IMG/VR virus record: IMGVR_UViG_3300025066_000017
Strand: one strand, 5' to 3'
Source of the DNA: a virus
Lineage: Duplodnaviria > Heunggongvirae > Uroviricota > Caudoviricetes
Length of the DNA stretch: 15,016 bases
Translations under genes and position numbers: made by a program
Part shown: piece after piece, positions 1 through 15,016 of the stretch
Position numbering within the stretch: the stretch's first letter is position 1
How the letters are laid out: every line of letters begins with the position of its first letter
The notes under the pieces: model-generated
Databases searched by the model: none
What the model was told of the DNA's origin: nothing
What the model saw: only the letters and a program-made list of their open reading frames with translations

Positions 1-3000
1 ACGAGGAGAAAGAGTCATTGGAGAGTTTTTACTAGCGGGTTGTCTCTGTTGAATATACGACAGTCTACTTTGCATCTCCTCGAAAACTTTTTTCTCTTCA
101 GGACTCTGAGCAGAAGAAATCAAGTTTTCTAGAGCAGGTGCCACATCAAAAAGAAAGTCTTTGTCTTCTTTTCCTAAATCCAAGCTGGGTTGCCCCGCAA
201 AGCCACCTTGTTCACGCATTTCGTGAACATTTGGCATATTGCTAACTTTAGGAAAATGCAGACCCTCGTTCTCTATAGGTCCTTCAGAAGAACTCGGAGA
301 TCCAGAAGTCCCCGGAGAAACCTCTTCTCCAAGATAATAATCTTCTCCCAGAACATCTGCGGCACCTTCAAGATCTATATGTCCCCAAGGAGATTGTTTT
401 TGCTCATCCTCTCCATAACCAGCCTGGAATGCGTTGTCTCCATAAGTCTGTCTATAGATGTTTTGCGCCTGCTTCAACATCGGTTTCATGAGTTGTTGAA
501 CTGCAGTATCTGGTGCTTCTCCTCCATGTTCCTGGCTAAGACGTCTCAAGCTTTCATTGAATTTTTGCTTGAGACCCATCAACTCTCTATGGGCATCAGG
601 ATTGGCCTGTCGGAGACTTCTTAGGTTTCTCTCGTCATTCCAAAGACTATGCAGATCTTGAGGATTTACCTTTCCTGCAGGTGTCTGTTCTTCGAAAGAA
701 GAAGACCCAGGAGAATCGATATTTTCTTCCCCAATTATTTGATCTAATGTGGCCTCACTTGTCTTGTTGTCGGAAGAAGACCCAGGAGACCCCGGATATG
801 TATCAGTGCGTTGTTCTGGTCCCGGAGGGTCAAACTCTGCACTTTGTGCTTCTGCTATCTTCTTCGGAGAAACTGTTTTTGTCTTTTCATTGGATTGGAA
901 TTGGAGTGCATCCGGGTTCTGAGAAGAAGGATGTCCAGATCGTGTCCCTTCTTCAGATCCTGTGCCACTTGCGCCACTATCAACATCATTCCAAAACGGA
1001 CTTTCCCATGGTTCTAAATGAGTATCTTCAGAACTGCCGCGTTGCCCTGTCTCCATTGATTGGAATTGCAAGCTGTTTTCGTTTTGATTTGTTTCTCTTT
1101 GTGAAGTTGCTCCTCCCTGCGTATCGGAGATTCTTTGATCATCCGACAATTCTAAAATTGATTGTGGAGCAGTTGGAGGGGCTTGTCCTGGTGAAGTTGC
1201 TCCTCCTTGCGTATCGGAAGTTTGTGATAGCGTCGATGGTGCAAATGGAGTAGAAGGATGAGTCTGTGGAGCAAAAGGAGTCGGAGCAAATCCTAAATTT
1301 GTTTGCGTTGACTCTGAAGACTGAATAGGGCTTCCCTGATATGCTTGTGTATTGACAGAGTTGTTGGGCGGATTACTGTCCCGCAATGTTGGCTCTGGGG
1401 CTTCGCCCAAGGAAGTACCATCCTGAGTTCCACTGTAAAGTTGTTCATTTATATTGTCTTTCCATTCCCGAGTTTGAGAAGGTTGTTGCTCTCCCCCGAA
1501 CCCGCTTTCTTGGACAGGCGCAAAAGGATTCCCAGGAGCATTCTGTGCCCCCTCACTCGCCTTTCTCTCTATTTCACTCGCTTGTTGGTGTATCCTGTAT
1601 GTTATTTCTTTGTATTTTTCTATGGGGAGTCCTATTTCAGGGTCAGGGTTCATGTTCTCGTTAAGTTCTCTATACCACTCTCTCTTGAGACCTTGTATTT
1701 GTTCCCGTGCTTCCGCGTTATTATATACATGCGGAAAACTTTCTTCATTATCAAAAAGAACGTCGAGATATCCGGTGGTTTCTCTGAAACGCCTACGTTC
1801 ATTCCTTGCTTGCACTGCAGGAGAATCGTTGTTTGTATTTACTTGTTCCGCCGACCCAGCCGCAGAAGAATTATTGTCTCTAGTTAATGTTCCAGGTGCC
1901 CTCTCCCTTTGTTCAAACTGTTCTTGAGGTTGCTTCTGTCCGGGGAGAGCTTGAGTCGGATCAACTTGTTCAAACTGTTCTTGAGGTTGCTTCTGTCCGG
2001 GGAGAGCTTGAGTCGGATCAACTTGTTCAAACTGTTCTTGAGGTTGCTTTTGTCCAGAAAGAGCTTGAGTCGAATCAACTGGTGCAAAAGGATTTCCTCC
2101 AGACTGTTGCTCGTAAGACTCCCTATTTATTTCGTCCGCCGCATTGTAAGTCTCCAACAAGATGCGATCTTGTACTTCCTGCGGAATATTAGACCCATGG
2201 GCTTCCTCCTGTCTTTTCATCTGCTGCTGGAATCTAGATTGCAAAGAATCTAGTCTTGCCTTCAACTCCGGATTTTTATGGACCCGATCAAAATGTGAAT
2301 CACCAGAAAACATTCCTTCCAAAACTTTCGAAGCAATGGGAACCATTGGGTCTTGCTTTGGGGCTGGTTGAGGGATTCCTGGATTCACCTGTGTCTGTTG
2401 GGGGATTCCAGGATTGGTTTCTGTCTCTTCGGAAACTCCAGGATCAGTTTTTGGATATTGGGGAATCCCAGGGTTCACTTGTGTTTGCTGGGGGACTTCT
2501 GGATTCACCTGTGTCTGTTGGGGAATATTCTGAATGAACGACGAGTATGGACTCAAGTCACCAGGAACATTAGGGAGATTTGGACTCAAATTAGTATGTG
2601 GATTTTCTTGTTGCAGTCGCTCCGGCGTTGGGACCTGGATGCTCTGCCCCGGACGTATTTGTAATGGTCCTGTTCCCTGCGCCTCTCTGTTTCTTTTCCA
2701 CTCCTCGTGTGGATTAGGACTAGGCGCTGATGGTGCAGCAATCGGGTCTCGCTGTCGTGCTGCTAAGTTCTCTATTGGGGTATTTGATGGATCTGGTTGC
2801 GGCACTGTCTGTCTGCTCAAAGGCTCTGTTGACCTTCGCCGACGAGACTCTTCCAAACCAGCATCCATTATAAGCTGGCGTTCCGTGGAAACATCTGTAG
2901 CTGGTTCTCTTGGGAGACCATCGGGGCTTGGAACTGGTCCACCAAAAGGATCGTTGTGCTGGGCAACTGGAGTTGCTCTGGGTGTGTTTGGAGTGGGTGC

Positions 3001-4047
3001 AAAAGGAGTGTTTGGAGTGGGTGCGGAGGGCTCGTTTGAGGTAGGCCCTTGTCCCTGAGACGCCTGTTGAATTCGATCTTGTACGTGTGGTGATAAACGA
3101 GGCACAGGAGAACCTTCTCTTGCTTCTCCTTTTACTCGACTTTGTTCTCCAAGAAGTTGTGCTTTTGGAACACCATACTCGTCGTTCATCTCGAGCAAAT
3201 GATGCATTATATCTTCATCTTCTCGAGATCTTCTTTCTGGATCTATTCCACCATCGAAACTGTCAATAAAGCTTACTTTGTGGTGATCTGGACTCTGCAC
3301 ACCCTCGTCCAAGCGAACTCTATAGTTTGCATGTGGATTTTTTGGTGTTCTAGGACCGAAGGGTGTTTGATTTACAAGAGATTCTTTAGCTCCGCGTGTC
3401 GCTTGTTCCTGTTGAGGAACTTGTTTATTTGTCGGCGGCGCAGGTGAGTGTACAACGGGTTCTTGATGCTGTTGTTGTTTGTGGGCTGGAGTATGTGGTG
3501 TCTGAATACCTTCGTGGGATAAAGAAGGAGCTACGTTGGGATCTTTGGAGTGACTGGTACCAAAATCTCCGAATGCAGTAGTCGAATCCTTGCCCGAAAA
3601 AGACCTATCTCTGAATACATCACCAAGACGTCCATGATAATCTCTGCTGACTCTTATATCGGTTGGTTCAAACTCAAAGGAATGTCGAGAATCACTTACT
3701 GGATGATCATGCGAATATATTCTGTATCGATCTCTGGGCTCTGTTTGTTCTTTTTCACTGTGTTGACGTTCTGAATCTAGAGAAGAAGATTCACTGTATG
3801 ATCCAAGACTAGATGCCCCCTCACTATATGGATTTGACAGCCGTTCGTTTTTCCCCTGGAGGCTGGGACTATGTGGTTCTGCAGAAGCTTCGGAACTTGG
3901 TGAGAATTCCGTTGGGGTGGGATCTGCGCCTCCTGATACTCCAAACGCAGCTTTGGCTAATTGATCTTGTGTTTCCCAAGGCAGTGGAGCAGTCCCTAGA
4001 GATTTCAGTGTTTCTTCATTATAGAGCTTAGTGGAGGCTTTACCCAT
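1..4047 (-). CDS. Giant low-complexity protein, N-terminal 1349 aa only (runs off the left edge); function unknown, possibly a virion-associated or polyvalent phage protein
   Basis: Manual translation of the reverse strand from ATG at 4047 (MGKASTKLYNEETLKSLGTAPLPWETQDQ...) to position 1 (...QQRQPASKNSPMTLSPR) found no stop in 1349 codons. An in-frame TGA lies upstream at 4066-4068. All internal repeats have lengths divisible by 3 (57 nt, 30 nt). Confidence 0.93.
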   Translation of the reverse strand, partial: MGKASTKLYNEETLKSLGTAPLPWETQDQLAKAAFGVSGGADPTPTEFSPSSEASAEPHSPSLQGKNERLSNPYSEGASSLGSYSESSSLDSERQHSEKEQTEPRDRYRIYSHDHPVSDSRHSFEFEPTDIRVSRDYHGRLGDVFRDRSFSGKDSTTAFGDFGTSHSKDPNVAPSLSHEGIQTPHTPAHKQQQHQEPVVHSPAPPTNKQVPQQEQATRGAKESLVNQTPFGPRTPKNPHANYRVRLDEGVQSPDHHKVSFIDSFDGGIDPERRSREDEDIMHHLLEMNDEYGVPKAQLLGEQSRVKGEAREGSPVPRLSPHVQDRIQQASQGQGPTSNEPSAPTPNTPFAPTPNTPRATPVAQHNDPFGGPVPSPDGLPREPATDVSTERQLIMDAGLEESRRRRSTEPLSRQTVPQPDPSNTPIENLAARQRDPIAAPSAPSPNPHEEWKRNREAQGTGPLQIRPGQSIQVPTPERLQQENPHTNLSPNLPNVPGDLSPYSSFIQNIPQQTQVNPEVPQQTQVNPGIPQYPKTDPGVSEETETNPGIPQQTQVNPGIPQPAPKQDPMVPIASKVLEGMFSGDSHFDRVHKNPELKARLDSLQSRFQQQMKRQEEAHGSNIPQEVQDRILLETYNAADEINRESYEQQSGGNPFAPVDSTQALSGQKQPQEQFEQVDPTQALPGQKQPQEQFEQVDPTQALPGQKQPQEQFEQRERAPGTLTRDNNSSAAGSAEQVNTNNDSPAVQARNERRRFRETTGYLDVLFDNEESFPHVYNNAEAREQIQGLKREWYRELNENMNPDPEIGLPIEKYKEITYRIHQQASEIERKASEGAQNAPGNPFAPVQESGFGGEQQPSQTREWKDNINEQLYSGTQDGTSLGEAPEPTLRDSNPPNNSVNTQAYQGSPIQSSESTQTNLGFAPTPFAPQTHPSTPFAPSTLSQTSDTQGGATSPGQAPPTAPQSILELSDDQRISDTQGGATSQRETNQNENSLQFQSMETGQRGSSEDTHLEPWESPFWNDVDSGASGTGSEEGTRSGHPSSQNPDALQFQSNEKTKTVSPKKIAEAQSAEFDPPGPEQRTDTYPGSPGSSSDNKTSEATLDQIIGEENIDSPGSSSFEEQTPAGKVNPQDLHSLWNDERNLRSLRQANPDAHRELMGLKQKFNESLRRLSQEHGGEAPDTAVQQLMKPMLKQAQNIYRQTYGDNAFQAGYGEDEQKQSPWGHIDLEGAADVLGEDYYLGEEVSPGTSGSPSSSEGPIENEGLHFPKVSNMPNVHEMREQGGFAGQPSLDLGKEDKDFLFDVAPALENLISSAQSPEEKKVFEEMQSRLSYIQQRQPASKNSPMTLSPR
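448..2322 (-). repeat. Three diverged copies of a ~69-aa helical module inside the giant ORF (2119-2322, 1561-1767, 448-654)
   Basis: Aligned by eye: LEGMFSGDSHFDRVHKNPELKARLDSLQSRFQQQMK...AADEINRE / LDVLFDNEESFPHVYNNAEAREQIQGLKREWYRELN...QASEIERK / LHSLWNDERNLRSLRQANPDAHRELMGLKQKFNESLR...QAQNIYRQ. Confidence 0.7.
1909..2079. repeat. Coding tandem repeat, 3 x 57 nt (19 aa VDPTQALPGQKQPQEQFEQ on the minus strand)
   Basis: Units 1909-1965 and 1966-2022 are identical; 2023-2079 has a few substitutions. Confidence 0.97.
2371..2520. repeat. Coding tandem repeat, 5 x 30 nt (10 aa, consensus QQTQVNPGIP)
   Basis: Minus-strand translation: QQTQVNPEVP QQTQVNPGIP QYPKTDPGVS EETETNPGIP QQTQVNPGIP. Confidence 0.9.
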
Positions 4048-4183
4048 TTTCTTATTTCTCGCATGTCACATGTTTTGCCAGAAAAAAAACTGCATTTGCG
4101 CCGAATATATCACAGTAAACTTTTCTTCTTCTATTTATTTCTTTAGACGTTCTCTTGATAAATATCCACAAATACAAAAAAAT

Positions 4184-4208
4184 AAAATCTTTAGACTCTA
4201 AAGATTTT
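4184..4208. promoter_or_regulatory. Dispersed palindrome copy 1: AAAATCTTTAGA-C-TCTAAAGATTTT
   Basis: Perfect 12-bp arms with a 1-nt centre. It lies in the divergent intergenic region, 19 nt upstream of the SET gene start. The regulatory role is inferred. Confidence 0.75.
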
Positions 4209-4227
4209 TATAAAAAAGGACTCATCC

Positions 4228-4620
4228 TTGCTTTTCATCTCGCATTATATAAAGCACTCTTCTGTCCATGGACTTGGTCTCTTTACATCCACACCCGTTA
4301 TCTGCGGAGAAGCGATATGGCAATTCTCATCAGAATCTTGTCTCATTATGACAAAGGATGAATGGTTAGGTCTCATTGCTTCTTTGGGAGAAGAAAACAC
4401 TGTAAAGATAAAGAAATGGACAGAAGTCGATGGCGAATTTTTTATAATGTATACGGATGGGTCACAATTTATAAACCACTCCGACAATCCAAATGTTAAA
4501 GATGAGGGAAATAAAATCATTGCCCTACGCGATATAAACACCCACGAAGAAATAACACTGGACTATAAAGTCGCCCTCGACCCCAGAGATCACGAATTCT
4601 TAAAAGAGTATCTGAAATGA
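4228..4620 (+). CDS. Stand-alone SET-domain protein (putative protein-lysine methyltransferase)
   Basis: SET motifs: S.VHGLGLFT near the N-terminus, FINHSDNPN (NHS motif), IALRDI...EEITLDY (ELxxDY). TTG start with AAGGA 7 nt upstream. No post-SET cysteines. Confidence 0.9.
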   Translation: MLFISHYIKHSSVHGLGLFTSTPVICGEAIWQFSSESCLIMTKDEWLGLIASLGEENTVKIKKWTEVDGEFFIMYTDGSQFINHSDNPNVKDEGNKIIALRDINTHEEITLDYKVALDPRDHEFLKEYLK

Positions 4621-5051
4621 TTGACCTCAATATCATATCACTCAAAGACCTAAGTAAATTAGTCTCGCGTGATTTGCTTGGGTATGAGGTCGACGACTCC
4701 TCTTTTGACCCTGCGATTAGAATTCCCGGAGAATGGGAAGGGAGAATCCATCAAGGATGGCATAGGATGCCTTATTGGGCCAGTGATGCTTCTGCATGGG
4801 AGGTTCTTATCTCAAAAATGGAAGGATTTAATTTCCTCTTTCATCTTTATCAAATAAATCATGAGAGAGGGAAATACATCGCCATCTTCCAGGATTCTGA
4901 AAAACAAAGAGAATTGAGTTTTGGTTTTGCATCTAAAATACCCCGCGCATCTTGCATCGCAGCACTCCGAGTACTGGAACTATTTATTATAGATTCTGTT
5001 GAAATGGATGACTTTGTGAAAATAAAAGAACATTTAATGTTTATACCCTAA
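4617..5051 (+). CDS. Phage ABA-sandwich-domain-like protein
   Basis: V..DLLGY, PYWASDASAWEVLISKM and ASKIPRASCIAALRVL match the recalled family pattern (P.YSTD..AAW.V.EK ... A.T.P.AIC.AAL). ATGA overlap with the SET stop codon. Confidence 0.65.
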   Translation: MIDLNIISLKDLSKLVSRDLLGYEVDDSSFDPAIRIPGEWEGRIHQGWHRMPYWASDASAWEVLISKMEGFNFLFHLYQINHERGKYIAIFQDSEKQRELSFGFASKIPRASCIAALRVLELFIIDSVEMDDFVKIKEHLMFIP

Positions 5052-5158
5052 TAATAAACAATTTATACTCAAGGAATATATCAATAAAAACATAGAAGAA
5101 TCGGGTGTTTTGCACATATTTCTAAATAGACAAAGTGGTCTTTTTTTTGCTATTTCTG

Positions 5159-5205
5159 AATAACAAGCAGAGACCTTATCAATACTATTGTCTTTGCTTG
5201 TTATT
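5159..5205. other. Intergenic inverted repeat / RNA hairpin (16-bp stem, 15-nt loop)
   Basis: AATAACAAGCAGAGAC (5159-5174) pairs with GTCTTTGCTTGTTATT (5190-5205) with one G-U pair. It ends 35 nt upstream of the ATG at 5241. Confidence 0.65.
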
Positions 5206-5240
5206 GATATAAATTATCTGTATTCTGTCGGAGAGAGACA

Positions 5241-5762
5241 ATGAAAACCCAAGTCTTATTTATGTCTTCATTCTTAAAGATCATCAACACATATAGCTGG
5301 CTCATTGGACCCCTTGCTACAGGTCTTTTTATTTGGTGGTCTAGACGATTTTACAAAAAGGTAACAGAGATGATCGCATCACCAGAAAAAGTCGAACAAC
5401 TTGAGAAAGAAGTCAAGAACCTTAGAGCTATCGTAGAAGGAGTCCAAGATGAAGATACAGGTGAGAGAAAAGATGGCCTAGTGGACCAAGTCGCAAAACA
5501 GAACGAAACACTCTCAGAAACTCTTCCTCATGGATTGAAAAAAATAGAAGAAACACAAGGTGAAATCAGAGCATCAGAGGAAAGACTGCGAGGAGACATT
5601 AAGGCATCCGAGCAGCGATCCGCCCGGAGTTTGAATGATACTCGGCTAGAACTCTCTCGCCTTGTTTCTCACGAAGTCGAAAGAACTCTTGATGCAAAAC
5701 TAGTTCCACTTGAGCAACGCCTCACTACCGTCATTCAAGAGACTGCAGAGCGACGAGAATAG
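5241..5762 (+). CDS. Hypothetical membrane-anchored coiled-coil protein
   Basis: GGAG RBS. One N-terminal hydrophobic segment (SWLIGPLATGLFIWW) followed by basic residues (RR..KK), then E/K/L/Q-rich heptad-like sequence. Confidence 0.8.
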   Translation: MKTQVLFMSSFLKIINTYSWLIGPLATGLFIWWSRRFYKKVTEMIASPEKVEQLEKEVKNLRAIVEGVQDEDTGERKDGLVDQVAKQNETLSETLPHGLKKIEETQGEIRASEERLRGDIKASEQRSARSLNDTRLELSRLVSHEVERTLDAKLVPLEQRLTTVIQETAERRE

Positions 5763-5789
5763 ATTCACTGTCATGTATATGGATTTCCC

Positions 5790-6197
5790 ATGCGCTTGCT
5801 TCTTGTTGATGATAATCCAATTGATAGAGAGATACTCGAGACTTTCATTCATGACTTTGATTCTTCTATTATTATCATGCACGCTGAGCACGGCGAGGAA
5901 GCAATTGCGCTGCTCCTGGAACTCCCCAGAAAAGACCTCCCCAATCTAATCCTTTTAGACTTGCATATGCCTATAATGGATGGTTTAGATTTTCTTGATG
6001 CAAAATCAAATCTAAACGATATCATCCAAGCAATCCCCACACTTGTTCTTGCAAACACCGGGATAGCACAAAATGTTTTGAGAAGCTATATAGCCGGTGC
6101 TAATGCATTCATTGAAAGACCCATTGCACCATCTCTATTTAGAAAAATAATAAAAAGTATCTTCGCATTTTGGAATGATGTTGCGCTTCTGCCCTAG
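5790..6197 (+). CDS. Single-domain response regulator, Rcp1-like receiver, with atypical switch residues
   Basis: LLLVDD, LILLDLHMP (D57), GANAFIERP and the C-terminal FW..V.LP typical of Rcp1-like receivers. Ala88 replaces the conserved Thr/Ser and Arg110 replaces the conserved Lys. Confidence 0.92.
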   Translation: MRLLLVDDNPIDREILETFIHDFDSSIIIMHAEHGEEAIALLLELPRKDLPNLILLDLHMPIMDGLDFLDAKSNLNDIIQAIPTLVLANTGIAQNVLRSYIAGANAFIERPIAPSLFRKIIKSIFAFWNDVALLP

Positions 6198-6204
6198 ACG
6201 AAAT

Positions 6205-7302
6205 TTAGACAATAGGGATCTTTACAAAGAAAGTAGATCCTTCATCATATGTAGAGATAAAATCTATACTCCCACCCAAAAGCTCTATTTTTTTTCTAGA
6301 GAGAGCCAGTCCCATCCCATCTCCGGGTATCGAAGATCTATGATGCAAGCGCTGTAGAATTTGAAAAACCTTCTCTTTGTCTTTCTCTCGCACTCCGATT
6401 CCATTGTCTGTAAAAGAAAGAATAACGAAGTTTCTTTCTTTTTTTATGTCTACAGAAACCACGAGCTTTCTATTAGGGCTTTGATATTTTTTTGCGTTAT
6501 CTAGAATATTACTGAAGACAGAGTATAGAATGCTTCTATTCGAATCCACTGACATCTTTCTACTAAAAGAAATAGATGCGCAGCACTTCATGTCTAAGTC
6601 TGTTATTGCATCCGCAATAATATCTCCCAAATCAACACTTTCTGATGTCTCTACACTGTCTAATAAATCTATACGAGAATAGGATACAAGAAAATCTAAC
6701 AATCCTGAAAGTCTCTCGGATGATGCTATTATTTTTTTATATATTTCTTGATCTTCCGGACTTTGTAGGGAAGATTCTAAGAAACCCAAGTATCCGCAAA
6801 TAGCTCGAAGAGGAGCACGCAAGTCATGGCTTATAGAATAAGCAAGCTGTTTCAAGTCGTCGCATTGTCGCTGTAGACGGTTATTGAGTTGATACTCTTT
6901 CGTTAAATCGTTATGAGCACCCAATATTCGTATAGGATTTCCGTCGTTATCTCGAACCACATAACCCCGACATCGAATATAAACAGTCCCACCGTCTGCG
7001 TGATGATATCGTACCACCTGTTGATAACAGGGACGATCAGGATTATTGATAGATTCTTGCATCAAAATATTAGCAGTTTCTAAGTCTTCTGCAAAAATTA
7101 GATCTTGCCACTCCGACGCCTTATGCTCTCTTGTATTGGGATCATATCCCAATGTTTTCCAGAACTCTGGACTCATCCATTCGTTTTCATTATCGGTGAG
7201 ATCCCAGTACCAGACACCATCCAGAGAACCCTCACAAAGAAAATCAAAAATTCTTTGATCTTCTTGAAGTTTCTGAATTAATTCTTGATGTAGATAATTC
7301 AT
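6205..7302 (-). CDS. Soluble PAS-domain sensor histidine kinase (PAS-HisKA-HATPase_c; H-box of the Cph1/bacteriophytochrome-kinase type)
   Basis: PAS: DGVWYWDL...WMSPEFWKTLGY...WQDLI...VVRYHHADG...RCRG..VRD.DG.P.RILGAH.D.T. H-box AYSISHDLRAPLRAI, N-box VFSNILDNAKKY, DNGIG, GDGMGLA, EGSTF. No transmembrane segment. Start placed at ATG 7302 (AGGT upstream); the ORF track extends to GTG 7377. Confidence 0.95.
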   Translation of the reverse strand: MNYLHQELIQKLQEDQRIFDFLCEGSLDGVWYWDLTDNENEWMSPEFWKTLGYDPNTREHKASEWQDLIFAEDLETANILMQESINNPDRPCYQQVVRYHHADGGTVYIRCRGYVVRDNDGNPIRILGAHNDLTKEYQLNNRLQRQCDDLKQLAYSISHDLRAPLRAICGYLGFLESSLQSPEDQEIYKKIIASSERLSGLLDFLVSYSRIDLLDSVETSESVDLGDIIADAITDLDMKCCASISFSRKMSVDSNRSILYSVFSNILDNAKKYQSPNRKLVVSVDIKKERNFVILSFTDNGIGVREKDKEKVFQILQRLHHRSSIPGDGMGLALSRKKIELLGGSIDFISTYDEGSTFFVKIPIV

Positions 7303-7361
7303 TTTTTTACCTGAGAGTTCAATAGTAACAATCATCAGAGTAGACGAATTCTGTTTCCTTC

Positions 7362-7808
7362 TCAAATTCGGCCACACATACTTGGAAGCCTTACTAGTTT
7401 AATCCAAAACTCTGAAAAAGTTTCTATTACCTCCATGAAATCAACAACAGAAACAGGTTTTCTTAAAAAAGCATTTGCATGTAATTTATAGCTTTTTATA
7501 ACATCTTCGTCCGCACTTGATGATGTTAGAACTATGATTGGGATCATTTTAAATTCTGGATCTTGCTTTACGATTTGAAGAAATTCAAAGCCATTCATTA
7601 TTGGCATATTGATATCGAGAAGAATTATATCAGGGAGGCAACTCTCTCCCTTTTTCTTCATTAGTATATCAATGCCTTCTTGTCCATCTCTCGCGATCAA
7701 TATGTTGTTTTTTATCTTTCTTTGAAAAGATGTCTCTATAAAGAAAACATCATCCTCATCATCATCTATGAGTAATATCTCTATTTCTTTGCTTGCTTCT
7801 TCTTGCAT
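7362..7808 (-). CDS. Single-domain response regulator, canonical Rcp1-like receiver
   Basis: ILLIDDD, IILLDINMP, IPIIVLTSS, ANAFLRKP and FW..LV.LP; all catalytic and switch residues are intact. Confidence 0.95.
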   Translation of the reverse strand: MQEEASKEIEILLIDDDEDDVFFIETSFQRKIKNNILIARDGQEGIDILMKKKGESCLPDIILLDINMPIMNGFEFLQIVKQDPEFKMIPIIVLTSSSADEDVIKSYKLHANAFLRKPVSVVDFMEVIETFSEFWIKLVRLPSMCGRI

Positions 7809-7877
7809 TCTTTTCTTCTTATCTCTGTCTCGTCTCTTTTTCTATATTAGAAACAAGAATTAAGGGGTTTATAAGTC

Positions 7878-8249
7878 ATGGAAACGAGTCGTGTCATTAC
7901 TGTGCGATCTAAGCTAAATCGTCCCATCGATGTATTAATAGTTCTAGATAGTCTCCGAAAAAGCAAGGAACCTGTACATAGATCTCAAATATTGGATCAG
8001 GTTACAGAGAGTGCTTTTTATTATTCTTTTTACTCCGGGTATGTTTCGTATAAACACGAAGAAAACAAAAAGGGCATCCTTCTTCTCATTTCCCCCAAAG
8101 ACCCTATTGTCGGTTTTGTAAATCAAGGATGGTTTGCGCTTCTAGAATATAAATCGCTAACTGCCCAATGTCCCGACATCGAGAAGATAGAAGAACATTT
8201 TGGAATACCCACAGGTGGCATAAAATCTTTAGAGTCTAAAGATTGCTAG
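7878..8249 (+). CDS. Hypothetical protein
   Basis: 123-aa ATG ORF, AAGGGG upstream, fills the gap between flanking genes; no recognisable motif. Confidence 0.65.
   Translation: METSRVITVRSKLNRPIDVLIVLDSLRKSKEPVHRSQILDQVTESAFYYSFYSGYVSYKHEENKKGILLLISPKDPIVGFVNQGWFALLEYKSLTAQCPDIEKIEEHFGIPTGGIKSLESKDC
8224..8244. promoter_or_regulatory. Dispersed palindrome copy 2: AATCTTTAGA-G-TCTAAAGATT
   Basis: Perfect 10-bp arms. Overlaps the last codons of 7878-8249 and ends 15 nt before GTG 8260. Confidence 0.75.
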
Positions 8250-8259
8250 GAGTCGAATT

Positions 8260-8532
8260 GTGCGCTTATTAAGCAAAAAAGAATCAAGAGCAGAAAGAAT
8301 ATTTTTGGATCTAGTAGGACAATGTATTTGGGAGACAATCGGATCAAGCCGAATAAGGTCTCTATATGACTCATATGCCAAACAATGTCTGGCTTTGGGA
8401 AAAGAAATTCCAGATAAATATTTGCCTGGAAGACTAATTCTACGCCTGTCTTCCAATGATAGATTGGCTCTACAAAGTCTAAGATCATCACACATACAGC
8501 ATCGAGATGCTCGTTACTGGGGGAAACTATAA
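8260..8532 (+). CDS. Hypothetical protein
   Basis: GTG start with AGGAG 7 nt upstream; its stop overlaps the next start (TAATG). Confidence 0.7.
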   Translation: MRLLSKKESRAERIFLDLVGQCIWETIGSSRIRSLYDSYAKQCLALGKEIPDKYLPGRLILRLSSNDRLALQSLRSSHIQHRDARYWGKL

Positions 8533-9371
8533 TGGGAAAACGATTCGAACAATGTCCCGAATGCAATAAGAAAGGTTTATATGTATCCAATGGCTATCCC
8601 TACTTTGGGGATGGAAGTAAGACTTGTCGATATTGTCAACATATAATTCTATCATCCGAACATCTTGCTAAGAAAGAACAGCAGCGCATCGACAGAGAGA
8701 AGGCGATGGCTTGGCTTAAACAAAAAGAACGCAACTTTGAAGCCCTCGAGAAAGCACTACACCCCGAACGAGAAACATTCTCCAACCTAAGAGAAACACA
8801 TCCCCACTTCTTCCCCAATAACCCAAAAACTTGTTTTGAATCCATCGATAAATTTCCTGTCGCAAGATATGCAATCGATGTCTCATGGGAATATTTGAGA
8901 CAGTCCATCCAAACATTAACAGGAGATGGATGGTTCCCACTTGAAATGAACCCTCCCTATCAGCGCGGCTATGTTTGGACGGTAGAGCAAAAGATTGCTT
9001 TTGTTGAGTTTCAATTGCGGGATGGTGTCGGCGGCGACCAAATTTATTGGAACTGCAGGGACTGGGACAAAAGGGGTCAAGAAGGGACAAGTAGCCCTCT
9101 GGAGATTGTTGATGGGAAACAGAGACTCATGGCTGTGCTAGACTTTTTAGATGGCCATATTCCTGCTTTTGGCTCCTACTTCAGTGAGTATGAGGGACGT
9201 TTGGGAATGATTACCCCAAAGTTTAGAATGAATGTAAACAACCTCGAAACAGAGCTAGAAGTTGTGCAATGGTATCTCGCGATGAACACGGGCGGAAGCA
9301 TACACACTGCCAAGGATCTTGCACCCGCGCTCGAATTACTGCAAAGTCTACAAAACGGGGAATTCTTTTAG
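8532..9371 (+). CDS. Zn-ribbon plus DUF262 (ParB/sulfiredoxin-like, GmrS-type) domain protein
   Basis: N-terminal CPEC...CRYC. DUF262 motifs NPPYQRGYVW, IVDGKQRL and MNTGGSIHT. No HNH/DUF1524 nuclease domain is seen. Confidence 0.85.
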   Translation: MGKRFEQCPECNKKGLYVSNGYPYFGDGSKTCRYCQHIILSSEHLAKKEQQRIDREKAMAWLKQKERNFEALEKALHPERETFSNLRETHPHFFPNNPKTCFESIDKFPVARYAIDVSWEYLRQSIQTLTGDGWFPLEMNPPYQRGYVWTVEQKIAFVEFQLRDGVGGDQIYWNCRDWDKRGQEGTSSPLEIVDGKQRLMAVLDFLDGHIPAFGSYFSEYEGRLGMITPKFRMNVNNLETELEVVQWYLAMNTGGSIHTAKDLAPALELLQSLQNGEFF

Positions 9372-9426
9372 AAGCATAGATAGCTTCTATTTGCAATAAT
9401 TGCAGTAACTCTTTGGTATTGGTGAT

Positions 9427-9861
9427 ATGAGTATGATTTTGCGAGATATTCCATTCTATCTTCCTTTCCATTCCGAAGAAATAGAAGAAGTCCACCCAGA
9501 GTATGAGTGGAGGCTTCTCAATGAACCGCAAACAGAAATTTTCACAGGACAATTCCTTGTGATGTTTCATGCGGAAATTGCGGCCACAAGTAAGAAAACC
9601 CTCATAGAAGTAGCGCTGGCAACAAACATAGAAAACATAATAGAAGGCTCCGCAAGAAGATGGATGTCCACACTTAGAGGTGAACCAGACCATGGCGTAT
9701 TTCAAACAATAGTTCTCATGACATCCGTAGAACTCGACTCCCAACCCATCTGCGCTACTATGCGACACCTCGAATATCATAACGAACCAAGCCCTATATA
9801 TTTCGGCAGAAGATCCATTCTCGTCATTCCTCTCGTGGATTACACGATGGAACCAATGTAG
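9427..9861 (+). CDS. Hypothetical protein
   Basis: 144-aa ATG ORF, GGTG upstream, co-directional with its neighbours; no recognisable motif. Confidence 0.7.
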   Translation: MSMILRDIPFYLPFHSEEIEEVHPEYEWRLLNEPQTEIFTGQFLVMFHAEIAATSKKTLIEVALATNIENIIEGSARRWMSTLRGEPDHGVFQTIVLMTSVELDSQPICATMRHLEYHNEPSPIYFGRRSILVIPLVDYTMEPM

Positions 9862-9886
9862 AAAATCTTTAGAATCTAAAGATTTT
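9862..9886. promoter_or_regulatory. Dispersed palindrome copy 3: AAAATCTTTAGA-A-TCTAAAGATTTT
   Basis: Perfect 12-bp arms, starting immediately after the TAG stop at 9859-9861 and heading an AT-rich intergenic region. Confidence 0.75.
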
Positions 9887-10046
9887 TCAATCGAAAACTC
9901 ATATCATTTATATATCCATTCTCTATTGTAAAAATATGATTCCTGTTTTTACGTAAATGCTTTCGTTCCTTTCTTAGCGAATTCGTTACTAGGACAAGTG
10001 AACTTATGTCCTCTTGCGCCCTCTCTTTAATAAAAAAGGAAGAACC

Positions 10047-10520
10047 ATGGAAGACACCTTCACAAGCACCGAATCAGAAGCAATGCTTCTCAAAATCCCT
10101 TTTCTTTCCGAAAAGATCTTTGTTACAGAAGTCATCAAAGCGGCCAAAAAACTTGGAAACGCTATCATCGACGAAGGACTCATTCTCTTCTTTATTCGAC
10201 CACAAATACCAAGACCCGACACTCACATCGGACTCTACGGATCCAAGGATCTTGCACTCGACCAATACGAAACCTTCACCCGAAAAAGCAAACAAAACAT
10301 CTTGTCCGTAGCCATCGTTTCTAAAGCCCCCGAACAAATATCGGAAAATACATTTCATATTTGGATTCAACTCGGCAACACACGAAAAGAATTCATCGTC
10401 TACCGCGAAAAATCCATAAACGACCAAGATGAAGAACAACCCGAATTGTCATTTTCAATCGGCGAAGTGAGCAAAGGCCACGAAACCAACCCCCCTGCTC
10501 CTCTACACAGATACCTCTAA
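10047..10520 (+). CDS. Hypothetical protein
   Basis: ATG at 10047 preceded by AAAAAGGAAGAACC, in frame with track ORF 10014-10520. Confidence 0.75.
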   Translation: MEDTFTSTESEAMLLKIPFLSEKIFVTEVIKAAKKLGNAIIDEGLILFFIRPQIPRPDTHIGLYGSKDLALDQYETFTRKSKQNILSVAIVSKAPEQISENTFHIWIQLGNTRKEFIVYREKSINDQDEEQPELSFSIGEVSKGHETNPPAPLHRYL

Positions 10521-10563
10521 ATTTATCCCCATAAAAAAAACCACATAACTAGAGGATATCTTC

Positions 10564-11202
10564 GTGCGCAAAGACTCAACCACACAATACAGACACGTTC
10601 ACAATAATCTCTATGGACAAACCGGCAAAACCAGAATCCCATCCCATTTCATAACTGCATGGGGAGAAACAAAAACCTTTCAAGAATGGATCGAAGATCC
10701 AAGATGCAAACCAGACAAAATATCACTTCTATACGATCGAATAATAAACCGAAATGTCTCACCCGAAGAAGCAATATCAACTCCTCCCGACACAACAAGA
10801 TCTCCTTTGATTTTTAGCTTGTGGGGAGAAACCAAAACTATCCGCGAATGGTCCGAAGACCTAAGATGTCTTGTTAAATACTCGTGTCTGTACTCAAGAA
10901 TTGCCATAGGCAAGTGGGATTTTGAAACCGCGATTACCACCCCTGTTGGAGCAAGACGAAAGAAAAAGAAAGTCAGAAGATATCGAGAAATAAAGCGCAA
11001 AACATTATTTTCTCTATGGGGTGAAACAAAAATGATAAGCGAGTGGGCTCGTGACTCCCGATGCCTTGTGACTGTCAAAACTATACGCAGACGCCTGCGA
11101 CTTGGGTGGCCTCTCATCTTTGCCACCACAACACCTCCTCATCACTCCATCACTACAGAACTTCCGCATCCTATCAATCATTGGCCTGACACAGAGACTT
11201 AA
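10564..11202 (+). CDS. Putative DNA-binding protein with three tandem WGETK..EW..D.RC modules (resembling the C-terminal DNA-binding region of phage HNH endonucleases)
   Basis: TAWGETKTFQEWIEDPRC...ISTP, SLWGETKTIREWSEDLRC...ITTP and SLWGETKMISEWARDSRC...GW...TTTP. GTG start with AGAGGA RBS. No HNH catalytic motif is seen. Confidence 0.75.
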   Translation: MRKDSTTQYRHVHNNLYGQTGKTRIPSHFITAWGETKTFQEWIEDPRCKPDKISLLYDRIINRNVSPEEAISTPPDTTRSPLIFSLWGETKTIREWSEDLRCLVKYSCLYSRIAIGKWDFETAITTPVGARRKKKKVRRYREIKRKTLFSLWGETKMISEWARDSRCLVTVKTIRRRLRLGWPLIFATTTPPHHSITTELPHPINHWPDTET

Positions 11203-11238
11203 GGCATTGACCAACTAAACACTAAGAGGAATATCTAG

Positions 11239-12141
11239 ATGAAAAAGAAACGAATCTTTTTAACCAAAAAGTTTCTGGAGAAAAAAGGAATACAACCTCT
11301 TACCATTACCAGAATATTCCAAGCCGCAGGCAAAGAAGAACAAGAAAGATTCCGACTACCCAACACACCTGAAGAATGGTTGGCATACCTCAAAGCTGCA
11401 GCCTCCCTCGGACGACCGCGGCTTTGTTCTGTGTTTAAAAAACTGGAAATCCCGGTCGATCTATCGGGGATTCTTTTTTATGAAGAACTCAATAAAGATG
11501 ACCCCGAAATCCAAGCCTTCGATGGTGCCATTCTCGATAACGCATCATTCTGGAGAATGAACCTCACACACCGCTCATTCCTGGGTTGCAAGGGGAAAGG
11601 AACAAACTTCACAGAGGCCAACCTGAGCCACGGGAATATGAGTGATTCGGTCTTCGAGGAAGCCGACTTCTTAATGACCCAAATGGTCGACATTCATCTA
11701 AACCACTGTAGGTTCATCGCATGTAACTTTATGGAGGCGCGACTTGAAGAAGCGCTTGTCTATGGTTCTTCTTTCCCCAAGTCGTATATGTTCCGAACAG
11801 ACTTCCGCTACGCCCTTCTTCAAAAAACATCCTTTCAAACAAGTCTGTCTCTTTCCGAAGCCATCTTCGGTCAAGCCAATCTAAAAGAAACAGGACTGCT
11901 TGTTGCCTGCATCTCTGGGCGAGCCGTTCTCTGTACGCCAGACAGACTTCACATCGGATGCAACTCCGAAAAGCATGAGTACTGGCAATCTCTAACCCCA
12001 GAAGAAGTCGAAGACTATTACTCACATCTCGGTGGACACCAACTATGGCCTCACCGAGAACTCTTCTATCAAATCATGGAATACTGTCGAAATATCGGAT
12101 GGCCCGAACCCATGATGAAGAAAAAGGAAGAAACCACATGA
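11239..12141 (+). CDS. Pentapeptide-repeat protein (phage type, with a C-terminal IGC-containing domain)
   Basis: About 20 or more 5-residue units (AILDN ASFWR MNLTH ... TNFTE ANLSH ... ADFLM ... TDFRY ... ANLKE), C-terminal DRLHIGC...EYW; AGAGGA RBS. Confidence 0.88.
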   Translation: MKKKRIFLTKKFLEKKGIQPLTITRIFQAAGKEEQERFRLPNTPEEWLAYLKAAASLGRPRLCSVFKKLEIPVDLSGILFYEELNKDDPEIQAFDGAILDNASFWRMNLTHRSFLGCKGKGTNFTEANLSHGNMSDSVFEEADFLMTQMVDIHLNHCRFIACNFMEARLEEALVYGSSFPKSYMFRTDFRYALLQKTSFQTSLSLSEAIFGQANLKETGLLVACISGRAVLCTPDRLHIGCNSEKHEYWQSLTPEEVEDYYSHLGGHQLWPHRELFYQIMEYCRNIGWPEPMMKKKEETT

Positions 12142-12557
12142 CAACGGAATGGAAAGACACAGAATACCCCCACGTATGGGGAGTCGCAACACTCACAATC
12201 GCAGGAGCAAAGCGCATCGGATACCCAGAACTCACAGGCTCCCCGGTCATCTTTGCTAGAATTATAGAAAGTATTGAAACATACGAAGATGGGACAACCA
12301 GGACCCACTACTCCATCCATAATATCGTTGGAGAGTCCGGAGAAACACTCGCCCGTAATCTCAGTATCGATGTTCCCGAAGACTATGAGCTACTCCCAAG
12401 AGGATACTTTTCCTGCCTCACACCCATCTACATCTTTTGGGACTTCATCAACGAGAAAAAAGGATGTGCCCCCTTTACTCCTCCCCCCTCTTGGAACATC
12501 ACCCCCAACACCCCACCTTTCGATGAATACATAAAAATGACCCCACGCTTCTCCTAA
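12138..12557 (+). CDS. Hypothetical protein
   Basis: ATG 12138 overlaps the previous stop (ATGA), AAGGA RBS, in frame with track ORF 12045-12557. Confidence 0.75.
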   Translation: MTTEWKDTEYPHVWGVATLTIAGAKRIGYPELTGSPVIFARIIESIETYEDGTTRTHYSIHNIVGESGETLARNLSIDVPEDYELLPRGYFSCLTPIYIFWDFINEKKGCAPFTPPPSWNITPNTPPFDEYIKMTPRFS

Positions 12558-12592
12558 TCTCTCGACAATATACTGGAGCCACCACAATACCA

Positions 12593-13261
12593 ATGAAACC
12601 ACTCGACTTCTTCCACGACTTCGAACTCCCCGGCGAATGGGGAGATCCCCAATACCAAAACAACGTACACCGAAAGTGCGGCACCTGCTCCCTCTGCTGC
12701 CACCATCCATCCATCAAAGAAAATATAGTATGCGACACCATCCAAAATGCCCCCAACCTCTCTGATACCAAGAAAGAAGAAATTACATCCCAACTCTTCC
12801 CCTCCAACCAAGTTGACGATTTCGTAAAACCACCCTTCTCCCCATGCCCACACTTCTCCGGTGACCACTCCTCCTGCGAAGGATGCACTGTCTACGAAAA
12901 TAGACCACAATCCTGCTCCACATACCTGTGTGGATGGCTCCTCTTCCCCAGCGTTTTTCGCAAATCTTCTTCTCGACCCGATAAAACAAAATTTCTCACA
13001 TCCATCGGATTCCTCGAACTAGCACAAGAAAATAGCACAGAAATATTCAGACTCATGTGCATCGAAATACATACAGAAGACACACAACACCTACAAACAA
13101 GACAAGCCCAAAAAACCATTCAACGACTCATTAAGAAATTCAACTACCCCATCGTCATATACACACCACAACATGACACCATCCCCCAATTCTTTCTCAA
13201 CGCCGATACTCATCTCTCCGAAATTCTCACCACCCACGGCTCACAAGCATTCCCACAGTAA
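12593..13261 (+). CDS. YkgJ-like cysteine-cluster (CxxCxxCC) protein, putative Zn or Fe-S binding
   Basis: CGTCSLCC, then KP...CPH...GCTVYENRPQSCSTYLCGWL...RPD. Confidence 0.85.
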   Translation: MKPLDFFHDFELPGEWGDPQYQNNVHRKCGTCSLCCHHPSIKENIVCDTIQNAPNLSDTKKEEITSQLFPSNQVDDFVKPPFSPCPHFSGDHSSCEGCTVYENRPQSCSTYLCGWLLFPSVFRKSSSRPDKTKFLTSIGFLELAQENSTEIFRLMCIEIHTEDTQHLQTRQAQKTIQRLIKKFNYPIVIYTPQHDTIPQFFLNADTHLSEILTTHGSQAFPQ

Positions 13262-13280
13262 TCTTTAGACTCTAAAGATT
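13260..13280. promoter_or_regulatory. Dispersed palindrome copy 4: AATCTTTAGA-C-TCTAAAGATT
   Basis: Perfect 10-bp arms. Overlaps the TAA stop (13259-13261) and ends 22 nt before ATG 13303. Confidence 0.75.
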
Positions 13281-13302
13281 TATAACATAGCAAAACAGGA
13301 CA

Positions 13303-14133
13303 ATGGCCATGACACTCACCAGAAGAGACAATCAATATATCCTCGACATCTCTAAGGGACTCTCCCCACCCTACTCATATAACCCATTCGAAATACCCCA
13401 AGACCACATCATCAACGAAAAAACAGGAACCACTTTCGCCTACAAATTCTTTGCACCATCCCATCTTCGCAGTGACACATTTCAATCTTCTCTTCTATCC
13501 GCTCCTCCCAACGTCCACAGTGATACCGATGAATCAAACGAATCTCTCCAGTATCTATACTCCACCCTCTCTCGATATTCCCTGCAGTCCTACTCCACCA
13601 CATACAGCCTTAGTCAACCGACCGTCGCCACCGACAAGCCCCCCTTATTCGCCTTCACTACCCCCATCGCTGCCGCCTACTCCTTCCCCCCAACCACCCT
13701 CTATCGAGATAAATCAATCCACTCCTGGACACACACAAAACAACTCTGGAAAGTCCAAGTCAAACTCTCCCAACTCCTCCCCACCGCTACCGCAGTCAAT
13801 GCCTACGTAAGCGACCTCGACGCATTCTGGTCTGCTCTACATGCCATCTTTAATGAACCTCCATACGCAGAGAAATACATTCGTCCATCTCAATCGACAC
13901 GTCTATCTAAAACAGATGTAGAAAATCCCCTAGACCTTTTCCCCATCATTACATCTCAGGAAGGCATCGCACTCCTCGACCTCCAACGAAATAGAGCATC
14001 CCAATTCAATCAAACACCCTACACCATATCCCCACTACCCGGCACTCTCTTTTGCCACTCCGTCGAACTCATCGAACCTCTACACAACCCATATCACCCC
14101 GACTCAAATAACCCCACACTATCCCCCCAGTGA
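13303..14133 (+). CDS. Hypothetical protein, paralog 1 of a tandem pair
   Basis: AGGA RBS. Shares YNP...IP..HII...G...AYK, PPLFAFTTPIAA, KQLW.V..KLS.LLPTA, PGT.FC and HNPYHP with the downstream gene. Confidence 0.82.
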   Translation: MAMTLTRRDNQYILDISKGLSPPYSYNPFEIPQDHIINEKTGTTFAYKFFAPSHLRSDTFQSSLLSAPPNVHSDTDESNESLQYLYSTLSRYSLQSYSTTYSLSQPTVATDKPPLFAFTTPIAAAYSFPPTTLYRDKSIHSWTHTKQLWKVQVKLSQLLPTATAVNAYVSDLDAFWSALHAIFNEPPYAEKYIRPSQSTRLSKTDVENPLDLFPIITSQEGIALLDLQRNRASQFNQTPYTISPLPGTLFCHSVELIEPLHNPYHPDSNNPTLSPQ

Positions 14134-14947
14134 GAACCATCATGACAAAACATGAAAGCAAAAATAGGGATCTTCACAAGTTCCTCTTCCTCTTCCAGTT
14201 CCCATTCTCCCAAAAGAACCCATACAATCCACAGCCCTACTATATTCCTGAACATCACATCATTGATCCACAAGAAGGCATCATCTACGCCTACAAACTA
14301 CTCCATACACGTTACCCAGAAACTCAAAACAAAACATTCACATCATCCCATGTCGAAAACGAAAAACGATTGGGACGACAACTCTCCAGCTACTATGATA
14401 CATTTTCTGGTACCAGAAGCCCCATCTTATCCTTTCCCATATCCTACCAAGCAATGTACTCACCCAATACAAAAACCACCCCACCCCACACCAACGCCCC
14501 CCCCTCTTTGCCTTCACCACACCTATAGCCGCTGGAGTCTTTTCACCCCCTACTGCTGTAGTCTTTTCTGAACCTTTCTGCGGCAATCTCTTTTCTTGGT
14601 CTATATACAAACAACTATGGCTCGTAAAAGCTAAACTTTCATCGCTCCTACCCACCGCCGCATCCATATATATATCTTCAGAGAAGATACGAAAGTTCTG
14701 GAACAGAGTCACTACCGAAGGAGCCTACCCAAGCTTTAAGGCAAACTCCGGAAACTTACCACCTATATCCATCATACCCACCACCTACCTCGAAGCCACT
14801 ACGACCCCTCCCGGCACTATCTTCTGCGACGAAATTACACCCATCTGCCCCATACACAACCCCTACCATCCACAATCCCTCTTTCCCACCATACCCGAAC
14901 AAACACATCCCGAACGCATCATCGAAACAATGTCCATCCCCATCTAA
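14130..14947 (+). pseudogene. Paralog 2, split by a single-base frameshift at or near the C8 tract 14497-14504 (phase-variable gene, pseudogene or sequencing error)
   Basis: The first frame (start GTG 14130 or ATG 14142) matches paralog 1 up to about SYQAMYS...NAPP. The matching C-terminal half (PPLFAFTTPIAAG...KQLWLVKAKLSSLLPTA...PPGTIFC...HNPYHP) continues in the -1 frame to TAA 14945-14947. One extra C would join them. Confidence 0.85.
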
Positions 14948-14949
14948 AC

Positions 14950-15016
14950 CCCCCAAGACCCCATCCCAAGACCCCATCCCAATACCCCATCCCAAGACCC
15001 CATCCCAAGACCCCAT
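14950..15016. repeat. 13-nt tandem repeat CCCCATCCCAAGA, at least 4 full units plus partials, running off the window
   Basis: Units 14959-14971, 14972-14984 (AATA variant), 14985-14997, 14998-15010, partial 15011-15016; begins just after the paralog 2 stop. Confidence 0.95.

What the first reader, a model, noticed from the sequence alone, without database searches (positions are those of the whole stretch)
4184..13280. Four perfect copies of a 21-25 bp palindrome AATCTTTAGA-N-TCTAAAGATT at gene junctions
Seen: copies at 4184-4208, 8224-8244, 9862-9886 and 13260-13280, with invariant arms and a variable centre (C, G, A, C). Three end 15-22 nt upstream of a start codon, just before the RBS; three abut or overlap a stop codon. 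Invariant arms with a free centre are what a dimeric DNA-binding protein site or a hairpin would show. Hypotheses (inference): (a) operator of an element-wide regulon; (b) parS-like loading site, noting that the ParB-fold DUF262 gene lies just downstream of copy 2; (c) stem-loop boundaries for gene-module shuffling, as with promoter stem-loops in T4-like phage variable regions; (d) hairpin promoter or RNA-processing site. The AU-rich stem makes a classical intrinsic terminator less likely.
Basis: partly seen in the sequence, partly recalled or inferred. Interest (0 to 1): 0.8.

Follow-up and report, generated by a model that had tools for sequence, protein, structure and literature searches.

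The report
Genome-wide dyad site of jumbo phage
The four palindromes belong to about 75 almost identical, evenly spaced 21-25 bp sites at the gene boundaries of a roughly 244-kb uncultured marine phage, and their pattern of variation suggests a DNA site read by a two-part phage protein (possibly its ParB/KorB-like protein), not a plain RNA hairpin.

Summary
In detail: four exact copies of AATCTTTAGA-N-TCTAAAGATT, against 0.01 expected.

The window's contig overlaps the end of a 161-kb IMG/VR contig (549 nt, 99.8%). The two are probably pieces of one ~244-kb phage genome. The 161-kb piece holds 53 more copies, and the motif is no host repeat.

- **Placement:** copies sit in tandem, convergent and divergent junctions alike (23-35%). 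They are far more evenly spaced than chance, with no gap over 5.7 kb.
- **No attached signal:** nothing is conserved beyond 12 bases either side of the centre.
- **Sister lineage:** it keeps sites at the same junctions, but every copy reads AA[C/G]TTTAGA-S-TCTAAA[C/G]TT. The two C/G positions pair in only 15 of 27 copies.
- **Strains:** arms differ at 1/300 positions, flanks at 95/1200.

This fits a sequence-specific reader of two independent half-sites in duplex DNA. Both lineages encode an orphan ParB/Noc-like protein next to an HTH protein. The core matches the KorB operator at 11/13 positions.

Binding is untested, and RNA stem-loop punctuation remains the main rival. This scan already reported the motif on the adjacent window of this genome (e1-1848342) and read it as RNA punctuation.

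The parts
4184..4208 (.). Copy 1: a 25-bp perfect palindrome, AAAATCTTTAGA-C-TCTAAAGATTTT. It lies in the divergent spacer between the giant acidic gene (start 4047, minus strand) and the SET-domain gene (TTG 4228).
   Evidence: The database's precomputed gene calls show the two genes are divergent.
8224..8244 (.). Copy 2: a 21-bp palindrome with centre G. ORF 7878-8249 reads through it in the only stop-free frame (..SLESKD C*). It lies 15 nt before GTG 8260.
9862..9886 (.). Copy 3: a 25-bp perfect palindrome with centre A. It abuts the TAG stop at 9859-9861, and about 160 nt of spacer separate it from the next start (10047).
13260..13280 (.). Copy 4: a 21-bp palindrome with centre C. It overlaps the TAA stop of 12593-13261 and lies 22 nt before ATG 13303.

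Best explanation
Each copy is one of about 75 instances of a two-fold symmetric recognition site, consensus AAA-TCTTTAGA-S-TCTAAAGA-TTT, in a ~244-kb uncultured marine jumbo myovirus. The sites are seeded every ~3 kb, almost always in the short spacers between genes.

The most likely mechanism is that the site is read in duplex DNA by a dimeric, phage-encoded DNA-binding protein, with each half read separately.

The leading candidate reader is the genome's orphan ParB/Noc/KorB-type protein (ParB_N + HTH_ParB, no ParA found), or the HTH protein encoded beside it. Relatives of that family nucleate on short palindromes scattered over a replicon, close into CTP clamps and slide to neighbouring DNA. 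They silence promoters (KorB) or organise DNA (Noc, ParB).

On this reading the sites act as genome-wide operators, insulators or clamp-loading sites at transcription-unit boundaries. As a side effect they serve as points of homologous exchange between strains.

Shown: the copies, their placement, even spacing, half-site independence, concerted change between lineages, and the presence of the candidate genes.

For: 1. **Phage-private and genome-wide.** There are 50-53 copies on the 161-kb contig G001. Across 185,579 species genomes there are only 6 single chance hits.

2. **Same genome as the window.** The last 549 nt of the window's contig match G001 160897-160349 at 99.8%. G001 is rated 68% complete, and both pieces occur in the same samples.

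3. **No orientation rule.** Sites occupy 23% of tandem, 24% of convergent and 35% of divergent junctions. Two divergent cases are confirmed by the database's precomputed gene calls. In 66 oriented copies nothing is conserved beyond 12 bases either side of the centre, and the centre base shows no strand bias.

4. **Even spacing.** The coefficient of variation is 0.50, against 0.90-0.97 under two null models. The largest gap is 5.7 kb against ~13 kb expected. None of 5000 simulations reached the observed values.

5. **Sequence, not structure, is conserved.** Between strains the arms differ at 1/300 positions, flanks at 95/1200 and the centre at 3/15.

6. **Concerted change at orthologous junctions.** The sister lineage has sites at five shared junctions: after the terminase large subunit (TerL) stop, in the RusA-like gene tail, upstream of the G001|127 ortholog, between the SOD-protein and portal genes, and upstream of the HTH gene. 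All its copies read AA[C/G]TTTAGA-S-TCTAAA[C/G]TT.

7. **Independent half-sites.** The two S positions are complementary in 15 of 27 copies, about what independence predicts. As RNA, mismatched copies fold at a mean of -2.3 kcal/mol against -7.3 for paired ones. The position is still restricted to C or G. In the window's own genome the outer R/Y positions are nearly independent too, and hybrid half-site copies exist.

8. **Candidate reader.** Protein P0002 matches ParB_N + HTH_ParB. Its best solved relatives are Noc and ParB (E 6e-8), and the GxxR and ENLQRxDL motifs are kept. No ParA was found. A homolog, P0008 (33% identity, E 9e-37), lies on a sister-lineage contig with 5 copies. In both lineages it sits in a conserved module with an HTH_23 protein that has a site upstream.

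9. **Operator resemblance.** The core TTTAGA-S-TCTAAA matches the KorB operator TTTAGC-S-GCTAAA at 11 of 13 positions with the same odd spacing (PMC11790492). KorB loads there and slides up to 1.5 kb to silence promoters.
Against: - No binding data exist.
- In the window's own lineage the arms never vary. The half-site argument therefore rests on the sister lineage and on the outer positions.
- Many copies abut a stop codon even where the downstream spacer is long, for example 2/258, 17/595 and 1/179 nt. The A-run and T-run flanks also resemble a bidirectional terminator.
- ParB homologs are common in phages. Co-occurrence in two related lineages is weak evidence, because related phages share many genes.
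- The closest other ParB homolog's contig (L146, 35% identity) has no recurrent palindrome.
- P0002's Pfam scores lie just under the curated cut-offs.
- The KorB resemblance was recalled and then checked against only one paper. It could be chance.
- The join between the two contigs lies in a repeat array.
Confidence: 0.5

Rival explanations
1. RNA stem-loop punctuation. Transcribed copies fold into an AU-rich hairpin that ends, attenuates, stabilises or marks processing of transcripts in either direction. This was the earlier follow-up's reading (e1-1848342). The conserved sequence would then reflect an RNA-binding protein or nuclease that reads the hairpin.
For: - The element is a perfect palindrome that folds at about -7 kcal/mol at 37 C and -14 at 4 C.
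- Many copies abut the upstream stop even when the next start is far away (window copy 3).
- The A-run/T-run flanks resemble bidirectional terminators.
- Two copies have stems extended to 22-23 bp by unique complementary flanks (G001 10040 and 66825).
- No conventional terminators appear above chance in the window.
- The genome encodes a NYN-domain protein, a possible RNase.
Against: - In the sister lineage about 40% of copies carry a G.G or C.C mismatch in the stem. This drops the folding energy to about -2 kcal/mol, yet that position stays restricted to C/G and all other positions stay invariant.
- Beyond the outermost conserved pairs there is no significant covariation.
- Single-arm changes are not compensated.
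- Copies sit in 35% of divergent junctions, where no transcript ends.
- A structure-only signal would not stay identical between strains whose flanks differ at about 8% of positions, nor change in concert across all copies.
Confidence: 0.3
2. A recombination or mobility element with no trans-acting reader. The copies would be short repeats spread and homogenised by recombination (PeSL-like module shuffling, or a REP/MITE-like element), and their main effect would be to swap gene modules.
For: - One strain pair is 95-97% identical up to a copy and unrelated immediately beyond it (G001 54312 against L047).
- Other strain indels lie 8-70 nt from copies.
- Two centre-base differences between strains are complement flips, as hairpin-mediated inversion would give.
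Against: - Sites are kept at orthologous junctions across lineages whose terminase is only 56% identical. This argues for old, maintained positions, not recent insertion.
- Homogenisation would also fix the C/G positions, which stay polymorphic within one genome.
- No RAYT/Y1 transposase was found in 161 kb.
- No promoter is attached, unlike in PeSLs.
- The spacing is even, not clustered in variable regions.
- The one deletion examined closely used other direct repeats.
Confidence: 0.08
3. A binding site for a host protein, such as a global regulator or nucleoid protein, that the phage exploits. The unknown host would carry the same operator.
For: The core TTTAGA-S-TCTAAA is shared by two phage lineages that differ in the outer positions. 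That could reflect a common host factor.
Against: - The 21-mer is found only once each in six unrelated species genomes. In five of those six genomes checked, the 15-bp core with one mismatch is at or near the level of the reversed-pattern control.
- The lineage-specific switch in the outer positions fits a co-evolving phage reader better.
- The host itself is unknown, so this is weakly tested.
Confidence: 0.07
4. A hairpin-form promoter for a phage RNA polymerase, as with N4 vRNAP, or another phage-specific promoter.
For: Three of the four window copies lie 15-22 nt upstream of a start codon.
Against: - The element is fully symmetric with no strand bias.
- It occurs between convergent genes and directly after stop codons.
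- There is no conserved start region at a fixed distance.
- No T7/N4-type RNA polymerase or sigma region 2 was detected in 161 kb, although the RNA polymerase search had no positive control.
- 15-22 nt leaves room only for the ribosome-binding site.
Confidence: 0.03

Closest known systems
KorB operators (OB) of IncP plasmid RK2, and ParB/Noc sites (parS, NBS) in general
   Same: All are short palindromes dispersed over a replicon, many in promoter or intergenic regions.
   Different: This is a ~244-kb tailed-phage genome with about 75 sites, one every ~3 kb. No ParA or KorA-like partner has been identified. The conserved element is 21-25 bp, longer than the 13-16 bp of OB, parS or NBS. Binding is untested.
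Stoperators of Cluster A mycobacteriophages (L5 gp71 repressor sites)
   Same: Dozens of near-identical repressor sites are spread through a phage genome, mostly outside promoters. Their consensus co-varies with the repressor between lineages (PMC6550527). That parallels the TC-type to AS-type switch seen here.
   Different: Stoperators are asymmetric 13-bp sites bound by a monomer and oriented with transcription. Here the site is a symmetric dyad with no orientation. Those phages are temperate; the lifestyle here is unknown.
PeSL (promoter-early stem-loop) cassettes of T4-type phages
   Same: Both are repeated intergenic elements with a stem-loop that mark points of exchange between otherwise unrelated sequences (PMC4122927). 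One such breakpoint was seen here.
   Different: PeSLs are composite terminator/promoter units concentrated in hyperplastic regions. Here there is no attached promoter signal. Copies are evenly spread through replication, packaging and structural operons, and half the sister-lineage copies would not fold well.
Intrinsic (bidirectional) terminators and REP elements
   Same: These are also palindromes after gene ends, with an A-run before and a T-run after. REPs are likewise extragenic and highly repeated.
   Different: The stem here is AU-rich, and the T-run is part of the stem. The sequence is invariant, not merely the structure. Copies occur in divergent junctions, and no RAYT gene was found.

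Membership tests
ParB/KorB/Noc binding site (parS / OB / NBS type) | A short two-fold symmetric DNA site whose halves are read separately by a dimer | tested here: met
   The site is a perfect dyad. In the sister lineage the two C/G positions pair in only 15 of 27 copies, and hybrid half-site copies exist.
ParB/KorB/Noc binding site (parS / OB / NBS type) | A ParB_N + HTH_ParB protein encoded by the same replicon | tested here: met
   P0002 lies at G001 92532-93884. Its best solved relatives are Noc and ParB (E 6e-8 to 2e-4), and the GxxR and ENLQRxDL motifs are kept. G001 overlaps the window's contig end at 99.8% over 549 nt. The sister lineage has homolog P0008. Caveats: the Pfam scores lie just below the curated cut-offs, and the join lies in a repeat array.
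ParB/KorB/Noc binding site (parS / OB / NBS type) | Specific binding of the protein to the site, with CTP-dependent loading | not testable with these tools
   No protein-DNA modelling or experiment was available.
ParB/KorB/Noc binding site (parS / OB / NBS type) | A partner ParA ATPase (for a partition system proper) | tested here: not met
   PF13614 finds nothing in the 161 kb of G001, and the control rang in 14 of 14 genomes. The protein would be an orphan, like Noc. The remaining ~84 kb was only partly seen.
PeSL cassette (T4-type phages) | A stem-loop joined to a conserved early promoter at fixed spacing | tested here: not met
   In 66 oriented copies there is no information content beyond 12 bases either side of the centre. 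The window has no sigma-70-like excess.
PeSL cassette (T4-type phages) | Copies concentrated in hyperplastic regions, flanking small variable ORFs | tested here: not met
   Spacing is even over 161 kb, including the replication, terminase, portal and structural operons.
PeSL cassette (T4-type phages) | Recombination breakpoints at the element | tested here: inconclusive
   Among the few strain rearrangements seen, one is a clean case. The others lie 8-70 nt away or are unrelated.
Intrinsic terminator | A stable stem kept by compensatory change, followed by an unpaired U-run, placed at 3' ends only | tested here: not met
   Half-sites vary without compensation. The T-run pairs with the A-run. 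Copies occupy 35% of divergent junctions.
Stoperator (Cluster A mycobacteriophages) | [quoted passage not shown] | tested here: not met
   The element is symmetric, and the centre base shows no strand bias relative to gene direction.
REP / RAYT system | A cognate Y1 (RAYT) transposase in the genome | tested here: not met
   PF01797 finds nothing in G001, and the control rang in 6 genomes.

The most novel reading that the evidence does not exclude
A jumbo phage has seeded its whole ~244-kb chromosome with about 75 evenly spaced loading sites for an orphan ParB/Noc/KorB-type CTP clamp, with no gap above ~6 kb. The clamp could then cover or silence the entire genome from gene-boundary sites, giving phage-wide control of transcription, DNA organisation or protection. 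Sites and reader specificity would co-evolve between lineages.
Probability: 0.25. Interest if true: 0.85.

Novelty: new variant of a known kind. Interest (0 to 1): 0.6.

Why it matters
Dispersed, sequence-identical palindromes keep turning up in large phage genomes and are usually filed as terminator hairpins or PeSL-like cassettes. Here a sister lineage supplies a natural mutagenesis experiment. All copies changed together, and the two halves vary independently, which is what a DNA site read by a dimer predicts and what an RNA stem does not.

It would also offer a defined 25-bp site and two candidate proteins for a simple binding test.

The same sites mark at least one strain-level recombination junction, so they may also shape how such phages exchange genes.

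Tried and rejected
- **Known RNA families:** no Rfam family matches the window.
- **Literature:** the core sequence appears in no paper of the library.
- **Host repeat:** rejected. There are six single hits in 185,579 species genomes. In five of those six genomes checked, the 15-bp core with one mismatch is at or near the level of the reversed-pattern control.
- **DUF262 protein as reader:** rejected. Its relatives' contigs carry no motif.
- **Three-repeat HTH-like protein (10564-11202):** it has a homolog in G001, but tandem repeats do not suit a dyad, so it was not pursued.
- **GANTC methylation link:** GANTC is neither avoided nor enriched, 794 observed against 745 expected.
- **Isolated half-sites:** no excess, 8 found against ~6.6 expected.
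- **Stem extension by covarying flanks:** only weak, limited to the first two outer pairs.
- **Cultured relatives:** none. The terminase is at most 30% identical to any cultured phage's.
- **ParB relatives in IMG/VR:** only generic ParBs, with no recurrent palindromes. The closest homolog's contig, L146, has none.
- **Walking into the 121-kb JGI contig of another strain:** failed. The exact-protein look-ups did not reach it, and its record is not held.
- **Close strains of the window region:** 99.98% identical with the same gene content, so they could not test shuffling.
- **Other families in G001:** RAYT, ParA and sigma region 2 were not found. The T7-type RNA polymerase search also found nothing, but it had no positive control.

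Full report
**Observation.** The pattern AATCTTTAGANTCTAAAGATT occurs exactly four times in the window, at 4186, 8224, 9864 and 13260, with no mismatch. Shuffles expect 0.01. Copies 1 and 3 are 25-bp perfect palindromes.

Copy 1 lies in a divergent spacer, between the giant minus-strand gene starting at 4047 and the SET gene at 4228. Copies 2-4 lie in tandem junctions. Copies 2, 3 and 4 touch a stop codon. Copies 1, 2 and 4 end 15-22 nt before a start. Alignment of the four loci shows nothing conserved outside the palindrome.

**Where the motif occurs.** No whole genome is held for the window. Exact scans found only six single hits among 185,579 species genomes. In five of those six genomes checked, the 15-bp core with one mismatch is at or near the level of the reversed-pattern control. 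So this is not a host repeat.

In viral and metagenome collections the motif piles up on one 161,002-bp contig (G001, IMGVR_UViG_3300025133_000029) and on a few smaller marine contigs. G001 holds 50 copies within two mismatches of the 21-mer, against none for the reversed pattern. It holds 53 copies within one mismatch of the 17-bp core.

**One genome in two pieces.** The window shares no DNA with G001 except the motif. But the last 549 nt of the window's own contig (an ENA contig of ~84 kb, locus L143) match G001 160897-160349 at 99.8%. Both contigs end in a GCTAGCCCCC-type repeat array, and both occur in the same samples. G001 is rated 68% complete, and 161 + 84 kb is about 244 kb.

I therefore treat them as two pieces of one jumbo-phage genome, with the caveat that the join lies in repeats. 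Contig G002 is the same phage's head module: the tail of the giant gene, the SOD-domain protein, and the portal gene with inteins. That agrees with earlier notes on this genome.

The phage has no close cultured relative. Its terminase large subunit (TerL) is at most 30% identical to any cultured phage's. G001 also carries a DnaB-like helicase, a PolA-type polymerase and a UvsX-like recombinase, and at least 10 tRNA genes.

**Placement.** I made my own codon-usage gene calls on G001. These are approximate, especially for start codons. Of the 53 copies, 46 lie in junctions. The other 7 lie inside ORFs, always in the one frame that has no stop, and mostly within 55-180 nt of the ORF's end.

Sites occupy 23% of tandem, 24% of convergent and 35% of divergent junctions. 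The database's precomputed gene calls confirm two divergent cases: window copy 1 and the spacer between the HTH and ParB genes.

In short spacers the site sits between the stop and the ribosome-binding site. In long spacers it may hug the stop, hug the start or sit in the middle.

Spacing is much more even than chance. The coefficient of variation is 0.50, against 0.97 for random positions and 0.90 for random junctions. The largest gap is 5.7 kb against ~13 kb expected. None of 5000 simulations matched either value. The window's own copies follow the same rhythm, with gaps of 4.0, 1.6, 3.4 and 4.3 kb.

In 66 copies oriented by gene direction, nothing is conserved beyond 12 bases either side of the centre. 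The centre base shows no strand preference. So no promoter or other asymmetric signal is attached.

**Structure or sequence?** Beyond the invariant core, covariation is weak. Only the first two outer pairs exceed shuffles, and the rest is an A-rich left flank and a T-rich right flank.

Between strains of the same phage, the 20 arm positions differ at 1/300. The 40-nt flanks on each side differ at 95/1200, and the centre differs at 3/15. Two of the three centre differences are complement flips. This points to strong constraint on the sequence itself.

**The sister lineage.** This is the most informative comparison. A sister lineage is represented by contigs G004-G007 and L243/L244. Its terminase is 56% identical to G001's. 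It has sites at the same junctions:

- directly after the terminase stop;
- in the tail of the RusA-like gene upstream of the terminase;
- upstream of the ortholog of G001 gene 127;
- between the SOD-protein and portal genes;
- upstream of an HTH gene.

These are shown. Other positions differ, so there is turnover as well.

All its copies have changed together to AA[C/G]TTTAGA-S-TCTAAA[C/G]TT. The position that reads C/G is restricted to those two bases. Yet the left and right occurrences are complementary in only 15 of 27 unique copies, about what independence predicts. As RNA, the mismatched copies fold at a mean of -2.3 kcal/mol, against -7.3 for the paired ones.

In the window's own lineage there are also hybrid copies, with one half of each type (G002 19322 and 22639). 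One copy in G001 is fully of the sister type (48891).

A signal that works by folding should show compensatory change. A signal homogenised by recombination should not keep a free C/G position. A dimer reading two half-sites in duplex DNA, indifferent to C against G at one position, explains both observations.

**Candidate readers.** G001 encodes a 450-aa protein, P0002, matching ParB_N and HTH_ParB. Its best solved relatives are Noc and chromosomal ParBs, and the GxxR and ENLQRxDL motifs are retained. It has 3933 homologs at E <= 0.001. No ParA-type ATPase is found in the 161 kb.

P0002 lies divergent to a 236-aa HTH_23-type protein, with a site in the 319-nt spacer between them. The sister-lineage contig L243 carries homologs of both proteins and of two small neighbours, again with a site just upstream of the HTH gene.

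The core TTTAGA-S-TCTAAA differs from the KorB operator TTTAGC-S-GCTAAA only at the two symmetric positions next to the centre. KorB is a ParB-family CTP clamp that loads at its operators and slides up to 1.5 kb to silence promoters. Noc nucleates at sites scattered over the chromosome and spreads.

These are leads, not proof. ParB genes are common in phages. The nearest other homolog's contig has no such palindrome. Generic ParB-bearing viral contigs have none either.

The DUF262 protein next to copy 2 is not a good candidate. Contigs with its relatives carry no motif.

**Recombination.** Close strains of the window region are 99.98% identical, so they are uninformative. Strain variants of G001 show one clean case. 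Identity of 95-97% runs up to the copy at G001 54312, and unrelated sequence starts immediately beyond it. Other indels lie 8-70 nt from copies, and one of them used a different direct repeat. The sites can therefore be exchange points, as PeSLs are. But they lack the attached promoter and the clustering that define PeSLs.

I rate a duplex-DNA site for a dimeric phage protein at about 0.5. The ParB/KorB/Noc-like protein, or its HTH neighbour, is the leading candidate reader. RNA stem-loop punctuation is at about 0.3, and the other readings are lower.

This scan had already reported the motif on the adjacent window of the same genome (e1-1848342) and read it as RNA punctuation. The sister-lineage comparison and the genome join are what move my reading towards DNA.

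Nothing here shows binding.

Noticed in passing
Right of the window: L143 17867-18415 (window coordinates about 19100-19650) and G001 160349-160897: The window's ~84-kb contig and the 161-kb IMG/VR contig overlap by 549 nt at 99.8%. Both end in a 10/30/40-nt GCTAGCCCCC-type repeat array with dispersed ~70-200-nt repeats. Several assemblies break at this spot. It is probably a single ~244-kb genome split by the assemblers.
   Followed up: partly
window 10564-11202 (+): The protein has three tandem ~55-aa repeats (..WGETKTxxEWxxDxRC..). It matches only the C-terminal, non-catalytic part of PHROG 'HNH endonuclease' families, and has no Pfam hit. Among the 19 window ORFs compared, it is the only one with a homolog in the 161-kb piece (G001 118.8-119.65 kb).
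   Followed up: partly
window 12500-15016: The GC skew is extreme (-0.5 to -0.57, plus strand C-rich and A-rich). Automatic gene calls in different assemblies disagree there on which strand codes.
   Followed up: no
window 5790-7808: A complete two-component set sits among the phage genes: a PAS histidine kinase plus two receiver-only proteins. A SET-domain gene (4228-4620) and pentapeptide-repeat genes lie nearby.
   Followed up: no
G001 33-2489 (L082): An array of at least 10 tRNA genes sits at the contig's left end. A copy of the palindrome starts 3 nt after the last one, tRNA-Leu.
   Followed up: no
G001 83739-85157 (-): This is a ParB_N domain fused to an N6/N4 DNA methyltransferase, with a copy of the palindrome inside its last 60 nt. 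The same genome also has a Dam-type methylase. The palindrome's centre is a GANTC site, but GANTC is not enriched or avoided overall.
   Followed up: partly
G001 155441 and 155889: Two copies share identical 15-nt flanks on both sides but have complementary centre bases (C and G). Together with the centre flips between strains, this suggests occasional inversion of the palindrome's centre.
   Followed up: no
G001 105083-105195: One full site is flanked within 45 nt on each side by a degenerate copy or half-site, all inside one 190-nt spacer. This is the only such cluster seen.
   Followed up: no
G001 small proteins: The phage encodes homologs of translation initiation factor IF3, chaperonin Cpn10, HU, a NYN-domain protein, RadC, ThiF and DnaJ. 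The DnaB-like and UvsX-like genes look interrupted by intein or HNH inserts.
   Followed up: no
Giant gene, about 5.7 kb left of the window (L154 4089; L149 5551): One copy of the palindrome lies inside the ~3300-aa acidic giant gene, in the stop-free frame.
   Followed up: no

Follow-up and report, generated by a model that had tools for sequence, protein, structure and literature searches.

A sensor kinase and two Rcp1-like receivers, one canonical and one altered, in the genome of an uncultured marine jumbo phage

Phages are known to sense their surroundings by means of receptors for peptides or for quorum signals. Genes of two-component type have also been noted on phage contigs: in those from soil, phoR and phoB were predicted to be regulatory auxiliary genes and were proposed to act on host signalling (PMC10987575), and in jumbo phages a divergent receiver that is not linked to a kinase has been described (PMC7824862). 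A related arrangement is that of Detocs, a His-Asp anti-phage system comprised of a kinase, a stand-alone "buffer" receiver (DtcB) and a receiver-effector (10.1101/2023.01.24.525353). No description of a complete phage-encoded kinase-receiver module was found in the literature that was searched, and the preprint on the Microcoleus phage My-WqHQDG (OR578706.1), whose genome contains such a set, does not discuss it.

Among cellular proteins, the relatives of the genes considered here are a family of soluble PAS_3-HisKA-HATPase_c kinases of ~380 aa, which is widespread in marine bacteria (e.g., the "PAS/PAC sensor signal transduction histidine kinase" of Ruegeria sp. TM1040, with further uncharacterised examples in Gilvibacter sediminis, Reichenbachiella agarivorans, Sulfitobacter, and Acaryochloris), and a group of phytochrome-associated single-domain receivers. 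The latter include Rcp1 (1i3c/1jlk), RcpA (1k68), RcpB (1k66) and the response-regulator parts of 6xvu and 8avv, the last being a bacteriophytochrome fusion containing a response regulator. We have analysed a stretch of viral DNA of 15,016 nt (IMG/VR record IMGVR_UViG_3300025066_000017; hereafter the window), in which a complete two-component module had been predicted from the sequence alone. The module (5790-7808) consists of a kinase and two small receivers, referred to as RR1 and RR2, and its limits agree exactly with those originally given.

Layout of the module and its phage context

The positions of the module, of its domains and of the flanking features are given in Table 1. RR2 lies directly upstream of the kinase gene, and these two minus-strand genes form the sole unit of that orientation within an array of plus-strand genes. 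The stop codons of the kinase and RR1 genes are only 7 nt apart, and thus the two genes converge. The RR2-kinase operon is presumably transcribed from a promoter in the divergent intergenic region; no promoter motif was found there, no upstream motif was seen to recur elsewhere in the phage, and a scan for promoters and terminators gave no more matches than chance. On the other side of the module, orf173 is possibly co-transcribed with RR1. Judging from its translation and hydropathy profile, it has a hydrophobic segment in its N-terminal part and, beyond this, a long helical region that is charged. No relative of orf173 from outside its own lineage was detected among 1.84 billion representatives, and the leads for it in the Atlas (releasin, DUF2746) all lie below 0.9.

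Table 1. Features of the two-component module and its surroundings (positions are those of the window)
Feature	Position	Strand	Description	Profile match
Palindrome copy, left of module block	4184-4208		AATCTTTAGA-n-TCTAAAGATT core	
orf173	5241-5762	+	Orphan; 28 nt upstream of RR1, same strand	
RR1	5790-6197	+	135-aa single-domain receiver, Rcp1-like clade	Pfam Response_reg, 56 bits (cut-off 30.2)
Sensor histidine kinase	6205-7377	-		Pfam PAS_3 57.4, HisKA 41.5, HATPase_c 68.9 bits (all above cut-off)
HATPase_c ATP-binding domain	6214-6534	-	N, G1, F, and G2 boxes intact	Pfam, 68.9 bits
HisKA/DHp domain	6667-6855	-		Pfam, 41.5 bits
PAS_3 sensor domain	6907-7302	-	Kinase residues 26-157	
RR2	7362-7808	-	148-aa canonical single-domain receiver, Rcp1-like clade	Pfam Response_reg, 73.9 bits
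Divergent intergenic region	7809-7877		69 nt, between RR2 (-) and orf123 (+)	
Palindrome copy, right of module block	8224-8244		3' end of orf123	
DUF262/GmrSD_N	8532-9371		Neighbour gene	
WGETK repeats x3	10564-11202		Neighbour gene	
Pentapeptide protein	11239-12141		Neighbour gene	
CxxCxxCC/YkgJ-type protein	12593-13261		Neighbour gene	

The module belongs to an uncultured marine contractile-tailed jumbo phage, the genome size of which is estimated at ~245 kb. A JGI contig (L044) with the same gene order as the window and 98.6% identity overlaps, at 100% over 2371 bp, the IMG/VR UViG G002, which encodes a SOD-domain protein, an intein-bearing portal (PF04860, 59.7 bits; phrog_12, 7e-49), a virion protein and a tail sheath. 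The portal protein is 39-41% identical to those of SPO1-like Bacillus phages. At least five independent assemblies, derived from several samples, contain the locus (ENA ERZ27249139 and ERZ27249063; JGI 3300002514 and 3300025141; Logan SRR5251702): two or more of them have the complete module intact, and in three others its RR2 end, which is the whole of the part of the module fetched from them, lies in the same context. One of these three is 83.7 kb in length, with the module ~36 kb from its near end. A palindrome of 21-25 bp occurs throughout the phage genome, on both sides of the module, and is present in 5 copies in contig L001 (vs. 0 expected) and in 41 copies in the 161-kb UViG G001. The GC3 of RR1 (0.36) is within, and that of the kinase (0.315) just below, the range for the phage structural genes (0.32-0.43). 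The accessory block that contains the module has a G+C content of 0.33-0.40, vs. 0.43-0.49 for the genes to its right.

The neighbouring genes had been described in the original prediction as accessory genes of phage type. Those for the DUF262, pentapeptide, YkgJ-type and WGETK proteins were verified, whereas the proposed "ABA sandwich" was not identified. Additionally, a polymorphism for the insertion of an insertion sequence (IS) was observed close to the module. Copies identical to the IS transposase, which was considered as a clue to the host, were found only in the phage's own contigs, and the next best match was at 67%. Past the IS, the DNA of the 84-kb contig is colinear, at 87-96%, with the end of G001. 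The latter was considered as a relative that lacks the module, and this was rejected: G001 stops ~3 kb before the pentapeptide genes and ~10 kb from RR2, and it has no protein in common with the structural contig. As it represents the remainder of the same kind of genome, the absence of a kinase or receiver from G001 is uninformative as to the presence or absence of the module.

The kinase and its relatives

The start chosen for the kinase by two gene callers (GTG 7377) yields a protein of 390 aa and an overlap of 16 nt with RR2; ATG codons at 7335 and 7302 are other possible starts. As the homologues align only from residue 27, the ATG at 7302, which gives a protein of 365 aa, is favoured. 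The protein contains no transmembrane segment, in keeping with the soluble kinase that had been proposed. A structural model of it (pLDDT 89.7) comprises PAS, linker helix, DHp, and CA domains, and the best fold matches to the whole model are with YF1 and other PAS/LOV-kinases (4gcz, 8a6x), the likeness being one of architecture only.

All columns that are invariant in 20 and in 95 homologues, including those of the PAS core, are retained by the phage kinase. In the alignment with 20 homologues, the invariant H-box residues S183-H184-D185-L186 and P189 are kept, and the phospho-accepting His184 (codon 6826-6828) lies within the H-box SHDLRAPL, where the H+4 position is Ala and not Thr/Asn. The N-box (N290/N294), G1 (D324/G326/G328), F338, and G2 (G352/G354/G356) residues are likewise retained. 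The kinase catalytic residues and the residues of RR2 are thus all present, which bears out the claim of an intact module. With an H-box His in a HisKA domain, GHKL ATPase boxes and a canonical receiver (RR2), the module is a member of the classical two-component systems, and its proteins are putative partners in a His-to-Asp phosphotransfer.

In alignments of the family, the PAS_3 domain is the best conserved portion, its invariant residues including three Trp, H85, R135-C136-R137-G138, and H155. The sole match of this domain in a PDB sequence search was 3mr0, a PAS domain for which no ligand is mentioned in the title of the entry, and neither this search nor a fold search gave a clue to its ligand. 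The module had been likened to the phosphorelay of Cph1 and Rcp1. Although this likeness holds for the receivers (see below), it does not extend to the kinase, which is not of phytochrome type: its sensor portion is a single PAS_3 domain, the sensor models that matched in Pfam were all of PAS type, with none for GAF or PHY, and the protein is only 390 aa in length. Bacteriophytochrome chains match only the kinase core, and this core is nearer to HK853 (E 1e-21) than to the bacteriophytochrome kinases (E 1e-15). The LOV-type adduct-Cys motif NCRFLQ (GXNCRFLQ) is absent from the translated kinase sequence, and the protein falls outside both the LOV blue-light and the Cph1-type phytochrome groups.

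A total of 1129 homologues of the kinase were collected, the best cellular ones being 38-46% identical to it. Both the kinase family and the Rcp1-like receivers occur widely among marine bacteria, which include Pseudomonadota, Bacteroidota, Myxococcota, and Cyanobacteriota. In trees constructed with cellular homologues, a check of the kind that the original prediction had proposed, neither the kinase nor the receivers could be assigned to a donor phylum. The kinase has no close cellular donor (identity at most 46%), and its terminal branch had a length of 1.66 vs. a median of 0.44. One adjacent single-domain receiver is usual for this kinase family, as judged from 80 bacterial genomes, and immediately downstream of the nearest relative of the phage kinase (P0005) there is an Rcp1-like receiver in convergent orientation, in the manner of RR1.

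No close homologue of the kinase was found among 50,697 phage records, where the hits were mostly to unannotated records or to complete bacterial assemblies that had been classed as phage. In IMG/VR, a scan with the kinase sequence alone gave no match, and an alignment-based scan revealed only four contigs with the kinase family (33-63% G+C); three of these putative phage contigs were inspected and have the bacterial-type layout of a kinase followed by a receiver. The statement that complete modules of this kind are uncommon in phages therefore holds roughly. However, the module is not unique, as kinase-receiver sets are also found in My-WqHQDG and in ~25 IMG/VR contigs. Such sets are probably under-reported, because they have been left unannotated in deposited phage genomes (e.g., that of My-WqHQDG) and in large viral contigs by the dozen.

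The two receivers

The best PDB matches of RR2 are 6xvu (1e-31), Rcp1 (3e-25), and RcpA (6.5e-24), vs. ~1e-9 for E. coli CheY; those of RR1 are 6xvu (6e-14), RcpA (5e-10), and Rcp1 (2e-9). Both phage receivers also branched inside a clade of 19 Rcp1/RcpA/BphR-like rows (support 100/99), and the description of them as single-domain Rcp1-like receivers is upheld by these searches and this clade. RR2 possesses all of the canonical residues (D15/D16, D65 at 7614-7616, T95, and K117) and carries a C-terminal FW..LP motif. RR1 keeps the acidic pair D7/D8 and the phospho-acceptor D57 (5958-5960), whereas its switch residues are replaced by A88 (6051-6053, normally Thr/Ser) and R110 (6117-6119, normally Lys), a combination that was seen in RR1 only (1 of the 66 receivers compared).

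RR1 and RR2 branched as sisters with moderate support (SH-aLRT 91 in one tree; UFBoot 95 and SH-aLRT 68 in another), and the branch of RR1 is 2.4 in length vs. 0.3-0.4. A Glu-Thr pair in helix alpha1, the receiver helix that docks on kinases, is common to both proteins, and its two residues are found in 5 and 3 of the 66 sequences, respectively. These shared rare residues suggest that the kinase to which RR1 and RR2 are tuned is that of the phage, rather than one of the host. The long branch is consistent with RR1 being a fast-evolving altered duplicate of RR2 that probably arose within the phage lineage, and as a divergent duplicate with two switch residues replaced it is not equivalent to RR2.

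A comparison of two strains over ~675 codons revealed 19 synonymous vs. 10 non-synonymous differences, and from these few substitutions the pN/pS values are 0.09 for RR1, 0.16 for the kinase and 0.24 for RR2. RR1 is still under purifying selection, this observation being based upon two strains and few substitutions.

Possible roles of the module and comparison with known systems

As its genome contains an intact kinase and two receivers, the phage probably reads an intracellular cue itself. We put at about even the chances that the module is a working, phage-owned two-component circuit, in which the kinase signals to RR2 and RR1 is a non-switching buffer or competitor. Judging from its anatomy, the cytoplasmic PAS_3 domain would bind or sense the same intracellular cue as the cellular homologues do, and this would control the autophosphorylation of His184. 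The phosphoryl group would then pass from His184 to Asp65 of RR2, the receiver of the same operon, which, as it has no output domain, would have to work through contact with some protein of the host or of the phage, in the manner of Rcp1, CheY, and DivK-type receivers. RR1 appears to keep the phospho-acceptor pocket but no longer has the Thr and Lys by which the phosphorylation of a receiver brings about its conformational switch, the roles of A88 and R110 being, we assume, those of the corresponding changes in the CheY T87A and K109R mutants. It would most likely still dock on the kinase and take, or compete for, phosphate without signalling, and it would thereby serve as a buffer, threshold-setter or competitor comparable to the CheY-type phosphate sinks and to DtcB of Detocs. 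However, as RR1 is in a separate, convergent transcription unit, it may not work with this kinase. The net effect of the circuit would be that some step of the infection is tuned to the physiological state of the host cell. As originally proposed, the module may control decisions during infection or engage in cross-talk with phosphorelays of the host.

Alternatively, the module could override a homologous host pathway instead of sensing for the phage: its kinase would constitutively phosphorylate or dephosphorylate a host receiver and its receivers would soak up the phosphate of a host kinase, so that the host response would be fixed in its on or off state. A homologous system is plausibly present in the host, since the kinase family and the Rcp1-like receivers are so widespread in marine bacteria; two stand-alone receivers without outputs fit the role of a sink, and the long branches of the kinase (1.66 vs. 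median 0.44) and of RR1 fit an altered function. Nevertheless, we regard this as unlikely. None of the family-invariant residues has been lost from the PAS domain, an argument for continued selection on signal input, and the rare alpha1 residues shared by RR1 and RR2 suggest tuning to the phage kinase.

It is also conceivable, albeit doubtful, that the circuit is self-contained and that RR1 has acquired a new job uncoupled from phosphorylation, being co-transcribed with the orphan orf173, a putative membrane-anchored coiled-coil protein. In such a role RR1 may, for example, set a threshold for the kinase-RR2 signal, or may link this signal to an event at the inner membrane (lysis timing, DNA release). 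If this were true, the virus would itself monitor the intracellular state of its host and would decide accordingly how fast, or with what outcome, the infection proceeds.

Slightly more doubtful still is that the genes are passengers, i.e., a bacterial kinase-receiver cassette that was captured in a variable accessory region and has no role in infection. The accessory block is lower in G+C content (0.33-0.40) than the genes to its right (0.43-0.49), the RR2-kinase unit is alone on the minus strand amid plus-strand genes, and the nearby IS polymorphism shows that the region tolerates insertions. However, the kinase has no close cellular donor (identity no higher than 46%), its branch is long and the composition is phage-like. 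The module is also intact in at least two assemblies, with its RR2 end in the same context in three more; non-synonymous change is lower than synonymous change in all three genes; and the duplication of RR1 and its specialised divergence appear to have taken place within the phage lineage.

The possibility that the receivers, or the whole module, act as a counter-defence decoy that diverts the phosphate of a His-Asp anti-phage system (Detocs-like or PDC-M43-like) is considered very improbable. In its favour, a buffer receiver accompanies the kinase and the receiver-effector in Detocs (10.1101/2023.01.24.525353), genes of conflict type are found nearby (DUF262/GmrSD_N, an HNH-associated repeat protein and pentapeptide proteins), and PADLOC matched the kinase weakly to PDC-M43B (30.9 bits, in the ATPase region only). 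However, the PADLOC matches (PDC-M43B and PDC-M60B, both weak) are generic to the ATPase domain, no Detocs profile was matched and no effector domain is present; in PADLOC and NCBIfam, the proteins fit no named system. The kinase clearly belongs to a cellular sensor family of housekeeping type with a conserved PAS domain, and for a decoy a PAS kinase of its own would be unnecessary. Lastly, although the close relatives of the kinase and receivers are cellular only, there is hardly any likelihood that the locus is host chromosome or a chimeric assembly joining chromosomal signalling genes to phage DNA, a concern that the original prediction had raised and that is refuted by the occurrence of the same junctions in at least five independent assemblies (three read at the RR2 end of the module), by the fact that the region runs on into portal, sheath, and virion genes and into a further 161 kb of phage DNA, and by the phage-specific palindrome copies on both of its sides.

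A phage-owned circuit from the kinase to RR2, which is the reading we prefer, would enable the virus to measure an intracellular cue without relying upon host regulators. In a jumbo phage of lytic type, a complete His-Asp circuit would be a sensing route different from the receptor-based ones, because it combines a conserved ligand-sensing PAS domain with a specialised second receiver. RR1 represents a natural experiment in which the Thr and Lys switch residues were lost and the phosphorylation site was kept. The locus encodes three small soluble proteins, which can be produced and tested directly.

In comparison with known systems, the kinase resembles those of the YF1/FixL type (4gcz, 8a6x) in having one PAS domain that a coiled-coil linker connects to the DHp and CA domains, but it is only 17-19% identical to them and lacks the LOV cysteine motif. 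Like the members of the Rcp1/RcpA/RcpB group, both phage receivers consist of one receiver domain only (135-150 aa) and carry the FW..LP motif near the C-terminus. However, the members of that group are linked to phytochrome (PAS-GAF-PHY) kinases, whereas the phage receivers adjoin a single-PAS_3 kinase, and the conserved Thr and Lys of the group are absent from RR1. The viral phoR and phoB genes are similarly two-component genes on phage contigs, but the phage kinase is not PhoR (95-96 bits with the NCBIfam PhoR models vs. cut-offs of 334-500), its receivers are not PhoB (50 bits vs. a cut-off of 296) and have no DNA-binding domain, and, unlike phoR/phoB, the module encodes the sensor together with the receivers. 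With Detocs and the CheY-type phosphate sinks it has in common one kinase and a pair of receivers, of which one plausibly serves to take up phosphate or to compete for it, although the effector-bearing receiver of Detocs is absent and its kinase is of another family. The set in My-WqHQDG, located between the primase and PIF1 helicase genes, consists of a kinase of 545 aa, which is annotated as a hypothetical protein, and, after it, of two proteins with receiver domains. It too combines, in a phage of >160 kb, a HisKA-HATPase_c kinase (with a weak PAS_4) and two stand-alone receivers, but the kinase cores are only 27% identical, its three genes are co-directional and the phage is of another lineage. 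Lastly, the cellular kinase family shares with the phage its domain order and length, the invariant residues of the PAS domain, H-box and ATP-binding region, and an adjacent stand-alone receiver. It differs in that its members are 33-46% identical to the phage kinase, which is on a very long terminal branch, and in that they usually have one receiver, downstream in most bacteria, whereas the phage module has two, with the canonical one upstream.

Linkage of the module to a phage genome

The window aligns at 99.6-99.99% identity to a stretch of L001, an ENA metagenome contig of 84 kb, and in L044, a 25.5-kb JGI contig of another strain from another sample, the genes stand in the same order, with 98.6% identity. 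L044 overlaps by 2371 bp, at 100% identity and within the gene for the giant protein, with an IMG/VR viral sequence (G002). From there, G002 goes on to encode a tail-fibre-like protein, a protein in which an Fe/Mn superoxide dismutase is embedded and, further along, a portal, a structural protein of the virion and a tail sheath. The portal (PF04860, 59.7 bits; phrog_12, E 7e-49) is interrupted by intein and LAGLIDADG domains and is 39-41% identical to those of SPO1-like Bacillus myoviruses. The original prediction had called for confirmation that the contig is viral or plasmid, and had named a host-chromosomal contig or a chimeric assembly as what would refute it. The RR2 end of the module, the only part of it retrieved in these cases, lies in the same context in three more assemblies, viz. 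ENA ERZ27249063 (83.7 kb), where the module is about 36 kb from the contig's near end, JGI 3300025141 (60 kb) and Logan SRR5251702.

To the other side of the module, past an insertion sequence (IS) that is polymorphic, the sequence runs colinear with the last 9 kb of G001 at 87-96% identity. G001 is a 161-kb IMG/VR contig rated 68% complete, and its opposite end bears a cluster of ten tRNA genes (L033:33-2489; Met x2, Ile, Asp, Ala, Thr, Pro, Arg, Asn and Leu). It seems to make up the rest of the phage's genome, which would then be roughly 245 kb in size (161 kb + 84 kb). A phage-wide palindrome of 21-25 bp is found in five copies in L001, as against none expected, and in 41 copies in G001; of its four copies in the window, one lies between the giant and SET genes and each of the other three sits at the 3' end of a plus-strand gene. 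Because the region recurs in several assemblies, is continuous with structural genes and carries palindromes on both sides of the module, its origin from a host chromosome or a chimeric assembly is excluded for practical purposes.

The IS (1297 bp, ISAZ013 family; L133:10913-12209 in a JGI contig) has its transposase split into ORFs of 181 and 235 aa. The JGI and ERZ27249063 strains carry it and the window's strain lacks it; the insertion site lies about 2 kb past the window's right end (L001 367-369), and the junction shows a 3-bp overlap, possibly a target-site duplication. Identical transposase copies were found only in this phage's own contigs, the next best match being 67% identical.

Features of the window discussed in the text
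Feature	Position	Strand	Remarks
Giant acidic repeat protein	1-4047	-	
Palindrome, core AATCTTTAGA-n-TCTAAAGATT	4184-4208, 8224-8244, 9862-9886, 13260-13280		both sides of module
SET-domain protein	4228-4620	+	PF00856, 39 bits
orf173	5241-5762	+	28 nt upstream of RR1; N-terminal hydrophobic segment and long charged helical region
RR1 receiver	5790-6197	+	135 aa; Pfam Response_reg
Sensor kinase	6205-7377	-	Pfam PAS_3, HisKA, HATPase_c
RR2 receiver	7362-7808	-	148 aa; Pfam Response_reg
LWGETK repeat protein	10564-11202	+	212 aa; three repeats containing LWGETK..EW..D.R
Pentapeptide-repeat protein	11239-12141	+	
G-poor region	12500-15016		plus strand strongly G-poor, GC skew -0.3 to -0.57
Ser/Thr/Pro-rich low-complexity ORFs	13303-14571		no family matches

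Several other features of the region differ among strains or gene callers. The giant protein has 3298 aa in the ENA contig and more than 3000 aa, truncated, in the JGI contig; the number of its repeats differs among assemblies, the window and L001 differ by a shifted repeat unit, especially at 1966-2031, and identity within this gene is 90-95% as against 98.6% elsewhere. The LWGETK repeat protein matches phrog_3377 and phrog_1065 (annotated in PHROG as HNH-endonuclease-associated) and has paralogues in G001 near 118.8-119.6 kb. Pentapeptide-repeat paralogues stand in a row in the accessory region (also L001 400-1314 and L044 1349-2293), their number varying by strain and by gene caller, and the ENA and JGI gene calls for the G-poor region conflict in both strand and frame.

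Composition and ancestry of the module

The phage possesses an intact sensor kinase together with one canonical and one altered receiver, all of them conserved. The three-gene module that had been predicted at 5790-7808 was borne out, its Pfam domains being found at exactly these coordinates with all scores above the curated cut-offs. RR2 lies immediately 5' of the kinase on the same strand. GTG 7377, the kinase start chosen by two independent gene callers, gives a 16-nt overlap with RR2; as the homologue alignments start only at kinase residue 27, ATG 7302 is an equally good start. RR1 is convergent with the kinase, their stop codons being 7 nt apart. For orf173, a sequence search of 1.84 billion representatives detected no relative outside its own lineage. 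The plus-strand unit that ends with RR1 is headed by the SET gene, whose start codon is uncertain (calls of 90, 130 and 145 aa).

The kinase belongs to a family of soluble proteins of about 380 aa, with about 1100 detectable homologues from marine Pseudomonadota, Bacteroidota, Myxococcota, Planctomycetota, Actinomycetota and Cyanobacteriota, the best of which outside its own lineage are 38-46% identical. The PAS domain is the most conserved region across this family, and the phage kinase keeps all invariant columns of both a 20-sequence and a 95-sequence alignment, including those of the PAS domain (three Trp, H85, R-C-R-G at 135-138 and H155); likewise kept is the H-box, as are boxes N, G1, F and G2. 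A confident AlphaFold model (pLDDT 89.7), based upon the 95-sequence alignment, consists of the PAS domain, a long linker helix, DHp and CA, and as a whole chain its fold is best matched by YF1 and SB2F1, kinases with a single PAS domain. By sequence, 3mr0 is the sole solved PAS domain matched; its PDB entry title names no ligand. The 'Rcp1-like' label of the original prediction is appropriate for the receivers, in view of their PDB matches and clade, and not for the kinase, which has no GAF or PHY domain by Pfam and no LOV motif in its translated sequence and whose core is closest to HK853 (E 1e-21), followed by bacteriophytochrome kinase modules (E 1e-15).

In the maximum-likelihood tree, the phage kinase has a branch of 1.66 substitutions per site, where the median is 0.44. 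Its only neighbours, weakly grouped with it, are a few metagenomic proteins, themselves in ordinary cellular contexts, and no donor could be named among the homologues sampled. In most of the 80 bacterial loci around such homologues, the kinase is followed by one single-domain receiver, which more rarely precedes it; these receivers are mostly of another subtype and in a minority Rcp1-like as in the phage. The receiver beside P0005, the nearest relative of the phage kinase, is Rcp1-like and, like RR1, convergent with its kinase.

RR2 is far nearer to phytochrome-associated single-domain regulators (6xvu, 1e-31; Rcp1, 3e-25; RcpA, 6.5e-24) than to E. coli CheY (only about 1e-9), and RR1 shows weaker matches to the same group. 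Both branch inside a 19-member clade (support 100/99) and are sisters, with an SH-aLRT of 91 in a quick search and UFBoot 95 / SH-aLRT 68 in a careful one, the RR1 branch being about six times as long as that of RR2. RR1 retains the acidic pair and the phospho-acceptor Asp; alone among 66 aligned receivers, it has Ala for the conserved Thr/Ser (A88) and Arg for the conserved Lys (R110). In helix alpha1 the two receivers also have Glu-Thr in common, residues that just 5 and 3 of the 66 sequences have. Helix alpha1 is the principal docking surface for the DHp domain in work on kinase-regulator specificity. The simplest reading of these sequences is that RR1 arose by duplication within the phage lineage and was then specialised.

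Between the window and JGI strains, 19 synonymous and 10 non-synonymous substitutions were counted over the three genes, with pN/pS values of 0.09 in RR1, 0.16 in the kinase and 0.24 in RR2; A88 and R110 are identical in both strains. Small as they are, these counts speak for purifying selection on each of the three genes, the altered receiver included. Third-position G+C is 0.315 for the kinase, 0.36 for RR1 and 0.275 for RR2, that of the phage structural genes being 0.32-0.43; together, selection and composition fit a long residence in the phage better than a recent capture.

Occurrence of similar modules in other phages

Against 50,697 deposited phage records, the kinase gave only weak matches of below 30% identity, mostly to unannotated records or to whole bacterial assemblies filed as phage. 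One exception is the cyanophage Microcoleus phage My-WqHQDG, where a 545-aa HisKA-HATPase_c kinase annotated as 'hypothetical protein' is followed by two tandem receiver-domain proteins, one of them annotated as hypothetical, the set (OR578706.1 88856-91414; L138:3128-5686) lying between the primase and PIF1 helicase genes; the preprint on this phage does not mention these genes. In IMG/VR, the kinase family is present on four contigs. Among 45 IMG/VR contigs recovered with an Rcp1-like receiver, a kinase directly adjoins in about 25 and lies within 6 kb in 30; some of these contigs have lengths of 240-530 kb, and a terminase match was obtained for two of the five tested. Two huge, very AT-rich IMG/VR contigs (L151 and L159; 344-348 kb, 22-23% G+C), one with a terminase match, encode a sensor-less kinase of 349 aa with a 122-aa receiver immediately after it and look like another lineage of phage-borne kinase-receiver pairs.

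Such modules are not described in the published surveys of jumbo and huge phages that were consulted, where the only related report found is of phoR/phoB auxiliary genes, in viral contigs from soil (PMC10987575). Complete sensor-kinase modules, which had been supposed to be uncommon in phages, are thus rare but recurring. Since other phage and IMG/VR contigs carry kinase-receiver sets, the present module is a well-documented new member of this class and not a first; what it adds is proof of linkage, placement in a family, and a seemingly switch-deficient duplicate receiver kept under selection.

Proposed mechanism

The function of the module we infer only. The PAS domain would sense an intracellular cue, upon which the kinase would autophosphorylate His184 and pass the phosphoryl group to Asp65 of RR2, which, lacking an output domain, would act through protein contact. 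The T87A and K109R mutants of CheY can be phosphorylated and do not switch, and it is for this reason that RR1 is proposed to be non-signalling. Thr or Asn at position H+4 is needed for the phosphatase activity of EnvZ-type kinases. In the alignment, this position is Ala in the phage kinase and Ala or other residues in many family members, so a second receiver would be useful to drain the signal. Rival explanations are that the module jams a homologous host pathway, that it is a decoy against phosphotransfer-based defence, or that it consists of passenger genes. The role proposed here for RR1, which may take phosphate or compete for it while giving no signal, resembles that of phosphate-sink CheY proteins and of DtcB, the buffer of Detocs (10.1101/2023.01.24.525353).
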